A stretch of 64,000 bases of DNA from Gammaproteobacteria bacterium (GTDB lineage Bacteria; Pseudomonadota; Gammaproteobacteria; CAJXQU01): NCBI GenBank assembly GCA_965238175.1, contig CBDEGZ010000003.1, forward strand, positions 1,088,001 through 1,152,000. Direction: 5' to 3'. The position numbers and the translations under genes were made by a program. The notes beneath the pieces were generated by a model. That model was given only the letters and a program-made list of their open reading frames with translations, did not search any database and was not told the origin of the DNA. Shown one piece after another: positions 1 through 64,000 of the stretch; positions within the stretch are counted from its first letter, which is position 1; each line of letters opens with the position of its first letter.

Positions 1-2
1 AA

Positions 3-122
3 GAATTACATAGTTGGTGGCTCTCATATAACGAATCTGAAATTCCTGACGAAGAGAGCTATGAATTAGAAACTGAAATGTTGCTGCGATTAATTAAAAT
101 AAGGTGGGTGCTGTGGACATAG
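3..122 (+). CDS. 3' end of a hypothetical protein (probable gene cassette ORF, partial)
   Basis: Open frame ELHSWWLSYNESEIPDEESYELETEMLLRLIKIRWVLWT* runs in from the window edge and is followed by an attC-like GCTAACAATGCG start. Confidence 0.5.
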   Translation, partial: ELHSWWLSYNESEIPDEESYELETEMLLRLIKIRWVLWT

Positions 123-184
123 TTCAGCTAACAATGCGTGCCAAATGACACCATAAACAAAGATACATACCCTTAAAACAAGAG

Positions 185-723
185 CAGTAATGGTGTGTAA
201 TTTTATTAGATGTAAATTGGGGAAGATGGTGGAATTGTGGTTTCGAAAATGCCCAGCTAATCAGTTTAACTTCTGACAAACTATCACTTATTAACTCTTC
301 TAATGAGGTAGTTCTAAATCTCGTTCTTCAAAGTTTATCAAGACTCAACGTCGATCAAAAATTTATAAACTACGCTTATTCAATTCCAGCAGGAGATTAT
401 GCTCTTAGTGCTATTAGTATAAAGTAACTAAATCTGTTAGTAATGTCGGCTTCTTTACAGTGCAACGTGACAAGCTGTTTAAAGCAGGTAAACCAACTGG
501 TGGGACTTTTAGTGTTCATCAAGGAGAAACTGTCTTTTTAGGTAACTTTTACCTGGATTGTACTTATGGTCCAATGCTTTGGCGGTATTATCCTGAGAGC
601 CGTGGGGCATTTGAAAAGTAAGTCACTGAATACCAAACTGCTTTTCCATATCTAGATCTCAAGAATGTTAAATTTAGATTATTCAAAACTAAAAAAATCG
701 GAAATGACTATAATCTGAAGTAG
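185..723 (+). pseudogene. Degraded hypothetical-protein cassette ORF
   Basis: Protein-like segments (VILLDVNWGRWWNCGFENAQLISLT ... GNFYLDCTYGPMLWRYYPE ... GNDYNLK*) are broken by stops and frameshifts and end just before the attC-like site. Confidence 0.5.
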
Positions 724-729
724 CTCAAG

Positions 730-807
730 TGATAACAATTAACTCAAGTATTATTCCGGCCAAAAACGGCCTCCACTGGACGCGCACCACTTAGCAAGGC
801 ATTAGAG
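730..807 (+). other. Integron attC-like recombination site (degenerate)
   Basis: TAAC-AATTAA-CTCAAG ... CTTAG-CAAGGC-ATTAG has the R''/L''/L'/R' spacing of Vibrio-type attC sites, with the extrahelical base in CTCAAG versus CTTAG. The R' GTT is mutated to ATT. The next ATG is at 814. Confidence 0.65.
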
Positions 808-950
808 GTATAAATGAGCAAAAAGCATATCAAGCTTGCAGGATGGCGAGAGATTATAAGTAACCTGATGTGATGGTCTCCTCCCCCTAACGGCATCTAG
901 GTGCCATGATTGAACTGACATACACACAATCAAAAGAGGAGAAGACCAAA

Positions 951-1964
951 ATGAAGACTACAACAATCGGGTTAGACATAGCAAAAAACGTATTTCATGC
1001 TGTCTGCTGTAATCAACAAGGGCGTATAATCAAAAAGAAAATGTTAAAGCGAGCGCAGGTACTCTCCTTTTTTCAATCTCAACCTCCTTGTTTAGTCGCA
1101 ATAGAATCTTGTGCAACGTCACAGTATTGGGCCCGAGCGATACAACAACAGGGACATCAGGTGAAATTACTACCACCTCAGCATGTTAACGCATTTCTAA
1201 TCGGCAATAAGAATGATTATAACGATGCCTTGGCCATCGCCGTTGCTGCGAAACAACCTCATTTAAAAAGTGTGGGCATTAAATCAGTTGAGCAACAAGA
1301 CAACCAGGCACAACATAAAGCAAGAGACTTAGCGGTCAGACAAAGAACCGCATTATGTAACCAAATGAGAGCGCTTGTTGCAGAATATGGCATTAGCCTT
1401 CGTCCCGGCCTAAATACCCTACGTCAATCTATCCCGTTGCTATTAAGTGATGAGAACGAACGGTTGTCCGTTACTTTCAAAAGGATACTGCGCCAGCTAA
1501 AGGAACAATGGCAATCACTTGATGCCTGTATTGCGACATTTGACCAATTGATCATTCAATCGGCAAAAAACAATGCGATTTGCCAACGCTTACAAACTAT
1601 TCCAGGGTTTGGGCCGATGGTCTCGAGCGCGTATTTTAATGAAGTGGGAAACGGCGCTCATTATCACAAAGGGCGCGATGTGTCCGCCTCATTAGGACTT
1701 GTTCCACGACAGTACAGTAGTGGTGGTAAAGAGGTGCTACTGGGGATCAGTAAACGCGGCAATAAATACCTTCGTTGTTTGTTAATTCTAGGCGCGAAGG
1801 CCGTGGTATCAAGAGCCAAAACGAAAGGCGATAAACTGAGTCAATGGATTAATCGTTTAGTTGAGACGCGGGGGCATAATCGAGCGTGTGTGGCGTATGC
1901 CAACAAAATGGCAAGAATGGCCTGGGCTATAACGGTTTCTGGTGATGACTACTCACCGGCCTAA
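951..1964 (+). CDS. IS110-family DEDD transposase/recombinase
   Basis: IGLDIAK, AIESC and KNDYNDA (DEDD RuvC-like) motifs, TIPGFG, and GLVPRQYSSGGK with the catalytic Ser. RBS GAGGAG precedes the ATG at 951. Confidence 0.95.
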   Translation: MKTTTIGLDIAKNVFHAVCCNQQGRIIKKKMLKRAQVLSFFQSQPPCLVAIESCATSQYWARAIQQQGHQVKLLPPQHVNAFLIGNKNDYNDALAIAVAAKQPHLKSVGIKSVEQQDNQAQHKARDLAVRQRTALCNQMRALVAEYGISLRPGLNTLRQSIPLLLSDENERLSVTFKRILRQLKEQWQSLDACIATFDQLIIQSAKNNAICQRLQTIPGFGPMVSSAYFNEVGNGAHYHKGRDVSASLGLVPRQYSSGGKEVLLGISKRGNKYLRCLLILGAKAVVSRAKTKGDKLSQWINRLVETRGHNRACVAYANKMARMAWAITVSGDDYSPA

Positions 1965-1984
1965 ATAGAGAGAACAAATCATTT

Positions 1985-2165
1985 CAACGAATTGCGAAGG
2001 TAAAACTAAAGATGGCATAACAGGTCAAACCAGCCTATTGAAAACCTGTCGAGCTCAGGGGTAACTAATACCGATAACCTGATAAGGAAAATAGGCGCGT
2101 AATACATCCAGGTCAGAAGTTGAAAACTTCATTGAAGGCCGTATATATGACAGCAATCCTGTCCC
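1985..2165 (+). ncRNA. Putative seekRNA/bridge RNA of the IS1111 element (ends approximate)
   Basis: The 3' non-coding region has the IS1111-like scaffold (GATGGC..ACAGGTC..CC ... GGTCAGAAGTT-AACTTC..GGCCGTATATATGACAGCAA) and segments matching the target and the donor junction. Confidence 0.75.
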
Positions 2166-2299
2166 TGTTATCTGAATGTTTTATCTTGCAATACGGGAGG
2201 AGACCATATATGAACTCGGGATAAGAAAATGAACCAAAGGCCCATTCTCCGATCAGATCAATTGCTACCAAACAGTTGAGAAAAAAGGAGAACAAGCCA

Positions 2300-3238
2300 A
2301 TGTATAAATTAGTTGAAATCTTTTGTGATGTCGATGATAAGGTGAATGCCGAAGGCAGAGAGAATACCCTGGGGTATTTTTGTCAACACTTCATGCCGTT
2401 GTGGGAACAACAATTATTGACCGATGGCAAACGTCAACGTCGTCGAGTTGGACGAATGCAGGCCAGCGAAATCATAACAATTATTATTCTGTTTCATCAC
2501 TCCAACCATCGTGACTTCAAGAACTATTACAAAGGTTTTGTGGCTCAATTCTATGCAAAGGACTTTCCCGAGATACTAAGCTACACGCGCTTTCTAGAGG
2601 TAATGCCGACGGTGCTTGTTCCTTTATGCAGCTACTTTTCTTATCTCAAAGGTAAACCCACTGGCGTTGCGTTTATCGATTCAACCGCCTTAAAAGTGTG
2701 CCACAATCTGCGTATTCCACGCCATCGTGTTTTCAAAGATATTGCTCAACGAGGTCGAGGCACCATGGGCTGGTTTTATGGCTTCAAATTGCACCTCATC
2801 ACCAATCACCAGGGGGATATTCTAGCCGCTAAAATCACACCTGGAAATGTCGATGACCGTCAGCCTGTTCCTGAACTCTGTGAAGCGATGAATGGCAAAC
2901 TATACGAGGATAAAGGCTATATCAGCCAAGCCTTATCGAGCGAATTGTTTGATAAAGGCGTTGAGTTGGTGACCAATGTCCGGAAAAACATGAAAGCAAG
3001 AGTCCTTTCATTATGGGACAGAGCCATGTTGAGTCGGCGTTTTATTATTGAAACGATCAATGACCAGTTGAAGAACATATCGCAAATAGAACATTCCAGA
3101 CACCGCTCTGTACATGGCTTTATGCTCAATCTCATCAGTGGATTAATTGCTTATTGTCTGAAAGATAATAAGCCTTCTTTGAATTTATCAGGGGATGATT
3201 TTGATTGTTTGAAACAGGCGTTGGTACCTATGGCTTAA
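2300..3238 (+). CDS. IS982-family DDE transposase carrying a 13-aa in-frame insertion
   Basis: FIDST, GWFYGFKLHL, DKGY and IETINDQLK motifs. RBS AGGAG precedes the ATG at 2300. Confidence 0.9.
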   Translation: MYKLVEIFCDVDDKVNAEGRENTLGYFCQHFMPLWEQQLLTDGKRQRRRVGRMQASEIITIIILFHHSNHRDFKNYYKGFVAQFYAKDFPEILSYTRFLEVMPTVLVPLCSYFSYLKGKPTGVAFIDSTALKVCHNLRIPRHRVFKDIAQRGRGTMGWFYGFKLHLITNHQGDILAAKITPGNVDDRQPVPELCEAMNGKLYEDKGYISQALSSELFDKGVELVTNVRKNMKARVLSLWDRAMLSRRFIIETINDQLKNISQIEHSRHRSVHGFMLNLISGLIAYCLKDNKPSLNLSGDDFDCLKQALVPMA

Positions 3239-3289
3239 ACCGATCTGGGGTTATTTACACCTTAATATCTGATTTTATTAGCTATTTCG

Positions 3290-4151
3290 TGGGGATTGGT
3301 CAGTGTCAGTACCTATTATTATCAATGCCGACAGAAACCGATTAATCATGAAGAACGTATCATGATGAAATCAATCAAAACCATTGCTGTTGAGACAAAC
3401 TACTCATACGGTAAATGACGCATGCATGCGTCGCTATTGAATACAGGTTTTTCTGTTGGTGCCTATATCGAGCTGCCACGTTGATGAAAAAAGCAAACGT
3501 TTTTGCCATTACGCCTCGAAAAAGACATTATTGTCCAAGTACTGGCAAACCTCATATCAAAGCAGAAAATATTCTTGAACGTCAATTTTATCCGAAAACA
3601 ATCAACACTCACCGGGTGGGTGATATTACTTATGTTCGCACACATCAGGGTTGGAGTTATCTCGCTTGTGTTCTAGATTTAGGCTCAAAAGAAATTGTGG
3701 GTTGGGTAATGTCTAAACACCCCAATGCGACCTTAGCAAAGGAAGCATTAAACCATGCCATTCGAAGATAACAGCCTGACACGAGCAATTACTTTTTCAT
3801 TCAGATCAGAGGGTGCAGTATTCTGCCAATGTGTTTGTTGATTATCTTAACCAATTAAATATCACTCAAAGCATGAGTCGAAGGGGAAATTGTCTTGAGA
3901 GCTTGCCTCACGAAGTGTTTTGGGGATAATGCCGTCACTGAGCGATTCTTCCGTAGTTTGAAATCAGAGCGAGTGAACTGTCGTTGTTATCAAACGAGAA
4001 GTCAGGGAATAGCCGATATCATTGATTATATCGAACCGTTTTATAATTAAGAACGACGACATTATAAACTAGGAAATATTTCATCTGTTGAATATGAACA
4101 GGAATTACTAAAAAGTGCCTAATAGATCTCCAAGGTTAGTTAACCATTACA
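3290..4151 (+). pseudogene. IS3-family transposase OrfB remnant with right end
   Basis: GDITYVRT..GWSYLACVLDL, HSD, SMSRRGNC..DNA..ERFFRSLKSE motifs are broken by stops and frameshifts. The right end ...GTTAGTTAACCATTACA finishes in CA at 4151. Confidence 0.88.
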
Positions 4152-4243
4152 GTTGGGAGTGAATTGTTAAATAGCACTATTTGTGATCAAAATCGCATTT
4201 TTCACCTATCTTCTTTTCGATTTTAGGACTATGCTTTTAATTA

Positions 4244-4432
4244 GACATTCTCTGTGGTATTTGTCAGCATTCCAGGTATTCTTGAGCCTATGCTAATTTT
4301 TTATGGAACTGAACTGATGGGTGATGTTGTGCATGACCACCTTTGAGTGGTAAGCCTGATTTGCCCGGGGACGTTCCTCGATTGAACCCTCGGTTCAAGT
4401 CGCGGGTCTGCAACGGTACTATGGAGAGTGTC
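4244..4432 (+). ncRNA. ssrS: 6S RNA (SsrS-like)
   Basis: 18-bp terminal stem (4244-4261 with 4415-4432, including GU pairs), 189 nt long. Contains CTTGAGCC, GTGCATG..AAGCCT and the TTGAACC-CTC-GGTTCAAG hairpin typical of gammaproteobacterial 6S. -10-like TATGCT at 4230-4235. Confidence 0.85.
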
Positions 4433-4493
4433 ACTTATTCTTAATGGATTTTGATAGGGGATATTTGGACAACAATTGTTTGACTAAAAATAG

Positions 4494-5585
4494 TTAAACA
4501 TTAAATCTGAAGTGGATTACGTCTCCATCTTGGACGATATATTCTTTGCCTTCTAAGCGCCACTTTCCAGCTTCTTTAGCACCTTGATCACCATTGTTTG
4601 TTACGTAATCATCATAAGCAACTAATTCCGCGCGAATAAAGCCACGTTCAAAATCGGTATGAATGACACCAGCAGCTTGTGGTGCTGTTGCACCAATTTT
4701 CACGGTCCATGCGCGAACTTCTTTCTCACCAGCAGTAAAGTAGGTCTGTAGGTTCAGTAGAGCATAGCCTGCGCGGATTATTCGATTGAGTCCAGGTTCT
4801 TCGAGGCCAAGGTCATCTAAAAATTCTTGTTTGTCTTCTTCATCTAAACTGGCAATTTCTGCTTCAATAGCCGCACAAACAGGCACCACTGAGGCGTTTT
4901 CTTTAGTCGCAATTTCAGTCAGTTGATCAAGAAGTGGATTGTTTGTTGTGCCGTTTTCCGCAATATTAGCAACATAAAACATCGGTTTTGCCGTAATTAG
5001 GTGAAAGCTTTTGAGGATATGTTTTTGATCATCGTCTAGTTCCATGGAACGAACAGGGTTGCCTTCACCTAAGCATGATTCTATTTGAGATAGAAATTCG
5101 ATTTGCACTTTGGCTTCTTTATCTCCACTTCGCCCTTTTTTGTTTAACCTTTCTATACTGCGTTGTACCGATTCGAGATCGGCTAAAGCCAATTCGGTAT
5201 TGATCGTTTCGATATCAGATAGAGGATTTATCTTGCCATCAACGTGGATCACATTTTCATCTTCAAAACAGCGCACAACATGCGCTATCGCGTTGGTTTC
5301 GCGAATGTGGGATAGAAACTGGTTTCCGAGCCCTTCACCTTTTGACGCACCTGCGACTAGGCCGGCAATATCAACAAACTCCATAGTGGTTAAAAGAATT
5401 TTCTGTGGATTGACTATTTCAGCAAGTTTGGTGATCCGAGGATCAGGAACTTCCACAATGCCGACGTTTGGATCGATCGTACAAAACGGATAGTTTTCCG
5501 CATCGATATCGGCACTCGTTAGTGCGTTGAATAAGGTTGATTTGCCAACGTTAGGTAAGCCGACAATGCCACATTTGAATCCCAT
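4494..5585 (-). CDS. ychF: Redox-regulated ATPase YchF
   Basis: [18 protein letters not shown] and TGS C-terminus ([11 protein letters not shown]). Confidence 0.98.
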
Positions 5586-5590
5586 GTTTT

Positions 5591-6175
5591 TTAATCCTGT
5601 TTCCGATGTAATTCATTCATCGCTTTTTGTAAATTTCCAGACAAGATGTCAGGCATAAATTCCAGTGTACGCGAAATTACATTCTGAATTTCAATTTCTT
5701 CCGTTAAGGTGGGTTTATTAAGTACATACTTACTTACATCTGCTCCCGTGCCTGGGTGACCTATTCCAAGTCTGATGCGTAAATATTGATCAGAATTAAA
5801 ACGGCTGGTGATATCTCTAAGTCCGTTATGACCACCATGGCCACCGCCTTCTTTTAAGCGAAGTGTGCCGGTTTCCAAATCAAGCTCATCATGGATGACA
5901 AGAATTCTTTCAATGGGTATTCGGTAATAAGTTGCTAATGCTCCAACACTTTGGCCAGATCTATTCATGAAAGTCGACGGTTTTAGTAGCCAACAATTAT
6001 GATCGGCCGTTTTAATCTGAGCTGTGTCTCCGAAGAACTTAGACTGAGCTTGAAAAGTGATGTTATTCTTTTTTACAAGCTCATCTAAAAACCAAAACCC
6101 GACATTATGTCGGGTTTGAGTATATTCAGATCCTGGATTACCCAGGCCAACGATTAGATCAATTCTTGAAGCCAT
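5591..6175 (-). CDS. pth: Peptidyl-tRNA hydrolase
   Basis: VGLGNPG..TRHNVG, HDELD and GHNGL motifs; conserved synteny. Confidence 0.98.
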
Positions 6176-6238
6176 TAGTTGGTTTGGAGCTAGTTTGATT
6201 TAGATCCGAGTTATAAACTAATAGAACAGGTGAAGATA

Positions 6239-6904
6239 TTAATCTTCTTCACCTTCTCCTTCATCAGAGGATTCTTCTGGATCTGCTCCATCTTCAACTA
6301 CTGGTGCATCATCTTCAATCACTACGGCTCTTCTTGTATGAACTGAAGCGACAGGTTGACTATCATCACCGCCATGTAGAAGGGCATTAATTTCAACATT
6401 TTCAGGCATATTAAGATCTGAAAGATGAATTGTTTGATCAAGAACAACATCCGCCATATCAATTTCAATGAATTCTGGAAGATCGGCTGCAAGACAGCTA
6501 ACCTCAATTTCGTTCATATGGTGATTGATTGAACCACCATCTTGTTTAACACCAATACATGATTCTTCATTAATATAATGAAGAGGAATGTTCATGGTTA
6601 ACTTATGGGTCTTGTCTATACGTAAAAGGTCAAGATGCATAATTGTGTTTTTTGCAGGATGACGTTGCATGTCTTTGAGAACAACACTTTCTTCATTTCC
6701 ATCTAAGTTCAAAGTCAATACAGAAGAATAAAATGCTTCATTCTGAAGCCTTTTTTCCATCTCTGTATGTTTGAGTTGAAAAGAAACAGGATCCTTTTCG
6801 GTTCCGTAAACAATGCCTGGTACCAGGCCGGCATGACGCAGGCGGCGGCTCGCACCTTTCCCCATATCATCACGCTTTTCAGCAATAATTGTAAAATCAC
6901 TCAT
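6239..6904 (-). CDS. rplY: 50S ribosomal protein L25/Ctc
   Basis: GKGASRRLR..PGIVYG motif, Ctc C-terminal domain and acidic tail. Start placed at MSDF after a GGAG RBS. Confidence 0.95.
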   Translation of the reverse strand: MSDFTIIAEKRDDMGKGASRRLRHAGLVPGIVYGTEKDPVSFQLKHTEMEKRLQNEAFYSSVLTLNLDGNEESVVLKDMQRHPAKNTIMHLDLLRIDKTHKLTMNIPLHYINEESCIGVKQDGGSINHHMNEIEVSCLAADLPEFIEIDMADVVLDQTIHLSDLNMPENVEINALLHGGDDSQPVASVHTRRAVVIEDDAPVVEDGADPEESSDEGEGEED

Positions 6905-6936
6905 GTGAAACTCCACTTAACTTACATAAAATAAAA

Positions 6937-6960
6937 CGTAGAACCGCGACCAGATCTACG
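6937..6960 (-). promoter_or_regulatory. L25 (rplY) leader hairpin, putative autoregulatory element
   Basis: CGTAGA-TCTGGTCGCGGT-TCTACG hairpin with the GGTCGC motif typical of gammaproteobacterial rplY leaders. Confidence 0.55.
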
Positions 6961-6971
6961 CAAGAAAATAA

Positions 6972-7925
6972 TTAATCGACAAACATAGAACTAAGAGATT
7001 CGCCTGAACTAATGCGGTTAATACTCTCGGCCAATAACCCGGAAACGCTCAATTGTCGAATACGATCACAGGCTGATGCTTGTTCTGAGAGGGGTATTGT
7101 ATCTGTTACTACGAGTTCGTCCAGTTTTGAGTTCTCAATGTTCTGCATTGCATTGCCAGATAATACTGGATGTGTACAGTAAGCAACGACTTTTTTAGCC
7201 CCATAGCCCTTTAAAGCACCGGCTGCCTGGCATAGTGTGCCGGCCGTATCCACCAGATCATCGATAATGACGCAAGTTCGGCCTTCAACATCGCCGATAA
7301 TGTTCATTACTTCAGCAACATTAGCCTTCGGCCGCCGTTTATCAATAATTGCCAGATCCGCATCATCAAGTCTTTTGGCCAGTGCTCTTGCTCGAACAAC
7401 ACCGCCTACGTCAGGAGAAACAACCATTAGATTAGGGTATTTATGTTTCCAGACATCGGCGAGTAGGACCGGGGATGAATAAACATTATCCAATGGCATA
7501 TCGAAAAAGCCCTGAATTTGATCGGCATGCAAATCAACGGTCAGAACTCTATCCGTTCCAACAGCAGCAATAGTATTTGCAACCACTTTTGCGGTGATAG
7601 GAACACGAGCCGAGCGTGGACGACGATCTTGTCTGGCATAACCTAAATAAGGAATAACAGCAGTAATTCGTTGTGCGGACGCACGTCTAAGCGCATCAAC
7701 CATTACCAACAATTCCATCAGGTTATCATTGGTTGGTGCACATGTTGGTTGGATAATATAAACGTCGCGACCACGCACGTTTTCGCCGATATCGACTAAA
7801 ATTTCCCCATCGCTGAATTTGCCAACGGTGGCCTTCCCTAGCGGGAGATGTAAGTGGGAGGCAATTGCCTGAGAAAGTTTCGGATTAGCATTGCCCGAAA
7901 AAATCATCATTGATGGAAGTGTCAC
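6972..7925 (-). CDS. prs: Ribose-phosphate pyrophosphokinase
   Basis: YARQDRR and [11 protein letters not shown] motifs. Start reassigned to GTG 7925 (GAGGA RBS) because the longer ORF overlaps the tRNA. Confidence 0.96.
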
Positions 7926-7960
7926 TGCAATCCTCGCAAACTTCGTTAGATATAGAAAAA

Positions 7961-8035
7961 TGGCTGGGGCGGCAGGATTCGAACCTACGAATGCCAGGAT
8001 CAAAACCTGGTGGCTTACCGCTTGCCGACGCCCCA
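7961..8035 (-). tRNA. tRNA-Gln (TTG)
   Basis: TGGGGCG...TTTTGAT...GGTTCGAATCC...CGCCCCAGCCA cloverleaf with encoded CCA, in the canonical ispE-tRNAGln-prs position. Confidence 0.97.
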
Positions 8036-8071
8036 ATTATTTTTTCGAACCAGATCTGCTTAGCAGCAGTA

Positions 8072-8920
8072 TTACTCAGGTTCTTTGGCTAATCGATCAA
8101 GTAAAGGAGATCTATTTAACCCTTTCACAATATATCCTAACCATTGTTTAGGCAATAATTGCGCCACTTCTTGAGCAGCAGCTTTATCAGGGTAAGGACA
8201 GAATACACATGCGCCTGTACCGGTCAGTCTTGCTTGACTGTTTTCGCCGAACCACTTAAAAACCTGTTCAACTTCAGGATATTCACTGCGAACCACAAAT
8301 TCGCAGTCATTTTTGCCGTCTCCAGCAATGAATGTGTGCATTTTGATGGGAGTCGTATCTCGTGTCAATTGGGAATTTAAAAAGATTTTTGCTGTGGATA
8401 TATGTACGCCTGGATGAACCAGTAAATACCAAGGCATTTTTGTTTCAAAATCAGTTAGATTTTCCCCAATCCCCTCAGCCCATGCCGTATGACCATGTAG
8501 GAAAAACGGGATATCTGCACCTAACTTAAGACCAATCTTTGTTAGATCTGTTGTTTCCAGATCAAGTCCCCAGAGTTTATTTAATGCAACTAAGGTTGTT
8601 GCGGCATCTGAACTTCCACCACCAATTCCACCGCCCATAGGAAGCTTTTTATCAATAAAAATGTCTGCGCCTTGATCTATACCGGAAATTTCTTGCAATT
8701 GTTTTGCTGCTTTTATGATCAGATCTTCAGATTCTTCGACACCTTTTAAATCTGAACAACGTCGAATAATCCGATCATTTCGTACTTTAAATCTAAGTTC
8801 ATCACAGAAATCGAGAAATTGAAATAACGTTTGTAATTTGTGATAACCATCTTCGCGACGACCGTTTATGTGTAGAAATAAATTGATCTTTGCCGGAGCA
8901 GGCCAGGGAATATCGGTCAT
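8072..8920 (-). CDS. ispE: 4-diphosphocytidyl-2-C-methyl-D-erythritol kinase
   Basis: PAPAKINLFLHI, PMGGGIGGGSSDAA and LTGTGACVF motifs. Confidence 0.97.
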   Translation of the reverse strand: MTDIPWPAPAKINLFLHINGRREDGYHKLQTLFQFLDFCDELRFKVRNDRIIRRCSDLKGVEESEDLIIKAAKQLQEISGIDQGADIFIDKKLPMGGGIGGGSSDAATTLVALNKLWGLDLETTDLTKIGLKLGADIPFFLHGHTAWAEGIGENLTDFETKMPWYLLVHPGVHISTAKIFLNSQLTRDTTPIKMHTFIAGDGKNDCEFVVRSEYPEVEQVFKWFGENSQARLTGTGACVFCPYPDKAAAQEVAQLLPKQWLGYIVKGLNRSPLLDRLAKEPE

Positions 8921-8936
8921 GCTTAATGTGAATAGT

Positions 8937-9557
8937 TTACTGCGAAGTGATCCATTCGCTAACGGCTATTTTTATTTTCAGATGACTATTTTCGATAGTC
9001 ATCTTTGTTGGCAGGTAATAACCATCTTTATGAATATATTTAGAAATTTTGATATTCCAACCGGCCTGTTTAAGCTTAGCGAGACGCTCATTACTATCTA
9101 AGACAATGTCTCGTTCAGGATCATCTGGGTAGGGTAAACCACGTAACCAGTAACCTAAACCACTGACAGGAAATTTAAATCCCAAGGTTTTATTCATCAA
9201 CGTTTCAGGATCTTTTGCGATTTGTTCTGTACCGTCAGGTAATAAAATTGAGACGTTTTCAGGAGTGCCGGTTAGATGATAGAGAGTTTGACTAAAAGGT
9301 GCAGTAAAGCGGATATCATATAGTTGATCTTGCTGTTTCCAACGAATACTTGAAGCAAAACCATCAGCCTTTGATTGTATAAAAGCCCGGCTATTCATTC
9401 GCCAATATTTCAATTCTGTTATGTGGATTTTGTGGGCTTTCCATTGATCAAAAACAGGAGATTCTGTCGCCACTTTGGAAAGGGGTAAATTTACACAACC
9501 AGAAAGGAAAAAAATAGTTAAGCCAAAGAAAAATATTCTTGTGGAATAATTGTTCAT
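8937..9557 (-). CDS. lolB: Outer-membrane lipoprotein insertion protein LolB
   Basis: Lipobox LSGC, P..GLGYWLRGLP and LKQAGWNI motifs; upstream of ispE. Confidence 0.88.
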   Translation of the reverse strand: MNNYSTRIFFFGLTIFFLSGCVNLPLSKVATESPVFDQWKAHKIHITELKYWRMNSRAFIQSKADGFASSIRWKQQDQLYDIRFTAPFSQTLYHLTGTPENVSILLPDGTEQIAKDPETLMNKTLGFKFPVSGLGYWLRGLPYPDDPERDIVLDSNERLAKLKQAGWNIKISKYIHKDGYYLPTKMTIENSHLKIKIAVSEWITSQ

Positions 9558-9648
9558 ATTGATTACTTTAAATGTGATCTTAATATTTGTAGTTTATTGT
9601 TTTGATTTATAGGTTCTTGTTATGAACTACCATTTATGGATTCTAATT

Positions 9649-11427
9649 TTAAGGGTTCAGACGTTGCAAAACTTTGAGCAAATTTTCATCTTCTGGCGTG
9701 GTTTTTAAGGCGTTATTAAGAACCTCGCGAGCTTCTTTTTTATCGCCTTTTACCCATAACACTTCACCAAGATGTGCGGAAACTTCTGGATCGTTGTTCA
9801 ATTCTTTTGCTTTTCTAAGATATTTGATGGACTCCTCAAGTTTGCCTAGTCGATAAAGAACCCAGCCCATGCTATCAAGAATATAGAAATTATTGGGGCT
9901 TAAATCCAGTGCTTTTTTGATATAGTCGTAAGCTTCTTCATAACGATCAGTACGATCTGCAAGTGTGTATCCAAGGGCATTGAGTACATCAGCGTTATTT
10001 GAGTTATTTTTGATGATCAATTTCAAATCTTGCTCAAACAAATCCAGTCGGCCCATTTTTTCGGCTAGCATAGCTCGGCTGTACAAGAGATCCGGATCGT
10101 GTCCATTCCCAATAGCTTCATCGAAGATCAATTTTGCTTCTTCAAATTTTCCTTCTTCGATAAGGATCTCGGTTTTTACACGAGCTAACTGAATTTTCTG
10201 TGCTTGGTTGTATGGTTGGATGTTGGTCAAAATAGCTCTTGCTTCATCTGGCTTCTCAAGTCGTGCTTTAGTAATTGCAATTTTGATCTGGGCATCAAAA
10301 TAATTAGGGCTAGTATTACCGATAGCTTCATACCATGTAATTGCGCCTTCAAGATCTTTCTCAAATTCTGCGATCTGACCAAGATAGTAACTAGATTCAT
10401 TAACCAATATTTGCTTGCTAATCATGTATTCGAACTGTTCTTTTGCTTCTTTTGCGTGGTTTGTCTGTAAGTTCAGCAGACCTAAAGCATAGTGTGCATC
10501 TGTACTGTCTGGATGAGAGACTGTGAGCACTTTAAAACCATCTCTAGCCTCATCGTAGCGACCAAGATCGGCTAATAACCGGGCATGAGCGATGCGATAC
10601 TCGAAACTGCCGGGGTTCTTTTTTAAAAGCTCCTCTAAATATTGAAAAGCAACATATTTACTACCTTCTTTTTCAAGAATACCAATGTAGACAAGTTGGT
10701 AGTTTTCATCTTCTGGGGCAAGTTTTGTTACTTGTTCAATAATACTTTTAGCTTTTGCAATATCTCCAGAGCGTAGCGTAAGTAAACCATAGGCGAACAT
10801 TGCCTCTTTATCATTCTGGCGACTCTGCATAAGTCGATCCATAACGTTCAGGGCAGTTTCTTTATCCTCAGGTTTATTCAGGAAGTTAGCCAGCATTTGC
10901 ATGGAATTACCGGTTTCTGCAGGATGTTTCTGCAGGATATTCTCCATTGTTTCCAAAGCTTTATTCGGCTGATCATTACGGATGTGCATTGCCGTAAGTA
11001 TTTGATGAGCTTCCATATTCTCAGGGGCATATTTAACCCAGAGCTTGGCTGCTTCCAACGCTTCTTTATCTTTACGAGCATAGATCATAATCCGTGTAGC
11101 ACGTTCTACCAATGCAGGATCTTTAATCTGTTGGGTGAGTTCTACATAATTATCGATTGATAAATCAAGTTCACCTCGTAGACCTGCAATTTCAGCAACC
11201 ATTAGTTTATAGAGCACGTCACCAGTTAGATCTGATGGAATACTTTTGGTTGATTGATTGTCCTTTGGATTTTCAGCGGTACTGACCTTTGGATTTTCAG
11301 CTGGAGTCGGGGTTGAAGGCTGAGGTTCGCCGGCAGTTTTAATGCCGCTACAACCGACCGTTCCTATTAAGACACACAGTGCAGCGCCTATGGATAAGAA
11401 TCGAGTAATGTTTGAGGTGTTTTTCAT
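9649..11427 (-). CDS. Tetratricopeptide-repeat lipoprotein (PA4667/LbcA-like)
   Basis: TPR repeats, LNALGYTLAD..DSMGWVLYR..HLGEVLW C-terminus, lipobox TVGC; lies between hemA and lolB. Confidence 0.88.
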   Translation of the reverse strand: MKNTSNITRFLSIGAALCVLIGTVGCSGIKTAGEPQPSTPTPAENPKVSTAENPKDNQSTKSIPSDLTGDVLYKLMVAEIAGLRGELDLSIDNYVELTQQIKDPALVERATRIMIYARKDKEALEAAKLWVKYAPENMEAHQILTAMHIRNDQPNKALETMENILQKHPAETGNSMQMLANFLNKPEDKETALNVMDRLMQSRQNDKEAMFAYGLLTLRSGDIAKAKSIIEQVTKLAPEDENYQLVYIGILEKEGSKYVAFQYLEELLKKNPGSFEYRIAHARLLADLGRYDEARDGFKVLTVSHPDSTDAHYALGLLNLQTNHAKEAKEQFEYMISKQILVNESSYYLGQIAEFEKDLEGAITWYEAIGNTSPNYFDAQIKIAITKARLEKPDEARAILTNIQPYNQAQKIQLARVKTEILIEEGKFEEAKLIFDEAIGNGHDPDLLYSRAMLAEKMGRLDLFEQDLKLIIKNNSNNADVLNALGYTLADRTDRYEEAYDYIKKALDLSPNNFYILDSMGWVLYRLGKLEESIKYLRKAKELNNDPEVSAHLGEVLWVKGDKKEAREVLNNALKTTPEDENLLKVLQRLNP

Positions 11428-11621
11428 ACTTGTTTTCAAGATAAAAATTTCATTGATTGTATGCGTATAATATATACCTTTCACAAGGTAAACTATCTAC
11501 TATGGATTGCAAGAGGCTAAGATAAGTTCAATAGTTTACATTTGATACCCACGCTGGCGACTACAAAACGTAATGCAAAACATATACCCACACCTATTTG
11601 TCCGAATAAAAAGATCCTCAT

Positions 11622-12881
11622 ATGTCTCTGTCCGTTTTCGGAGTTAATCACAAAACTGCGCCTGTCTCTATTCGAGAGAATGTTGCTGTTGATGCAGAAG
11701 GAATGGTGACTGCTCTTCAGAGCATTATCACCCAAAAAAGTGTTATGGAAGCGGTTGTGCTTTCTACCTGCAACCGAACAGAGGTCTACTGTTACCACGA
11801 CAATCTCTCTGATGATCAAAACAGGATTGCGATAAATTGGCTTAGTGAACATTTTGATCTTGAGGAAAAAGATCTACAACCTTATTTGTTCTCACTTAGG
11901 GATGACGATTCGATTCGACACTTGCTGAGAGTAGCTTGTGGTCTGGATTCAATGGTTTTGGGGGAGCCGCAGATTTTAGGGCAAATAAAACAAGCATACC
12001 GAGTTGCCGCAGAAACCGGTACTGTTGAGAAAACACTGAACAAATTGTTTCAACATTCCTTTTCAGTAGCCAAACGTGTTAGAACCGATACTACAATTGG
12101 TTCAAGCCCTGTCTCTGTTGCATTTGCTGCTGTCAGGTTAGCGCAGCAGGTCTTTGGAGAACTAAGTGATAAAACCGCATTAATGATCGGGGCAGGTGAC
12201 ACGATTGAACTTGCTTCCCAGCATTTGCAGGATAATGATTTAGGGCGAATGATCATTGCAAATAGATCGATTGAAAGAGCGCAGGTTTTAGCCTCTCGTT
12301 TTAACGGTGATGCGATTGCCTTGAAAGATCTTCCACTGCACCTGGCTGAAGCGGATATTTTGATCTCATCCACCGCCAGTCAACTTCCCATCTTGGGCAA
12401 AGGTGCCGTCGAGCGAGCACTGAAAGAACGTAAACGTAAGCCTATGTTTATGATCGACATTGCGGTTCCAAGAGATATTGAGACTGAAATCGGCAAGCTA
12501 GATGATGTCTACCTTTACACGGTTGATGATTTAGAAACCGTTATCGAAGAAAATCAGAAATCACGTCAGATCGCGGCTTTACAAGCCGAAGAAATTATTC
12601 TGGCAGAAACACGGAATTTTATCGGCTGGCAGCAATCTCTTGATGCTGTTTCGACGGTGCGTGCATTACGTGAAAATGTTCAGGCATCACAGCAAGAACT
12701 GATCAAAAAAGCTAAACAACAATTAACACGAGGCGAAAATCCGGAAAAAGTGATCGAGACATTAGCAAGAGGACTGATGCAGAAATTTATGCATACACCC
12801 AGTGTCAAATTAAGAGAAGCCTCAGCAGATCGGCAGGAAGAGTTGATCAATGCTGTGAAGGAATTATTTGATCTCCCATAA
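11622..12881 (+). CDS. hemA: Glutamyl-tRNA reductase
   Basis: LSTCNRTE, GLDSMVLGEPQILGQ and DIAVPRD motifs. Confidence 0.98.
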   Translation: MSLSVFGVNHKTAPVSIRENVAVDAEGMVTALQSIITQKSVMEAVVLSTCNRTEVYCYHDNLSDDQNRIAINWLSEHFDLEEKDLQPYLFSLRDDDSIRHLLRVACGLDSMVLGEPQILGQIKQAYRVAAETGTVEKTLNKLFQHSFSVAKRVRTDTTIGSSPVSVAFAAVRLAQQVFGELSDKTALMIGAGDTIELASQHLQDNDLGRMIIANRSIERAQVLASRFNGDAIALKDLPLHLAEADILISSTASQLPILGKGAVERALKERKRKPMFMIDIAVPRDIETEIGKLDDVYLYTVDDLETVIEENQKSRQIAALQAEEIILAETRNFIGWQQSLDAVSTVRALRENVQASQQELIKKAKQQLTRGENPEKVIETLARGLMQKFMHTPSVKLREASADRQEELINAVKELFDLP

Positions 12882-12933
12882 TGATGGTAGGACGTATGTG
12901 GTTCTTTAAATATTTTAGGCTAAGGGTTTCTGT

Positions 12934-13995
12934 TCAGGAATTATTTTTGTTCTTTTTGACTGCCGTTGCAAAATTTTCAATCACGTCTTCAGTTTCCCCC
13001 CAGCCCATACAAGCATCAGTAACGCTTTGGCCGTAGGTTTTAGCTTTTCCATCAACAAGGTTTTGTCGTCCGCCGATCAAATTACTTTCCAGCATAATCC
13101 CAAAAATCCGCTCTTCACCATTAGCAATTTGTTCGGCGACTTCTTTGCCTACATCAACTTGTTTTTCGTGATTTTTATAACTATTTGCATGGCTACAATC
13201 GACAATCAGTCTATTGGATAAACCAGCTTTATTGAGTAGCTGCGAGACTTTATCAATGCTTGTTGTGTCGTAATTAGGTTTACCGCTGCCGCCACGCAAA
13301 ATAACGTGGCAGTCAGGATTGCCGTTTGTCGCAATAATTGCAGATCGACCTTCTTTTGTCGTGCCGAGGAAATGATGCGGATGTGATGAGGATAAAATCG
13401 CATCCACCGCAATTTGTAAGCCACCATCAGTGGCATTTTTAAAACCGATAGGACATGAAAGTCCAGAGGCTAACTCACGGTGAACTTGGCTTTCGGTTGT
13501 TCTGGCGCCAATCGCACCCCAGGAGATTAAATCGGTGACGTATTGTGGACTTATTGGATCAAGGAATTCTGTGCCTGTTGGAATACCTTTTTCAGCCAGA
13601 TCGAGTAATAACTTTCTGGCGACCCGCAGACCTTTGTTAATCTCGAAGCTGTCATCCAGATTGGGATCATTAATCAAACCTTTCCAACCAACAGTAGTTC
13701 GAGGTTTTTCAAAATAGACGCGCATGACGATGAAAAGCTCATCTTTTGTTTTTTCGATCAAATCTTTTAGTCGATCTGCATATTCCAGCGCTGCATCAAC
13801 ATCATGGATTGAGCAAGGGCCTGTGATCATCAGTAATCGATCATCCTCACCACGCATGATGTTCTGGATTGTTTTTCTTGCACTAAGTACCGTTTGTGTG
13901 GCGTTTTCAGAAAGTGCTAGTTCAGAAATTAATTTTGCAGGCTCGATCACTTCGCGAATTTCGTCGATGCGCAAATCATCTGTTTTCATGTTCAT
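12934..13995 (-). CDS. DAHP synthase, class I (AroF/G/H family)
   Basis: GPCSIHD, KPRTTVGWKG, IGARTTESQ and DCSHANS motifs. The isoform cannot be resolved from sequence. Confidence 0.96.
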   Translation of the reverse strand: MNMKTDDLRIDEIREVIEPAKLISELALSENATQTVLSARKTIQNIMRGEDDRLLMITGPCSIHDVDAALEYADRLKDLIEKTKDELFIVMRVYFEKPRTTVGWKGLINDPNLDDSFEINKGLRVARKLLLDLAEKGIPTGTEFLDPISPQYVTDLISWGAIGARTTESQVHRELASGLSCPIGFKNATDGGLQIAVDAILSSSHPHHFLGTTKEGRSAIIATNGNPDCHVILRGGSGKPNYDTTSIDKVSQLLNKAGLSNRLIVDCSHANSYKNHEKQVDVGKEVAEQIANGEERIFGIMLESNLIGGRQNLVDGKAKTYGQSVTDACMGWGETEDVIENFATAVKKNKNNS

Positions 13996-14124
13996 TTTGT
14001 TCGTTTTAAGTATAGTGTCTGGCGCGTTTTCTGCGAGTTTATTGGGATGCTATATAGTATTTATTATCCTAAGCAGAATAACATACCATATAATTTGCAG
14101 GTATCAGAGATAATAATAGAGATC

Positions 14125-15006
14125 ATGACTAATCTTTTTCAAAACATCGCCAGACTAATCTTACTTTTGTTCACTTGTCTAAGCTTTAGTATGGCTCAAG
14201 CACAACCAATAAAGGATCCGGTTAAGGTCTTTGTCAGCGTTTTGCCACAAAAATATTTTGTTGAGCGGATTGCGGGTGAATATGCAACAGTTGAGGTAAT
14301 GGTCGGGCCTGGACATAGCCCAGAAACCTACGATCCGTCACCTAAGCAGCTAGCAAAATTATCACAGGCAAATGTCTATTTTTCCATTGGTGTTCCTTTC
14401 GAAAAAGTGTGGATGTCGCGAATAAGAACGATCAACAATGATCTTTTTATTGTTGATTCTGGTTTAGAAACAGAATCTTCTGATATAGAGCACGGACATG
14501 GACATGAAGATCCACATATTTGGACTAGCCCTGTTCAAGTAGGTTTGATTGCTGATCAAATTCTGGAATCTTTAATAATAGCTGATCTAGAACATGAGAA
14601 TGAGTTCAGAAAGAATCATGAAAGTTTCAAACATGATTTAGAAGAGCTTCATCAAGAAATACAGGCAGTGCTAGGAAAATGGGTTGGTAAAGGTGTTTTC
14701 TTAGTAATGCACCCTGCCTGGGAACATTTTGCCCAGACATATCAATTAGAACAGATAGCAATTGAGCATGAGGGTAAAAGTCCAAGTGCAAAATCATTAC
14801 AATATTTGATTAGCCGGGCGAAGCAAGAAAACATTAAGGTTGTGTTTATTCAAGATCAACATAGTAGCCGTATGGCTAATACGGTAGCAGCAGAAATTGG
14901 TGCAAAGGTCGTGCGACTTGATCCGTTGGCTGTAGATTTTTTACAAAATATGCGTAAGGTGGCTGAGGCTTTGGCGGAGTCGTTTAATGAGAGAACGCCT
15001 AAATAA
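14125..15006 (+). CDS. Zn/Mn ABC transporter substrate-binding protein (ZnuA-like)
   Basis: Signal peptide, His-rich HGHGHEDPHIW and HPAW motifs. Confidence 0.88.
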   Translation: MTNLFQNIARLILLLFTCLSFSMAQAQPIKDPVKVFVSVLPQKYFVERIAGEYATVEVMVGPGHSPETYDPSPKQLAKLSQANVYFSIGVPFEKVWMSRIRTINNDLFIVDSGLETESSDIEHGHGHEDPHIWTSPVQVGLIADQILESLIIADLEHENEFRKNHESFKHDLEELHQEIQAVLGKWVGKGVFLVMHPAWEHFAQTYQLEQIAIEHEGKSPSAKSLQYLISRAKQENIKVVFIQDQHSSRMANTVAAEIGAKVVRLDPLAVDFLQNMRKVAEALAESFNERTPK

Positions 15007-15044
15007 ATGAGTATTAGTAAATGAACATCATTAAGCGTGAATAG

Positions 15045-15773
15045 ATGAATAACACAATGATTAAATTAGAAAATGTCTCCTTTGGTTATGGTGGGCCAAC
15101 GGTATTGCAGGATATCGATCTGGAAATTAACAAAGGTGAATTTATTGGCCTGGTGGGACCAAATGCTGGCGGTAAAAGTACTTTGCTAAAATTAATTCTG
15201 GGGTTGATAAAACCATCGCGAGGGCAAATTAGTTCGTTTGGAAAACCAGTCAAAGAGGGTAGAGTTAGAATTGGTTATTGCCCACAGTACACCCGGTTTT
15301 CAAGAAATTATCCGATTACTGTCGAAGAAGTGGTTTTAATGGGGCGTTTAGGCAAAGCTCGTATTTTGGGTGGTTATTCAAAGAAAGATAAGGAAATCGT
15401 TCAGTCAGCAATGCGATCCACAGAGGTAGATTCGGTTAGAACGGAAAATATTTCGGATCTTTCCGGTGGTCAACTACAACGTGTTTTAATCGCACGAGCA
15501 CTCGCCTGTGAACCTGAGATTCTGATCCTCGATGAGCCCACCGCCAATATTGATCAACGAGTCGAAGTCGATATTTTTCAACTCTTGAAGCAGTTCAACG
15601 AGCGTATGACAATTATTGTTGTCTCCCACGATATAGGATTTATTTCTGAATATGTAACACGTGTTGCTTGCTTAAACAGAACACTCGTTTGTCATGAAAC
15701 CTCCGAATTAACCGGTGAATCAATCGAAAAGTTATATGGTAGTCACGTTAGCATGATCGAGCATAATCACTGA
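15045..15773 (+). CDS. Metal ABC transporter ATP-binding protein (ZnuC-like)
   Basis: GPNAGGKST, LSGGQLQR, LDEPT and VSHD motifs. Confidence 0.92.
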   Translation: MNNTMIKLENVSFGYGGPTVLQDIDLEINKGEFIGLVGPNAGGKSTLLKLILGLIKPSRGQISSFGKPVKEGRVRIGYCPQYTRFSRNYPITVEEVVLMGRLGKARILGGYSKKDKEIVQSAMRSTEVDSVRTENISDLSGGQLQRVLIARALACEPEILILDEPTANIDQRVEVDIFQLLKQFNERMTIIVVSHDIGFISEYVTRVACLNRTLVCHETSELTGESIEKLYGSHVSMIEHNH

Positions 15774-16609
15774 TGGAATTTGTCTTAGCACTTTCGGATC
15801 AACACTTTTTACGCTACGCATTGATAGCAGGTTTGTTAGCAAGTATCGGTTGCGGTGTAGTTGGAACGTATGTTGTTGTTCGTAACATTGGTTATCTTGC
15901 TGGGGGGATTGCACATGCTGTTTTAGGTGGAATGGGGATCGCATATTTTCTCGGACAACCGCCTTTGGGTGGCGCTATTCTTACAGCTTTATTGGCCGCT
16001 TTGTTAATTGGCTGGGTGAGCCTACGATGGAAGCAAACTGAAGATAGTTTGATCAGTGCATTATGGGCGGTCGGGATGGCTGTTGGCATTATTTTCATTT
16101 CACAAACGCCAGGTTATAACGCAGATCTGATGAGTTATTTGTTTGGTAATATTTTACTGGTTTCAAAATCTGATCTATTTTTGATGGCAGCACTTGATCT
16201 GGTTATTTTGATCTGTGTGAGTCTATTTTATAAACAGTTTCAGGCTGTTACATTCGACGAAGAATTTTCCAGGCTACGTGGAGTACATGCAGAGATATAT
16301 TATCTGCTTTTATTGTGTTTGGTTGCATTAACCGTTGTGTTACTAATTAGAGTGGTCGGTTTGATCTTAGTGATTGCCTTACTGACATTGCCTGCCGCAA
16401 TTTCGCGTCAGTATTTTGGAACTTTGTTTAAAATCATGTGTTTATCTATCATAATAGGCGGCATTTTAACGTTGAGTGGGTTGGCAATTTCATATGAACA
16501 GGATTTGCCATCAGGTGCGACGATCATTTTGATCGCTGGAATTGTATTTTTCGTTTCAACCATTGCAACCAAATTTTGGAGAGGAGTTGCTGCTAAACGG
16601 TTGGATTAA
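15773..16609 (+). CDS. Metal ABC transporter permease (ZnuB-like)
   Basis: ABC-3 permease motifs GIAHAVLGG, YLFGNIL and DLPSGATII. Confidence 0.92.
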   Translation: MEFVLALSDQHFLRYALIAGLLASIGCGVVGTYVVVRNIGYLAGGIAHAVLGGMGIAYFLGQPPLGGAILTALLAALLIGWVSLRWKQTEDSLISALWAVGMAVGIIFISQTPGYNADLMSYLFGNILLVSKSDLFLMAALDLVILICVSLFYKQFQAVTFDEEFSRLRGVHAEIYYLLLLCLVALTVVLLIRVVGLILVIALLTLPAAISRQYFGTLFKIMCLSIIIGGILTLSGLAISYEQDLPSGATIILIAGIVFFVSTIATKFWRGVAAKRLD

Positions 16610-16643
16610 AAATTATAGAAGTTGAAGAAGGGATGTGCATATT

Positions 16644-18110
16644 ATGAAAAAATTATTACTTATATCATTATTAGGTTTATCAGGTGTATTAACCACCGGA
16701 TGTGCAACTAATCCTGTTACTGGGAAATCTGATTTTGTTACGATTTCTGAGGATCAGGAAATAGCCATGGGCCGTCAAGGGCACGCAGAAGTGATGAAGC
16801 GCTATACGCTTTATGAAAACCCAGAGCTGCAAGATTATGTCCAGCGTGTCGGCAGAAAACTAGCCGCTGAGAGTCACCGACCTGAGCTGGTGTATCGATT
16901 CCATGTATTAGATAGTACAGAAATTAACGCATTCGCTCTTCCAGGTGGTTATATCTACATCACACGTGGTTTGATGTCTTACTTAAATTCAGAAGCAGAA
17001 TTTGCTGCCGTATTAGGACATGAGATTGGTCATGTCACTGCCCGACATAGTGTCAGACAGGCAAGTGCAGCACAGGTTGCAGGAATTGGTGCAACAATTG
17101 GTGCGATTTTTCTTCCTCAATTACGAACCCAGGCAGGGCAGCAAGTCGTTAATATCGCTGGTGGCGCGTTATTGAGTGGTTATGGTCGGCAACATGAGTT
17201 GGAGTCAGATCGATTAGGCGCAGAGTATCTCGCGCGTACAGGTTACACACCACAAGCGATGCTAGACGTAATTTCTGTTCTGAAAAATCAACAGGTGTAT
17301 GATCAAACTTTAGCCAAGGAAGAGGGGCGAGAGCCTCGGCAATATCACGGCGTTTTCGCATCTCATCCTGATAATGACACACGCTTGCAAGAAGTGGTTG
17401 CCTCCGCTAATCAATACCAGAAAACAGGTAATGAGATCCGAAACCAATCAGAATATCTAGCATTGTTAGAGAATCTGGTTGTTGGTGAGAGTGCAAGAGA
17501 AGGTGTACTTCGGGACGGTAATTTTTACCATCCTGAAATAGGATTTGCGATGAGCTTCCCTAAAGGATGGAAGGTACAGAATTTACCTGATCGACTAGTT
17601 GCCAGCTCGCCTGATGGTGGTGCAATTTTGCAAGTGGGTGTAGAGGATATCAATAAGCGAATATCACCACGAGAATTTATGCGCACAAGATTGAAACTCG
17701 ATTCGTTAAAATCAGAAGGTAAGCTTAATCCAGATGGTCTAGAGGGTTACAGTGCTGTGGCACCGATAAAAACCAGTTTTGGAACACGTGATTCAAGATT
17801 TAATGTGATCTATTTGAATGATAGTGCTTTTATTTTGGCTGGAGTGGTTAAAGAGGAGAGCCAGATACCTGCTTACGATAAAGCTTTTCTAGCATCGGCC
17901 AAGAGTTTTCATCGAATTACAAACAAAGAAAGAGAGCTCGCTAAACCGCTCAGATTACATATGATCAAAGTCGAACCGGGAATGACCATAGCAAAATTGG
18001 CCAGGCAGACACCTTTTACTGATCATGCGGAACAAAGACTTAGACTATTGAACGGACTATTCCCCACTGGTGAGGTTAAACCTGGACAGATAATTAAAAT
18101 GGTGAGATGA
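16644..18110 (+). CDS. M48 family zinc metalloprotease lipoprotein
   Basis: Lipobox TTGC, INAFALPGG, HEIGH (HExxH), E..SD..G and SHP motifs. Confidence 0.9.
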   Translation: MKKLLLISLLGLSGVLTTGCATNPVTGKSDFVTISEDQEIAMGRQGHAEVMKRYTLYENPELQDYVQRVGRKLAAESHRPELVYRFHVLDSTEINAFALPGGYIYITRGLMSYLNSEAEFAAVLGHEIGHVTARHSVRQASAAQVAGIGATIGAIFLPQLRTQAGQQVVNIAGGALLSGYGRQHELESDRLGAEYLARTGYTPQAMLDVISVLKNQQVYDQTLAKEEGREPRQYHGVFASHPDNDTRLQEVVASANQYQKTGNEIRNQSEYLALLENLVVGESAREGVLRDGNFYHPEIGFAMSFPKGWKVQNLPDRLVASSPDGGAILQVGVEDINKRISPREFMRTRLKLDSLKSEGKLNPDGLEGYSAVAPIKTSFGTRDSRFNVIYLNDSAFILAGVVKEESQIPAYDKAFLASAKSFHRITNKERELAKPLRLHMIKVEPGMTIAKLARQTPFTDHAEQRLRLLNGLFPTGEVKPGQIIKMVR

Positions 18111-18118
18111 GGAGATTT

Positions 18119-18146
18119 GGAACTTTATATTTAAGTGCTAGTCATA
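18119..18146 (+). promoter_or_regulatory. sigmaE (RpoE/AlgU)-type promoter
   Basis: GGAACTT-16 nt-TCATA matches the GAACTT-N16-TCnnA consensus. Confidence 0.65.
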
Positions 18147-18151
18147 TATAG

Positions 18152-18265
18152 CACGTTCTATTTTTATTGAACGCTCCCATCCTCCCTCCCTGGATGGGAA
18201 AATGGTTTGGTTATCCCCAATTGAACCTTGTTTAGCCCTGGAACTAAGTTCCGGGGCTTTTTTTT
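18152..18265 (+). ncRNA. Putative sRNA with C-rich loops (ErsA/sX13/Spot42-like locus)
   Basis: Three hairpins (two with C-rich loops, TCCCTCCCT and ATCCCC) plus an intrinsic terminator, directly downstream of the sigmaE-like promoter; no ORF. Confidence 0.6.
18234..18265 (+). terminator. Rho-independent terminator
   Basis: AGCCCTGGAAC-TAA-GTTCCGGGGCT followed by a T run. Confidence 0.85.
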
Positions 18266-18297
18266 ATATGAGGTGGGCGTGTTTTCAGTCGCTTAGT

Positions 18298-18723
18298 TTA
18301 TTCAACAGTAATTGTTATTTTATCTGAAACAACAGGCGGATTATGTGGAATATGCAAATGATTACCCAAAATCAATTGCAGTGTGTGTTTGCCTTTGCTG
18401 AGTTTAATAGTCGTTTCAGTTTGACCACCGCCAAAATGAATCACGTTACCGCCTAGTGGTTGATCCAATGCTGGTAAGCATTCGCCATCAATAATTAAAT
18501 GATGGTGCCCGGTGTTTGCTTTATCAAAGCCTGCAGGTGCAATGCCCATCTCTTTTAAACCGAATTTAATTGTTACTTGTTCTCCAACAGTTTCACCATT
18601 GTTGGGTGAAATGATATATGCCGATGCACCTTGTGGTGAAGCGGATTGTAAAGATTCTGTCGCTTGAACCAGTGATCCAATTGAAAGTATGCAACTTAGG
18701 AAGATTTTAATGAGATTTTTCAT
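18298..18723 (-). CDS. DUF4399-domain secreted protein
   Basis: Signal peptide, NTGHHHLIID, IHFGGGQTET and HTLQL..G..HIPH motifs. Start at MKNLIK. Confidence 0.85.
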   Translation of the reverse strand: MKNLIKIFLSCILSIGSLVQATESLQSASPQGASAYIISPNNGETVGEQVTIKFGLKEMGIAPAGFDKANTGHHHLIIDGECLPALDQPLGGNVIHFGGGQTETTIKLSKGKHTLQLILGNHLHIPHNPPVVSDKITITVE

Positions 18724-18805
18724 ATTTTTGACTCTTGTAAAGTAATAAAGTAGTTTTGCTTTATGTTGTTGGAAAGTATGAGCGGGATGGGTGTCTGGAA
18801 GTTCC

Positions 18806-19411
18806 TTAAGCCTGCTCAAACCACTCATCCAGTAATGTATATAATTCATCCAGGCCGGTACGCTTTGTGGCAGAAAAAAGTTGCAAACTGTGGATTTCAT
18901 TTAGCATCGATTGAACGTTGAATAAGGTTTTTTTAGCCTCGTTATTACTTAATTTATCGGCTTTAGTGAGCAGGATATGCACTGGCAAATCAATATGATC
19001 GCACCAGCTCAGCATGGATTGATCAAATTCTTTCATGGGATGGCGAATATCCATGAGCAGAATAACACCTCTAAGTGATTCTCGTGATTTGAGGTAAGTA
19101 GGCAATACTTGCTGCCAATGATCTCTTAGTTTTTTACCAGTTTTTGCAAAGCCGTAACCAGGCAGATCAGCTATTCGACAATCCTCGTCGAGATCAAATA
19201 ATACAATTTGCTGTGTTCTTCCTGGTGTTTTACTCGTGCGTGCGAGGCTTTTTTGTTGGGTTAGCGTATTGATAGAGCTGGACTTTCCGGCATTTGATCG
19301 ACCTGCGAAAGCAACTTCAATACCTTTATCAACGGGAAGTTGTTTGAGTGTATGTGCACTGTCCATGTAATGGGCCTGTCGATAAAATTTTTCAGGTGTA
19401 TGTTTACTCAT
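18806..19411 (-). CDS. engB: Ribosome biogenesis GTPase YihA/EngB
   Basis: [15 protein letters not shown] and TKADK motifs. Confidence 0.97.
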
Positions 19412-20196
19412 GTAACTTTGGATTCCATCCAGATCAAACTTGCCATGCGTCCTGTTTTCGCACCATCGCGTCGATGTGAGTAAAACAGATCTGCATCACG
19501 ATAGGTGCAATATTGTCCGCCGTGGATCCGTTCTATTCCTTGTGCTTTTAGAATTAACATTGCGATCCGATAGAGACTGACTAACCAGTGATTTCGACTG
19601 GTTGGTATGAAAGTATCTTGTTCTAGAATACTTCCGATGTGATCAAAGGCAGATTTCACTTCAGCATCGATTTCGTAATTTCTTGCACTTATTGCTGGCC
19701 CCATCCAGACCATGAGTGATTTGGGCGATGAAGAAAACATGGGAATTGTTTCTTCGATAATTCCGGCTGCGAGTCCGCGCCATCCGGCATGAAGTGCCGC
19801 GATTTCTGTTCCTGTTTCATTACTGATCAAAATCGGCAAACAATCTGCTGTGAGTATGCCGCAAACAATACCTGGTTTAGTTGTGAAAACACCATCCGCA
19901 ATATTGTTCACTGTACTTTTTTTATCAGGCTTATGGTTATCAAGGTTGAGAATTTTATTTCCATGTACTTGTTTTAACCAAAAAGGTTCCGATGGTAAGT
20001 TGCGTACATCCACTAAATGTTTACGGTTAATTTGGACTATATTTGGATCATCCTCGACGTGGTTACCCAAGTTTAGAGAGTCATAATAACCTTGGCTATA
20101 GCCATATAGTCTAGTGCTAGTTCCAGCATATAAATTCGTGGGTGCAGGCCATTTGGATTCGATCCACGCTGGTTGTTGTTCAAGTATATCTGTCAT
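19408..20196 (-). CDS. pgeF: Peptidoglycan editing factor PgeF (YfiH)
   Basis: QVHG, TADCLP, HAGWRG and FYSHRR motifs. Confidence 0.95.
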
Positions 20197-21146
20197 GCAG
20201 TTTTTTGATTGGTTAGTTTGATAATCAAGTTTTTCATATCATCTGGTAAAGGTGCGATCCAATTTAGGACTTCTTTTGTTGCCGGATGTTCTAGTGTTAA
20301 TTGTGTTGAGTGAAGCGCTTGTCGGTTAAAGTTTGACAATACTTTGACCAGATCCTTTGCCAAATCTTTATGTGGCTTTGACCGGCTACCATAGACTGGG
20401 TCACCTACAATTGGGAAGTTGATATGTGCCAAATGAACTCTAATTTGATGCGTTCTACCAGATTCTAATTGTACTTTGAGATGCGTGTGTGCAGGAAATT
20501 TTGATTCGCAACGATAATGTGTTTTTGCGTTTTTCCCGTTTTCAACGACAGCCATTTTTATTCTTTGTGTTGGGTGTCTACCGATGGGTGCATCAATGCT
20601 TCCATCTGATAAAACTATTCCGTTAACAATCGTCTGGTATTCTCGTTTTAAAGAACGTGTTTGTAGTTGATCTACAAGAGAGGTATGTGCTCTTAACGAC
20701 CGTGCGACAACCATAATACCAGTAGTGTCTTTATCTAACCGATGTACGATGCCCGCTCGGGGTAGGTTTTCGAGTTTTTGATCGTAATGTAACAATGCGT
20801 TGACGAGCGTACCATCCGGATTACCTGCACCGGGGTGAACAACTAAATTTGCTGGCTTGTTGATGATAATCAGGTCATCGTCCTCATAAATTATGTCTAG
20901 CGGGATATTCTGTGCTTTCCACTCTATTTTTTGTTCAGGTTCCACCCAAATTTCAACCTGTTCTCCACCATATATCGTCATGGTCGGTCGAATTACCTTT
21001 TGATCTATGTGTACCTTTCCATCTAAAATCCAGCTTTTTAAGCTAGATCGAGAATAATCCGAGAAAATTTCAGCCAGTGCACGATCTAGCCGCCATCCGT
21101 CGTAACTTTCAGGGATAGTAGCAGTCAAATAAAGTTGTTCAGACAT
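20193..21146 (-). CDS. rluD: 23S rRNA pseudouridine synthase RluD
   Basis: S4 domain, HRLDKDTTG and GRTHQIRVH motifs; divergent from bamD. Confidence 0.96.
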   Translation of the reverse strand: MSEQLYLTATIPESYDGWRLDRALAEIFSDYSRSSLKSWILDGKVHIDQKVIRPTMTIYGGEQVEIWVEPEQKIEWKAQNIPLDIIYEDDDLIIINKPANLVVHPGAGNPDGTLVNALLHYDQKLENLPRAGIVHRLDKDTTGIMVVARSLRAHTSLVDQLQTRSLKREYQTIVNGIVLSDGSIDAPIGRHPTQRIKMAVVENGKNAKTHYRCESKFPAHTHLKVQLESGRTHQIRVHLAHINFPIVGDPVYGSRSKPHKDLAKDLVKVLSNFNRQALHSTQLTLEHPATKEVLNWIAPLPDDMKNLIIKLTNQKTA

Positions 21147-21197
21147 AAACGAACGAGAGTGTATCAGGAAGCACTCCTTATGCGCTAAAATATTGCT

Positions 21198-21998
21198 ATG
21201 AATTTAATTATTAATAATACGATCAAAAAATCACTCATACTCTTTTTTGTGCTGGCGCTTTCGAGTTGCTCGCTGTTTCCTGAGAAAAAAAGCGATGATG
21301 AAACAGAAAGTTGGTCTGCGGAACGGCTTTATTATGAGGCTAAAGATTCATTGGAATTAGGTTATTACGTTGAAGCCGTAGGTTATTATCAAAAACTTCA
21401 GGCTCGATATCCGTTTGGAAAATTTTCAAGACAAGCACAACTTGACCTGGCCTATTCGTATTACAAGCAAGATGAATCTGTTGCTGCAATAGCTGCTTGT
21501 AATCGTTTTATTAAGCTCTATCCAACACATCCAAGAGTCGATTATGCCTATTATTTGAAAGGACTTTCCTTATTCAATCAAGGCAAGGGTTTAATAGAGA
21601 GATATATCCCTAAAGATGACTCACAACGTGACCCAGGAGCTGCTTTGGGCGCCTTTAGAGAGTTTTCTGAACTGGCAAAGCGTTATCCAAACAGTGATTA
21701 TGTACCTGATGCTCGTCAGAGAATGGTTTATTTGCGAAATGGGCTTGCGCAGCATGAAGTGAATGTGGCGGAATATTATATGCGTAGGAATGCCTTTGTC
21801 GCTGCGGCAAACAGGGCGCGTTATGCGGTTGAGAATTATCAACAGGCACCGGCTATTCCTGATGCACTTATATTGATGGCAAAGGCCTATAAAGTGCTGG
21901 GAATGACGGATTTATCTAATGATGCAATTCGTGTTCTAGAGGAGAATTTTCCTAAACATCCCAAGATTGTCGAAGTTCAAGCTATAAGGATAAAGTAA
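21198..21998 (+). CDS. bamD: Outer membrane protein assembly factor BamD
   Basis: Lipobox LSSC, YPFG..QAQL and AAANRA motifs; conserved synteny with rluD. Confidence 0.95.
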   Translation: MNLIINNTIKKSLILFFVLALSSCSLFPEKKSDDETESWSAERLYYEAKDSLELGYYVEAVGYYQKLQARYPFGKFSRQAQLDLAYSYYKQDESVAAIAACNRFIKLYPTHPRVDYAYYLKGLSLFNQGKGLIERYIPKDDSQRDPGAALGAFREFSELAKRYPNSDYVPDARQRMVYLRNGLAQHEVNVAEYYMRRNAFVAAANRARYAVENYQQAPAIPDALILMAKAYKVLGMTDLSNDAIRVLEENFPKHPKIVEVQAIRIK

Positions 21999-22013
21999 CA
22001 AAAGCTGGAATGA

Positions 22014-22925
22014 TTATTTGATCAGGGAAGGCGTTTCTTTGTGCTCTTCTGCTATATCATCTGGATCTTCGTGTATTAAGATTTCAGAATTAGGAAAAAC
22101 GGCTTTTATTTGAGTTTCTACTTCTTCTGAAATTTGGTGGGCTTTTTTTAATGATAATGTTCCACTTAATTCTAAATGTAGTTGTATAAATAAGGTCTGA
22201 CCAGATAGACGAGTTCTAAGATCATGCATATTTATGATTTCAGAATGGTTGCTCACGATAGAAATTATCCTTTCGCGATCTTCATCTGATACTTCGTGAT
22301 CCATTAGGTGATCTATGGATTGTTTGACTATCCTCCATGCGTTATAGAGTACAAAACAAGAAACTCCTAAACCCAAAACCGGATCGGCCTGAACCCACCC
22401 AAAATTAGTATTTAGTACTAATGCTAGAATAACGAAAAGGTTGACTAGAAGATCACTCAGGTAATGTAAAGAATCAGCTCCAATGGCGAGGGAATTGGTT
22501 TTTTTTACAACGTAATGTTGATATTTAACAAGTCCAAAAGTTAGGCATATTGATATTACCATCACGATAATTCCAATGGAGGAATGAGTAACTGCTTGCG
22601 GATTTAGAAGTCGACCACCTGCTTCAAAAGTAAGGAAAAAAGCTGATCCGGAAATAAAAGCAGCTTGACCAAGACCTGCTATGGCTTCAGCCTTTCCATG
22701 GCCAAAGCGATGTTCATGATCTGCTGGTGTTAGTGAATGGCGTATCGCAACCAAGTTAATAATCGAAGCCGCCGCATCCAGAAGAGAATCAACTAGCGTG
22801 GCTAATAAAGCAATGGAATTTGTTAGTAGAAAGGCAACAAGTTTGAGAACGATCAAAAAGCAAGCAACACTAATAGACGCGATAGATGCTTTTCTAATTA
22901 AATTCGAATTTTCATCATCTAGCAT
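22014..22925 (-). CDS. fieF: Cation diffusion facilitator (FieF/YiiP-like)
   Basis: DSLLD, HRFGHGKAE, ADSLHY..D and IHEDP motifs. Confidence 0.88.
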   Translation of the reverse strand: MLDDENSNLIRKASIASISVACFLIVLKLVAFLLTNSIALLATLVDSLLDAAASIINLVAIRHSLTPADHEHRFGHGKAEAIAGLGQAAFISGSAFFLTFEAGGRLLNPQAVTHSSIGIIVMVISICLTFGLVKYQHYVVKKTNSLAIGADSLHYLSDLLVNLFVILALVLNTNFGWVQADPVLGLGVSCFVLYNAWRIVKQSIDHLMDHEVSDEDRERIISIVSNHSEIINMHDLRTRLSGQTLFIQLHLELSGTLSLKKAHQISEEVETQIKAVFPNSEILIHEDPDDIAEEHKETPSLIK

Positions 22926-23043
22926 TCGTTAAATATAACATTTTAATGCTTTTCGCAATAAGGGATGTTTATGACTTATTAACTCAGGATGCTGTGACAA
23001 ACGTGGAGGGGGACATTTGGGAGTTGATTCTCTAGGAAAACAA

Positions 23044-23082
23044 TATACAGGACATTCAACTTAAATATTGAACGCCCTGTAT
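23044..23082 (-). terminator. Probable terminator hairpin downstream of the repeat protein
   Basis: Imperfect inverted repeat ATACAGG..TTCAA / TTGAA..CCTGTAT. Confidence 0.45.
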
Positions 23083-23119
23083 GTTTTATTTCTAACGCAT
23101 ATTATATGCCTGAGCGACA

Positions 23120-25507
23120 TTAATCTGGTTTGATTAGATCCCAAGTAAGGTCGCCGAGAGTATTTACACCTTGATTTGTAATTATTGATACTCCATCCAT
23201 ATGGTAGTGATGGTTAAACCCGAAGACTTCATTACGCCAGAAAATATCATCTTTACCATCTCCATTATAGTCAGCAACGGCTTCAATGTTCCATGCAAGA
23301 GCGGTAAAGGCTACATGTTGTCCCGGTCCACCATTAGTTGAATTTACGATAGTAATACTATTCATAAGATATATCCATACTCGACCATTAGTATTATTTC
23401 TCCATAGAATGTCGGTTATACCATCGTTATTGAAGTCTCCAACACTTGGAATATCCCAGTTTTCACTAGTGAAAGCAACATGTTCGCCAGCACCTGCACC
23501 ATTGATTATAGTATTACCATCCATAAGGTACATCCAAACGCGTCTATTTACATCATGACGCCACAGGATATCTGCCTTGTTATCATTGTTGAAATCCCCG
23601 ATACCGGCAACCTTCCAATTTAAATCATTGACCGTATTAACAGACTGTTCTCCGGTTACGGTTGAATTGGACATGAAAGCGACACGGTTTTCTCCAGTAA
23701 CTTTATTACGAATAAGAATGTCATCGAAGTTGTCGTTATCAAAGTCGCCTACACCTACAATGTCCCAGTTAAGATCTGTTGTTAAGCCGGTTATGGCAAT
23801 GGTACTCAATGGCGCTGCACCATTCATAAAGGTGATCTGCGAAGCCCCTGTAGTTTTATTACGCCACACAATGTCAGATTTTATGTCATTATTGAAATCG
23901 CCAATACCCAGAGCTTCCCAGTTAGTATCATTCAGTACGTTTAGCGCGGTATCAGATGCCACAATTAGGCCATTCATAAGATAGACTTTATTGGCTGCGG
24001 ACACGCTGTTACGCCAAAGGACATCTGAGGTGCCATCTCCATCAAAATCGTTACGCCCTTTTAGTCGTGATACCAGACTAATATCATTAGGGAACAGGTA
24101 GATATCACTAACATTTGATGAGTGGGTATCTGTAGGAACTAGGCTACCTTCAGCTGTAAAAACAATGAAACTGCCATCCGATGAAAGGTTGGCTGTAGTA
24201 TTGGCACCAGTAGCTTCAGCCCCAGTTGAATGAAGACTCACTCGTGTTGTTACGTTAGCAACAAGATCGTGGAGAAAAATGTCGTTGTTGCCATTTGTGT
24301 CACCTGGAACTAAATTTGTTGCAATACTATGAAAAACTACAAACCGTCCGTCAGTTGAAATTTCAGGCTCTCTGCTGGTTCCATCACCTTGGACACCGTT
24401 CGATGAAACACTAACACGAGTATACTGTCGCGATATTGTATCAAAAACAAATGCATCTCGTACACCATTAGTGTCTCCCGGTACAAGATCTCTTCTAAAA
24501 CTTTCAAAAGCGACACGAACACCATTGGCAGAAACTGAAGGAAACCGACTGTCTGTGAATCCACGGCTATCTGCTGAACCGTTTGTAATTGGGATAGTAA
24601 TACCTGAATCCATATTGCGAAGGAAAACATCTCTTACAGTATCATTCGGGTTACCACCTAGATTACTTGCATTACTAGCAAATACGACTACATTACCAAA
24701 ATTAGATATGTCTGCATCAAGACTTCTACTATTACCTTTACCATTGGCTCCAGTACTAACGAGTTCAGTTGTTCCTGTTGCTATTTCGTAGCGGAATACA
24801 TCTGAACTAAATCTTGTGGTCGTAGCATCGGTATCCACAGCCAGAATATTATTAGCCAAACTTTCATAGACAATAAATTGCCCATTTGCTGAGATAGAAG
24901 GTAGTGTACTTTGACTATTTCCAGAGGTACAAGCACCACCACATGAGGTATTTCCACCAGCCACACTTATTAATCTTGTTGTGTTATTAACCATGTCACG
25001 TAAAAAGATTTGTTGAGGGCGTTCACAATTAAGATTCAGTGAATCTCCAGGGTTAGATGGAACGGGACATCCGGCAGGAATAAGTGCCGCATCAGGATCT
25101 GCTATAAGTCCAGAATAAGTATCACTGGTTAGATTTTGAGCTCGACTTGCATAAACAATAAAGCGACCGTCGTCGGACATATCGGAAAATACACTTCCAG
25201 CATCAGCGGTAGCTCCACTAGCGCCCGATGCTCTACTGACTAGCTCTGTTGTTCCCATTGTTCGATCACGCCGGAATATATCTTGTGTAGTCCCATTAGT
25301 GTCGTCACTAGTAATATCTGATGCATTACTCTCAAAGACAACATAACGCCCATCAGATGATACAGAAGGTTCTCTACTCGGTTGATTGGTGTTAATCGTA
25401 CCAGTAACTGGTCCCAGACTAATGCGCTCTATAGCTATTGCGCTTGATGATGTGAATGATGCTAGAAGTAGCACAATATGTGATATGTTGGGTTTCATGT
25501 TATCCAT
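23120..25507 (-). CDS. Secreted protein with TolB/PD40-like beta-propeller and FG-GAP/VCBS repeats
   Basis: Signal peptide. N-terminal P-S-I/V-S-x-D/N-G-R-F/Y-V-V-F repeats with DTNG..DIF, and C-terminal GDFNND..DI(L/V)WR repeats. Confidence 0.85.
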   Translation of the reverse strand: MDNMKPNISHIVLLLASFTSSSAIAIERISLGPVTGTINTNQPSREPSVSSDGRYVVFESNASDITSDDTNGTTQDIFRRDRTMGTTELVSRASGASGATADAGSVFSDMSDDGRFIVYASRAQNLTSDTYSGLIADPDAALIPAGCPVPSNPGDSLNLNCERPQQIFLRDMVNNTTRLISVAGGNTSCGGACTSGNSQSTLPSISANGQFIVYESLANNILAVDTDATTTRFSSDVFRYEIATGTTELVSTGANGKGNSRSLDADISNFGNVVVFASNASNLGGNPNDTVRDVFLRNMDSGITIPITNGSADSRGFTDSRFPSVSANGVRVAFESFRRDLVPGDTNGVRDAFVFDTISRQYTRVSVSSNGVQGDGTSREPEISTDGRFVVFHSIATNLVPGDTNGNNDIFLHDLVANVTTRVSLHSTGAEATGANTTANLSSDGSFIVFTAEGSLVPTDTHSSNVSDIYLFPNDISLVSRLKGRNDFDGDGTSDVLWRNSVSAANKVYLMNGLIVASDTALNVLNDTNWEALGIGDFNNDIKSDIVWRNKTTGASQITFMNGAAPLSTIAITGLTTDLNWDIVGVGDFDNDNFDDILIRNKVTGENRVAFMSNSTVTGEQSVNTVNDLNWKVAGIGDFNNDNKADILWRHDVNRRVWMYLMDGNTIINGAGAGEHVAFTSENWDIPSVGDFNNDGITDILWRNNTNGRVWIYLMNSITIVNSTNGGPGQHVAFTALAWNIEAVADYNGDGKDDIFWRNEVFGFNHHYHMDGVSIITNQGVNTLGDLTWDLIKPD

Positions 25508-25891
25508 CCTCTGGTAGTTGTTGTTTTTTTCGAAACAAAATAGATACCCATACTAATGTGGGAAATCAATCAAACTTCGGCTCCTGATGCTAATGTTAAA
25601 CGAATACTTTATGCACAGGCTATTGTAAATTTGTAATATTTTGTAGAATTATGAAAAGTAGCCAAAAATTAGTTCTATGGACTAACTATCATTGGTGATT
25701 GGACAGAGGAATAAAAATATAGTTCTCTATAATAAAGATTGAACAGTGAATTTTCTCAACAGATTTTCGAAATTTAGTGATATGTTTCCAATTGATTATT
25801 AATTACTTGTCAAAATTAGGTATACCATTAAGCTCTGGTTTACTGTGATCGAAGAAACTGGACAGTAAGATTACGAGTGAGGAGAAGGTTT

Positions 25892-26515
25892 ATGAAACAC
25901 ACCAAGCGTTTTTCATTATTAGGTTTTTGTCTATTCATGGTTGCATGCGTAACTGTCAACGTCTATTTTCCTGCGGCGGCAGCTGAGAAAGCCGTAGATA
26001 AGTTTGTGAAAGAAGTATATGGCGAAGAATCAAAAGTTCCAGAAGATCAAGAAGGATCTGATGGATTTCAAGAAGATAACACTTCTTCTGAAAAGAGACT
26101 TCCTGATATGATAGAGGCAGGTTTTGCAGGTTTGATTGAGATTGTGATCCCTGTTGCAATTGCAGCCCAACCAAACATTGATATCGCGACACCTGCAACA
26201 AATAAGCTAAAAGGATCTATGACCGCACGTCATCAACAACTTGCACCATTTTATGCAAGCGGTGCTGTTGGTATGACAGGAAATGCTTTGCTTGTTGTGC
26301 GAGATGCAAAAGCGATCTCTCTCAAACAAAGGAATACGGTCAAACAGTTTGTTGCAGATGAAAATCGTGATCGTAACCAGCTTTATAAAGAGATTGCTGT
26401 TGCTAATAAGCATCCTGAATGGGAAGGCGAGATACGTAGTTTGTTCGCTAGACGATGGGTTGCAAATGCTCCTGGTGGTTGGTGGTATGAGAATGGTGGC
26501 TGGCAGCAGAAATAG
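25892..26515 (+). CDS. YdbL/DUF1318-family lipoprotein
   Basis: ACVTVNVYFPAAAAEKA N-terminus, EN.DR..LY.EIA..N motif and GWW..W C-terminus. Confidence 0.8.
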   Translation: MKHTKRFSLLGFCLFMVACVTVNVYFPAAAAEKAVDKFVKEVYGEESKVPEDQEGSDGFQEDNTSSEKRLPDMIEAGFAGLIEIVIPVAIAAQPNIDIATPATNKLKGSMTARHQQLAPFYASGAVGMTGNALLVVRDAKAISLKQRNTVKQFVADENRDRNQLYKEIAVANKHPEWEGEIRSLFARRWVANAPGGWWYENGGWQQK

Positions 26516-26606
26516 CAGCCAATAAATTTCATAGAATTTTTACTATCAAGAAGATGCTTGATGCAATATCCTGCCACCGTTTTTTTATTGGAAATATCAA
26601 AGTCAC

Positions 26607-27944
26607 ATGGCACGCCGACGTAAACGATTATCCCGAGATCCTATAGAAGCATCTGTTGATACCCTCTCGCACGAAGGAAGGGGAGTTGCTAACTGTAATG
26701 GAAAGGTAACATTCATTGATGGTGCGCTACCAGGCGAGAAAGTGACCTTTCAACTAACCAATCGACGCAAAACATTCGATGAAGGTAAAGTTATTGAGGT
26801 TCTAGAGCCTTCGGATGATCGTATTGAAGCTAAATGCCAACATTATGGAATTTGTGGTGGTTGTAGCCTGCAGCATTTGAGTTCCGAAGATCAAATCAAA
26901 CATAAACAGTCTGTATTATTAGAACAGTTTGAGCATATTGGTAAGGTATCACCTGATGAAGTTTTACCACCACTGAAATCACCGCTCTGGGGGTATCGCC
27001 GAAAAGCTCGGTTGGGCGTTAAATACGTGCCTAAAAAAGGAGGCGTGCTTGTTGGTTTTCGCGAAAAAGCCAGTCCCTATCTTGCGGACATGACCCAGTG
27101 TGAAATTCTTGATCCATCGGTAGGCTATCGTTTGATGGCGTTGCGCGAAGTGATAGCAAGCTTGACAGTTAAAGAACGCTTACCACAAATTGAAGTTGCT
27201 ATTGGTGATCAGGAAAAGGGTTTGATTTTTCGCCATTTAGATCCATTAACTGAAGATGATCGAGTGAAACTATCAAAGTTTGGAGAAACGCATCAATTTG
27301 TTATCTATTTACAACCAAAAGGACCGGACACTGTTCATCAGATTTTTCCGGAAGTGCAAATTGATTTAAGTTATCAACCCGGTAATGATGAACCCATCTT
27401 GCATTTCTTACCATCGGATTTTACACAAGTGAATGCGTCTATTAATAAAAATATGATTGCGTGTGTTTTAGAAATTATGCAGCCAGATAAAAACGATCGT
27501 ATTCTGGATTTGTTTTGCGGACTGGGTAATTTCTCCCTTTCTATCGCAAAGCGAGCCGCTTATGTTTTAGGTGTTGAAGGCGAAGCTGGATTAGTAAAAC
27601 GTGCCGAAGAAAATGCCCAACGAAATCAACTCGACAATGTTGAGTTTGTTTGTGCTGATTTGACGAAGAACGATCAAGTAGAAACAATTGAAGCTGGAAA
27701 CTTTAATAAAGTATTGCTTGACCCTGCGCGCAGTGGCGCACAAGAGATCATAGAAAAAATGAGTTTCTCAGGTGTTGAACAAGTAATCTACGTTTCATGC
27801 AATCCTGCAACATTGGCAAGAGACGCGGGTGTTTTGGTGAAAGAAAAAGGATATAAAATGATCAAGGCTGGGATTATGGATATGTTTCCGCACACCACGC
27901 ATGTAGAATCAATCGCTGTTTTTCAACGTGTTAAAAAAGCTTAA
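26607..27944 (+). CDS. rlmD: 23S rRNA (uracil-1939-C5)-methyltransferase
   Basis: TRAM domain, C..YG.CGGC Fe-S motif, LDLFCGLG, YVSCNP and FPHTTHVES motifs. Confidence 0.96.
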   Translation: MARRRKRLSRDPIEASVDTLSHEGRGVANCNGKVTFIDGALPGEKVTFQLTNRRKTFDEGKVIEVLEPSDDRIEAKCQHYGICGGCSLQHLSSEDQIKHKQSVLLEQFEHIGKVSPDEVLPPLKSPLWGYRRKARLGVKYVPKKGGVLVGFREKASPYLADMTQCEILDPSVGYRLMALREVIASLTVKERLPQIEVAIGDQEKGLIFRHLDPLTEDDRVKLSKFGETHQFVIYLQPKGPDTVHQIFPEVQIDLSYQPGNDEPILHFLPSDFTQVNASINKNMIACVLEIMQPDKNDRILDLFCGLGNFSLSIAKRAAYVLGVEGEAGLVKRAEENAQRNQLDNVEFVCADLTKNDQVETIEAGNFNKVLLDPARSGAQEIIEKMSFSGVEQVIYVSCNPATLARDAGVLVKEKGYKMIKAGIMDMFPHTTHVESIAVFQRVKKA

Positions 27945-28700
27945 AAACCTGTCGAATTTTTTAATACTATTCTTACTATTTTTTGTTTCGAGTTCTACTG
28001 ATCACACCTCATCAGAAAATATCCATTTTGGTTTATCGACAGATCTTGTAACACTTGATCCTCGTTTTGCGACGGATGCTATTTCAAATCGAATCAATCG
28101 TCTTATATTTATAAAAAGTTGGTTAGTTTTGATCAAAACTATCAAGCCATTCCTGATCTTGCAACGTGGAAAAAATATCAAAAAAAAATACTAATTCACT
28201 TTAGGAGAACTTGAGCGTCACTTTCATGAGGTACAAAACTGACGTCGGAAGATGTTCGAATTTCCTATGAGTCAGTAATAGATAAAAAAACAACTTCTCC
28301 ACATCGTGGTGTTTTACAGATGATAGAAAGAATCGAAACGCTTGATAATGAAACGATTAATTATTTATCTAAATAAAGTTGATCTGTTCTTTTCAGGACG
28401 GTTAACTTTAGGCATCTTGTTGGCACATTTGATCAAGTAAAAACACAGGTTTAATAAACAACCTGATAGAAGTGGGCTGATTAAATTTATGCTATGGCCT
28501 CAATCTAAAAGTTTATTATCGTAAAAGATTTCACTGTTCGTGTATTAAAATTGGTTCGCGAGGAATTGGATTTATTTCAAGGAGGTATTCCACAAGAAAT
28601 GTTAGGTTGGTTGGAAAAATAGTCTAAAGTGGTTATCAAACAAAACCATTGGTGATTACAATGGTTTATTTACAATTAAAAAACTGATTAGCGACCCGTA
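27928..28700 (+). pseudogene. Peptide ABC transporter substrate-binding protein (family 5) pseudogene
   Basis: LDPRFATDA, PDLATW and TKLTSEDV..SPHRG segments lie in shifting frames with several stops. Confidence 0.8.
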
Positions 28701-28711
28701 GGATAATATAG

Positions 28712-29194
28712 ATGCATATTGAAATAAGTATTTCTGATCAGAAGCTTTGGTTAAAAGAGGAAGAAAAAATACTTGCAGAGTATCTTGTTTCGACTGCAAA
28801 AAATGGTAGCGGTGAAATAATGCACAGCGAATGTACCCCGAGAGGTGTGCACGAAGTTGTGGAGTTATTTGGTGCTGATCAAGCCAGAAATACTGTTTTT
28901 GTTGGACGAGAAAAAACGGGCGAAATTTATACTCCATCTTTAAAACAGAAACATCCAGATCGTGATTGGATTTTGACAAGAATAATTCGATTGGCAGGTT
29001 GCGAGCCAGGAAAAAATCAGGGAGAGGAACTAGATACTTATAATCGATATATTTACATTCATGGCTCTCCTGACGATGTTGAAATGGGTAAACCAGGTTC
29101 ACATGGCTGTGTCAGGATGAAGAATGAGGAGGTGATCGAATTATTTGATCAAATCACTATAGGGACAAAAGTGATAATTAAAGAGAATTTTTAG
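28712..29194 (+). CDS. L,D-transpeptidase (YkuD domain)
   Basis: IYIHG..GSHGCVRM catalytic motif. Confidence 0.93.
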   Translation: MHIEISISDQKLWLKEEEKILAEYLVSTAKNGSGEIMHSECTPRGVHEVVELFGADQARNTVFVGREKTGEIYTPSLKQKHPDRDWILTRIIRLAGCEPGKNQGEELDTYNRYIYIHGSPDDVEMGKPGSHGCVRMKNEEVIELFDQITIGTKVIIKENF

Positions 29195-29209
29195 GGTTTA
29201 TTTAGTTAA

Positions 29210-30145
29210 GTGGCTATTTTAAAGGAAAACCAGACCAGAATAGGAATTGATCTTGGTGGTACTAAGATTGAAATTATTGCCTTAAATAATTCTGGAGAAA
29301 TTATCCATCAACGACGCGTTGCAACGCCAACAGGAAACTATGCAGAGACGATAAATGTAATTGCTAGTTTGGTCATTGAATTTGAACAGGAATTTAATTG
29401 CCAGGCATTGGTTGGAATCGGTATGCCCGGCACAATATCGTCTGCTACTGGCAAAGTGAAAAATTCGAATTCAGTTTGTTTCAATGGGAAACCGTTTAAA
29501 GAAGATCTTGAATTGCGACTAAACCGATCAATCAAGCTTGAGAATGATGCGAATTGTTTTGCACTTTCAGAATCCATTGACGGTGCGGCAGCCGGAGCAA
29601 AGGTAGTGTTTGGTGTTATTTTAGGGACCGGAGTTGGTGGTGGGTTGATAGTCAATCAAGAAGTTATCAGTGGACCTAACTCGATAACAGGTGAATGGGG
29701 ACATAACTCGTTACCTTGGCCTGGCGAAGATGAATCTTTAAACCTAGTGAGTTGTTATTGCGGTAAAAAAGGTTGTATTGAAACCTGGCTTTGTGGAAAT
29801 GGTTTGTCGAATATTTATGATCGTTTATCTAGTCAAAGATATTCTGCAAAAGAAATAGTTGAAAAAGCCAATGGTGGGGATAAATATGCCCAAGAGGCTT
29901 TACTTGAATATACTCGACGGCTGGCAAAGGCTTTGGCCTTTGTGATAAATGTAATAGATCCTGATGTGATAGTTTTGGGTGGTGGCTTATCGAATATTAA
30001 ACAAATCTATACCAGCGTTCCTGATTTGTTGGACGAGTATGTCTTTTCTGATCGGGTCGATACGCTGTTAGTTTCTGCGAAGTTTGGTGATGCGAGTGGC
30101 GTTCGCGGGGCGGCTTGGCTTAATAATGATCTTTTGAAAAATTAA
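29210..30145 (+). CDS. mak: ROK-family sugar kinase (Mak/fructokinase-like)
   Basis: IGIDLGGTK, ENDANC, GEWGH and CYCG..GCIET motifs. Confidence 0.85.
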   Translation: MAILKENQTRIGIDLGGTKIEIIALNNSGEIIHQRRVATPTGNYAETINVIASLVIEFEQEFNCQALVGIGMPGTISSATGKVKNSNSVCFNGKPFKEDLELRLNRSIKLENDANCFALSESIDGAAAGAKVVFGVILGTGVGGGLIVNQEVISGPNSITGEWGHNSLPWPGEDESLNLVSCYCGKKGCIETWLCGNGLSNIYDRLSSQRYSAKEIVEKANGGDKYAQEALLEYTRRLAKALAFVINVIDPDVIVLGGGLSNIKQIYTSVPDLLDEYVFSDRVDTLLVSAKFGDASGVRGAAWLNNDLLKN

Positions 30146-30388
30146 GGATTTACAATCCTTTACAGACTTGTGTGGCGTAGTTCAAATAGTATGGTAGGTA
30201 GAGAGGATAGATAAACTCAAAAATAAATAATACTCCTCTCTGTTTAGAAATATGGTTACCTACCCGGAAGCGGCTCAATCTTTCCCCCCTATAGAGCAAG
30301 CCCGGGTATTTTTTACATCCAAAAACTGAATTAGTGTTCGTCAGAGGCATATAAACCTCTGTATGAAGTACTAAACCCTAGTGAATCC

Positions 30389-31099
30389 CTAGTGTTTTAC
30401 TGCATCTGCACTTTCAGCAACGCGTTCTAGTCGGTAACCGTGTTGATAAATGGAAGTCAGACGCCAACCTTCTTCAGGGCTTATTCCAAGTTTGCCTCGG
30501 ATACGACTAACGTGCGTATCAACGGTTCGAGTGTTGATAATTGGGTTTCGACCCCAGACATTTTCTAAGATGTGTGCTCGTGACATAACACGTCCCTGAT
30601 TACGAAACAGAAATAATGCCAGTTCATATTCTTTTTGTGTCAGTTCGATCGCATTTCCATCTCGTTTGATACAACGGTTGGTTTTATCGATTTGGAAAGG
30701 CTCAAGATCAATCACTTCCTCATCATCATTGATAGAAGCTGAGCGTCGTTCAACAGCTTTCATTCTAGCCAGTAGTTCACGTTGCTTGATAGGCTTGATC
30801 ATATAATCATCAGCACCCGCTTGCAGGCCACTAACAATATCGTCTTCTCGATCCATTGCTGTACAAAACATAATAGGTACTGGCCAATCTATATTTTCGC
30901 GGATCCATTTAAGAACCTCTATCCCACTCATTTCTGGTACTAACCAGTCAAGGATGAGTAAATCGTAACTATCATTTTTGATCTGACGGATAAATTTGTG
31001 GCTACTGTTAAAATGATCAACTCGATGACCAGCATTTGTTAACCACTGTACAAGTAAGTTTGCATGATCAATATCGTCTTCTAGAAGTGCTACTCGCAT
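30389..31099 (-). CDS. OmpR-family response regulator (orphan)
   Basis: Receiver domain (LLEDD, LDW..P, GADDY..KP) plus winged helix (RTVDTHVSRIR). Confidence 0.93.
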   Translation of the reverse strand: MRVALLEDDIDHANLLVQWLTNAGHRVDHFNSSHKFIRQIKNDSYDLLILDWLVPEMSGIEVLKWIRENIDWPVPIMFCTAMDREDDIVSGLQAGADDYMIKPIKQRELLARMKAVERRSASINDDEEVIDLEPFQIDKTNRCIKRDGNAIELTQKEYELALFLFRNQGRVMSRAHILENVWGRNPIINTRTVDTHVSRIRGKLGISPEEGWRLTSIYQHGYRLERVAESADAVKH

Positions 31100-31243
31100 G
31101 TGTAATTCCCCTGTTATATTTAGCAATAATGCATTATTTTACGAAATCTTACAAATGGTTCTAACATGTAATTCTAGCTCACATGAGAATGGTGACAGAG
31201 AATGCAGATTAAGGTAGTTTTAATATTCTGAGCTAAAGGTTCG

Positions 31244-31666
31244 ATGATGGAGAATAGTATGGGACAGAAAAATCGTGAGAAGGTAATCAAAACGGATGAA
31301 GAATGGCAAGAAGTGCTGAATAAAGAGCAATATGAGGTGTGTCGTAACCATGGTACCGAAAGGGCATTTACAGGTGAGTATACAGATTGCCATGATAATG
31401 GAACTTATTGTTGTATTGCTTGTGGTGAGCCTTTATTTGAATCAACTTCTAAATTTGATTCAGGTTGCGGTTGGCCAAGTTTTTCAATACCCATAACAGG
31501 GGACGGAATTATGGAAAAGAAAGATACTAGTCATGGAATGATAAGAACGGAAGTACTGTGTTCTGTTTGTGACTCTCATCTTGGTCATGTTTTTGAAGAT
31601 GGACCTGCTCCTGATAATCTACGCTATTGTATCAACTCGGTTGCTCTTAATCTGAAAAAAGAATAA
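31244..31666 (+). CDS. msrB: Peptide-methionine (R)-S-oxide reductase MsrB
   Basis: [28 protein letters not shown] and RYCINS motifs. Confidence 0.97.
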
Positions 31667-31830
31667 TACCGGTTGTGCTTCGAATTCAACTTTAAGCAAA
31701 ACAAAAAAAGTTTGTTTTTTATTGGTGTTTTTAAAATATCTTTACTGGAACAGGGATTAAAGGCTGGGGTTTTTTTGCCGCTAAGTTTGTTCATAACAAA
31801 ATACATTAAACCTCGGAACCGATAAGATAA

Positions 31831-32685
31831 ATGTACGAGCATTTTTTTAATTTACGTAGTAGCCCATTTAAGTTGAGCCCGAACCCCGATTTTTTTTATG
31901 ATAGCTCGGGTCATAAGCGCGCACTTTCCTACTTACGTTTTGGTGTTAGTAGAGAAGAAGGTTTCATAATTATTACTGGTGGAGTTGGTGTCGGTAAGAG
32001 TACCCTTGCAGGCACTTTACTTTCAGAACTTAACCCCGATGAGATCGTCGCCGGCCAATTGGTTTCTACTAGTGTTGGTCCAGCAGGTATTTTAGGTTTG
32101 GTTTGTAATGTGTTTGGCTTACCTTATAGCGAAAAAACGTCCAAACCAATGTTACTGAAAATGATCCAGAAATTTTTGCTCGCCTGTCATGATAGTAATC
32201 GAAGAGTGTTGCTTATTGTCGATGAAGCTCAGAATTTACCGATAAAAACCATTGAAGAATTAAGAATGTTGTCAAATTTTATGGTCGATAATGCGCCATT
32301 ATTACAGACATTCCTGCTTGGGCAAGCCGAATTTAGAGAGACTGTTTCTGGGCCAGGAATGGAACAATTGCGGCAACGTGTGATTGCTTCATACCATTTA
32401 AAACCGCTTGCAGAGGGGGAAGTTTACGAATACGTTTATCATCGTTTGAAGCATGCTGGTTTTACTGGTTATGAAATTTTCACAAAAGATGCTTGCTTGG
32501 AAATTTATAAACATACCAGTGGAATTCCAAGAAAGATCAATGTGTTATGCGATCGCGTGATGTTGTTAGGTAGTTTGGAAGAAAATCATATTCTTGATGT
32601 CGGGATGGTTTTAGCCGTTGTTAATGAACTTGCCGAAGAACCAACAGCATTTCAGAATACAACTGTCATACACAGTAACCTCTAA
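31831..32685 (+). CDS. ExeA-like AAA ATPase (XrtA/PEP-CTERM-associated type)
   Basis: PF.LSPNPDFFY.S.GHKRAL.YL, G..GVGKST, DEAQNL..EELRMLSNF and GIPRKIN motifs. Confidence 0.85.
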   Translation: MYEHFFNLRSSPFKLSPNPDFFYDSSGHKRALSYLRFGVSREEGFIIITGGVGVGKSTLAGTLLSELNPDEIVAGQLVSTSVGPAGILGLVCNVFGLPYSEKTSKPMLLKMIQKFLLACHDSNRRVLLIVDEAQNLPIKTIEELRMLSNFMVDNAPLLQTFLLGQAEFRETVSGPGMEQLRQRVIASYHLKPLAEGEVYEYVYHRLKHAGFTGYEIFTKDACLEIYKHTSGIPRKINVLCDRVMLLGSLEENHILDVGMVLAVVNELAEEPTAFQNTTVIHSNL

Positions 32686-32725
32686 GCTTTCTGAATGAGT
32701 ACATTTTAAGATCTGAATCTACTTT

Positions 32726-34129
32726 TTAATTCGTCGAACTAAACCAGTTTAACTTTCCACTCAGTTTCACGACGTTACCAATAATAATCAGTGTTGGTGG
32801 TTGTATCGTTTTATTTTCAATGAGGTAAGGCATAGTTTCTAGTGTACCAATTAAGGTTTTTTGATCCGCTGTTGTACCTTGTTCGATCAATGCTATGGGC
32901 ATTTTTTGATCCATTCCGTGTGAGATGAGTTCCTCACAAACCTTTCGTAAACCTATCAAGCCCATATAAATTACGATGGTTTGGTTCTGATGTGTAAGAG
33001 AATCCCAGTTCAGGTCAACACTTCCATCCTTAAGGTGTCCCGTGACGAAGATACAAGACTGTGCGTAATCTCGGTGTGTTAATGGAATGCCTGCGTAACT
33101 GGCACATCCTGACGCAGCAGTGATGCCAGGAACAACTTGGAAGGAAATGCCTTCATCAGAAAGCGTTTCAATTTCTTCACCGCCACGGCCAAAAATAAAG
33201 GGATCACCTCCCTTTAACCGAATGACGTGCTTGCCTTCTTTTGCAAGGCGAACAAGCAACTCATTAATGTTTTCTTGTGGTAATGTATGTAGGTCTCGTT
33301 TTTTCCCTACATAAATCCGTTCAGCATCTTTTCTAACTAGGTCCACAATTTGATCAGAAACAAGCCGATCAAAAAGTACGACATCAGCTTGTTGCATCAA
33401 CCGCAATGCTCTGAAAGTAAGCAGATCAGGATCTCCAGGACCGCAGCCGATTAAGGCAACATTGCCGGTTTCGACTAAAAACTGATCTGATTTTTCAATG
33501 AGATTTTCCAACTGATGTTGAGCTGCTTTTTCCTGACCAGAAAAGAGTAGTTCAGCAATTGAACTCTGTAAGATATGTTCCCAGAAATTTCGGCGTTGTT
33601 TAAGATCAGGGAATTTCTGTTTTACCTGATCACGATATTGGCCCATCAGAGACGCCAATTTTCCATAAGAAGAAGGGATCAACGTTTCCAGTTTTGCACG
33701 CAACAGACGTGCAAGTACTGGGGAATTACCACACGTGGAGATGGCGATTTGTACAGGCAATCGCTCAATAATGGAGGGCATGATAAACGTGCACAGATCT
33801 GGATCGTCGACGACATTAACCGGAATATTGCGTTTCTGAGCTAGAGTTGAAATGGATTTATTCAATTCTCTATCGTTGGTAGCTGCAATGACTAAGTGAC
33901 ATGTGTCAAGGTTTGACTCCGAAAATGCAGAGCCCTTATGCAGTACCTTGCCGACTTTTACCAGTGTCGATATTTCTTCACATACGTCTGGTGAAATCAC
34001 AATAATTGTCGTTTCAGTCTTTAACAAAGCACGTATTTTTCTTAGCGCTATCTCGCCACCACCTACGACTAAACAGGTTTGATCTTTTAGTTTCAGAAAA
34101 ACAGCTAAGTTTGGGGTAAACATCACCAT
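32726..34129 (-). CDS. cysG: Siroheme synthase
   Basis: N-terminal dehydrogenase/chelatase (VVGGG, NVVD) plus methyltransferase (GPGDPDLLT, RLKGGDPFIFGRGGEE). Confidence 0.97.
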   Translation of the reverse strand: MVMFTPNLAVFLKLKDQTCLVVGGGEIALRKIRALLKTETTIIVISPDVCEEISTLVKVGKVLHKGSAFSESNLDTCHLVIAATNDRELNKSISTLAQKRNIPVNVVDDPDLCTFIMPSIIERLPVQIAISTCGNSPVLARLLRAKLETLIPSSYGKLASLMGQYRDQVKQKFPDLKQRRNFWEHILQSSIAELLFSGQEKAAQHQLENLIEKSDQFLVETGNVALIGCGPGDPDLLTFRALRLMQQADVVLFDRLVSDQIVDLVRKDAERIYVGKKRDLHTLPQENINELLVRLAKEGKHVIRLKGGDPFIFGRGGEEIETLSDEGISFQVVPGITAASGCASYAGIPLTHRDYAQSCIFVTGHLKDGSVDLNWDSLTHQNQTIVIYMGLIGLRKVCEELISHGMDQKMPIALIEQGTTADQKTLIGTLETMPYLIENKTIQPPTLIIIGNVVKLSGKLNWFSSTN

Positions 34130-34248
34130 ATTATAACCATTTTGATGCTTATAAATGTGTACCTATCTTTCTAAAGTTTCACTTAGACACACCGATATAT
34201 TGTGTAGTCAATTTCAAAATGTAGTGCTTAAATAAAGAGGAAGTTACA

Positions 34249-35007
34249 GTGGATTTAGCAACACTCGTCGGTTTTATTGTCGCAGTAGGTATCATTATGG
34301 CAGCCATGATAATGGGTGGCGGTATTGGTCCATTTATTGACATTCCTTCGCTATTGGTTGTGGTGGGAGGGACTGTTGGTGCAGTAATGATGAACTTTAC
34401 ACTGGGACAATTTCTGGGTGCGGTTAAAGTTGCTCTTAAGGCACTCATGTTCAAAATTGATTCCCCAGAAAATCTGATCGATATGGTTGTTGAAATGGCG
34501 AATGAGGCACGGACGGGTGGTTTGCTTGCATTGGAAGGCAAAGAAACCGAGAACGCTTTTTTATCAAAAGGTATCCAACTTATGGTCGATGGCCATGAGC
34601 CAGCTGTTGTTAAAGAGACATTAAAAGCAGAAATGAGCCAGGCTGAAGCAAGACATGAATCCGGCATACTCATCTTTACTACTATCGGGAATATGGCACC
34701 GGCGATGGGCATGATTGGAACACTTGTAGGGCTAGTGTTGATGTTAGGTAACATGAGTGATCCTGCTTCGATAGGACCTTCTATGGCGGTTGCATTGTTA
34801 ACAACACTTTATGGTGCTTTGATAGCGAATGTGTTTGCCATACCAACGGCGGGGAAACTATCGTTACGCAAAGCTGAGGAAGTAATGATCCAATCAATGA
34901 TTATCGATGCCGTGTCGGGAATTCAAGAAGGACGAAATCCACGTGTAATAGAAGAATTACTCAGAACCTACCAACATGGTTCAAAACGTCCGGCTGATGA
35001 AGGCTAA
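34249..35007 (+). CDS. pomA: Flagellar stator A subunit (PomA/MotA)
   Basis: 252 aa with APAMGMIGTLVGLV and MAVALLTTLYGA motifs; short PomA-like length. Confidence 0.85.
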   Translation: MDLATLVGFIVAVGIIMAAMIMGGGIGPFIDIPSLLVVVGGTVGAVMMNFTLGQFLGAVKVALKALMFKIDSPENLIDMVVEMANEARTGGLLALEGKETENAFLSKGIQLMVDGHEPAVVKETLKAEMSQAEARHESGILIFTTIGNMAPAMGMIGTLVGLVLMLGNMSDPASIGPSMAVALLTTLYGALIANVFAIPTAGKLSLRKAEEVMIQSMIIDAVSGIQEGRNPRVIEELLRTYQHGSKRPADEG

Positions 35008-35045
35008 TAAAAGTAATACCGACTAAGCAAATTAGGGATAAATAA

Positions 35046-35990
35046 GTGGAAGAAGAAGACGAGGTCAAATGTGACTGTCCCGCAGGAATACCTGCATGGG
35101 TAATGACATTTGCAGATTTAATGTCATTGCTAATGTGCTTTTTTGTGCTCTTATTGTCTTTTGCTGAAATGGATATTCAAAAATTCAAGCAAGTAAAGGG
35201 TTCCCTAAATGAAGCATTTGGAGTTCAAAGGCAAGTGTCGGCCAGTGAAATTCCTAAAGGAACCAGTTTGATCGCAGATGAGTTTAGTTCAGCGGCACCA
35301 CAGTCTACATTGATTAACGAAGTACGTCAGGTCACCACAGATGATACAAAACAAACATTAGAATTCACTGATGCTTTAGAGAAATCTTCAGGAGAAGGTG
35401 AAAAACAACAAAAAGAAGCTGAGGTTAGTGAAGAGACGGCAAAAGATAGTTTGAAGCTTCAAACAGCACTTTCTGAAGAGATCGATAAAGGTCTGGTTGA
35501 AATTGAGACACAGCCAGGTGCAATTATTATTCGGATCAGTGAAAAAGCATCGTTTCCTTCTGGTGCCGCCAAAATAAGGAATAGTTTTATTCCCGTTTTA
35601 GAGAAACTACGTCAGGCTCTCTCGGAGGTTAATGGCAAGGTAAAGGTTGCAGGCCATACGGATAATCGACCCATTAAAACTGCAAGGTTTAGATCAAACT
35701 GGGAGTTATCGGCCTCACGAGCAGTGTCAGTGGTACATGAATTGCTTGCAGAAAAGATAATTCCACGCGAACGTTTTATTGTTGAGGGTCATGGAGATGC
35801 TCACCCTATCGTTGACAATGATTCAAATGAAAGCCGGGCAAAAAATAGACGTGTTGAACTCACAATTGTTCAAAATAATGATGCAAATGTGCAACAACAG
35901 ATAAATGTGACAGGATCTGAGGATGAGACAGACCAAGAAGTAGAGCCGTTGTCAGAGCCTGACCCATTAGATGAGCTAACAACAAGTTAA
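35046..35990 (+). CDS. pomB: Flagellar stator B subunit (PomB/MotB)
   Basis: W..TFADLMSLLMCFFVLL transmembrane segment and OmpA-like domain (GHTD, NWELS..RA, NRRVE). Confidence 0.85.
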   Translation: MEEEDEVKCDCPAGIPAWVMTFADLMSLLMCFFVLLLSFAEMDIQKFKQVKGSLNEAFGVQRQVSASEIPKGTSLIADEFSSAAPQSTLINEVRQVTTDDTKQTLEFTDALEKSSGEGEKQQKEAEVSEETAKDSLKLQTALSEEIDKGLVEIETQPGAIIIRISEKASFPSGAAKIRNSFIPVLEKLRQALSEVNGKVKVAGHTDNRPIKTARFRSNWELSASRAVSVVHELLAEKIIPRERFIVEGHGDAHPIVDNDSNESRAKNRRVELTIVQNNDANVQQQINVTGSEDETDQEVEPLSEPDPLDELTTS

Positions 35991-36004
35991 GGATTATATA
36001 CAAT

Positions 36005-36643
36005 ATGGAAGAAAGAAGAAGGTTTTATCGAATTGATGACAGCGTAGTTCTGAATTATCGTGCGTTTCCCGAGGATCAGATTGGCGAGGAAGTTTCACGG
36101 CTGAAATTATTGGGTTCACAACATCAATCGTTGCAGACATCGCTAGGGGGGCTTGAATTAAGATTAGATTTCTTACTTGAAGAAATCTCAGAGCCGCTGC
36201 CTGAAATTGCAGAAGCGCTTAAAATTATTAATCGTAAAATAAGCATACTTAGTCATTTAGACAATGCAAATGCTGAGACTGCGTTAGGTTTGCTTCCAGA
36301 TAAATCTTCTGTAGAACCTCAAGCAGTTAATCTAAGTGGTAGTGGTCTTGCGTTCTTTTCTCCTACAAATTTTTCTAATGGAGAAACAATGGAAATCCAA
36401 TTCATTTTACTCCCTGAATATTATGACATTAAGGCAATTGGCCGCGTTGTTAGTAGTCGTGAATCAGGCAGTGATGAACCAGAGAGAAAATTCGAAGTTG
36501 CTGTAGATTTCATATATTTAAATGAAAAAGATCAAGAATTTATCGTTTCTCACATACTACGTAAGCAAGGCGAAGAACTAAAGGAACAAAGAGAGCTTGA
36601 AAAAGTTGAAGTACCTAGTCAGGAAATGGAAATACACAGCTAG
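36005..36643 (+). CDS. PilZ-domain c-di-GMP receptor
   Basis: ERRRFYRID (RxxxR) and NLSGSG motifs; follows the stator genes. Confidence 0.88.
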   Translation: MEERRRFYRIDDSVVLNYRAFPEDQIGEEVSRLKLLGSQHQSLQTSLGGLELRLDFLLEEISEPLPEIAEALKIINRKISILSHLDNANAETALGLLPDKSSVEPQAVNLSGSGLAFFSPTNFSNGETMEIQFILLPEYYDIKAIGRVVSSRESGSDEPERKFEVAVDFIYLNEKDQEFIVSHILRKQGEELKEQRELEKVEVPSQEMEIHS

Positions 36644-36673
36644 TTTTTGATACTACAGAAATAGTAAGAAACT

Positions 36674-36707
36674 TTTTCAGGAGTGAACAAGCGTCCACTC
36701 CTGAAAA
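36674..36707. terminator. Hairpin, probable bidirectional terminator between convergent genes
   Basis: TTTTCAGGAGTG...CACTCCTGAAAA 12-bp inverted repeat. Confidence 0.7.
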
Positions 36708-36720
36708 GTCTTGTGTGAGA

Positions 36721-37191
36721 TTAGCCTTCACCATCTGTTGTTGCAGCTTCTTTAACCTCATCGACCATTTTTCCAGCCCCATCCGCCATGTTAGAGGCAG
36801 CTTCTTTCGTCGCATCCATAGCGTCAGAAGCCATTCCCTTCGTCGCATCCATAGCGTCAGAAGCCATTCCCTTCGTCGCATCCATGGTGTCAGAAGCCAT
36901 TTCCTTTGTCGCATCCATGGTGTCAGAAGCCATTCCCTTCGTCGCATCCATGGTGTCAGAAGCCATTTCCTTTGTCGCATCCATGGTGTCAGAAGCCATT
37001 TCCTTTGTCGCATCCATGGTGTCAGAAGCCATTTCCTTTGTCGCATCCATGGTGTCAGAAGCCATTTCCTTTGTCGCATCCATGGTGTCAGAAGCCATTT
37101 CCTTTGTGCTGTTTGCTGCTTCTTTGGCCTTTTCACAACCTGTGATCATTAATGCTGAAGTGAATGTTAATAAAACTAATAATTTTTTCAT
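36721..37191 (-). CDS. Lipoprotein with Met-rich 11-residue tandem repeats (LEA-like)
   Basis: Signal peptide with lipobox ITGC, then 9 x TK(E/G)MASD(T/A)MDA. Confidence 0.85.
   Translation of the reverse strand: MKKLLVLLTFTSALMITGCEKAKEAANSTKEMASDTMDATKEMASDTMDATKEMASDTMDATKEMASDTMDATKEMASDTMDATKGMASDTMDATKEMASDTMDATKGMASDAMDATKGMASDAMDATKEAASNMADGAGKMVDEVKEAATTDGEG
36811..37107 (-). repeat. Coding tandem repeat, 9 x 33 bp
   Basis: Unit CGCATCCATGGTGTCAGAAGCCATTTCCTTTGT on the + strand with few variants; no spacers. Confidence 0.95.
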
Positions 37192-37253
37192 GATTCTCCC
37201 CCTATAAGAGATTATACTAAATTAAAGGCGGTAAATAATTTACCGACCTGAGA

Positions 37254-37820
37254 TTACAATTTCGGAACAGTTACACCTGTTTGTCCTTGATATTTTCCAT
37301 TTCTGTCCTTGTATGACGTTTCGCAAATTTCATCTGCTCCGAGAAACAAAACCTGCGCAACACCTTCATTAGCGTAGATTTTAGCTGGGAGAGGTGTCGT
37401 ATTGGAAAATTCCAGTGTCACATGTCCCTCCCACTCAGGTTCTAGCGGCGTAACATTGACGATGATACCACAACGAGCATAAGTTGATTTTCCAAGGCAA
37501 ATAGTCAAAACATCTCGTGGAATACGGAAATATTCAACGGTGCGGGCCAGGGCAAAAGAATTCGGTGGAATAATGCAAACGTCGGACTTGATATCGACAA
37601 AGCTATTGGGGTCGAACTCTTTTGGGTCGACGACGGCTGAATTGATATTGGTAAAAATTTTAAATTCATCAGAACAACGAATATCGTATCCATAGCTTGA
37701 TGTTCCATAAGAAATAGCACGACCGTTAGTGCCTTCACGGATCTGATCCGTTTCGAATGGCTCGATCATGTTTTGTTCTTTAACCATACGGCGGATCCAT
37801 GTGTCGGATTTAATACTCAT
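37254..37820 (-). CDS. dcd: dCTP deaminase
   Basis: [19 protein letters not shown] and PLEPEWEG motifs. Confidence 0.97.
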
Positions 37821-37862
37821 TATTATTAACTCTTTGTAATTATTTGTTCTTAAAATTATTGA

Positions 37863-38954
37863 TCATGACTCAATGACAATTTTAGGCATTTTCGCGGTGA
37901 AATCCCGAGGTTTTTGCGAGATAGAAACGGCAACCTGTCTAGCGATTTCCGTGAATGTTGCCGTGACGGGAGATGCTGGATCAGAAGCAACCGTTGGTTT
38001 TGCGTTGTCGACACCTTCTCGAATTTCGATAGCAAGCGGAATTTGGCCTAATAATCGAATACCGTACCGATCCGCCATGGTTTCACCACCACCACTGCCG
38101 AAAATCGCTTCTTCATGACCGCAGTTTGAGCAAACATGTGTACTCATATTTTCGATCACACCAAGGACATTAACAGATACTTTTTCAAACATTTTCAATG
38201 CTTTATTCGCATCGATCAATGAAATATCCTGCGGTGTTGTAACAATAACTGCGCCAGTGACAGGAATATTCTGACAAAGCGTGAGTTGAATATCACCGGT
38301 GCCCGGCGGAAGATCAATAACCAAATAATCCAGATCATCCCAATTTGTTTCTTTTAGCAATTGTTGCAGCGCAGAGGTTGCCATTGGCCCACGCCAGATA
38401 ACCGGAGTATCATCACCATCTGTCATATTGCCCATAGAGACAGATTGAAGTCCAAGCGACTCCATAGGCTCCATGGTTTTGCCATCTTGGGAAGTGATTT
38501 TTCCATCAGCGCCAAGCATGGTCGGCAGACTAGGGCCATAAATATCCGCGTCCATCATACCAACGCGTGCGCCTTCTGCTTTGAGTGCAAGTGCAAGGTT
38601 CACGGCCATGGTCGATTTGCCGACACCGCCTTTTCCTGAGCCTACTGCGATAACATTTTTAACGCCTCTCAATGCTTCAACATTTTTCTGGACGGCGTGC
38701 GAGCGAATATTTGATTTGATGTTGACGAGAACATCGATTGCCGGAGCCTGATACTTAATTTTAGAATATATCTCTTCAGAAATGGCGTGTTTCATCCCTT
38801 CAATCGGAATGCCTAACTCCAGCTCAACCTTGATCAAACTTTCATTGATTGAAATATCTTTTACCATGCCAGCCGAAACAGGATCCGTTTCAAAATAGGG
38901 TAGGATATAGTCAGCCAGTACCGATCTAATCAGTTGTTCCGAAATTTTCGACAT
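37863..38954 (-). CDS. apbC: Fe-S cluster carrier ApbC/Mrp
   Basis: SGKGGVGKST, DADIYGPS, DLPPGTGD and ENMS..CSNC motifs. Confidence 0.96.
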   Translation of the reverse strand: MSKISEQLIRSVLADYILPYFETDPVSAGMVKDISINESLIKVELELGIPIEGMKHAISEEIYSKIKYQAPAIDVLVNIKSNIRSHAVQKNVEALRGVKNVIAVGSGKGGVGKSTMAVNLALALKAEGARVGMMDADIYGPSLPTMLGADGKITSQDGKTMEPMESLGLQSVSMGNMTDGDDTPVIWRGPMATSALQQLLKETNWDDLDYLVIDLPPGTGDIQLTLCQNIPVTGAVIVTTPQDISLIDANKALKMFEKVSVNVLGVIENMSTHVCSNCGHEEAIFGSGGGETMADRYGIRLLGQIPLAIEIREGVDNAKPTVASDPASPVTATFTEIARQVAVSISQKPRDFTAKMPKIVIES

Positions 38955-39061
38955 CTTTGTTAGTTTATCCTATAAATAAAGCATCGTATTCTACACCACA
39001 ACCTTCAAGGAAACGTCATGCCGTGGTACCTTAGGCACAAATTTATCGGCTATAAAAAATA

Positions 39062-41092
39062 ATGACAAAACAACAACGAAAAATTCTTGTAACCAGTGCT
39101 TTGCCCTATGCGAATGGACCAATCCATCTTGGCCACCTGGTGGAATATATTCAGACAGATATTTGGGCGAGATATCAGAAAATGTGTGGCCATGATTGTT
39201 ACTACGTTTGTGCCGATGATGCACATGGGACGCCGATCATGCTCCGCGCGCAGCAGGATGGAATTACGCCGGAACAATTGATCGAAAAAATAAGCGAACA
39301 ACATCAGCGTGATTTCGCTGATTTCTCGGTTGGTTTTGATAATTATTACACTACCCATTCAGCAGAAAACAAAGAACTTGCTGAAACGATCTATTTGAAA
39401 CTACGTGAAGCCGGACATATTGATCGGCGAGTTATCAGTCAGGCTTACGATTCTGTAAAGGAAATGTTCTTACCTGATCGATTTATCCGAGGTGAATGCC
39501 CAAAATGTAATGCGACAGATCAATATGGCGATAACTGTGAAGTCTGTGGTTCAACTTATGATCCGACAGAATTAAAAAATCCGCTGTCCGTCGTCAGTGG
39601 TACAACACCGATCGAAAAAGAATCCGAACATTTCTTTTTCAAGTTGACCGATTTTGAAGCCATGTTGAAAGGTTGGATGAAGGCCGGGCATCTACAAACT
39701 GAAGTCGCTAACAAGCTCGAAGAATGGTTTGAGATTGGTTTGAATGATTGGGATATCTCACGCGACAAACCTTATTTTGGTTTTGAGATCCCCGATGCTC
39801 CGGGTAAATATTTCTATGTTTGGCTAGATGCACCGATGGGTTATTTCTCCAGCTTCAAAAATCTCTGCGATAAATCAGACATCGATTTTGATGAATACCT
39901 TGGAAAAGACAGCGCTGCTGAGCTTTACCATTTTATTGGTAAAGACATCATACGTTTCCACGGGCTTTTCTGGCCGGCGGTTTTATCAGGAGCAGGATAC
40001 CGTACACCAACAGCGATTTTTGCACATGGATTTTTAACCGTTAACGGACAGAAAATGTCTAAATCTCGTGGCACGTTCATTATGGCACGAACCTATCTTG
40101 ATCATCTTAACCCAGAATATTTACGTTATTATTTCGCAGGAAAATTAGGTAGTGGTATTGATGATCTTGATCTGAACATGGAAGACTTTCAGCTTCGAGT
40201 AAATTCAGATCTGGTTGGTAAGGTCGTAAACATTGCCAGTCGATGTGCCGGATTTATTACGAAACGATTTGATGGAAAACTCGGATCAGAAATAGAAAAT
40301 TCCGAACTGATCAAAAAGATTACAGATGCGTCTGACAGTATAGGGCAAGCTTATGAAAGCCGTGAGTATTCGCGGGCGATGCGAGAGATAATGAGTTTGG
40401 CCGATCAAGTTAACCAATATATTGATGATCGAAAACCATGGGTAGTTGCGAAACAAGAAGGCGCCGATAAAGAACTACAGGCAATTTGTACCACAGGAAT
40501 AAACTGCTTTTGTTTATTAATAAATTATTTAAAACCGGTCTTACCCGAGATGGCTGAAAGAACAGAGGATTTCCTTAATATCGAGCCAATGATATGGGCG
40601 AGTATTGATCAAATTTTACTTGATCATGAGATCAATAAATTTAAACCTTTAATGACGCGTGTCGAAGAAAAAGCGGTGAGCGCAATGATCGAAGATAGTA
40701 AACAAACCATGGAAAGTTCTCAGCCGCAAAAGGCTAAGTCTGAAGCCTTAATGAAAGATCCAATTTCTAGTGAAATCAGTTTTGATGATTTTGCCAAAGT
40801 CGATTTGCGTATTGCAAAAATTGTCAAGGCTGATCATGTTGAAGGTGCCGATAAACTATTACAACTTACATTAGATATTGGTGAAGAACGTAACGTTTTT
40901 GCTGGCATAAAATCGGCCTATAATCCTGAAGAATTAGAAGGAAAACTCACAGTAATGGTCGCTAATTTAGCGCCACGAAAAATGCGCTTTGGCCTTTCTG
41001 AGGGCATGGTTTTGGCCGCAGGGGCGGGCGGAAAAGATCTATTTATTCTTAATCCTGACGAAGGCGCACAGCCAGGAATGCGAGTAAAATGA
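39062..41092 (+). CDS. metG: Methionine--tRNA ligase
   Basis: [16 protein letters not shown], zinc knuckle and C-terminal tRNA-binding domain. Confidence 0.98.
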
Positions 41093-41679
41093 TTGTGGAA
41101 GTAGAGCAAAGCTCTGGGATCATTTTCCTCAGCGCTGTTCTTGCTAACAATTTAGTACTCGAGTCACAGCTAGCACTTTGTCCACTTTTTGCGGCTTCTC
41201 GTCGTATCGATGTGGCAACGGGAATGGCTGTTGTCAGCATTGTGGTGATGACGATAATGTCACTGATCAGTTTTGTTATTCACCAGTACGTTTTGCAACC
41301 GTTTGAACTGACATATCTGTCATTAATAATTAATGTCTTAATGCTCGTTGTTTTCTTACAAGCCATTCAAACATTAGTCCAAAATAAATATCCTGACATA
41401 GATAAAAAGTATGGTGTTTTGCTGCCGCTGCTACTTTTTAACTGCTCAGTGTTGGCGGTTACTTTATTAACGTTGAAATCAGCCGATACCATTGGTATGG
41501 CTTTCATTTTCAGTTTGGGTTGTTCGGTAGGTTTTGGGTTGGTGTTGATCATCTTTGCAGGGTTGAGAGAAAGAATAGAGCTGATCGAAACCGAACAATC
41601 ATTTCCAGGTGCGTTTAAAGGTGTGCCGATAATTTTGATCACTTTGGGTATTTTATCGATGGCTTTTTACGGTTTCTAA
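41089..41679 (+). CDS. rnfA: Rnf/Rsx electron transport complex subunit A (divergent)
   Basis: [25 protein letters not shown] and F.G.PI.LIT.G motifs. Confidence 0.8.
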
Positions 41680-42263
41680 TGTTGAATTTTATACTTGCTG
41701 GATCTGTAATTGCGGTTGTTGCAGGTTTCATTTTAAGGATCAATATTTCTCAAGCCGATGAGAGACAAGATAAACTTGCAGATCAAGTTCACTCAGATCG
41801 AAACGCATCAAGTTTAGTAAACAATATTGATCAAATATTGCCGCAAACCCAATGTGGCGAGTGCAGTTATGAAGGTTGCCGTCCCTATGCTGAAGCAATT
41901 GGTAGCGGCGAAGCCAACATCAATCTTTGCCCGCCTGGTGGTGATGCAACAATTGATCGATTAGCAAAAATGCTAGGTCGAGATGTCATTCCACTTAACC
42001 CTGAATACGGTCTTCATCGTCCTTACCGAGTTGCGGTTGTGATTGAAGATGAATGTATTGGCTGTACAAAGTGTATTCAAGCCTGCCCTGTTGATGCGAT
42101 ATTAGGTGCGGCAAAACAAATGCACACCGTCATTGCAGAACATTGTACTGGTTGTGAGTTATGTATCCCGCCATGTCCTGTTGATTGTATCGAAATGAAA
42201 TTACCTAAAACAAAGACTGTCTTAAGATCTGCTCATAAACTGGATCATGAACACGCTGCATAA
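41679..42263 (+). CDS. rnfB: Rnf/Rsx subunit B (ferredoxin)
   Basis: [23 protein letters not shown] and [12 protein letters not shown] motifs. Confidence 0.92.
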
Positions 42264-43731
42264 ATTTCCCGGCGGATTAGTTCTTGAGGGAAATAAAAAA
42301 CCAAGTTGTGATCTCGAAATTTTACCAGCGATCATTCCTGATCGCCTGGTTTTTCCTTTGATGCAACACGTGGGCACACCCGCAGAACCTGTTGTTCAGA
42401 TTGGAGCTCACGTCTTAAAAGGTCAGCTGATCGCTAAACCAACCTCCTACGTTAGTTGCCCCATCCATGTTTCAAGTTCAGGCACAGTTGTTGATATTGG
42501 CCCACGTTTTTCTGCGAATGAAATGGTTCAATCTATTACGATTAAAACCGATGGTGAAGACCGTTGGGGAGAAAAGATGCAGCCGATGGATTATTTGAAA
42601 TCAACGGCTGAGGACCTTGAACTGCGAATAACAGATGCGGGTATTATCGGTATGGGTGGGGCCGGGTTTCCATCGCATGTAAAAGTGATCGAAGGCAGTG
42701 ATGAAAGTGTCGAAACATTGATCATCAATGGCGTGGAATGTGAACCATATATTACTTGCGATGATCGGCTTATCCGGGAACGTACGCAGGAAATAATTTC
42801 TGGTACAAAAATCCTGCAAAAAATAACTGGTACGAAATCCTGTTTCATTGCGGTCGAAGAAGATATGCCAGAAGCTTATGAGGCATTGTTCGAAGTGGCA
42901 GAAGATGATCAAAATATCGTCAAGGTCCCTGCAATATATCCTGCAGGTGGTGAGAAACAATTGATCCAGACACTGACCGGTAAACGTGTCCCTTCACATG
43001 GTTTACCAATTCACGCAGGAGTCTTAGTTCAGAATGTTGCAACGGTCGCTGCGATTCATCGTGCGGTCATAAAAGGAGAACCACTTATTTCGAGAATTGT
43101 GACTGTGGCAGGTTCAGAAGTCAGATCACAAAATTGTGATGTACTGAGTGGAACCCCCGTCAATGAGTTATTAAAATCTTTTCAAGATGAAGTCCAGAAA
43201 GATAAAAATAAAGATCAAAAAATAATTTTCGGTGGATCAATGATGGGAAAATTGATTGTCTCGGATCAGGCACCTATTCTCAAAAAAACCAGCTGCGTGT
43301 TGGTGCAAACAAAACAAATAAAACAACAGGAAACTGCCTGCATACGCTGTGGCGATTGTATCGATGTTTGTCCAGAACAGTTACAGCCGCAAATGTTATT
43401 TTCATTAGCGAAGAACTCTGATCTTGATGCCTTAAAAGAGAATCGGCTTTTTGATTGTATTGAATGCGGATGTTGTGACAAGGTTTGTCCCAGTCATATT
43501 CCACTGGTAGAAATTTACCAAAAAGCGAAAGCGGCGATCAATAATAATGATGAAGAAAATAAACGATCAGAAAAAAGTAGAATAAGATATCTACAACGAA
43601 ATGAACGAATTAGTCGGGCAAATGAAACAAAGAATGAAAAGGAAAAGATATCTGCAAGTTTGAAAAAAGAAAAAATTCAAGATGAAATATTAGCTGCAAT
43701 TGAGCGATCAAAAGCAAAACGAAATAATTAA
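42247..43731 (+). CDS. rnfC: Rnf/Rsx subunit C
   Basis: G.GGAGFP, ECEPYIT.D, CIRCG.C..VCP and CIECGCC..VCPS motifs. Confidence 0.93.
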
Positions 43732-43756
43732 ATTCCGTACCTTAAATTATTTTTAG

Positions 43757-44563
43757 TTAGAAATATTTTTCTGAAATATTTAAAACAGGCAAGCCACAAT
43801 ATTCAGAATAGTTTTGCTTTGCAAAATTAATGCTTACCATGTCAGGTGATAGATGAATATCTGTATCCAAAATTTCCAATTTTTTCAATATCTCTTTAAT
43901 ACGTTTTTCGGCAAGCCAGGGTAGTGCGATGATAATATCATCGACCTGATTTTTTTCAGCATAACTGATCAAGTCGTCTATAGTTCCCAGTACTCGATTG
44001 TTACCAATTTTTGTCGGAACGCGAGAAAGCCTGTCTTCGTAAATACCAAGGATATGCATCCATTTTCTTTTATGCTGACCAATTATTTCGATCAAATTCC
44101 TAGCGTGTTTTTCTGCTCCAATGATAACGATATTACGATAAAATTTTCCGTCTTTGCCCCATTTTTCAATCATAAAGACATAATAAAATCTGATCGCAAC
44201 CAGCAAGGAGGTTAGACTTGTAAACCATAACGCTACCCAGGTACGAGAGAGTTGGTTGCTTATATCAAGAATGAATACGAGGCTTAATAAGCTACTTAGT
44301 AAGATAAATTGAGTAGTAAATAATTTAGTTAAGTTTTTCTGCGGTTTTACTATCGATTGAAATTGATAGAGCCCAAGTTTGTAAAAGCTGATATTTGTCA
44401 GCACGGTACTACTAAGTACTAAAAGAAAATAATAAATGGAGAAACCTTGTAACAGAAATAATGTGGAAGTTAATAAACCAGAGCCGCTAATTATGAATGC
44501 ATCAATGAGGGCGATAGAAGCTGGTGAAGATAAGAATGTTTTTTTCGAATTGTTGTTATCCAT
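43757..44563 (-). CDS. N-terminal part of a WcaJ-like undecaprenyl-phosphate glucose phosphotransferase (no catalytic domain)
   Basis: Four transmembrane helices plus a CoA-binding-like domain (IVIIGA, VLGTIDDL, VDDIIIALP). Ends at GLPVLNISEK, where the Bac_transf domain normally begins. Confidence 0.75.
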   Translation of the reverse strand: MDNNNSKKTFLSSPASIALIDAFIISGSGLLTSTLFLLQGFSIYYFLLVLSSTVLTNISFYKLGLYQFQSIVKPQKNLTKLFTTQFILLSSLLSLVFILDISNQLSRTWVALWFTSLTSLLVAIRFYYVFMIEKWGKDGKFYRNIVIIGAEKHARNLIEIIGQHKRKWMHILGIYEDRLSRVPTKIGNNRVLGTIDDLISYAEKNQVDDIIIALPWLAEKRIKEILKKLEILDTDIHLSPDMVSINFAKQNYSEYCGLPVLNISEKYF

Positions 44564-44706
44564 AACGATTCTGAATTCCTTTTAGAATGATCCTGTTCAG
44601 AAAATGGTTTGCGCAAAAAACTGGCAAGCACGACTTCGTTAGCCTTATACAATAATATCATGCAGATCTGTTATCTAACGAAACTTTGTGTTAACTATTT
44701 TTAATC

Positions 44707-45597
44707 TTATTCCTTTTTCTTTCGTGCGCGAGGATGAGCTTGATCATATACTTGTGCTAATCGTTGAAAATTAAGATGAGTGTATATTTGAGTGGTGCTG
44801 ATATCAGAATGACCAAGTAATTCCTGCACGGCACGTAAATCCCCTGAGGATTCAAGCATATGGCTAGCGAAAGAATGACGAAGCATATGCGGATTTAGAG
44901 TGCCTGGTAATGCTTGTTTTATGCCCCAATGACGCATTCGTTGCTGAATCGAGCGTACTGAAATTCTGTTGCCGTTACGGTTTAAAAAGACTGCAGACAT
45001 TTCTTCTTTCAAGAATTCTTTTCGATAAGATAACCAGTTTTTGATCGCATCAATGGCTTTTTCTCCAATCGGTAGAAGCCTTTGCTTATTGCCTTTACCC
45101 ATCACCTGAATTTGTGCGGAGTTTAGATCCATGTCTTCAATATCAAGATCAGCAAGTTCAGAAACACGCAATCCTGAAGAGTACATTAATTCCATCATGG
45201 CATGGTCGCGTAGTGAAAGTGGATCATCCGACTTTATTTCTAGTAAAGTTCTTGTATCATCTGTGTTTAAAACTTTAGGCAATTTCTTTGGTGCTTTTGG
45301 GGCTTTTATTACTTCAGCAGGGTTTGAGGTACGCAAGCCTTCATCGATCAAGAAATCAAAAAAACGGCGCATCGAAGATAATGATCGTTGAAGGCTTCGT
45401 CCACCAATCCCCTGACGATGACGAGATGAAATAAAATTTCTGATTTGTGTTACATCAACTTCATTCCAGGAATACACACCATGTTTTTTAAGGTGGGAGA
45501 TTAAAATTTTCAGATCACGCTCGTAGGCAAGACGCGTATTTTTTGAACGATCAGAAAGATGGAGCAGAAACGTTTTTAGATCTGAATTGAGATCCAC
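44707..45597 (-). CDS. xerC: Tyrosine recombinase XerC
   Basis: YSSGLRVSE, HMLRHSFASH and LLGH..ISTTQIY motifs; dapF-DUF484-xerC synteny. Confidence 0.96.
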   Translation of the reverse strand: MDLNSDLKTFLLHLSDRSKNTRLAYERDLKILISHLKKHGVYSWNEVDVTQIRNFISSRHRQGIGGRSLQRSLSSMRRFFDFLIDEGLRTSNPAEVIKAPKAPKKLPKVLNTDDTRTLLEIKSDDPLSLRDHAMMELMYSSGLRVSELADLDIEDMDLNSAQIQVMGKGNKQRLLPIGEKAIDAIKNWLSYRKEFLKEEMSAVFLNRNGNRISVRSIQQRMRHWGIKQALPGTLNPHMLRHSFASHMLESSGDLRAVQELLGHSDISTTQIYTHLNFQRLAQVYDQAHPRARKKKE

Positions 45598-45606
45598 AGT
45601 GATTAT

Positions 45607-46308
45607 CTACTTACGGCATTCATTGGGTAAATAAGGCATCAGTGCAAGTGTCACAATGTCCGCCATTTGTGAAAGTATTTCAGTTCCCATTCCTTGCTGA
45701 TAACGCTCGGGGCTTTGGCTGCCAATAGCCAATAAGCCTGTCCAGTTTTTAGCCAGAAGTGGAACTAGAACGGATGAGCCATATTCTGGTAATTCATCGG
45801 CAAACATGGCTCGATGTTGATCTTCATTTAGACGACCACAGATTGGCTTTTTACTCTTAATTGTCTCTTCAAATAGTGGTTTTTTTGACCAATCTTTTTC
45901 GACGAATTCTGGCAGATCAATTTTTTCTTCACTCATAATCTTTAAAACGATTTTGTCTGCTTTAAAATCGGAGACAAGAGATTTTTTGATCGTAGAAATT
46001 AATGATTCCATGTCTGAAGTATGGACTAATTTTTCGGCCAATATATGTAACCGTTCGGCTAACTGTCCATTTTCTGTCGCAATTTCGATCAATTCTTTTA
46101 ACTGATTTTTGTGTTGCCGGATCTGTTCTCGCAATACAGAAACCTGACGTTCGACTAAAGAAGTTGCAACGCCGGTGTTATGTGGAATATTTATTTCAGA
46201 CAGAAGGGAAGGGTTTTCTAGCAACAAATCCGGATGCGCACGCAAATAGGCAAATACTATTTCTGCACCTTCAGGACTCTTTTTTATTTTTTCTATTTCA
46301 TCAGTCAT
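45607..46308 (-). CDS. DUF484 (YigA-like) protein
   Basis: YL..HPD, SLVERQV..LR and MGT..L motifs; lies between dapF and xerC. Confidence 0.9.
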   Translation of the reverse strand: MTDEIEKIKKSPEGAEIVFAYLRAHPDLLLENPSLLSEINIPHNTGVATSLVERQVSVLREQIRQHKNQLKELIEIATENGQLAERLHILAEKLVHTSDMESLISTIKKSLVSDFKADKIVLKIMSEEKIDLPEFVEKDWSKKPLFEETIKSKKPICGRLNEDQHRAMFADELPEYGSSVLVPLLAKNWTGLLAIGSQSPERYQQGMGTEILSQMADIVTLALMPYLPNECRK

Positions 46309-46346
46309 TATTTTTTATTCCATACTTTCTGATCAAGAATGCAAGC

Positions 46347-47183
46347 TCAAGGGTTTAAATCAATCGTACCTTCAAATACTTTGGTCGCCGGACCGGTCAT
46401 GATCACGGGTTGACCTTCTCCAGCCCATGAAATTTGTAGCTGTCCACCGGGTAAATCGACGACCACCGTTTCATTCAATATATTCTGCATTATACCTGCA
46501 ACCGCTGCTGCACAAGCCCCTGTTCCGCAAGCCAGGGTTTCACCGACGCCACGTTCAAAAACGCGTAAACGAATATGATCACGGTTTAGTCGTTGCATAA
46601 ATCCCACATTGACTCGTTCCGGAAAGAACACATGCAATTCGATTAAGCTCCCGAGTGATTCCACGGGGGCGGCTGCTACATTTTCAACCTTCAATACCGC
46701 GTGTGGATTACCTATAGAAAGTGCAGAAAATTCTAATGCTTTATTATTTATCATTAATTCATAACTGGGTAACCTCTCAGTTGCAGCAAGGGGAATTTGT
46801 TCAGGTTCAAAACGAGGTACGCCCATGTTGACGGTTACCTGACCATCAGGCTGACAATGTAATTTAATGATGCCATTAGAAGCTTCAGCAATGATCTCAT
46901 TTTTCTCGATGAGACCATTTTCTTTAAGGTAGAGTGCAGCGCAACGCGCACCATTTCCACATTGTTCGACTTCACCTCCGTCTGCATTAAAGATCCGATA
47001 ATTAACATCAGCCTGATCGGTGTTCGGTGGTTCAAGTAATAATAATTGATCGCAACCGATTCCAAAGTGTCGATCAGCAAGTGTACGGATTTTCTCTGAC
47101 GTTAAATTAACGGGATCAGACCTCGCATCAAAGACAACAAAGTCGTTTCCTAAGCCATGCATTTTGGTGAAACGTGTCAACAT
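46347..47183 (-). CDS. dapF: Diaminopimelate epimerase
   Basis: FTKMHGLGNDF, CGNGARC and ERGVGETLACGTG motifs. Confidence 0.97.
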   Translation of the reverse strand: MLTRFTKMHGLGNDFVVFDARSDPVNLTSEKIRTLADRHFGIGCDQLLLLEPPNTDQADVNYRIFNADGGEVEQCGNGARCAALYLKENGLIEKNEIIAEASNGIIKLHCQPDGQVTVNMGVPRFEPEQIPLAATERLPSYELMINNKALEFSALSIGNPHAVLKVENVAAAPVESLGSLIELHVFFPERVNVGFMQRLNRDHIRLRVFERGVGETLACGTGACAAAVAGIMQNILNETVVVDLPGGQLQISWAGEGQPVIMTGPATKVFEGTIDLNP

Positions 47184-47253
47184 ACGGATATGATAGCGAA
47201 AACAGCGGTTTAATGCTTGTCGTAACATGCATCAACCCTGACAATGCTTACCC

Positions 47254-48142
47254 ATGACTTTACAAATTCTGGAGATCATCTTTCCAATCTTTGCCATTGT
47301 TTTTACTGGTCTGATTTATGGCAAGCGATATTTACCGGACATGACCTTACTGAACCGACTTAATATAGAAGCGTTTATTCCAGCTTTATTGTTTGCTGTA
47401 CTCACTCGACATGCAGCACAAGCGGGATTTTATTTAGATCTGGTTTTAGCGGCAGTATTGGTCGTTATAGGTTCAGGTTTAATTGCGTGGCCTATCGCAA
47501 AGTTACTTAAAATTGATCCGAAAACGCTCTGTCCGCCGATGATGTTTGCGAATGCCGGAAACATGGGTTTACCTTTGATGGTAATGGCATTCGGGGAACA
47601 AGCTTTGCCGGCAGCGGTCGTTGTTTTTTTGATCGGAAATTTTCTACACATTTCTTTAGGAAGTTACATACTAGATCTGTGCTCGCATATATTTAGATGT
47701 GATTATTTCGCCGATGATGATCGCTGTCATATTGGCGACTTTGGTCAGTGTGTTGGGAATACATTTCCCGATTACGGTGATGAAACCGATTGAATTATTG
47801 GGTCAGATTTGTATTCCACTGATGTTGTTTTCTTTAGGTGTTCGGTTGGCTGATGTTAATTTTTCTGACTGGCGACTGGGTATTGTTGCGACTATTTTAT
47901 GTCCACTAATAGGCATTATTATTGTTTTGATTATGTTGCCATTTTTTGAAATGACAAAAACACAACAAGGCGTTTTATTTATGTTTGGAGCATTGCCACT
48001 GGCAGTGTTGAATTTCATGTTGACGGAACATTATGATCAAGAACCTGAACGTGTCGCGGCGATTGTTTTGATCTCAAATGCTTGTGCTTTGGTCACAATT
48101 CCGCTGGCTTTGGTGTATGCTTTGTCCAAGTTTGGTCTATAA
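47254..48142 (+). pseudogene. AEC-family (auxin efflux carrier-like) transporter, frameshifted
   Basis: The N-half (NAGNMGLP) and C-half (PLMLFSLGVRL) are in different frames; the shift is near 47675-47700. Confidence 0.8.
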
Positions 48143-48153
48143 AAAAAATAACT

Positions 48154-50043
48154 ATGAATAGAAAAGTTTGTACGGTTATTCTTCTTGTTTTAGTTGCTAC
48201 AATATCCGCATGCGGTTCACAACCAACAGAACGATCTCACATAGAAGATCGGGCGATTGATCAAAATGTGAGCATAAATAATCGAAATTCGAGTGCATTA
48301 TTAGCCAGGGATCAGTATTCTCGTGGACAGTATAAAAAAGCCGCAAATCTTTATCGTGAGTTGGCCAACAAAGCTACATCAGGCATTGAAGGCGATTTTC
48401 TCCAGCAGGATTACCGCTTACGAGCCGCTGATGCTTATGCCAGAGATGGGCAAAATGAAGCTACACGTAACGAACTGAAAAAAACCAACCTAGAATTATT
48501 TGATAAAGATCAACATCTTTTATATAGAATCGTTAAGGCGCAATTGGCCATTAATGAGGCTCGATCGCGTGATGCATTTGGTATTTTGCCACGGGATGCT
48601 TCAAAATTAAGTATCGACTCGCAAATACGATTAGGTACTGTGCGAGCGGATGCATGGTTGGGTTTGAGGAGATTTTCCGACGCGGTGCTTGAGCGAATTG
48701 ATATTGACCGGCTTATTACCATTCCCCAAGAGAGAACGTTGAACCATCAATGGATTTGGAATCAGCTCCAAAAAATGCCGAGTAAAAATGTCTTTTCTCC
48801 ACCTAAAGGGATGACAAAAGATGATGCGGGCTGGTGGTCCTTAGTTGCCATTGTAAAAAAAGGCGGCGCACAAAAGAATCTCGGCAATCAAGGTGAGCTT
48901 GAGATCTGGAAACAAACGTATCCAGGTCATCCTGCGACGGAGGATATTTTATTTTTTATAGAAGGAGATCTAACAACACCAAATAGTACGAGAATGGCTG
49001 AGTTACCTGGTGAGCCGTATCATGGAACAAGCCTGGAAGGTACGCCTGGAAATATTGCGCTGTTATTGCCCCTTTCAGGAAACTATGCCGGTGCGGGACA
49101 AGCCATTCTTAATGGATTTAGAAACGCCGCAAATAATTCATATGCAGGCAATGTCAATTATAAGGTTTATGATTCTGCTGATCCTTCTTATTCACTGGCA
49201 GCGGTTGCAAATCACGTGGTCCGTGAGGGTGCTGAGATGATCGTTGGTCCTTTACAAAAATCTGTATTGTTAGAACTTTTATCTATCGGTGATATTGGTG
49301 TCCCGATCCTGGCTTTAAATACATTGCCTGATAATGCTGCAGGTTATGAAGGACTTTTTCAATTTGGGTTGAGCCCAGAAAATGAGGCGGCAGAAGTCGC
49401 TAGTAGAGCCTTACAAGATGGAAAATATCGTGCAGTGGTTTTAGCTTCGCAAGACCTGCTTGGAGAACGGATTGCTAATGCATTTATGCGAGCTTATGAG
49501 CAAGATGGCGGACGTGTGGTTGCTTACGATACCTTCGTACCAAAGTCGAATACTATTAGTGACGTGATGAAAAGATTGCTTCGTGCGGAGAGTTCAAACC
49601 CACTGTGGGAAGATATTCGTAATGGTACAGAACGCGTCTCAGATGATCAGCAGCATATCGATATGATCTTTTTCACCGCGTCGCCGAGAGACTCACGGAT
49701 CGTCAGACCCATCGTCCAGTTACATCGCGCTTATGATCTACCTGTTTATACCAGTGCTCGTGTTTACAATCAGCCGGATTCAACCATGGATAAAGATCTG
49801 AATGGACTGGTTTTTTGTGACATGCCTAATCGTTTATCGGGGCAAGCGATCAATAAAAATCGATTATCTGCGTTAGGGGCAGATGCTTATTTGTTGGTTA
49901 ACCGCCTGCATGATCTTGCCCTTTCACCAGGCAGTGGAATGCTTGGTGAAACTGGCACACTCAGTGTTAGGCCAGACGGTAAAATCTGGCGTAATCTTGA
50001 ATGTGCTGTTTTTCAAAGTGGGCAACCCGAGTTATTACCCTGA
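48154..50043 (+). CDS. lpoA: Penicillin-binding protein activator LpoA/LppC-family lipoprotein
   Basis: Lipobox ISAC, IALLLPLSG, GPL.K, LALN, FGLSPENEA and ALG.DAY motifs. Confidence 0.85.
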   Translation: MNRKVCTVILLVLVATISACGSQPTERSHIEDRAIDQNVSINNRNSSALLARDQYSRGQYKKAANLYRELANKATSGIEGDFLQQDYRLRAADAYARDGQNEATRNELKKTNLELFDKDQHLLYRIVKAQLAINEARSRDAFGILPRDASKLSIDSQIRLGTVRADAWLGLRRFSDAVLERIDIDRLITIPQERTLNHQWIWNQLQKMPSKNVFSPPKGMTKDDAGWWSLVAIVKKGGAQKNLGNQGELEIWKQTYPGHPATEDILFFIEGDLTTPNSTRMAELPGEPYHGTSLEGTPGNIALLLPLSGNYAGAGQAILNGFRNAANNSYAGNVNYKVYDSADPSYSLAAVANHVVREGAEMIVGPLQKSVLLELLSIGDIGVPILALNTLPDNAAGYEGLFQFGLSPENEAAEVASRALQDGKYRAVVLASQDLLGERIANAFMRAYEQDGGRVVAYDTFVPKSNTISDVMKRLLRAESSNPLWEDIRNGTERVSDDQQHIDMIFFTASPRDSRIVRPIVQLHRAYDLPVYTSARVYNQPDSTMDKDLNGLVFCDMPNRLSGQAINKNRLSALGADAYLLVNRLHDLALSPGSGMLGETGTLSVRPDGKIWRNLECAVFQSGQPELLP

Positions 50044-50120
50044 AGGTTGATCCTAATATCGAACTGAATATTGGTTAAAAAGTTTTATCAGTTTTAATAG
50101 TCTAGTTTTGATCTAACCTT

Positions 50121-50603
50121 CTAATGGTCATGACCACCCGATCCATGAACGTGTCCATGTTCAAGTTCTTCAGCAGACGCGTCACGAACTTCAATGACAG
50201 TCACATCGAAATGCAAAGTCATGCCGGCTAGCGGGTGGTTACCATCGACAACAATCGTGTCTCCATCAATATCGGTTACGCTGACAACAGACTGTTGTCC
50301 TTCAGGAGATTGCCCTTCAAATTGCATGCCCACTTGAATATCCGCTTCCGGGGGAAACATCTCACGTGGAATACGCTGGATCTGCGCTAGATCGCGCTCG
50401 CCATAGCCCTCTTCAGGACTAATAACTGCTGTCACCTTATCACCCACTTCTTTATCTAACAACGCTTTTTCAAGGCCTGCAATGATATTGTGACCATTGT
50501 GCAGATAGGCGAAATTTCCATCGCTAGATTGATCGATGATATTGCCGTCATCGTCTTTAAGCGTGTAATCAATAACTGCAATAGCATCTTTTGTGATTTT
50601 CAT
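50121..50603 (-). CDS. slyD: FKBP-type peptidyl-prolyl isomerase SlyD
   Basis: YLH.G, PEEGYGER and DGNHPLAG motifs with a His-rich tail. Confidence 0.93.
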   Translation of the reverse strand: MKITKDAIAVIDYTLKDDDGNIIDQSSDGNFAYLHNGHNIIAGLEKALLDKEVGDKVTAVISPEEGYGERDLAQIQRIPREMFPPEADIQVGMQFEGQSPEGQQSVVSVTDIDGDTIVVDGNHPLAGMTLHFDVTVIEVRDASAEELEHGHVHGSGGHDH

Positions 50604-50956
50604 TTTTATTGTACTTTTTGATTGATTGAAATCACACGATACAGGCTTTTGTTTAACCGATCAAAAACAGGAGTATTTATGAATTTTTATATTATAGATA
50701 GCGCAATCAAATGGGAGTTAGGTATTTGATAACCCAGATTTATTCTTACATATTCTTTGGTCTACAAATCTCTATTTTCGATCTGGTGTGCAAACTCGAA
50801 AGACATACAATTTAATCTAAAAACTCACAAAACACCCCAAATTTAGGGGGTAGTTCACCTCCTTTCCGGCGCAACATGCCTTGCCAGCAAGAATGATAGA
50901 GCCACTGATATCTGCATTTCCAGCTGGCACGGATATAGTCGTTATTCAAGCTTGTA

Positions 50957-53533
50957 TTATCCAGAGAAAGTCAACTCATCATCCTTAATGTCAACTGTGA
51001 TGGTTTGACCCGGTTTAAAATTCCCTGCCAGTAAATCTTTCGACAATGGAGTCTCCAAATATTGTTGGATCGCACGTTTTAGAGGTCGTGCGCCGTAGAC
51101 TGGATCAAATCCGGCTTCACCGAGTTTATCCAGTGCCGCTTCACTCACTTCTAAATGTAGGTTTTGTGATTGTAAACGAGTACGTAAAAGATCAATTTGC
51201 ACTTCTGCAATTGATCGGATTTGCTCTTTTTGTAATGAGTGGAAGACCACCGTTTCATCAATTCGGTTAATGAATTCGGGGCGGAAATGTTGTGATACGG
51301 TTTCCATTACCGCTTCGACCATCGCCTCGTAGCTTTCTTCATTCGTCATCTCTTGAATTTTTTCTGATCCTAAATTTGAGGTCATGACGATGACGGTATT
51401 TTTGAAATCTACGGTGCGACCTTGGCCATCAGTTAGGCGACCATCATCCAATACCTGCAATAAAATATTGAACACATCCGGATGGGCTTTTTCCACCTCA
51501 TCCATCAAGATCACGGAGTAGGGTTTGCGCCGCACCGCTTCGGTTAGATAACCACCTTCTTCATAACCGACATAACCCGGAGGTGCGCCAACCAGTCTTG
51601 CAACCGCATGTTTTTCCATAAATTCAGACATGTCGATACGTACCATGGCATCTTCTGTATCGAACAAAAATTCGGCCAGCGATTTACACAGTTCAGTTTT
51701 ACCGACACCGGTTGGTCCAAGAAATAAGAAAGATCCATTTGGTCGATCTGGATCAGAAAGGCCAGCACGTGAGCGACGGATTGCATCGGCTACTGCAGTG
51801 ACAGCTTGATCTTGACCGACCACACGATTATGGAGCGCTTCTTCCATGCGTAATAATTTATCGCGTTCGCCTTCGATCATTTTTGAAACTGGAATGCCGG
51901 TCCATTTTGAAACCACTTCGGCAACTTCTTCTTCGCCGACTTTATTCCGCAGTAATTGCATGTCCTGCATTTCTGCTTGCGATGCCATATCCAGTTGTTT
52001 TTCCAATTCCGGGATTTTGCCGTATTGCAATTCTGACATGCGATTTAAATCGCTGGCGCGATTGGCATTTTCAAATTCCAGACGAGCACGTTCCAGCTCT
52101 TCTTTAATATGTTGAGAACCTTGCAAAGCGGCTTTTTCTGATTTCCAGACTTCATCCAGATCGGAATACTCACGTTCAAGATCGCTAATCTCTTTTTCTA
52201 ATGTAGAAAGTCGTTTTAGTGACGCTTCGTCTTCTTCTTTTTTAAGTGCTTCAGATTCGATTTTGAGCTGAATTAAGCGTCGTTCAAGTTTGTCCATCAT
52301 CTCAGGTTTGGAATCGATTTCCATGCGGATCCGACTGCCGGCTTCGTCGATCAAATCAATCGCTTTGTCGGGCAGTTGTCGATCAGTAATATAGCGATGA
52401 GATAAGGTTGCTGCGGCGACAATTGCAGGATCGGTTATATCCACACCGTGGTGGACTTCATAACGTTCCTTGAGTCCACGTAGAATCGCAATGGTGTCTT
52501 CGACAGAAGGTTCATCCACTTGCACTTTTTGGAAGCGGCGTTCGAGGGCGGCATCTTTCTCAATGTACTGACGATACTCATCCAGTGTGGTTGCGCCGAC
52601 ACAATGTAATTCACCACGCGCTAAGGCAGGCTTGAGCATATTTCCGGCATCCATTGCACCTTCGGCTTTTCCAGCACCGACCATAGTGTGAAGTTCGTCG
52701 ATAAATAAAATGATCTGTCCTTCTTGTTTGGCGAGATCATTCAGAACGGATTTTAAGCGTTCTTCAAATTCGCCACGGAATTTTGCACCCGCAATTAATG
52801 CCCCCATATCGAGTGATAACAGGCGCTTACTTTTCAGGCCTTCAGGTACTTCGCCATTAACAATTCGTTGGGCAAGACCTTCTACAATCGCGGTTTTGCC
52901 GACACCAGGTTCACCGATCAGAACAGGGTTATTTTTGGTACGTCGTTGTAAAACTTGAATGGTGCGACGTATTTCATCGTCACGGCCAATCACGGGATCG
53001 AGTTTTCCTTGTTCAGCACGTTCGGTGACATCGACAGTAAATTTTTCAAGTGATTGACGATTTTCTTCAGCATTCGGATCATTGACTGCTTCGCCACCGC
53101 GCAGTTTATCAATAGAATTTTCTATAGCGGCTTTATTTGCGCCTGCATCTATTAGAATTGGCGTAAGTGGATTTTTAGTATCTTCTAATGCGGCAATCAC
53201 AAAAAGTTCGCTGGAGATATATTGATCTTTTCGTTTCTGGGCGATTTTGTCGGTTAGATTCAAAAGGCGTTCTAGATCACGCGAGAGATGTACATCACCT
53301 CCAGTACCTTCGACACTTGCAATATGATCAAGCGCATCGCCCAAACGTGAGCGTAATGAATTTGCATTCATACCTGATTGCGAAAGTAAGTGACGCACTG
53401 TGCCGCCTTCCTGATCGAGCAAGGCTGTCATTAGATGAACAGGTTCTATATATTGGTGATCACGACCCAGCGCCATGCTCTGAGCATCGGCCAGTGCAAG
53501 TTGGAACTTTGTCGTCATTTTATCTGGTCGCAT
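50957..53533 (-). CDS. clpB: ATP-dependent disaggregase ClpB
   Basis: Two AAA+ modules ([16 protein letters not shown]) and a coiled-coil M domain; 858 aa. Confidence 0.98.
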
Positions 53534-53571
53534 TGTAACTCTCCTTCAGAAGTTCTTAGGCTTTAATTCAA

Positions 53572-53599
53572 TAATGAGGCCAATTATTGAATTATCAAG
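53572..53599 (-). promoter_or_regulatory. sigma32-type heat-shock promoter of clpB
   Basis: CTTGAT-14 nt-CCTCATTA versus consensus CTTGAA-N13/14-CCCCATNT. Confidence 0.6.
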
Positions 53600-53641
53600 A
53601 CAGAAGCGGATGAGATGTTGAATCGGGCTACAATAGCGTGC

Positions 53642-54778
53642 ATGAAAACACCCGCTTATATTTTTGATGAATTTAAATTTACTGAAAGATTGAAACAGTT
53701 TTCTGATCTGCGTCAGTCAAGGCGGTTTAAATTGTTATATTCGATTAAAGCCTTACCTTTACCTGTTGTTTTGGAAAAGATGCTGCCTTATGTAGATGGT
53801 TTTTCAGCCAGTTCATTATTTGAAGCAAAGTTGGCGAGAGAGGTGATAAAAGAGCAAGGCAGTATTCATATCACCACGCCGGGTTTGCGTTACGATGAAG
53901 TTGAAGAATTACTGGAAGTATGTGATTACTTAAGCGCCAATTCATTGAGTCAGTGGCGACGTTTTTCTGATCTTTTTCAAGAAAGTACATATGCAGGAAT
54001 TCGTATAAACCCTCAACTTTCCTTTCTTCAAGATAAGCGTTTTGATCCTTGTCGATCGTTTTCTAAACTTGGTGTAAGCATTGCTCAATTCCAGAATCAA
54101 GATGAAGATTTTGAGGGGTTATCAGGACTACACTTTCACACAATGTTTGGATCAGAAAGTGTCGATCCATTAGAAAAAACCATCAAAAAGATTGAAAATA
54201 AGTTAGGTGATATTTTACATAAGTTGGAGTGGATTAATCTTGGTGGGGGTTATGTTTTCAAGGATAAAAAATCATTTTATAAGTTTGAGAAAATCATTCG
54301 TAAACTGATCGAAAGTTATGATCTAACGGTCTTTTTTGAACCCGGCAAAGGTATTGTTGGAGATGCAGGAGAGTTGATCACAGAGGTTATCGATTTGTTC
54401 GAGAGTGATGGAAAAAGGATTGCGGTTTTAGATACTTCTGTTTGTCAACATCCCGAGATTTTCGAGTATCAAATAACCCCTGATATCAGAGAATCAATTT
54501 CTGATGCAGAACACGACTATCTTCTTGCGGGTGCCAGCTGTAAAAGTGGTGATTTATTTGGTGAGCACAGTTTTCCCAAACCTTTAGAAATTGGGTCAAG
54601 GCTGACAATGCAAGGTGTTGGTGCTTATACTTTGGTCAAAGCTAGTCGTTTTAATGGTATTAATTTGCCAGATGTCTATCTGCGCAATATTGAAGGTGAT
54701 CTTCAATTATTAAAACAATATCGTTTTGAAGATTATCAACGTTTCTGGGGGCACTCTAAATTAATGAATAACATTTAA
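53642..54778 (+). CDS. PLP-dependent decarboxylase, carboxynorspermidine decarboxylase (NspC)-like
   Basis: TPAYIFDE, YSIK, SSLFEA, DPC..SKLG, GLHFH, NLGGG, EPG, SCKSGD.FG and FNGI.LP motifs. Confidence 0.78.
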   Translation: MKTPAYIFDEFKFTERLKQFSDLRQSRRFKLLYSIKALPLPVVLEKMLPYVDGFSASSLFEAKLAREVIKEQGSIHITTPGLRYDEVEELLEVCDYLSANSLSQWRRFSDLFQESTYAGIRINPQLSFLQDKRFDPCRSFSKLGVSIAQFQNQDEDFEGLSGLHFHTMFGSESVDPLEKTIKKIENKLGDILHKLEWINLGGGYVFKDKKSFYKFEKIIRKLIESYDLTVFFEPGKGIVGDAGELITEVIDLFESDGKRIAVLDTSVCQHPEIFEYQITPDIRESISDAEHDYLLAGASCKSGDLFGEHSFPKPLEIGSRLTMQGVGAYTLVKASRFNGINLPDVYLRNIEGDLQLLKQYRFEDYQRFWGHSKLMNNI

Positions 54779-55050
54779 TCAAGAAGCGCTTGATGATGCT
54801 TGCTATCAAGGACAAGAGATGGGATTTGATGGTAAGTCTTTAATCCATTCCAAAACAATAAGGACGGTCAATAAAGCCTTTAGATCCAGTACTGAAGATC
54901 CAGTACTGAAAAAGTATCAATATGGTGGAGAGAGTTATTGATGCTCATGCCAAAGTCACTGTAAGAGGTGAGGGTGTGGTAGTGCTAGACGACCATATGT
55001 TGAGGGAGCGTATCGAACATTATTGTTAGCGAATGTCATCGCAGAAATGG
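54775..55050 (+). pseudogene. C-terminal remnant of a CitE/HpcH-like acyl-CoA lyase
   Basis: Translates as ..ACYQGQEMGFDGKSLIH.. and ..VIDAHAK..GEGVVVLDDHM.., frameshifted, with a 14-bp tandem duplication at 54882-54909. Confidence 0.6.
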
Positions 55051-55177
55051 AGAGTAACTTTGTCAGTTAAAAGCATCAAGTAATAAGCACTCCTGCCGCC
55101 ATCCTTCTTGATATGAGAGCAAACACCAAGGAAATAAAATCTGAAAATGTCTACGTGGACATAAGGCGATTAGGAAG

Positions 55178-56521
55178 ATGATGGTCGAAGAGCAACTTAC
55201 AAACCCGCTAGTTTTACTTTTATGCATCGCGCTATTGGTGAGTATTGGTGTGTGCCTTTGGTTAATACGAATACTTTTCAATACTAAAAAAACAATTTCA
55301 AAATTGCTGCCGGTTGATCAAGAGGATAAAAAATCTCAGAAAGGCAGCCTTGCGGATTTATTAAACGCGTTGGTTAGTCATGTTAGAGGGAGGATTCAGG
55401 CATCTAAAGATCTTCGCCAGGATGCGGTTGCAGAAAATAAGGCGGTTGCTTATCAACATAGAAAGATGCAATCAACACTCGAGGTTTTTAATGAAGGTGT
55501 GGTTATTCTTGATCAGACTGGAAAAGCAACCTTTGCTAATCAGAAACTGAATACGTTGCTAGGTGTTACACGAGATGATGTAGTTGGGAATCAATCGGAT
55601 GTATGGTGTACCGATAAAAAAGTATTAAGCATGCTGGTGAGATATGAAGGCAATGTTACTCGTCTTAGACGTTCTGAGACTGTCGAATTTTCACCACAAG
55701 GACAGGAGAAAAAAACATTAGCTGCTACGGTCACACCGATATCAATGCATTCTAAACCAGAGTTGACGATTGGGATTCTAATAACCTTTAGAGATGTTTC
55801 AGCAGAAACGATGGCCAAGCGTTCACGTGACGATTTTGTTGCCCATGTTTCACATGAGCTTAAATCCCCATTGAACGTGATCAAATTACACAGTGAGTTA
55901 CTACTTGATGTGGGCGATGATCCACAGTCACGAATTAGTAGTATCAATGTGATTAATGATGAAGTTGATCGCGTTGCGAACATGATTACGGATCTTTTAA
56001 ACATTACTCGAATGGAAGTTGGAAACGTCAGTATTAATCGTAAGCGAATACGTTTTCATGATTTTGTAACGGATGTATTTGAAAAAATGCAGCGCAGTGG
56101 CGAAGAAAATAATATTCAGTTTAAATTAGATCTGCCGAGATCTTTAAGCCACTTGTCGATTGATAAGGATTTGTTTCGTATTGCTTTGAATAATATTTTG
56201 TCTAATGCGATCAAATATAACAAACCGGAAGGTCTTGTGACTTTGAGTGCAGAGGAAAATGATGAGTCTATTACTTTGCGAATAAGTGACACTGGTATTG
56301 GGATAATGCCGGATGATCAGAAAAAAATATTTGATAAATTTTATCGTTCGGACGATGACGAGGTGACAAGCAGAAATGGTCATGGATTGGGTTTGTCATT
56401 GGCGCATGAGATTATAGGTTTACACAATGGAACGTTAAGTCTTGAAAGTGAAAAAGGCAAAGGCACCACATTTATTCTGGAATTAGGAAAAACAACAACA
56501 TTGCTCAAGGAAGCTGTATAA
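55178..56521 (+). CDS. Membrane-anchored PAS-domain sensor histidine kinase
   Basis: One transmembrane helix, PAS domain (EGVVILD..G..FAN), H-box SHELKSPL, N-box NAIKYN, and G-boxes DTGIG and GHGLGL. Confidence 0.93.
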   Translation: MMVEEQLTNPLVLLLCIALLVSIGVCLWLIRILFNTKKTISKLLPVDQEDKKSQKGSLADLLNALVSHVRGRIQASKDLRQDAVAENKAVAYQHRKMQSTLEVFNEGVVILDQTGKATFANQKLNTLLGVTRDDVVGNQSDVWCTDKKVLSMLVRYEGNVTRLRRSETVEFSPQGQEKKTLAATVTPISMHSKPELTIGILITFRDVSAETMAKRSRDDFVAHVSHELKSPLNVIKLHSELLLDVGDDPQSRISSINVINDEVDRVANMITDLLNITRMEVGNVSINRKRIRFHDFVTDVFEKMQRSGEENNIQFKLDLPRSLSHLSIDKDLFRIALNNILSNAIKYNKPEGLVTLSAEENDESITLRISDTGIGIMPDDQKKIFDKFYRSDDDEVTSRNGHGLGLSLAHEIIGLHNGTLSLESEKGKGTTFILELGKTTTLLKEAV

Positions 56522-56523
56522 GA

Positions 56524-56910
56524 ATGGAGAAGAAAAAAATATTGTTGATTGATGATGAGCCTCATGTGACTTCTGTAATAAGTCATTTCTTGATACGTTC
56601 TGGATATGATGTTGATTCTGCAAACAATGGTTTGATGGCACTGGAAAAGGTGAGTAAACGAATGCCTGATGTGATCGTTTCGGATATTCAAATGCCTAAA
56701 CTCACAGGGCTGGAATTTTGTGAAAGGTTTCGTGCAGATTATGCAGGAAACGAATCTTTGATCATTATTATGACTTCAAGAACCGAACGTGATTTTCGAG
56801 AGCAGGTAGGTAGCTTAGAAAATGTGGAATTTTTTGAAAAACCATTGTCTCCACGAAAATTAATTGCAAGACTGAAAGAATATTTCGAAGAAATGGAATG
56901 TGTTGTCTAG
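56524..56910 (+). CDS. Single-domain response regulator
   Basis: ILLIDDE, DIQMP and KP motifs; no output domain. Confidence 0.92.
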   Translation: MEKKKILLIDDEPHVTSVISHFLIRSGYDVDSANNGLMALEKVSKRMPDVIVSDIQMPKLTGLEFCERFRADYAGNESLIIIMTSRTERDFREQVGSLENVEFFEKPLSPRKLIARLKEYFEEMECVV

Positions 56911-59074
56911 TATGGATAGTTTGATTCAGCTTGATCTTGAACGGTATGAGTTGTTGTTCAAACATTTGACAGATGTTGAATGTAAACTCGAATTATTCGA
57001 TCAAAGGGGTAATTTTTTTGATGGAGAGTTAGTTCAGGACGTTGCAACTGATCAAAATATAGATTGGGATAGTTTGTGTTACAAAGCAAGGAAAGCACCT
57101 TCCGATGATGGTGGTGTTACTTGGTCTACAGCACTATTTCTCTCAGCTGAATACCATCCATATTGGTTAAAGTTAACTATTGAAAAACATGCACACGATC
57201 TAAGCGATAAGACTGAAAAAAGTTTGAAACATATTCTTGTCGATACCGCACATTTCCTGACTGATGATTATATGACTCAGGCAGCTATTGATGGATTTTC
57301 CAATGAGTTGGCGGCGCGGTATGAAGAAATAAATATGGTCTATGAACTTGATGGGGTTTGGAAAAATAGTCATAAGTATGATGAAAAAATATCTTATGAA
57401 AAATTAATAGAGATGAGTTTAAACTACTTATCTGTAGGTATGGTGGCACTACTTATACCGAACGAAAACATATCAATACATTACGAAAATGGAGATGATT
57501 TAGAAGAAGTAGAAGAAACGCTTAAAAAATTAAAGAATAACCATTCTATATTCTTTGACTCAGCCCAAAAGTCTTTAGTTATTAATCGAGATGAATTTTC
57601 TGATACCTATTACGAGCCGACAATTCCGTATAAATTAATCGTTTCTAGTGTTATCAATGTTGACCATACTATCTCAGGTATTGTTGTCTTTGCCAATGAA
57701 ATGGAAAGAGATCATTTCACCAATACTGACAGAAGGTTGTGTGAATTATTGGCAAGAGAAATTACGAAAATATTTCAATCAAAACGTGATCCTATTACTG
57801 GTCTTTTTAATAGAAAGAGTTTTGAGTATAAGCTTCAAAATTTAGTAGAGAGCCAAGAAGGTTCATATCATTCATTAGTTTATTTTGACATTGATCGTTT
57901 TCAAATTGTTAATGATACTTGGGGCCATTCAGAAGGTGATCGACTATTACAACAAATAGCGACGCTAATTCGATCAAAACTTGGTAAGAATATTATTATG
58001 TCGCGTCTTGGAGGCGATGAGTTTGGTATTTTGCTTGAGGACACGTCTGCAGATGTGGCTGAAGGTATTGCTGAAGGGCTGCGTCGCGCGATCGAAGAAC
58101 TTGCTTTTGTTTCAAACGGACAAGCATTTGATATCTCAAGTAGCTTTGGCATCGCTGAAATAAACCCAGATATGGGTGAAGTTTTTGATGTTTTAGGCGC
58201 GGCGGATGTTGCATGTGATCTGGTGAAACAGACAGGTAAGAATGGCGTTCGTGTATACCAACCGAGTAATTCGGAAATGGTTCATCATCATGACCAAATG
58301 TATTGGGCAAGCCGAATAAAAACGTCGCTGGAAGAAGATCTTTTTGAAATATTCGGACAGGCAATTGTTCCTCTGTCTGATCCATATGGTGAACCTAGTC
58401 ACTATGAAATTCTTGTCAGGTTAAGAGAAGAGAATGGTGAAATGGTTTCACCAGGAAGATTTATTCCGGCTGCCGAGCAATATAGTTTAATGCCGTTACT
58501 TGATCGTTGGGTATTGAAAGAAACAGTAAGTACGCTATTGGAAGCAGAACAAAAAGGCATTAATGACTCTGTTTCAGTTTCTATCAATGTTTCAGGGCAA
58601 TCACTTTGTGATAATGAGTTTCTTAAATATGCATATTCCTTAATCAATAAGAGTGAAATTAATCCAGAACGGATATGTCTTGAGATAACTGAAACTTCAG
58701 CTGTAGGTGATTTAAAAAGCGCATTGAAATTTATTGAGACAATGAGCGATATTGGTTGTTTATTTGCACTTGATGATTTTGGTAGTGGCATGAGTTCATT
58801 TGGATATTTAAAACATTTACCTGTGGATTATTTAAAACTGGATGGCATTTTCATAAAAAATATCGTGGAAGATTCGGTTGATAGAGTAATGGTTAAATCT
58901 ATTAATTATCTGGCTCAGGAGATGGGTTTAAAAACCATTGCTGAATATGTCGAAAATGAAGAAATAGTTGATGTTTTGCAACAGTTAGATATCAATTATG
59001 CTCAAGGGTACGGTATTGATAAACCGAGTCCATTTCTTGAAAAGCTGAGTGAAAAGAAGACACTAGCTGTGTGA
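56900..59074 (+). CDS. GAF-like/GGDEF/EAL diguanylate cyclase-phosphodiesterase
   Basis: SRLGGDEF, EILVRL, LEITET, LDDFGSG, KLDG, AEYVE and QGY motifs. Confidence 0.93.
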   Translation: MLSSMDSLIQLDLERYELLFKHLTDVECKLELFDQRGNFFDGELVQDVATDQNIDWDSLCYKARKAPSDDGGVTWSTALFLSAEYHPYWLKLTIEKHAHDLSDKTEKSLKHILVDTAHFLTDDYMTQAAIDGFSNELAARYEEINMVYELDGVWKNSHKYDEKISYEKLIEMSLNYLSVGMVALLIPNENISIHYENGDDLEEVEETLKKLKNNHSIFFDSAQKSLVINRDEFSDTYYEPTIPYKLIVSSVINVDHTISGIVVFANEMERDHFTNTDRRLCELLAREITKIFQSKRDPITGLFNRKSFEYKLQNLVESQEGSYHSLVYFDIDRFQIVNDTWGHSEGDRLLQQIATLIRSKLGKNIIMSRLGGDEFGILLEDTSADVAEGIAEGLRRAIEELAFVSNGQAFDISSSFGIAEINPDMGEVFDVLGAADVACDLVKQTGKNGVRVYQPSNSEMVHHHDQMYWASRIKTSLEEDLFEIFGQAIVPLSDPYGEPSHYEILVRLREENGEMVSPGRFIPAAEQYSLMPLLDRWVLKETVSTLLEAEQKGINDSVSVSINVSGQSLCDNEFLKYAYSLINKSEINPERICLEITETSAVGDLKSALKFIETMSDIGCLFALDDFGSGMSSFGYLKHLPVDYLKLDGIFIKNIVEDSVDRVMVKSINYLAQEMGLKTIAEYVENEEIVDVLQQLDINYAQGYGIDKPSPFLEKLSEKKTLAV

Positions 59075-59088
59075 CAGGATAAAATATA

Positions 59089-61128
59089 ATGCAAAAAGTA
59101 CTCACGGATCGAGTCGGTGTCGCCACAAGGTTACTTCCAAGTGAAGGGATCACTGATCAAAATTCTTTAGAAACAGTAAAAGAAGCTGTTTCTGCCTGTT
59201 TGTCAGAACGCGAAAACCTGCTAATTGTTGATCTTGCAAATGTCCCAACACTCAATAGTCCTGTACTCGAATTATTACTTGATTCGCAAGATGAACTTGC
59301 ACGTCGTGGTGGTGGTTTAACCTTAACCAACGTTAATAGTATCAATCAGGATGTGTTACGAATTACAGGTGTCAATGACTATGTTGATGTTTTAAATGCA
59401 ACTCATCATGAGTCGATTCTTGCGCATGCGTCAGGAATCGATTTACAAAACTTAAGGCTCGGAGATTTACTTGTTGAAGCGGGACTTATTTCAGAAGATT
59501 TAATAGAAGAAGCGATCCGTTTGCAGTCAGAAACCGGCAAACGAATGGGTGAAATCATTGTTGAACGTGAGTGGATTTCTGAAACCGAAATGCTCAAGGT
59601 ACTCAGTCAACAATTGGAAGTGCCATATACTTATTTACGTGCAGGTGTTTATGATCTGAACACAACTAAGCTTATTGATCATAATCTGGCCACTCGCTTG
59701 AAAGTTCTACCCTTATTTAATATCAGGGGTGTGTTGACACTCGCCACACCTGATCCCCAAAGTATTCCGAGTTTTGACGAGGTTGAACGACACACAGGTC
59801 TAACCGTTCAGCCCGTTTTAGCAAGAAGTCAGGAAATAGAGCATTGTATCAACGAAGCTTATGAAGGTGCTGTTGAAATAGATGCTTATGTAGGTGATCT
59901 TGAAGAAGATTTTGAATTAATTGATCAAGAAATTGCTACTGATCATGCCAGTATTGATGAAATTGCAAACGGTAGTCCGGTTATAAATTTGATCAATGCG
60001 GTTATCCAACGCGCAATTCGAGATGGTGCCAGTGATATTCATATTGAACCATCGCGTAGTCAGACACGAGTCAGATTGCGGGTTGATGGTATTTTGTATG
60101 AAATTATGACTGCGACACTTGAAATGTATCCAGCATTGGTATCGCGGCTAAAAGTAATGGCTAATCTGGATATCTCTGAGCGTCGTTTACCACAAGACGG
60201 ACGAATTCAGGTCAGTACTCGCGGTAATGTGGTGGATTTACGTTTTAGTTCATTGCCTGGCGTCAATGGTGAGAAGATCGTGCTACGTGTGTTAGATAAA
60301 AGTCGTAGTGTTCTAGATATTGATCGACTGGGGATGAGTGATAGTAATAAAAATACCTTTATTGATCTATTAGGCCAATCACATGGCCTAATGTTGGTCA
60401 CAGGTCCAACTGGAAGTGGTAAAACATCAACGCTTTATTCTGCAATCGAATATTTGAATAGTACTGAAAAAAGTATCGTCACGATTGAAGATCCTGTCGA
60501 ATATCAGCTCGATATTATTAATCAGAATCAAGTAAAAGATAAAGTCGGATTATCCTTTGCGAAAATTTTAAAACATGTTCTGCGACAAGATCCTGACATC
60601 ATAATGGTGGGTGAAATACGTGATCATGAAACGGCTGAAATTGCCATTCAAGCGGCTTTAACAGGCCATCTGGTTTTATCAACTTTACACACAACCGATG
60701 CCATTGGAGCCGTCACGCGTTTGCTTGATATGGGCATCGAGCCTTATCTTTTATCGTCAGCACTGGTTGGATCGATGGCACAACGGCTGGTTAGAAAAGT
60801 TTGTCCAGATTGTAAAATGACGTTTGTTGCACCGCCAGAAATGATGGCAAGGTATGGCTGGGTTACTGACGATCATATTCATCTTTCTAAAGGACGTGGC
60901 TGCACCAGTTGTTACGATTCTGGCTACCGAGGACGAATGGCAGTACATGAAATTGTATCGGTAGATACAGAATTGCAGAGCCTGATGATGAAGAACTCAA
61001 GTCGAGATGAGTTGAATGAGTTTATACAACAGGCGGGTATTGCCACCTTATTTGATGATGGTATGGGAAGAGTGCGAGAAGGCTCAACAACCATTGAAGA
61101 AATCCAACGTATTATCTCAGAAGGTTAA
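59089..61128 (+). CDS. STAS + MshEN + GspE/PilB-family secretion/pilus ATPase
   Basis: N-terminal STAS (LIVDLANVPTLNS..GGGLTL..LRITG), MshEN RLGDLLVEAGLISEDLIEEAIRLQ, Walker A GPTGSGKT, DPDIIMVGEIRD and CPDC/CTSC zinc motif. Confidence 0.92.
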   Translation: MQKVLTDRVGVATRLLPSEGITDQNSLETVKEAVSACLSERENLLIVDLANVPTLNSPVLELLLDSQDELARRGGGLTLTNVNSINQDVLRITGVNDYVDVLNATHHESILAHASGIDLQNLRLGDLLVEAGLISEDLIEEAIRLQSETGKRMGEIIVEREWISETEMLKVLSQQLEVPYTYLRAGVYDLNTTKLIDHNLATRLKVLPLFNIRGVLTLATPDPQSIPSFDEVERHTGLTVQPVLARSQEIEHCINEAYEGAVEIDAYVGDLEEDFELIDQEIATDHASIDEIANGSPVINLINAVIQRAIRDGASDIHIEPSRSQTRVRLRVDGILYEIMTATLEMYPALVSRLKVMANLDISERRLPQDGRIQVSTRGNVVDLRFSSLPGVNGEKIVLRVLDKSRSVLDIDRLGMSDSNKNTFIDLLGQSHGLMLVTGPTGSGKTSTLYSAIEYLNSTEKSIVTIEDPVEYQLDIINQNQVKDKVGLSFAKILKHVLRQDPDIIMVGEIRDHETAEIAIQAALTGHLVLSTLHTTDAIGAVTRLLDMGIEPYLLSSALVGSMAQRLVRKVCPDCKMTFVAPPEMMARYGWVTDDHIHLSKGRGCTSCYDSGYRGRMAVHEIVSVDTELQSLMMKNSSRDELNEFIQQAGIATLFDDGMGRVREGSTTIEEIQRIISEG

Positions 61129-61130
61129 AA

Positions 61131-62252
61131 ATGGCAATTGATTTTTCAGATTCAGCATCTACTTCAACAACCAAGAAATCGTCATCTTACTTGACGATTC
61201 AACTTGGCTCAGCGTCAAAGCTAACGGCGGTACATCGCAAGTTTTTTACTGAACAATTAACCTTGCTTTTGGAAACAGGAAATACTTTGCACGGCAGCCT
61301 GGAAATGTTGGGCAAACAGACAGATCATCCGTTGATGAAAAAGTTGATCGAAGATCTGCATGAAAAAGTGACCAAAGGTCAACCATTTTCCAAAGCACTT
61401 AAATCTCATCGAAAGTTATTTTCATCAACTTATATCACGTTGGTTGCAGCGGGTGAAGATGGTGGTTATTTACCCACGGTACTTAGCCATCTTTTGGAGA
61501 TGGAAGAGAAACGTGAAGAGTTACGATCAATGGTGATCTCGGCTTTTACTTATCCGGTAATATTGATTGTATTTTCGATCATTATAGTGGTTTTTGTTCT
61601 GACTTCGATTTTTCCGAAATTTACAGTGATGTTTGAATCATCTGGTGCTTCATTACCAGCAATCACACAAGTATTGATGACTGCAAGCGATTTTTTGATG
61701 GCGTATTGGTGGTTGTTGCTGTTTGGAATTGTAGGTACAGGACTCTATCTTAACATGATGATAAAACAGCCTCTAATACGCGCAAAACTTGATGAAAAAG
61801 TATTAATCATGCCAGTCCTCGGCAGTTTGATGACGAGGTTGTATCTGACCCATATGATGCGTTTGCTTAATCTATCATTAGGTAATGGTGTGACATTGAT
61901 CGATGCGCTGACTATTTGTAAAGATGCCAGTAGTAATACTGCCTTTCAACGTTTCGTGCAAAAATTAGTAGACAATGTCAGCGAAGGTAAAGGGCTTGGT
62001 GTAGGTTTTAGAGAGGCTGAATTTATTCCCCAATTGATCAAACAAATGATCCAGACGGGTGAAGAATCCGGCAAACTCGCACTCGTTACTGGGCGAGTTG
62101 CCGATTATTATCAACGAGAACTTGGTAAAAAGCTCAATATGCTTTCAAAGATTATCGAGCCGGTGATGTTGCTGGCAATGGGGATATTTGTTGCCTTTAT
62201 TGTCAGTGCTTTAATTCTGCCAATTTTTCAGCTATCGAGTACGATGCATTAA
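61131..62252 (+). CDS. GspF/PilC-family inner-membrane platform protein
   Basis: Two T2SSF repeats (AGEDGG.L, AFTYP, TGEESGKL, IIEP..L, LPIFQL). Confidence 0.93.
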   Translation: MAIDFSDSASTSTTKKSSSYLTIQLGSASKLTAVHRKFFTEQLTLLLETGNTLHGSLEMLGKQTDHPLMKKLIEDLHEKVTKGQPFSKALKSHRKLFSSTYITLVAAGEDGGYLPTVLSHLLEMEEKREELRSMVISAFTYPVILIVFSIIIVVFVLTSIFPKFTVMFESSGASLPAITQVLMTASDFLMAYWWLLLFGIVGTGLYLNMMIKQPLIRAKLDEKVLIMPVLGSLMTRLYLTHMMRLLNLSLGNGVTLIDALTICKDASSNTAFQRFVQKLVDNVSEGKGLGVGFREAEFIPQLIKQMIQTGEESGKLALVTGRVADYYQRELGKKLNMLSKIIEPVMLLAMGIFVAFIVSALILPIFQLSSTMH

Positions 62253-62427
62253 ATTCATTCATTGGTTTTTGGAACAGCAGATTAGGCGGGCACTACTTTA
62301 TTTAGTTGTACTACGTATAATCAAAAAAAATAACTCACTATTTAATTTTCCAATTTAGATCAGATTCAGTATCAATATAACCGATTTCCGACGCCTTGTT
62401 TTCCCTCGGTATCAGGTGAAAGATATA

Positions 62428-63231
62428 TTAGACCTTTCTTTTGAAAGAAAATAATCCGATCAGACTACTACCAAGTAACCATACTGCTGCTGGTACAGGT
62501 ACTGCTTGAATATTTAGTTGAGGAGCAAAATCACCAGCTAATCCAGCAGGAGAAACAACGCCAGAACCGTCAGATGTTCTGGAGAGAAAATCAATTTGCT
62601 GACCAGTATTTTCCGGTTTGATTAAAATAAAGGTGAGTATTCCATCGATATCATTATTAATGAAGTTTACGAAAGTTGAATTTGAGATTTCAAGCCGCTC
62701 TCCCGCTCCCCAGGTAAAAGCAGGATTACCTGCTCCGTGTAATAGAGTTGTATCTGATGAAGGGCTTAAGGTAGCGTCATTATTTAGTCCAGGAAAATTT
62801 GTACCGTTAAAAAAGGTATCTCCTTTTGTTGATTCAGACCATGTTTGGGAAATGCCTTCATTTAAACCAAACACCTGAAAACGATTTGTTAAGATATTCG
62901 TTTGGTTTGAGGAGGTGAACAGGTTTAACGATACAGACGCTGCATCAATACCGGCATTTGTAAAAGAAGAAATATCGAATTTGATAAAACTATGCAGGTT
63001 GTAGTTAGAGGTACCAACCACTGCCAAATTATTGCTTGTGTTACCAGTACCAAAGGGTGAACCGTTGCTTCTGTTATGCACCATTTCGTCACTCACAGCA
63101 CTGAATAGCAAAGCGTGCGCATTATTGATTGATAGCATGCAGAATAAAATACTTACTAGTGTTCTTCGTTTCATATTCAACCCCTTAGATTTCCTAGGGA
63201 TGTTTTTTATAGTAGTAGAATAACGTTCCAT
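62428..63231 (-). CDS. Secreted VPLPA-CTERM (PEP-CTERM family) surface protein; alternative start at 63174
   Basis: Signal peptide MKRRTL..NAHA, S/T/N-rich body with FIKFDIS, and C-terminal VPVPAAVWLLGSSLIGLFSFKRKV. Confidence 0.87.
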   Translation of the reverse strand: MERYSTTIKNIPRKSKGLNMKRRTLVSILFCMLSINNAHALLFSAVSDEMVHNRSNGSPFGTGNTSNNLAVVGTSNYNLHSFIKFDISSFTNAGIDAASVSLNLFTSSNQTNILTNRFQVFGLNEGISQTWSESTKGDTFFNGTNFPGLNNDATLSPSSDTTLLHGAGNPAFTWGAGERLEISNSTFVNFINNDIDGILTFILIKPENTGQQIDFLSRTSDGSGVVSPAGLAGDFAPQLNIQAVPVPAAVWLLGSSLIGLFSFKRKV

Positions 63232-63478
63232 TTGAGACTTCCTCCTATTTATGTATTTCTTTTTTAAGAATATAGCTAAACCAAATATAACCGATTACTG
63301 GTTTTATGTTGATGAATAATGAAAACATTTGTCACTGTATAACATAATGCTCTTTGGTTTGAGTAACGGTTTGATCATTTGTAGCTCATAAATATAAAGT
63401 TTCTAAATAATATGCCGAAAGTATCTATGAAACGAATCATTAATCGTAACGGCCATTGAGAAAATAGAGAAGGTTTAC

Positions 63479-64000
63479 ATGGAAGAATTTAACTATAAAG
63501 CGAAGCAAAGCGGTTTCACACTTATCGAGTTATTGGTGGTTGTGGTTATCCTGGGTGTATTAGCGGCAGTGGTTGTCCCACAATTGAGTGGCACAACGGA
63601 CACTGCAAAAGAAGCTGCACTAGATGCCAATTTGGCAAGAATTCGATCCGCAATTGATCTGTATAGACAAGATCATGGTGATTACCCAAGTGTTACAGCA
63701 GCGACTGGCGGTGCCTGTCCGGCTGGTGGTGTCTCAGGTAGCGGTGCAGCTGATTCTGCAGCAGCGTTTGCATCGCAATTGACGATGTACAGTAATGTCA
63801 CCGGAGCAACATGTACGGCAACTAATGATACATATAAGTACGGACCATATTTACGTACAGCGATAACAGGTGTTGATGGTATGCCTGGCAATCCAATTAC
63901 TGATGAGAATGTCGTCGTTGTAGAGACTGCTGGGAGTCTTGACTTGACTTCAACGAGTACAACAGGTGGATGGAAGTATGACAATGTGGTTGGAAAAATC
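63479..64000 (+). CDS. Type IV prepilin/GspG-like pseudopilin (partial, runs off the window)
   Basis: MEEFNYKAKQSG|FTLIELLVVVVILGVLAAVVVP N-methylation motif, then AIDLY..DHG.YP and YGPYL. Absent from the ORF track because no stop codon falls in the window. Confidence 0.92.
   Translation, partial: MEEFNYKAKQSGFTLIELLVVVVILGVLAAVVVPQLSGTTDTAKEAALDANLARIRSAIDLYRQDHGDYPSVTAATGGACPAGGVSGSGAADSAAAFASQLTMYSNVTGATCTATNDTYKYGPYLRTAITGVDGMPGNPITDENVVVVETAGSLDLTSTSTTGGWKYDNVVGKI

Follow-up and report, generated by a model that had tools for sequence, protein, structure and literature searches.

A gammaproteobacterial IS1111-group insertion sequence located within the tips of IS982-type elements and MITEs, with predicted RNA guides matching its target site

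The insertion of IS1111-type elements into the ends of other insertion sequences or transposons, or into MITEs, is already in print, and one of the elements concerned is IS1383, which we take to be a member of the IS1111 group. This element integrates into the inverted repeats of IS1384 in Pseudomonas putida H (Muller, Lauf and Herrmann 2001, an entry in the reference list of PMC11208160) and, judged by a title-level description, is likewise an IS110-family element whose target is an inverted repeat belonging to a different insertion sequence; it differs from the present case in the family of the host element and in the bacteria involved. The 2001 report makes the remark of the first-pass annotation of our locus, that no comparable IS1111 case was known, too strong. 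According to the available text of PMC11187229, IS1111-group members that insert into Tn21-family ends likewise carry subterminal repeats and occupy a single position and orientation within a transposon terminal repeat, but their target is a Tn3-family repeat of 38 bp borne on resistance plasmids; the present element occupies a chromosomal IS982-family repeat of 19 bp and its MITEs. The founding member of the family, IS1111 of Coxiella burnetii, has 20 insertions in QMITE2, with the missing MITE bases found beyond the other side of the insertion sequence (available portion of PMC5896051); it too resides in a MITE family, but its target is a GTAG-type REP within the MITE, whereas ours is a MITE terminal repeat inherited from an autonomous insertion sequence. 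The accessible accounts of the seekRNAs of ISEc11, ISPa11, ISKpn4 and ISPst6 (PMC11187229) and of the IS621 bridge RNA (PMC11208160) describe matches to both the top and the bottom strand of targets that are a short chromosomal site, a REP or attC; these differ from an IS982 tip, and the RNA of the present element is a predicted one. The same portion of PMC11187229 places the IS1111-group seekRNA downstream of the transposase gene and describes natural retargeting by guide change (ISEc11 versus ISXne4). We found nothing in print on IS1111 targeting of IS982 ends, although ISfinder, or the target logos for about 300 insertion sequences that accompany PMC11187229, may list one; IS982 ends are a further example of this behavior and reveal no new mechanism.

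The element studied here occupies positions 866-2210 (1345 bp, forward strand) of the window, the 64,000-nucleotide stretch of DNA that was analyzed, and its boundaries were set by reading the flanks of every copy against uninterrupted sites. In the window the left junction reads AAGTAACC (858-865) followed by TGATGTGATGGTCTCC, and the right junction reads GGAGACCATATA (to 2210) followed by TGAACTCGGGATAAG (2211-2225), with TGA at both (866-868 and 2211-2213). A 7-bp left terminal extension, TGATGTG (866-872), whose first TG(A) repeats the overlap (core) at 2211-2213, precedes the left subterminal inverted repeat ATGGTCTCCTCCC (873-885), the perfect 13-bp complement of its right counterpart GGGAGGAGACCAT (2195-2207), with which it pairs at 13/13 bp. 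The 3-bp right terminal extension, ATA (2208-2210), recurs in 56 of the 58 relatives whose ends were mapped. A left extension of 7 (or 6) bp and a right one of 3 bp, perfect or almost perfect subterminal inverted repeats of ~11-13 bp, and transposases of 330-350 aa with a GL-P----S(t)G motif are the family rule in the available text of PMC11187229. The forward-strand gene at 951-1964 encodes a DEDD transposase, or bridge recombinase, of 337 aa in which GLVPRQYSSG represents the GL-P----SG motif; its product matches NF033542 (E 2.9e-90, 302.9 bits against a cut-off of 140), PF01548 (E 3.2e-16) and PF02371 (E 6e-20), and its alignment with relatives begins at residue 1. Non-coding DNA extends for 246 bp downstream of the gene (1965-2210) compared with 85 bp upstream (866-950). 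With a DEDD N-terminal and a PF02371 C-terminal domain, a transposase of the expected size and motif, the repeats and extensions, the longer downstream non-coding region, and insertion that is specific for site and orientation (24/24 copies in the same orientation relative to the site) without target duplication, any duplication at the junctions being limited to the TG(A) overlap, 866-2210 is a member of the IS1111 group within the IS110 family. The first-pass annotation had read it as an RNA-guided member of that group, a reading that agrees with these family features and with the two target guides of the predicted RNA, which match the site.

Members of the IS982 family measure some 1 kb, end in inverted repeats and are flanked by a short duplication. 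The interrupted host at 862-3252 measures 1046 bp when the insert is left out, and flanking duplication is absent around this copy and present around its 83% IS982 relatives, the MITEs and the host of a Pseudoalteromonas relative described below. Its IS982-family transposase (2300-3238, forward strand, 312 aa) is encoded by an intact reading frame, matches NF033520 (E 8.1e-81, 271 bits against a cut-off of 130) and PF13612 (E 1.5e-77), and is identical in length in an uninterrupted 96% copy. The left inverted repeat is split: its outer 4 bp, AACC (862-865, forward strand), form the left half of the target, although the first A may be part of the host's flanking duplication instead, and its inner 15 bp, TGAACTCGGGATAAG (2211-2225, forward strand), form the right half. 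As the first-pass annotation had stated, removal of 866-2210 rejoins AAGTAACC to TGAACTCGGGATAAG as an IS982 left end, and AACCTGAACTCGGGATAAG, the rejoined 19-mer, agrees at 13/19 positions with the right inverted repeat (3234-3252, reverse strand) in reverse complement (AACCCCAGATCGGTTTAAG, read inward). That right repeat, which has AACC without a following TG, is unoccupied.

The non-coding region downstream of the transposase gene is predicted by RNAalifold to encode a bridge RNA or seekRNA (1991-2192, forward strand) in which conserved stems close two internal loops; in an alignment of nine relatives, 85% identical, 47 pairs were called, 6 of them with compensatory changes, and the variable blocks coincide with the two target guides. 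Rfam at a permissive threshold returned no match across window positions 700-3400. The putative 5' target guide, CGAGCTCA (2050-2057), lies in one variable block and is complementary to top-strand TGAGCTCG, agreeing with 7/8 positions of the site TGAACTCG; the corresponding segment of relatives also matches their right flank. The putative 3' target guide, TAACCTGA (2075-2082), lies in the second variable block and reads in the same sense as the left half of the target together with the overlap, which it matches as an exact 8-mer. In the seekRNA rule given in the available text of PMC11187229, the top-strand match comes first from the 5' side and overlaps the bottom-strand match within the target; the predicted RNA has the same order, and both of its guides include the TGA overlap. 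For the second loop, ACATC (2104-2108), on its 5' strand, is a candidate donor guide, being complementary to GATGT of the left end TGATGTG, and ATATATGA (2143-2150), in the same sense as the right end plus overlap, would be its partner, with an 8-mer match to the junction of the abutted ends; both are invariant in 9/9 relatives. The site that the guides would specify, TAACC-TGA(A/G)(C/A)TCGG (hyphen at the point of insertion), is the tip of IS982-family inverted repeats; targets of this kind include AACCTGAACTCGG, the variant TGAGATCGG and the perfect-guide variant TGAGCTCGG.

Across the whole genome we found 24 full copies and one further copy cut by a contig start, 99.9-100% identical, with 22 of the 24 full copies identical to each other. 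The source genome measures 3.35 Mb with 40.4% G+C. Among the full copies the left flank ends in AACC in 24/24 and the right flank begins with TGA in 24/24, with T at -5 in 23/24, well beyond chance expectation. Right flanks resemble the IS982 repeat, defined as no more than 3 mismatches in 15 to one of two IS982 repeat variants, in 16/24 copies, and two copies interrupt an 83% IS982 relative at its other end (IRR). Three further right flanks end after 5 bp at an IS481-type insertion, and five of the 24 copies lack a clear IS982 repeat (one within an IS481-type element, two in unrelated sequence, one degenerate and one in a mini-palindrome); these off-target copies have in common only TAACC-TGA and partial guide matches. 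The first-pass proposal that the element targets IS982 ends is borne out by these flanks, with the amendment that full IS982 copies host only 3 of the 24 insertions and that ~210-bp MITEs and solo ends make up most of the targets. In five cases here, and in the Pseudoalteromonas (L069) and Paraglaciecola (L049) relatives, 4-5-bp duplications (AAGT, AACT, ATTT, AGTT, AACTT) enclose the host, whether MITE or IS982, together with its interrupted end; they place the insertion 3-4 bp inside the host tip and indicate that the host element predates the insertion. IS982 ends with AACCCCA or AACCTCA are empty and those with AACCTGA are occupied. Taken together, we conclude that this is very probably an IS1111-group element that undergoes RNA-guided integration into IS982-type tips at TAACC-TGA(A/G)(C/A)TCGG, and, within that explanation as a whole and held with the same high confidence, that it is active or recently active, given its near-identical copies and that a search of six same-genus genomes did not find it in five.

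Occupancy follows the predicted guide. The chromosome, with the copies removed in silico, contains 853 AACCTGA sites, and the fraction occupied falls with the number of right-guide positions matched out of eight: 10/17 at seven, 7/60 at six, 5/162 at five and 2/613 at four or fewer. The sole 8/8 site is empty (0/1), despite an occupied site 21 bp away in a small palindrome. Position +4 is A in 19 of the 24 sites where the guide expects G, and the 24 sites are not independent, the MITE copies being mutually related. The guide is one mismatch from each of the two local repeat variants and would thereby reach both.

The high occupancy of well-matched sites bears on the alternative that the IS982 transposase still uses the interrupted end, so that both elements hitch-hike as a composite unit. 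The outer junction does keep AACCTGA, with AACC-TGATGTG preserving the first 7 bases of the repeat, and the 83% IS982 relative, present twice, has the element in the same end each time; its two copies agree at 100% across 1004 bp and lie at two loci, each composite with its own flanking duplication (AACTT and AGTT). Such a pattern would, however, also result if IS982 had inserted twice and each copy had then received a targeted insertion, in a match class where 10 of 17 sites are occupied. Moreover, the inner 15 bp of the repeat now sit 1.3 kb from the tip, DDE transposases usually bind the inner part of the terminal repeat, and the IS982 in the window has no composite copy elsewhere in the genome. 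We therefore regard movement as a unit as improbable, and targeted integration into pre-existing tips as the better account.

Relatives in other genomes speak to how the site is recognized. The transposase shares 49-58% identity with most of the relatives found, rising to 68-78% with a marine subclade. Members of this clade occupy the tips of IS982 elements or MITEs in no fewer than four genera, with relatives at the same position in the end of a full IS982 in Pseudoalteromonas (L069, whose transposase has an internal TAA stop), of a 242-bp MITE in Paraglaciecola (L049) and of a MITE in a same-genus sister species (G003); these flanks rebuild IS982-type ends, as the first-pass annotation had anticipated for homologous copies. 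A 77% sister has been retargeted and sits in the terminal region of an IS66-family element. Named marine isolates that carry such elements include Shewanella frigidimarina (L045) and Paraglaciecola algarum (L049). Close relatives (68-77% aa) are single-copy in the five other genomes searched, and site specificity there therefore amounts to one insertion each. Searched in distant mode, a plasmid collection gave 54 matching records, none covering 80% of the query, the best being 70.7% identical over 1154-1345 on enterobacterial plasmids. Of 78 loci given to end-mapping, with two partial matches (L051 and L107) left out, 20 were dropped before any count for want of an 11-bp inverted repeat or of enough flank, leaving 58 with mapped ends. 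Both predicted guides match the element's own flanks at 7/8 or better in 33/58, compared with a mean of 2.0 and a maximum of 6 over 200 shuffled pairings. The predicted guides thus covary with flanks; in the sister-species relative, the predicted guide CCGAATTCA matches its own flank TGAATTCGG perfectly, and the repeat variants seen are TGAGCTCG, TGAGATCG, TGAACTCG, TGAATTCG and TGAACTCT.

This covariation, together with sister elements that were retargeted through changes limited to the two guide blocks, makes it very improbable that the protein rather than an RNA recognizes the IS982 repeat and that the non-coding matches are coincidental or a scaffold. Conservation in the 24-site target logo does extend past the guides to +15, with ATAAG at +11 to +15 in 15-19 of the 24 sites, as protein contacts might leave it; it is expected anyway from the kinship of MITE and IS982 ends, and the off-target copies share nothing beyond the core and partial guide matches. 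An RNA requirement has been demonstrated by experiment for four other IS1111-family members, as the available text of PMC11187229 reports, and recognition through a guide RNA remains our preferred reading.

Uninterrupted targets complete the picture. The rejoined 19-mer AACCTGAACTCGGGATAAG (at most 1 mismatch) occurs uninterrupted eight times in the source genome and also in three of six same-genus genomes, and a control pattern, the reversed 19-mer, gave no matches. These sequences lie at MITE ends, in the source genome as well as in genomes in which the element was not detected. The first-pass expectation that intact IS982 copies would begin with the rejoined sequence held for MITE ends, where that exact sequence is uninterrupted, and failed for the sole intact 96% relative of the window IS982, which begins with AACTCCAACTCGGTTTAAG. 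A mis-set boundary or reversed causality, in which AACC and the right flank belong to the element or IS982 and MITEs land beside it, would suit the presence of AACC and TGA in every copy and the assembly of 862-2213 as one repeat, but is scarcely credible given uninterrupted AACCTGAACTCGGGATAAG in genomes where the element was not found, right flanks that run on into at least five different host sequences, and host duplications that enclose the split end. Indeed, the assembler collapses 862-2213 into one repeat because every copy carries AACC and TGA: in Logan contigs of run X1 this repeat is collapsed at a depth of 139, compared with 7-19 in its flanks.

Under RNA-guided integration, the DEDD bridge recombinase would be directed by an RNA produced from the 246-bp region downstream of its gene. 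One loop of this RNA would carry two target guides, CGAGCTCA pairing with the top strand of TGA(A/G)CTCG and TAACCTGA with the bottom strand of TAACC plus TGA, and the second loop two invariant guides directed at the abutted ends of the element itself. Strand exchange at the shared TG(A) would then place the element 3-4 bp within the tips of IS982 copies, of MITEs of ~210 bp and of solo ends, in a single orientation with respect to the repeat and with no duplication. The mobile form would be a circular intermediate whose abutted ends create a TTGCAA-17 nt-TATGAT junction promoter; its candidate -35 box, TTGCAA, lies at 2186-2191 on the forward strand, with TTGC invariant in 9/9 relatives, and junction promoters formed from abutted ends are described for the IS1111 family in the available text of PMC11187229. 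A linear promoter scan of 800-2350 gave nothing at the element ends (2 sites compared with 2.9 expected), a junction promoter being invisible to a linear scan. Neither a joint across 866-2210 nor a circle junction appeared in the assembled Logan contigs of four runs; run X5 gave no aligned contig and run X6 a single diverged contig of 1393 bases. By moving the outer 3-4 bp of the repeat 1.3 kb from the rest, the insertion would cripple that end of the host while leaving the IS982 transposase gene intact.

With 24 insertions of essentially one element and an occupancy gradient that tracks guide match, this genome offers a natural example of targeting by a putative bridge RNA or seekRNA. Sites left empty in this genome and in sister genomes, and relatives whose guides drifted together with variants of a single repeat family, should be useful for examining mismatch tolerance and overlap length in the IS1111 group. 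IS982 and its MITEs join the mobile elements colonized by this group, alongside Tn21-family ends, IS1384, attC, REP and QMITE2, and the insertions raise the question of whether a host insertion sequence is silenced in this way. A broader and rather doubtful possibility is that the marine gammaproteobacterial clade consists of specialized parasites of other transposable elements, with guides retuned from repeat to repeat, whose insertion immobilizes the host insertion sequence or lets both travel as a composite. If that were true, such insertions would represent a natural restraint of one insertion sequence by another, or composite travel with the host.

The element at 866-2210 (1345 bp, + strand) encodes a single protein, a transposase of 337 aa (951-1964, + strand) that matched the NF033542 IS110-family RNA-guided transposase model (E 2.9e-90), carries both Pfam domains of DEDD transposases and contains the motif GLVPRQYSSG. 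Perfect 13-bp subterminal inverted repeats were recognized by their mutual complementarity at 873-885 and 2195-2207, outside of which lie a 7-bp left extension (TGATGTG) and a 3-bp right extension (ATA), and non-coding DNA amounts to 85 bp upstream of the transposase gene versus 246 bp downstream. Siddiquee et al. (PMC11187229) tell the IS1111 family apart from IS110 proper by these same repeat, extension, non-coding-region and motif features.

The host IS982 retains an open transposase frame of 312 aa (2300-3238, + strand; NF033520, E 8.1e-81), equal in length to that of an uninterrupted 96% copy elsewhere in the genome. Excision of 866-2210 in silico joined AACC with TGAACTCGGGATAAG, and 13 of the 19 positions of the rejoined 19-mer agreed with the IS982 right end (3234-3252) in inverted orientation; TGA was found at both the left and right junctions of the element. 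The split end, rejoined 19-mer and doubled TGA described in the first-pass annotation were thus borne out as written. One refuting condition that it named, intact relatives of this IS982 that do not begin with the rejoined sequence, applies to the 96% copy, whose ends (AACTCCA and AACCTCA) are both empty, and is answered instead by the uninterrupted MITE ends. The window IS982 is occupied at its left end (AACCTGA) and empty at its right (AACCCCA); an 83% relative is empty at its left end (AACCCCA) and occupied at its right (AACCTGA) in both copies. The window copy lacks a flanking duplication. A 13-aa insertion (KVNAEGRENTLGY; window 2339-2377) near the transposase N-terminus is present in the window and 96% copies and absent from the 83% relatives, and a broken IS3-family transposase, its rve and rve_2 pieces lying in separate reading frames, occupies 3415-4050, directly beyond the IS982 right end.

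Across the 3.35 Mb genome (three contigs) we found 24 full copies of the element (22 identical, two at 99.9% identity) and one truncated by a contig start. All 24 are preceded by AACC and followed by TGA, 23 have T at -5 (minus and plus denoting left and right flanks, counted from the junctions), and the right-flank consensus is again TGAACTCGGGATAAG, shared by 14-22 of the 24 flanks at every position +4 to +15. Different host sequences follow these right flanks: the window IS982 (one copy), the other end of the 83% relative (two), ~210-bp MITEs with IS982-type ends (at least six), a repeat stub and then a 1226-bp IS481-type IS (three), five bases and then the same IS (three), and singletons for the remaining copies. 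A flank counted as IS982-repeat-like if it differed from one of the two local repeat variants at no more than three of 15 positions, and 16 of 24 qualified; the other eight comprise three truncated by IS481-type insertion, one mini-palindrome of two repeat tips, one degenerate flank and three sites in unrelated sequence, of which one falls within the IS481-type IS. The copy within the IS481-type IS (main contig, 589238-590582) sits between TTAACC and TGACAGTCGG, a site that should exist in most of the 57 full IS481-type copies and was seen occupied in only one.

Because short direct repeats (AAGT, AACT, ATTT, AGTT and AACTT in this genome, ACAT and AAAT in two other genera) bracket the host MITE or IS982 with the split end included, the host was in place before the element and the insertion point lies inside the host tip, 3-4 bp within its end as judged from the placement of the duplication. 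With the terminal A/T assigned to the duplication the repeats become TAnnTA and the host ends ACC...GGT, which explains T at -9/-5 and A at -8/-4 of the target logo. A search of seven genomes for the uninterrupted 19-mer (at most one mismatch, reversed pattern as control) recovered eight sites in this genome and 38, two and three in the same-genus genomes G003, G002 and G006, those of G003 being mostly inverted pairs ~190-210 bp apart; the reversed pattern had no match in any of the seven. These sites, and the failure to find the full-length element in five of the six same-genus genomes searched, imply that the MITE family is independent of the element.

On sequence grounds, the insertion site is explained by two putative guide 8-mers in the downstream non-coding region. 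The bottom-strand match, TAACCTGA (2075-2082, + strand), is identical to the left target half plus TGA, and the top-strand match, CGAGCTCA (2050-2057, + strand), is complementary to TGAGCTCG and therefore matches the site TGAACTCG at 7/8 positions. The top-strand match comes 5' of the other, and the two overlap in the target; this is the order that PMC11187229 gives for IS1111-family seekRNAs. When the element was aligned with eight relatives at 68-78% protein identity, the non-coding region was 85% identical overall and its variable blocks coincided with the two target-guide segments. The predicted consensus fold (47 pairs, six with compensatory changes) places each target guide on one side of a hairpin-capped internal loop; a second, like-shaped loop carries ACATC and ATATATGA, both invariant in all nine sequences, the former matching the left end of the element and the latter its right end plus TGA. 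In the bridge-RNA model of PMC11208160, this modelled second loop would correspond to the donor loop. No Rfam family matched the predicted guide RNA.

Ends could be mapped via the subterminal repeats at 58 of the 78 listed loci of relatives, the other 20 being without the repeat or enough flank. Both guides matched their own flanks at ≥7/8 positions in 33 of the 58, compared with a mean of 2.0 and a maximum of 6 over 200 shuffled guide-flank pairings, and the distance of the matches from the element end is constant. In 38 of 58, the element and the right flank begin with the same two bases; at loci L047 and L048, where guide TATACCCA accompanies insertion before TGGGTATA, the left end reads TGA versus TGG at the right junction, so that sharing of TG alone suffices. 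Occupancy within the genome also tracks guide match: once the 24 copies were removed in silico, the chromosome held 853 AACCTGA sites, many of them copies of one MITE family and hence not independent, and those with right-guide matches of 7/8, 6/8, 5/8 and ≤4/8 were occupied at 10 of 17, 7 of 60, 5 of 162 and 2 of 613, respectively. The sole 8/8 site is empty (0 of 1) and lies 21 bp from an occupied site, within a small palindrome.

The same target recurs in other bacteria. A Pseudoalteromonas relative (L069), whose own transposase has an internal stop, interrupts one end of an IS982 of 1016 bp with duplication ACAT, a directly adjoining IS982 transposase gene (NF033520, E 1.9e-79) and a partner repeat 993 bp off, and a Paraglaciecola relative (L049) interrupts one end of a MITE of 242 bp, the duplication being AAAT. 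The Colwellia relative (L044) sits before TGAGATCGGTTTAAG, an 8/8 match to its own guide, with no partner repeat within 1.4 kb; that of Shewanella frigidimarina (L045) sits between AACC and TGAACTTGAG, which is degenerate. A relative in the same-genus genome G003 (non-coding region 84% identical) borders a MITE end on the inner side, and the relative's guide CCGAATTCA matches flank TGAATTCGG perfectly. The close relative is single-copy in each of the five named genomes. Distant relatives (50-58%) have mostly CG or TG overlaps, and a GTAGG-type, REP-like sequence precedes insertion in 11 of the 58 mapped relatives. In a 77%-identical sister on a Halioglobus MAG chromosome (L043, 2380-3950) both target guides are changed, to AACCTCA and GATCTGA, and it sits between GATC and TGAGGTT. 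This site, ~44 bp inside a GTAAGCG-type end region beside an IS66-family transposase (NF033517, E 1.8e-69), may be another IS-end target.

The IS481-type IS (1226 bp, 344-aa rve transposase, 57 full copies genome-wide, 7-bp duplications) lies exactly 5 bp past the right end of three element copies, the main-contig positions concerned being 946621-947851, 1051572-1052808, 2867335-2868565 and 3332140-3332875; in the contig-end copy the duplication TATGAAC across the element junction is intact. The junction looks to have created a hot spot for insertion. At 1393274-1393339 and 1154716-1154810, short palindromes of two inverted element left ends flanked by AACC...GGTT may be remnants of MITEs occupied at both ends; the centre of the former falls on a small hairpin in the element's left end. 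At 1050196-1054153 two inverted element copies enclose a single IS481-type IS together with a MITE stub of 37 bp. Both types of junction are found again elsewhere, at loci whose outer flanks differ, and in one pair of IS481 copies the duplications (CATAAGT) are exchanged; these features suggest that IS copies have rearranged with one another. The main contig begins within an element copy (1-1321) and ends within an IS481-type copy (3332140-3332875). Because these ends do not meet, closure lacks ~0.5 kb of repeat. The presence of ftsH on the small contig C1 marks it as chromosomal, not plasmid.

Beyond the anatomy, specificity, guide match, covariation and conserved target observed here, the mechanism would follow the family's experimental record, as given in PMC11187229 and PMC11208160: the RNA would be produced and would bind to the transposase, the element would exit as a circle with abutted ends, here creating TTGCAA-17 nt-TATGAT upstream of the transposase gene, and recombination with the target would occur at the shared TG(A). 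The outer 3-4 bp of one host IS982 repeat now lie 1.3 kb away, its transposase gene remaining open, and the split end is expected to be disabled. Movement of element and host IS982 as one composite unit would accord with both copies of the 83% relative carrying the element, each composite with its own duplication; we consider it improbable.

Site specificity in the IS1111 group, and the use of other mobile elements as targets, are already well known. attC and REP sequences are among the targets of its site-specific members, and IS1383 reportedly targets the inverted repeats of IS1384. IS4321/IS5075 target Tn21-family ends (PMC11187229) and IS1111 itself targets the QMITE2 MITE (PMC5896051). 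Searches of the published papers, not of ISfinder or of the target logos in the PMC11187229 supplement, returned none tying an IS1111-type element to IS982 ends. The element, which holds no surprise for a specialist, is well supported and provides a tidy and useful natural data set.

Follow-up and report, generated by a model that had tools for sequence, protein, structure and literature searches.

The systems closest to the locus described here are the IS1111 seekRNA elements ISEc11, ISPa11, ISKpn4 and ISPst6 (Siddiquee et al. 2024, PMC11187229). Judged by the published description of the ISEc11 group, the locus has in common with it a DEDD recombinase of ~340 aa with the motif GL-P----S(t)G, subterminal inverted repeats (sTIRs) of 11-13 bp with extensions of 7 bp and 3 bp, and a long non-coding region (NCR) downstream of tnp. 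Also shared are a complement of the target top strand lying 5' of the match to the bottom strand, the two overlapping where insertion takes place, natural retargeting among relatives that are ~72% identical, and a junction promoter, which is predicted in the present case. The long RNA measures 145-170 nt in the ISEc11 group and is predicted to measure about 150-160 nt here. Unlike that group, the element uses the target TAACC/TG/AACTCG (slashes mark junctions and core boundaries), and it is known here from its sequence alone. In addition, a second, donor-type loop with its own pair of segments is resolved in the current study, unlike in the available text of PMC11187229.

The second point of reference is the bridge RNA of IS621 and other IS110 elements. 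As far as the available text of Durrant et al. goes (PMC11208160), the locus shares with this system four guides (LTG, RTG, LDG and RDG, the latter two being candidates here), each of which includes the core dinucleotide, the division into a target loop and a donor loop (the latter putative here), and a recombinase with a DEDD RuvC-like domain and a Ser-bearing C-terminal domain. Measured against the same portion of that article, the locus differs from IS621 in that its RNA lies 3' instead of 5' of the gene, the guides of each loop come in the reverse order with a hairpin inserted between them, and the sTIRs are long.

As the mechanism (seekRNA or bridge RNA) was published in 2024, what is reported here is a correct reading of a known system, to which the element adds a member. 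The clade may already be covered by Supplementary Figs 6-9 of PMC11187229 (long-RNA folds) or by Supplementary Table 5 of PMC11208160 (predicted bridge RNAs, ISfinder). RNA-guided IS110/IS1111 recombinases are under development as genome-insertion tools, and a preliminary description of this DNA had put the element forward as a candidate for genome engineering, which holds no more for it than for hundreds of its relatives. The added value is modest and consists of a guide map at base resolution that applies to a widespread clade of IS1111 elements, comparative evidence on donor reading by the long RNA (left open in the seekRNA study), and an example of an IS that inserts at the tips of other IS elements and, in most of these insertions, tolerates a fixed mismatch to its guide.

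The window, i.e. the whole stretch of DNA that was analysed (64,000 nucleotides), is best explained as carrying a complete and recently active IS1111 insertion sequence with a two-loop guide RNA, of the seekRNA/bridge-RNA type, encoded on the + strand of its 3' non-coding region (~2011-2171), a reading to which we assign a probability of roughly 0.88. The features are listed in the table below.

Features of the IS1111 element, its predicted RNA and its insertion site (positions within the window)
Feature	Position	Strand	Remarks
Left half of target, TAACC (-5 to -1)	861-865	+	read by the bottom-strand guide (predicted)
Left terminal extension TGATGTG, 7 bp	866-872	+	starts with the two-base TG core
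Left subterminal inverted repeat ATGGTCTCCTCCC	873-885	+	perfect 13-bp inverted repeat with 2195-2207
Recombinase gene, 337 aa	951-1964	+	ATG at 951, AGGAG at 936-940
Bridge/seek RNA, about 150-160 nt, two loops	2011-2171	+	predicted, RNAalifold on 52 sequences
P0 stem	2011-2016/2166-2171	+	closes both loops together with P1; 89% paired, many G-U pairs
P1 stem	2020-2024/2158-2162	+	closes both loops
Target-binding loop	2033-2096	+	closed by P2 (2033-2040/2089-2096) and P3 (2045-2047/2085-2087)
Top-strand target guide CGAGCUCAG (RTG-like), 9 nt	2050-2058	+	predicted to pair with target -1, TG core and +1 to +6
P4 hairpin	2060-2063/2069-2072	+	between the two target guides
Bottom-strand target guide UAACCUG (LTG-like), 7 nt	2075-2081	+	equals top strand -5 to -1 plus TG core
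Second (donor-type) loop	2097-2154	+	closed by P5 (2097-2098/2153-2154)
Candidate top-strand donor guide UACAUC (RDG-like)	2103-2108	+	could pair with G-ATGT-G of the left end
P6 and P7 hairpin	2111-2114/2137-2140 and 2116-2120/2126-2130	+	between the two 12-nt strands of the second loop
Candidate bottom-strand donor guide AUAUAUG (LDG-like)	2143-2149	+	equals last 5 right-end bases plus TG core
TTGCAA, -35-like hexamer	2186-2191	+	read from sequence
Right subterminal inverted repeat GGGAGGAGACCAT	2195-2207	+	inverted repeat of 873-885
Right terminal extension ATA, 3 bp	2208-2210	+	
Target core TG and right half AACTCG (+1 to +6)	2211-2218	+	
Neighbouring IS982-family element	2213-3250	+	its outer tip supplies the target of the IS1111 element

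The element, its copies and its recombinase

The element extends from 866 to 2210 on the + strand (1,345 bp, boundaries taken from 24 flanks and from empty sites), with the left TG counted within it according to the convention of Siddiquee et al. (PMC11187229). The left junction reads ...GTAACC/TGATGTG-ATGGTCTCC (861-885) and the right junction GGAGACCAT-ATA/TG/AACTCGGG (2199-2220), in agreement with the preliminary description. The boundaries are fixed because the uninterrupted site TAACCTGAACTCGG is present elsewhere in the genome, with 2 exact occurrences and 11 within one mismatch. The perfect 13-bp sTIR falls within the range of the family (11-13 bp), and the asymmetric extensions, TGATGTG and ATA, follow the IS1111 rule of 7 bp on the left and 3 bp on the right (PMC11187229). 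The layout YGATGNN + ATGGTCTCC was found in 64 related elements. Also typical of the family is the extended NCR 3' of tnp, which spans 246 nt from the stop codon (1964) to the right end (2210), against just 85 nt (866-950) between the left end and the ATG at 951.

The genome carries 25 copies, 24 of them full-length and one cut by a contig start; 22 copies are 100% identical and 2 have a single substitution. A plasmid search with the sequence of the IS returned only distant hits of the IS110 family, located on enterobacterial plasmids. The 22 identical copies, the 24 distinct insertion sites and the presence of empty sites are signs of activity. Within IS1111, an established family of insertion sequences guided by RNA, the element is an ordinary member that has been active recently.

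The longest ORF of the recombinase gene begins at 906 and encodes 352 aa. The protein matched the NCBIfam model NF033542 ('IS110 family RNA-guided transposase') with 302.9 bits (cutoff 140), the beginning of the model falling on residue 5 of the 337-aa protein. Matches to Pfam PF01548 (E = 3.6e-16) and PF02371 (E = 6.4e-20) identified the N-terminal RuvC-like DEDD domain and the C-terminal domain, respectively. Residues D24, E67, D104 and D107 were invariant in 51/51 aligned relatives (L108, which has 10 stops, was left out of this alignment). The string GLVPRQYSSG corresponds to the motif GL-P----S(t)G, and its serine (S272 in the numbering of the 352-aa ORF) is conserved in 47 of the relatives and replaced by T in 4, with G as the next residue in 50 of the 51. 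This motif aligned with the serine region of IS621, GLTPRRYESG, and the C-terminus could be aligned to the structures of IS621 (8wt6) and ISCro4; the sequence match with IS621 was confined to the C-terminal 120 residues (E = 2e-4). The domain matches, the DEDD residues and the serine motif indicate that the DEDD and Ser enzyme is intact, as had been proposed.

If it behaves like ISEc11 and IS621, the element would leave its site in the form of a circle, and the joining of its ends would create a promoter driving the recombinase gene and the RNA. In the predicted circle junction, TTGCAA would be followed after 17 nt by TATGAT (2209-2210 joined to 866-869). Junction promoters have been described for the IS1111 family (PMC11187229), and CTTGC-AA was nearly invariant among the related elements.

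A conserved RNA fold downstream of the recombinase gene

Of 80 loci, 64 had recognisable sTIRs on both sides, giving 65 elements with that of the window, and these contained 60 distinct NCRs. The fold was derived from an alignment of 52 of the 60; an internal deletion led to the exclusion of L101, and L079, L127, L102, L104, L087, L135 and L124 were dropped as near-duplicates. The consensus fold paired 97.4% of cells and showed compensatory change in 19/31 pairs. None of 500 shuffles was as good, and slid controls reached 33-40%. Compensatory changes affected 6/8 pairs of P2 and 4/4 pairs of P4 in the target loop, and 5/5 pairs of the P7 hairpin in the second loop. G-U pairs were frequent and compatible with the + strand only, for example 16 G-U in columns 13-181 and 18 U-G in columns 38-93.

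The consensus fold was used because folds of the single sequence fail to show the loops properly: the minimum free energy fold of 2020-2160 was no better than shuffles (z = -0.78; 43/200 as good), and that of the whole NCR (z = -2.81) did not bring out the loops either. A terminator-like hairpin at 2149-2163 was not conserved in the relatives, and its 3' arm is part of P1.

A covariance model of the RNA (R1), built from the aligned rows, scored 156.7 bits at 2008-2183, which was its sole match within the window, and it recovered the RNA at full length in left-out relatives down to 34-40% protein identity. A search of region 700-2400 against Rfam 15, with E up to 1, returned no match, and none of the Rfam families seems able to detect the RNA of this element. 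About 65 elements from many phyla have one common RNA scaffold and nearly identical ends. Both loops are of the same build, in that all four strands are 12 nt long and the bottom-strand guides stand in a shared register. As in seekRNAs, the conserved secondary structure is predicted to present the guides in loops.

Sequence covariation alone cannot separate an RNA from single-stranded DNA of the same strand, and the region could be imagined to act as DNA during transposition, either single-stranded or as a protein-binding site. We consider this highly improbable, given that the G-U pairs are both frequent and strand-specific and that sequencing of the RNA bound to the transposase in four IS1111 elements yielded the homologous regions (PMC11187229). 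We infer that the region is transcribed and acts as an RNA bound by the recombinase. By analogy with the described systems, the RNA-loaded DEDD/Ser recombinase would exchange strands at the TG core.

Guides for the insertion site

The 24 full-length copies sit at TAACC/TG/AACTCG, mostly at the outer tip of other IS elements. Insertion is specific for both site and orientation, as the 24 distinct sites all have the form TAACC/TG...TG/A with no duplication beyond the shared TG. The left half of the target was nearly uniform among these sites (T in 23, and A, A, C and C each in 24). The right half was less so, with A in 24 at +1, A in 19 and G in 3 at +2, C in 16 at +3, T in 22 at +4, C in 17 at +5 and G in 14 at +6. 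The copy in the window has inserted at the tip of the neighbouring IS982-family element, whose ORF (2276-3238) matched NCBIfam NF033520 at 271 bits and Pfam PF13612; this right flank occurs 6 times in the genome. The IS1111-family elements IS4321 and IS5075, credited to Partridge and Hall in 2003, reportedly insert into the terminal inverted repeats of mobile elements, said to be Tn21-family transposons. The likeness to them is one of description only, and the targets of the element studied here are, unlike theirs, the tips of IS982-family and other IS elements.

The preliminary description had named four strings of the NCR as guide segments, namely CGAGCTCAGG (2050-2059) and TAACCTGA (2075-2082) for the target, and ACATC (2104-2108) and ATATATGA (2143-2150) for the donor junction, and all four are present at these positions. 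Dinucleotide shuffles of 1965-2190, using the sequence of the window alone, yielded an 8-mer equal to the target top strand including the core in 90/5000 cases, an 8-mer equal to the junction top strand in 137/5000, and a bottom-strand match of 9/10 or better in 60/3000. Core-containing 5-nt matches to the bottom strand arose in 3372/5000 shuffles, and ACATC by itself is indistinguishable from chance. Three of the four segments are thus modestly unlikely by chance in a single element, and certainty about the target guides comes from the comparison with relatives.

The guides were compared with the flanks of their own elements in 47 of the 52 relatives (L061, L088, L109, L126 and L137 were excluded for flanks of <10 nt). 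The bottom-strand guide gave 263 matches to its own flanks, versus 126 +/- 8.8 for shuffled pairings, and the top-strand guide 333 versus 205 +/- 8.9; for neither was the observed total attained in any of 1000 shuffles. Resolved by position, columns 78-82 equalled the own left flank (-5 to -1) in 37-46/47 relatives (14-16 for shuffled pairings), and columns 49-54 and 57 paired with the own right flank (-1 and +1 to +6) in 33-45/47 (15-28 for shuffled pairings). The covarying windows were sharp-edged, and their edges coincided with the conserved positions of the 24 own sites; the five conserved positions of TAACC are the same five that covary with columns 78-82. Natural retargeting was evident among relatives that are 72-78% identical, with both guides changed in L062, L064, L063, L067 and L068. 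L064, from Colwellia maritima, nevertheless has the scaffold of the window's element, and L065, from Shewanella frigidimarina, carries identical target guides.

A held-out test gave the same picture. It used 15 of 19 matches (the right end could not be read for L071, L131, L139 and the second match in L035), and in 9 of these the segment placed by the covariance model contained an exact complement of at least 7 nt to the own right flank. The mean length of the complement was 6.6 nt, compared to 3.1 +/- 0.36 nt for shuffled pairings, and the highest value of 2000 shuffles was 4.6 nt.

An alternative that needs no RNA guide is that the similarities arose by chance in an AT-rich non-coding tail. 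The single-element tests would leave some room for it, with three matches modestly unlikely and one not unlikely at all. It is already contradicted, however, by guide-flank covariation that in 47 relatives exceeded all 1000 shuffles, by a fold conserved through compensatory changes and by the agreement of 15 left-out elements, and we give it virtually no credence. The comparison of guides with flanks and the covariance model had been suggested in the preliminary description as a check on its proposal of paired guides for both target strands, and this proposal was borne out. At the level of sequence comparison, the covariation and the 15 held-out elements prove that the target guides at 2050-2058 and 2075-2081 are real.

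Natural covariation delimits the programmable parts, which span 5 + 2 nt in the bottom-strand guide and 1 + 2 + 6 nt in the top-strand guide; the two guides overlap on C-TG. Compared to the strings originally named, the first guide retains 2050-2058 and loses G2059, which showed no covariation, and the second retains 2075-2081 and loses A2082, a fixed scaffold base. The core had been described as TG(A); the covariation gives the dinucleotide TG and not TGA. This core is TG here and CG in many relatives, and differs from that of IS621, which is CT. The guide order in the RNA is that published for IS1111 seekRNAs, with the top-strand complement 5' of the bottom-strand match (PMC11187229).

In the proposed mechanism, loop 1 (2033-2096) would set the insertion site. 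UAACCUG (2075-2081) would pair with the bottom strand across -5 to -1 and the core, and the guide at 2050-2058 would pair with the top strand at -1, the TG core and +1 to +6, with the hairpin standing between the two guides. C2054 of the top-strand guide mismatches the A found at +2 in 19/24 own sites, whereas the G it predicts is present in 3. The only perfect guide-matching site found (G000:C3:393936) is unoccupied.

The second loop and the donor junction

In the second loop, UACAUC and AUAUAUG could pair with both strands of the joined ends, ...CCATATA-TG-ATGTGATGG... The pairing of UACAUC would involve the core G and bases 3-7 of the element, with five Watson-Crick pairs and one G-U pair. 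The register of AUAUAUG within its 12-nt strand is the same as that of the target guide at 2075-2081.

Support for donor guides is weaker than for target guides because the donor ends barely vary. Where they do vary, column 108 tracked base 6 of the left end, as A:T in 37 and T:A in 13 relatives; the 2 exceptions among 52 were L130 and L117. L109, L080 and L108 had 7/7 complements to their own left ends, and together with L090 they carry complements of 6-7 nt that follow these ends. The donor-type core base (T or C) was in step with the core of the target guide in 51/52 relatives, and agreed with the core of the right flank in 47/52 and with that of the left end in 42/52. On the best tree this amounted to ~9-10 joint switches of the donor-type and target-guide cores, against just 3 changes for column 108 and base 6. 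In 9 relatives the left-end core was TG, in conflict with the CG of the right flank and with every guide. On a quick tree, in which the internal stops of five rows were read as X, well-supported branches yielded two independent pairs for the core and one for base 6, and with so few pairs the sign tests cannot reach significance.

The possibility has to be weighed that the long RNA guides target choice only. The part at 2097-2154 would then serve as a scaffold, as a module for processing or protein binding, or as a piece of the precursor, the ends would be recognised through their sTIRs by the recombinase, and the likeness of AUAUAUG and UACAUC to the junction would have no base pairing behind it. 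An 82-nt short seekRNA of ISEc11, which holds the target matches and not the whole long RNA, was sufficient for transposition (PMC11187229), and in the available text of that study end binding and the role of the long RNA were left open. The near-invariance of the donor-type segments in the clade, the two phylogenetically independent pairs (core) and one (base 6), the lack of significance of ACATC by itself and the 9 relatives whose left-end core is at odds with the donor-type guide point in the same direction.

Against this stand the joint switches of donor-type and target-guide core bases in 51/52 relatives, although the two are not paired with each other, and the four relatives (L109, L080, L108 and L090) whose complements of 6-7 nt track their own left ends. 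The second loop moreover shares the geometry and register of the target loop. Bridge RNAs were predicted in the right end of 93% of the IS1111 elements of ISfinder, with the donor-complementary nucleotides placed in a multi-loop (Durrant et al., PMC11208160, in its available portion). We regard a purely target-guiding RNA, and a likeness to the junction without pairing, as unlikely, though deserving of serious consideration.

We lean instead towards loop 2 being a true donor-binding loop with the build of the target loop, which would make the clade one of fully bispecific bridge systems and not target-only seekers whose ends are read through contacts between protein and sTIRs. The comparative evidence for a reading of the donor junction by the second half of the long RNA is not decisive. 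The donor-junction guides of the preliminary description are consistent with it and lie in the right positions, while few independent changes stand behind the reading. If the bispecific reading is true, the C-A mismatch at +2 and the 9 discordant relatives would imply that a single core-proximal mismatch is routinely tolerated in nature.

Element boundaries and recombinase

The element at window positions 866–2210 is, as judged from its sequence, a further example of the IS1111 seekRNA/bridge-RNA mechanism, for which RNA guidance is already in print (PMC11187229 and PMC11208160, excerpts); Durrant et al. report a predicted right-end bridge RNA for 93% of the ISfinder IS1111s (PMC11208160, excerpts). 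The preliminary description, which had read it as a complete, decodable programmable recombinase, was supported overall but needed correcting on three points: the core is TG, not TG(A), the guide windows are shorter, and the donor side is provisional.

The boundaries were fixed by the flanks of 24 insertion sites in the same genome and by uninterrupted TAACCTGAACTCGG sites. Both junctions were as described before: at the left, GTAACC (860–865) precedes TGATGTG and the repeat ATGGTCTCCTCCC (873–885), and at the right, GGGAGGAGACCAT (2195–2207) is followed by ATA, TG and AACTCGGG. The terminal extensions agree with the IS1111 rule of 7 bp on the left and 3 bp on the right (PMC11187229, excerpts). 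Joined ends would form TTGCAA-17 nt-TATGAT, a predicted junction promoter of the family type.

The proposed intact DEDD + Ser enzyme was borne out by the domains PF01548 and PF02371, by D24, E67, D104 and D107 (352-aa numbering), which were invariant in 51/51 aligned relatives, and by the Ser of GLVPRQYSSG, which was conserved in 47 of the 51 and replaced by T in the other four. The same variation appears in the S(t)G pattern typical of IS1111 transposases (PMC11187229, excerpts). A 337-aa form (start 951, AGGAG upstream) matched NCBIfam NF033542, 'IS110 family RNA-guided transposase', over the full length (302.9 bits, cutoff 140), and the C-terminal 120 residues aligned with the IS621 and ISCro4 structures. 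Each feature that defines the IS1111 family at the sequence level was tested and found in the element, as was, the provisional donor loop aside, each such feature of a seekRNA/bridge RNA.

Features of the element, its predicted RNA and its neighbour (window positions)
Feature	Position	Strand	Remarks
IS1111-family element	866–2210	+	7-bp left and 3-bp right extension; TG = shared core
Recombinase ORF	906–1964	+	Pfam PF01548 (DEDD_Tnp_IS110) and PF02371
P0	2011–2016 with 2166–2171	+	
P1	2020–2024 with 2158–2162	+	
P2	2033–2040 with 2089–2096	+	
P3	2045–2047 with 2085–2087	+	
P4	2060–2063 with 2069–2072	+	hairpin
P5	2097–2098 with 2153–2154	+	
P6	2111–2114 with 2137–2140	+	
P7	2116–2120 with 2126–2130	+	hairpin
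Top-strand target guide (RTG)	2050–2058	+	1 nt, core, 6 nt
Bottom-strand target guide (LTG)	2075–2081	+	5 nt + core
UACAUC	2103–2108	+	loop 2 5' strand; candidate donor segment
AUAUAUG	2143–2149	+	loop 2 3' strand; last five right-end bases + core
IS982-family neighbour	2213–3250		ORF 2276–3238

Predicted RNA and target guides

One genome per species was scanned, giving 472 relatives, of which the best 80 were used. The closest among these 80 (72–78% protein identity) were from Colwellia, Shewanella, Halioglobus, Pseudoalteromonas and Paraglaciecola. Of the best 80 loci, 64 have ends laid out as in this element, YGATGNN-ATGGTCTCC...GGAGACCAT-ATA-YG, which allows a base-by-base comparison of the elements.

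RNAalifold predicted 31 pairs in an alignment of 52 of the 60 distinct non-coding regions (one with an internal deletion and seven near-duplicates were left out). In an independent count 97.4% of cells paired, with changes on both sides in 19 of the 31 pairs; none of 500 shuffles was as good, and sliding the partners gave 33–40% pairing. The outer stem P0 added six further pairs (89% paired, G-U-rich). The structure was assigned to the + strand because G-U pairs are frequent. The consensus fold has two loops of like build, in each of which a hairpin separates two 12-nt strands. The predicted RNA (about 150–160 nt) matches the IS1111 'long seekRNA' (145–170 nt) in length, and loop 1 with its stems corresponds to the short form of 70–100 nt.

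The covariance model proposed as a check was built from the 52 rows and had one match in the window, at 2008–2183 (156.7 bits). Full-length matches were also obtained in relatives outside these rows, including four at 34–40% protein identity, one of them in a different species from the same genus as the host, and two carried by enterobacterial plasmids. Second, weaker matches apart from the RNA behind the recombinase gene were seen at two loci, L035:1218–1400 (−) and L121:992–1163 (+), with 69 and 39 bits, which may represent additional elements or orphan RNA modules.

The four strings previously read as guides were all present at the stated positions, 2050–2059 (CGAGCTCAGG), 2075–2082 (TAACCTGA), 2104–2108 (ACATC) and 2143–2150 (ATATATGA). 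Within this sequence alone, chance would produce the target guide matches only somewhat rarely: when 1965–2190 was dinucleotide-shuffled, a core-containing 8-mer of the target top strand arose in 90/5000 and a match of 9/10 or better to the bottom strand in 60/3000. Guides were also scored on each element's own flanks against shuffled pairings in the 47 elements whose flanks reach 10 nt or more on each side. For the bottom-strand guide, columns −5 to −1 matched in 37, 40, 43, 43 and 46 of 47 elements (about 15 expected), and columns −6 to −8 and +1 to +3 were at the expected level only. For the top-strand guide, columns +6 to +1 and −1 paired in 37, 33, 40, 45, 45, 41 and 37 of 47 (15–28 expected), with +7, +8 and −2 again at the expected level only. 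The totals, 263 (126 ± 8.8 shuffled) and 333 (205 ± 8.9 shuffled) respectively, were each above all 1000 shuffles, so that both target guides follow the flanks of their own element, the covariation that the suggested check had asked for.

With these limits, the programmable windows are the two target-guide intervals in the table, named in bridge-RNA terms (PMC11208160, excerpts). Their earlier placement holds, but the windows are slightly shorter, A2082 and G2059 showing no covariation. They coincide with the positions conserved among the 24 sites of the element itself, and the top-strand complement comes first, as in IS1111 seekRNAs. Moreover, in 15 held-out elements with a readable right end, the model-placed window (11–13 nt) held 7 nt or more of exact complementarity to the element's own core and right flank in nine; the mean complement was 6.6 nt, against 3.1 ± 0.36 in shuffled pairings (maximum 4.6 in 2000 shuffles).

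Among close relatives the scaffold is nearly constant, and two short blocks vary in step with the flanks. Loci L062 and L064 combine ATAACCTCA with either CGATCTG or CGAGCTG and lie at ...AGATC-TG-AGGTTAA and ...CGAGC-TG-AGGTTAA; L063 carries GCGATCTCAG at a site before TG-AGATCG, and L067 and L068 carry TATACCCAT before TG-GGTATA. The same pattern was described as natural reprogramming for ISEc11/ISXne4 (PMC11187229, excerpts). Five loci from Colwellia, Shewanella, Paraglaciecola and Pseudoalteromonas (L061, L065, L070, L108 and L131) have target guides identical or almost identical to those of this element, of the TAACC-TG-AACTCG type. Such a target may be common across marine gammaproteobacteria, and is probably an IS tip.

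Donor-type segments in loop 2

AUAUAUG has exactly the register in loop 2 that UAACCUG has in loop 1. Its core base, T or C, tracks the target-guide core in 51/52 sequences, the right-flank core in 47/52 and the left-end core in 42/52, with about 9–10 switches on the best protein tree. UACAUC can pair with the left-end bases G-ATGT-G, and its second base and left-end base 6 are A:T in 37 and T:A in 13 of the 52 sequences, with two exceptions. Three loci (L109, L080, L108) have perfect 7-nt complements to their own left ends, and L090, with a TA core, has a matching U in the donor-type segment.

In the shuffles of 1965–2190, a junction 8-mer appeared in 137/5000, and a 5-nt match such as ACATC was indistinguishable from chance. 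The donor ends are almost invariant within the clade, and well-supported branches hold only two independent pairs for the core and one for base 6; no test can therefore reach significance. The base-6 rule is broken in L130 and L117, and in nine elements, mostly from Desulfuromonadales-type genomes, the left end has TG and every guide core and the right flank have CG. For ISEc11 the short RNA alone was sufficient for transposition (PMC11187229, excerpts). For these reasons the loop 2 segments are considered likely, rather than proven, to read the donor junction. The earlier assignment of donor guides thus fits in position, register and core behavior, but its support is provisional, with ACATC alone at chance level.

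The TG/CG pattern of the nine elements (L100, L119, L112, L123, L093, L103, L122, L125 and L132) was consistent across different insertion sites, and their donor top-strand segment is AUCAUUG or UUCAUCA. The disagreement may tell which strand's core survives recombination, or may reflect tolerance of a core mismatch.

Copies and insertion sites in the host genome

The host genome (G000; 3.35 Mb, 40% G+C) holds 25 copies: 22 identical, two with one substitution and one cut by a contig start. The copy at G000:C3:747418–748764 has A->G at the equivalent of 2136, just 5' of the P6 3' strand in the RNA, and that at 393961 has C->T inside tnp (equivalent of 1589). The 24 full copies occupy 24 different places. 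TAACC was found at −5 to −1 in 23–24/24 and A after the shared TG in 24/24, followed at +2 to +6 by A (19/24) or G (3/24), C (16/24), T (22/24), C (17/24) and G (14/24). Two exact uninterrupted TAACCTGAACTCGG sites were found, and 11 within one mismatch.

C2054 lies opposite A at +2 in 19/24 own sites. Loci L061, L065 and L131 have U at the equivalent position, where a perfect match is predicted; the expansion took place with the +2 mismatch, since all copies carry C. The only site found in the genome with a perfect match to both target guides, TAACCTGAGCTCGG (G000:C3:393936), is empty. An element copy lies 10 bp from it in opposite orientation (G000:C3:393936–393975), within a palindrome made up of two target-like half-sites.

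Right flanks were repeated 6–67 times in the genome in 17/24 cases and left flanks were single-copy in 18/24, indicating that the copies mostly adjoin the outer tips of other insertion sequences. This resembles IS4321/IS5075, which reportedly insert at Tn21 ends. Both ends of the IS982-family neighbour are target-like: one reads TAACC-TG-AACTCGG and the other, on the opposite strand, TAACC-CC-AGATCGG. Upstream of the guide-read TAACC, positions −9 to −7 were enriched for T (17/24), A (21/24) and A (15/24), and the corresponding guide columns did not covary in the relatives; the enrichment probably comes from common descent of the target tips, or from the site preferences of the neighbouring elements themselves.

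An IS3-type transposase remnant lies at 3415–4100, with an rve integrase-core match in ORF 3415–3771, after which the frame is broken by stops. Contig C1 of the genome (10,967 bp) has 55.8% G+C against 40.4% for the chromosome, which could point to a foreign replicon or to contamination.
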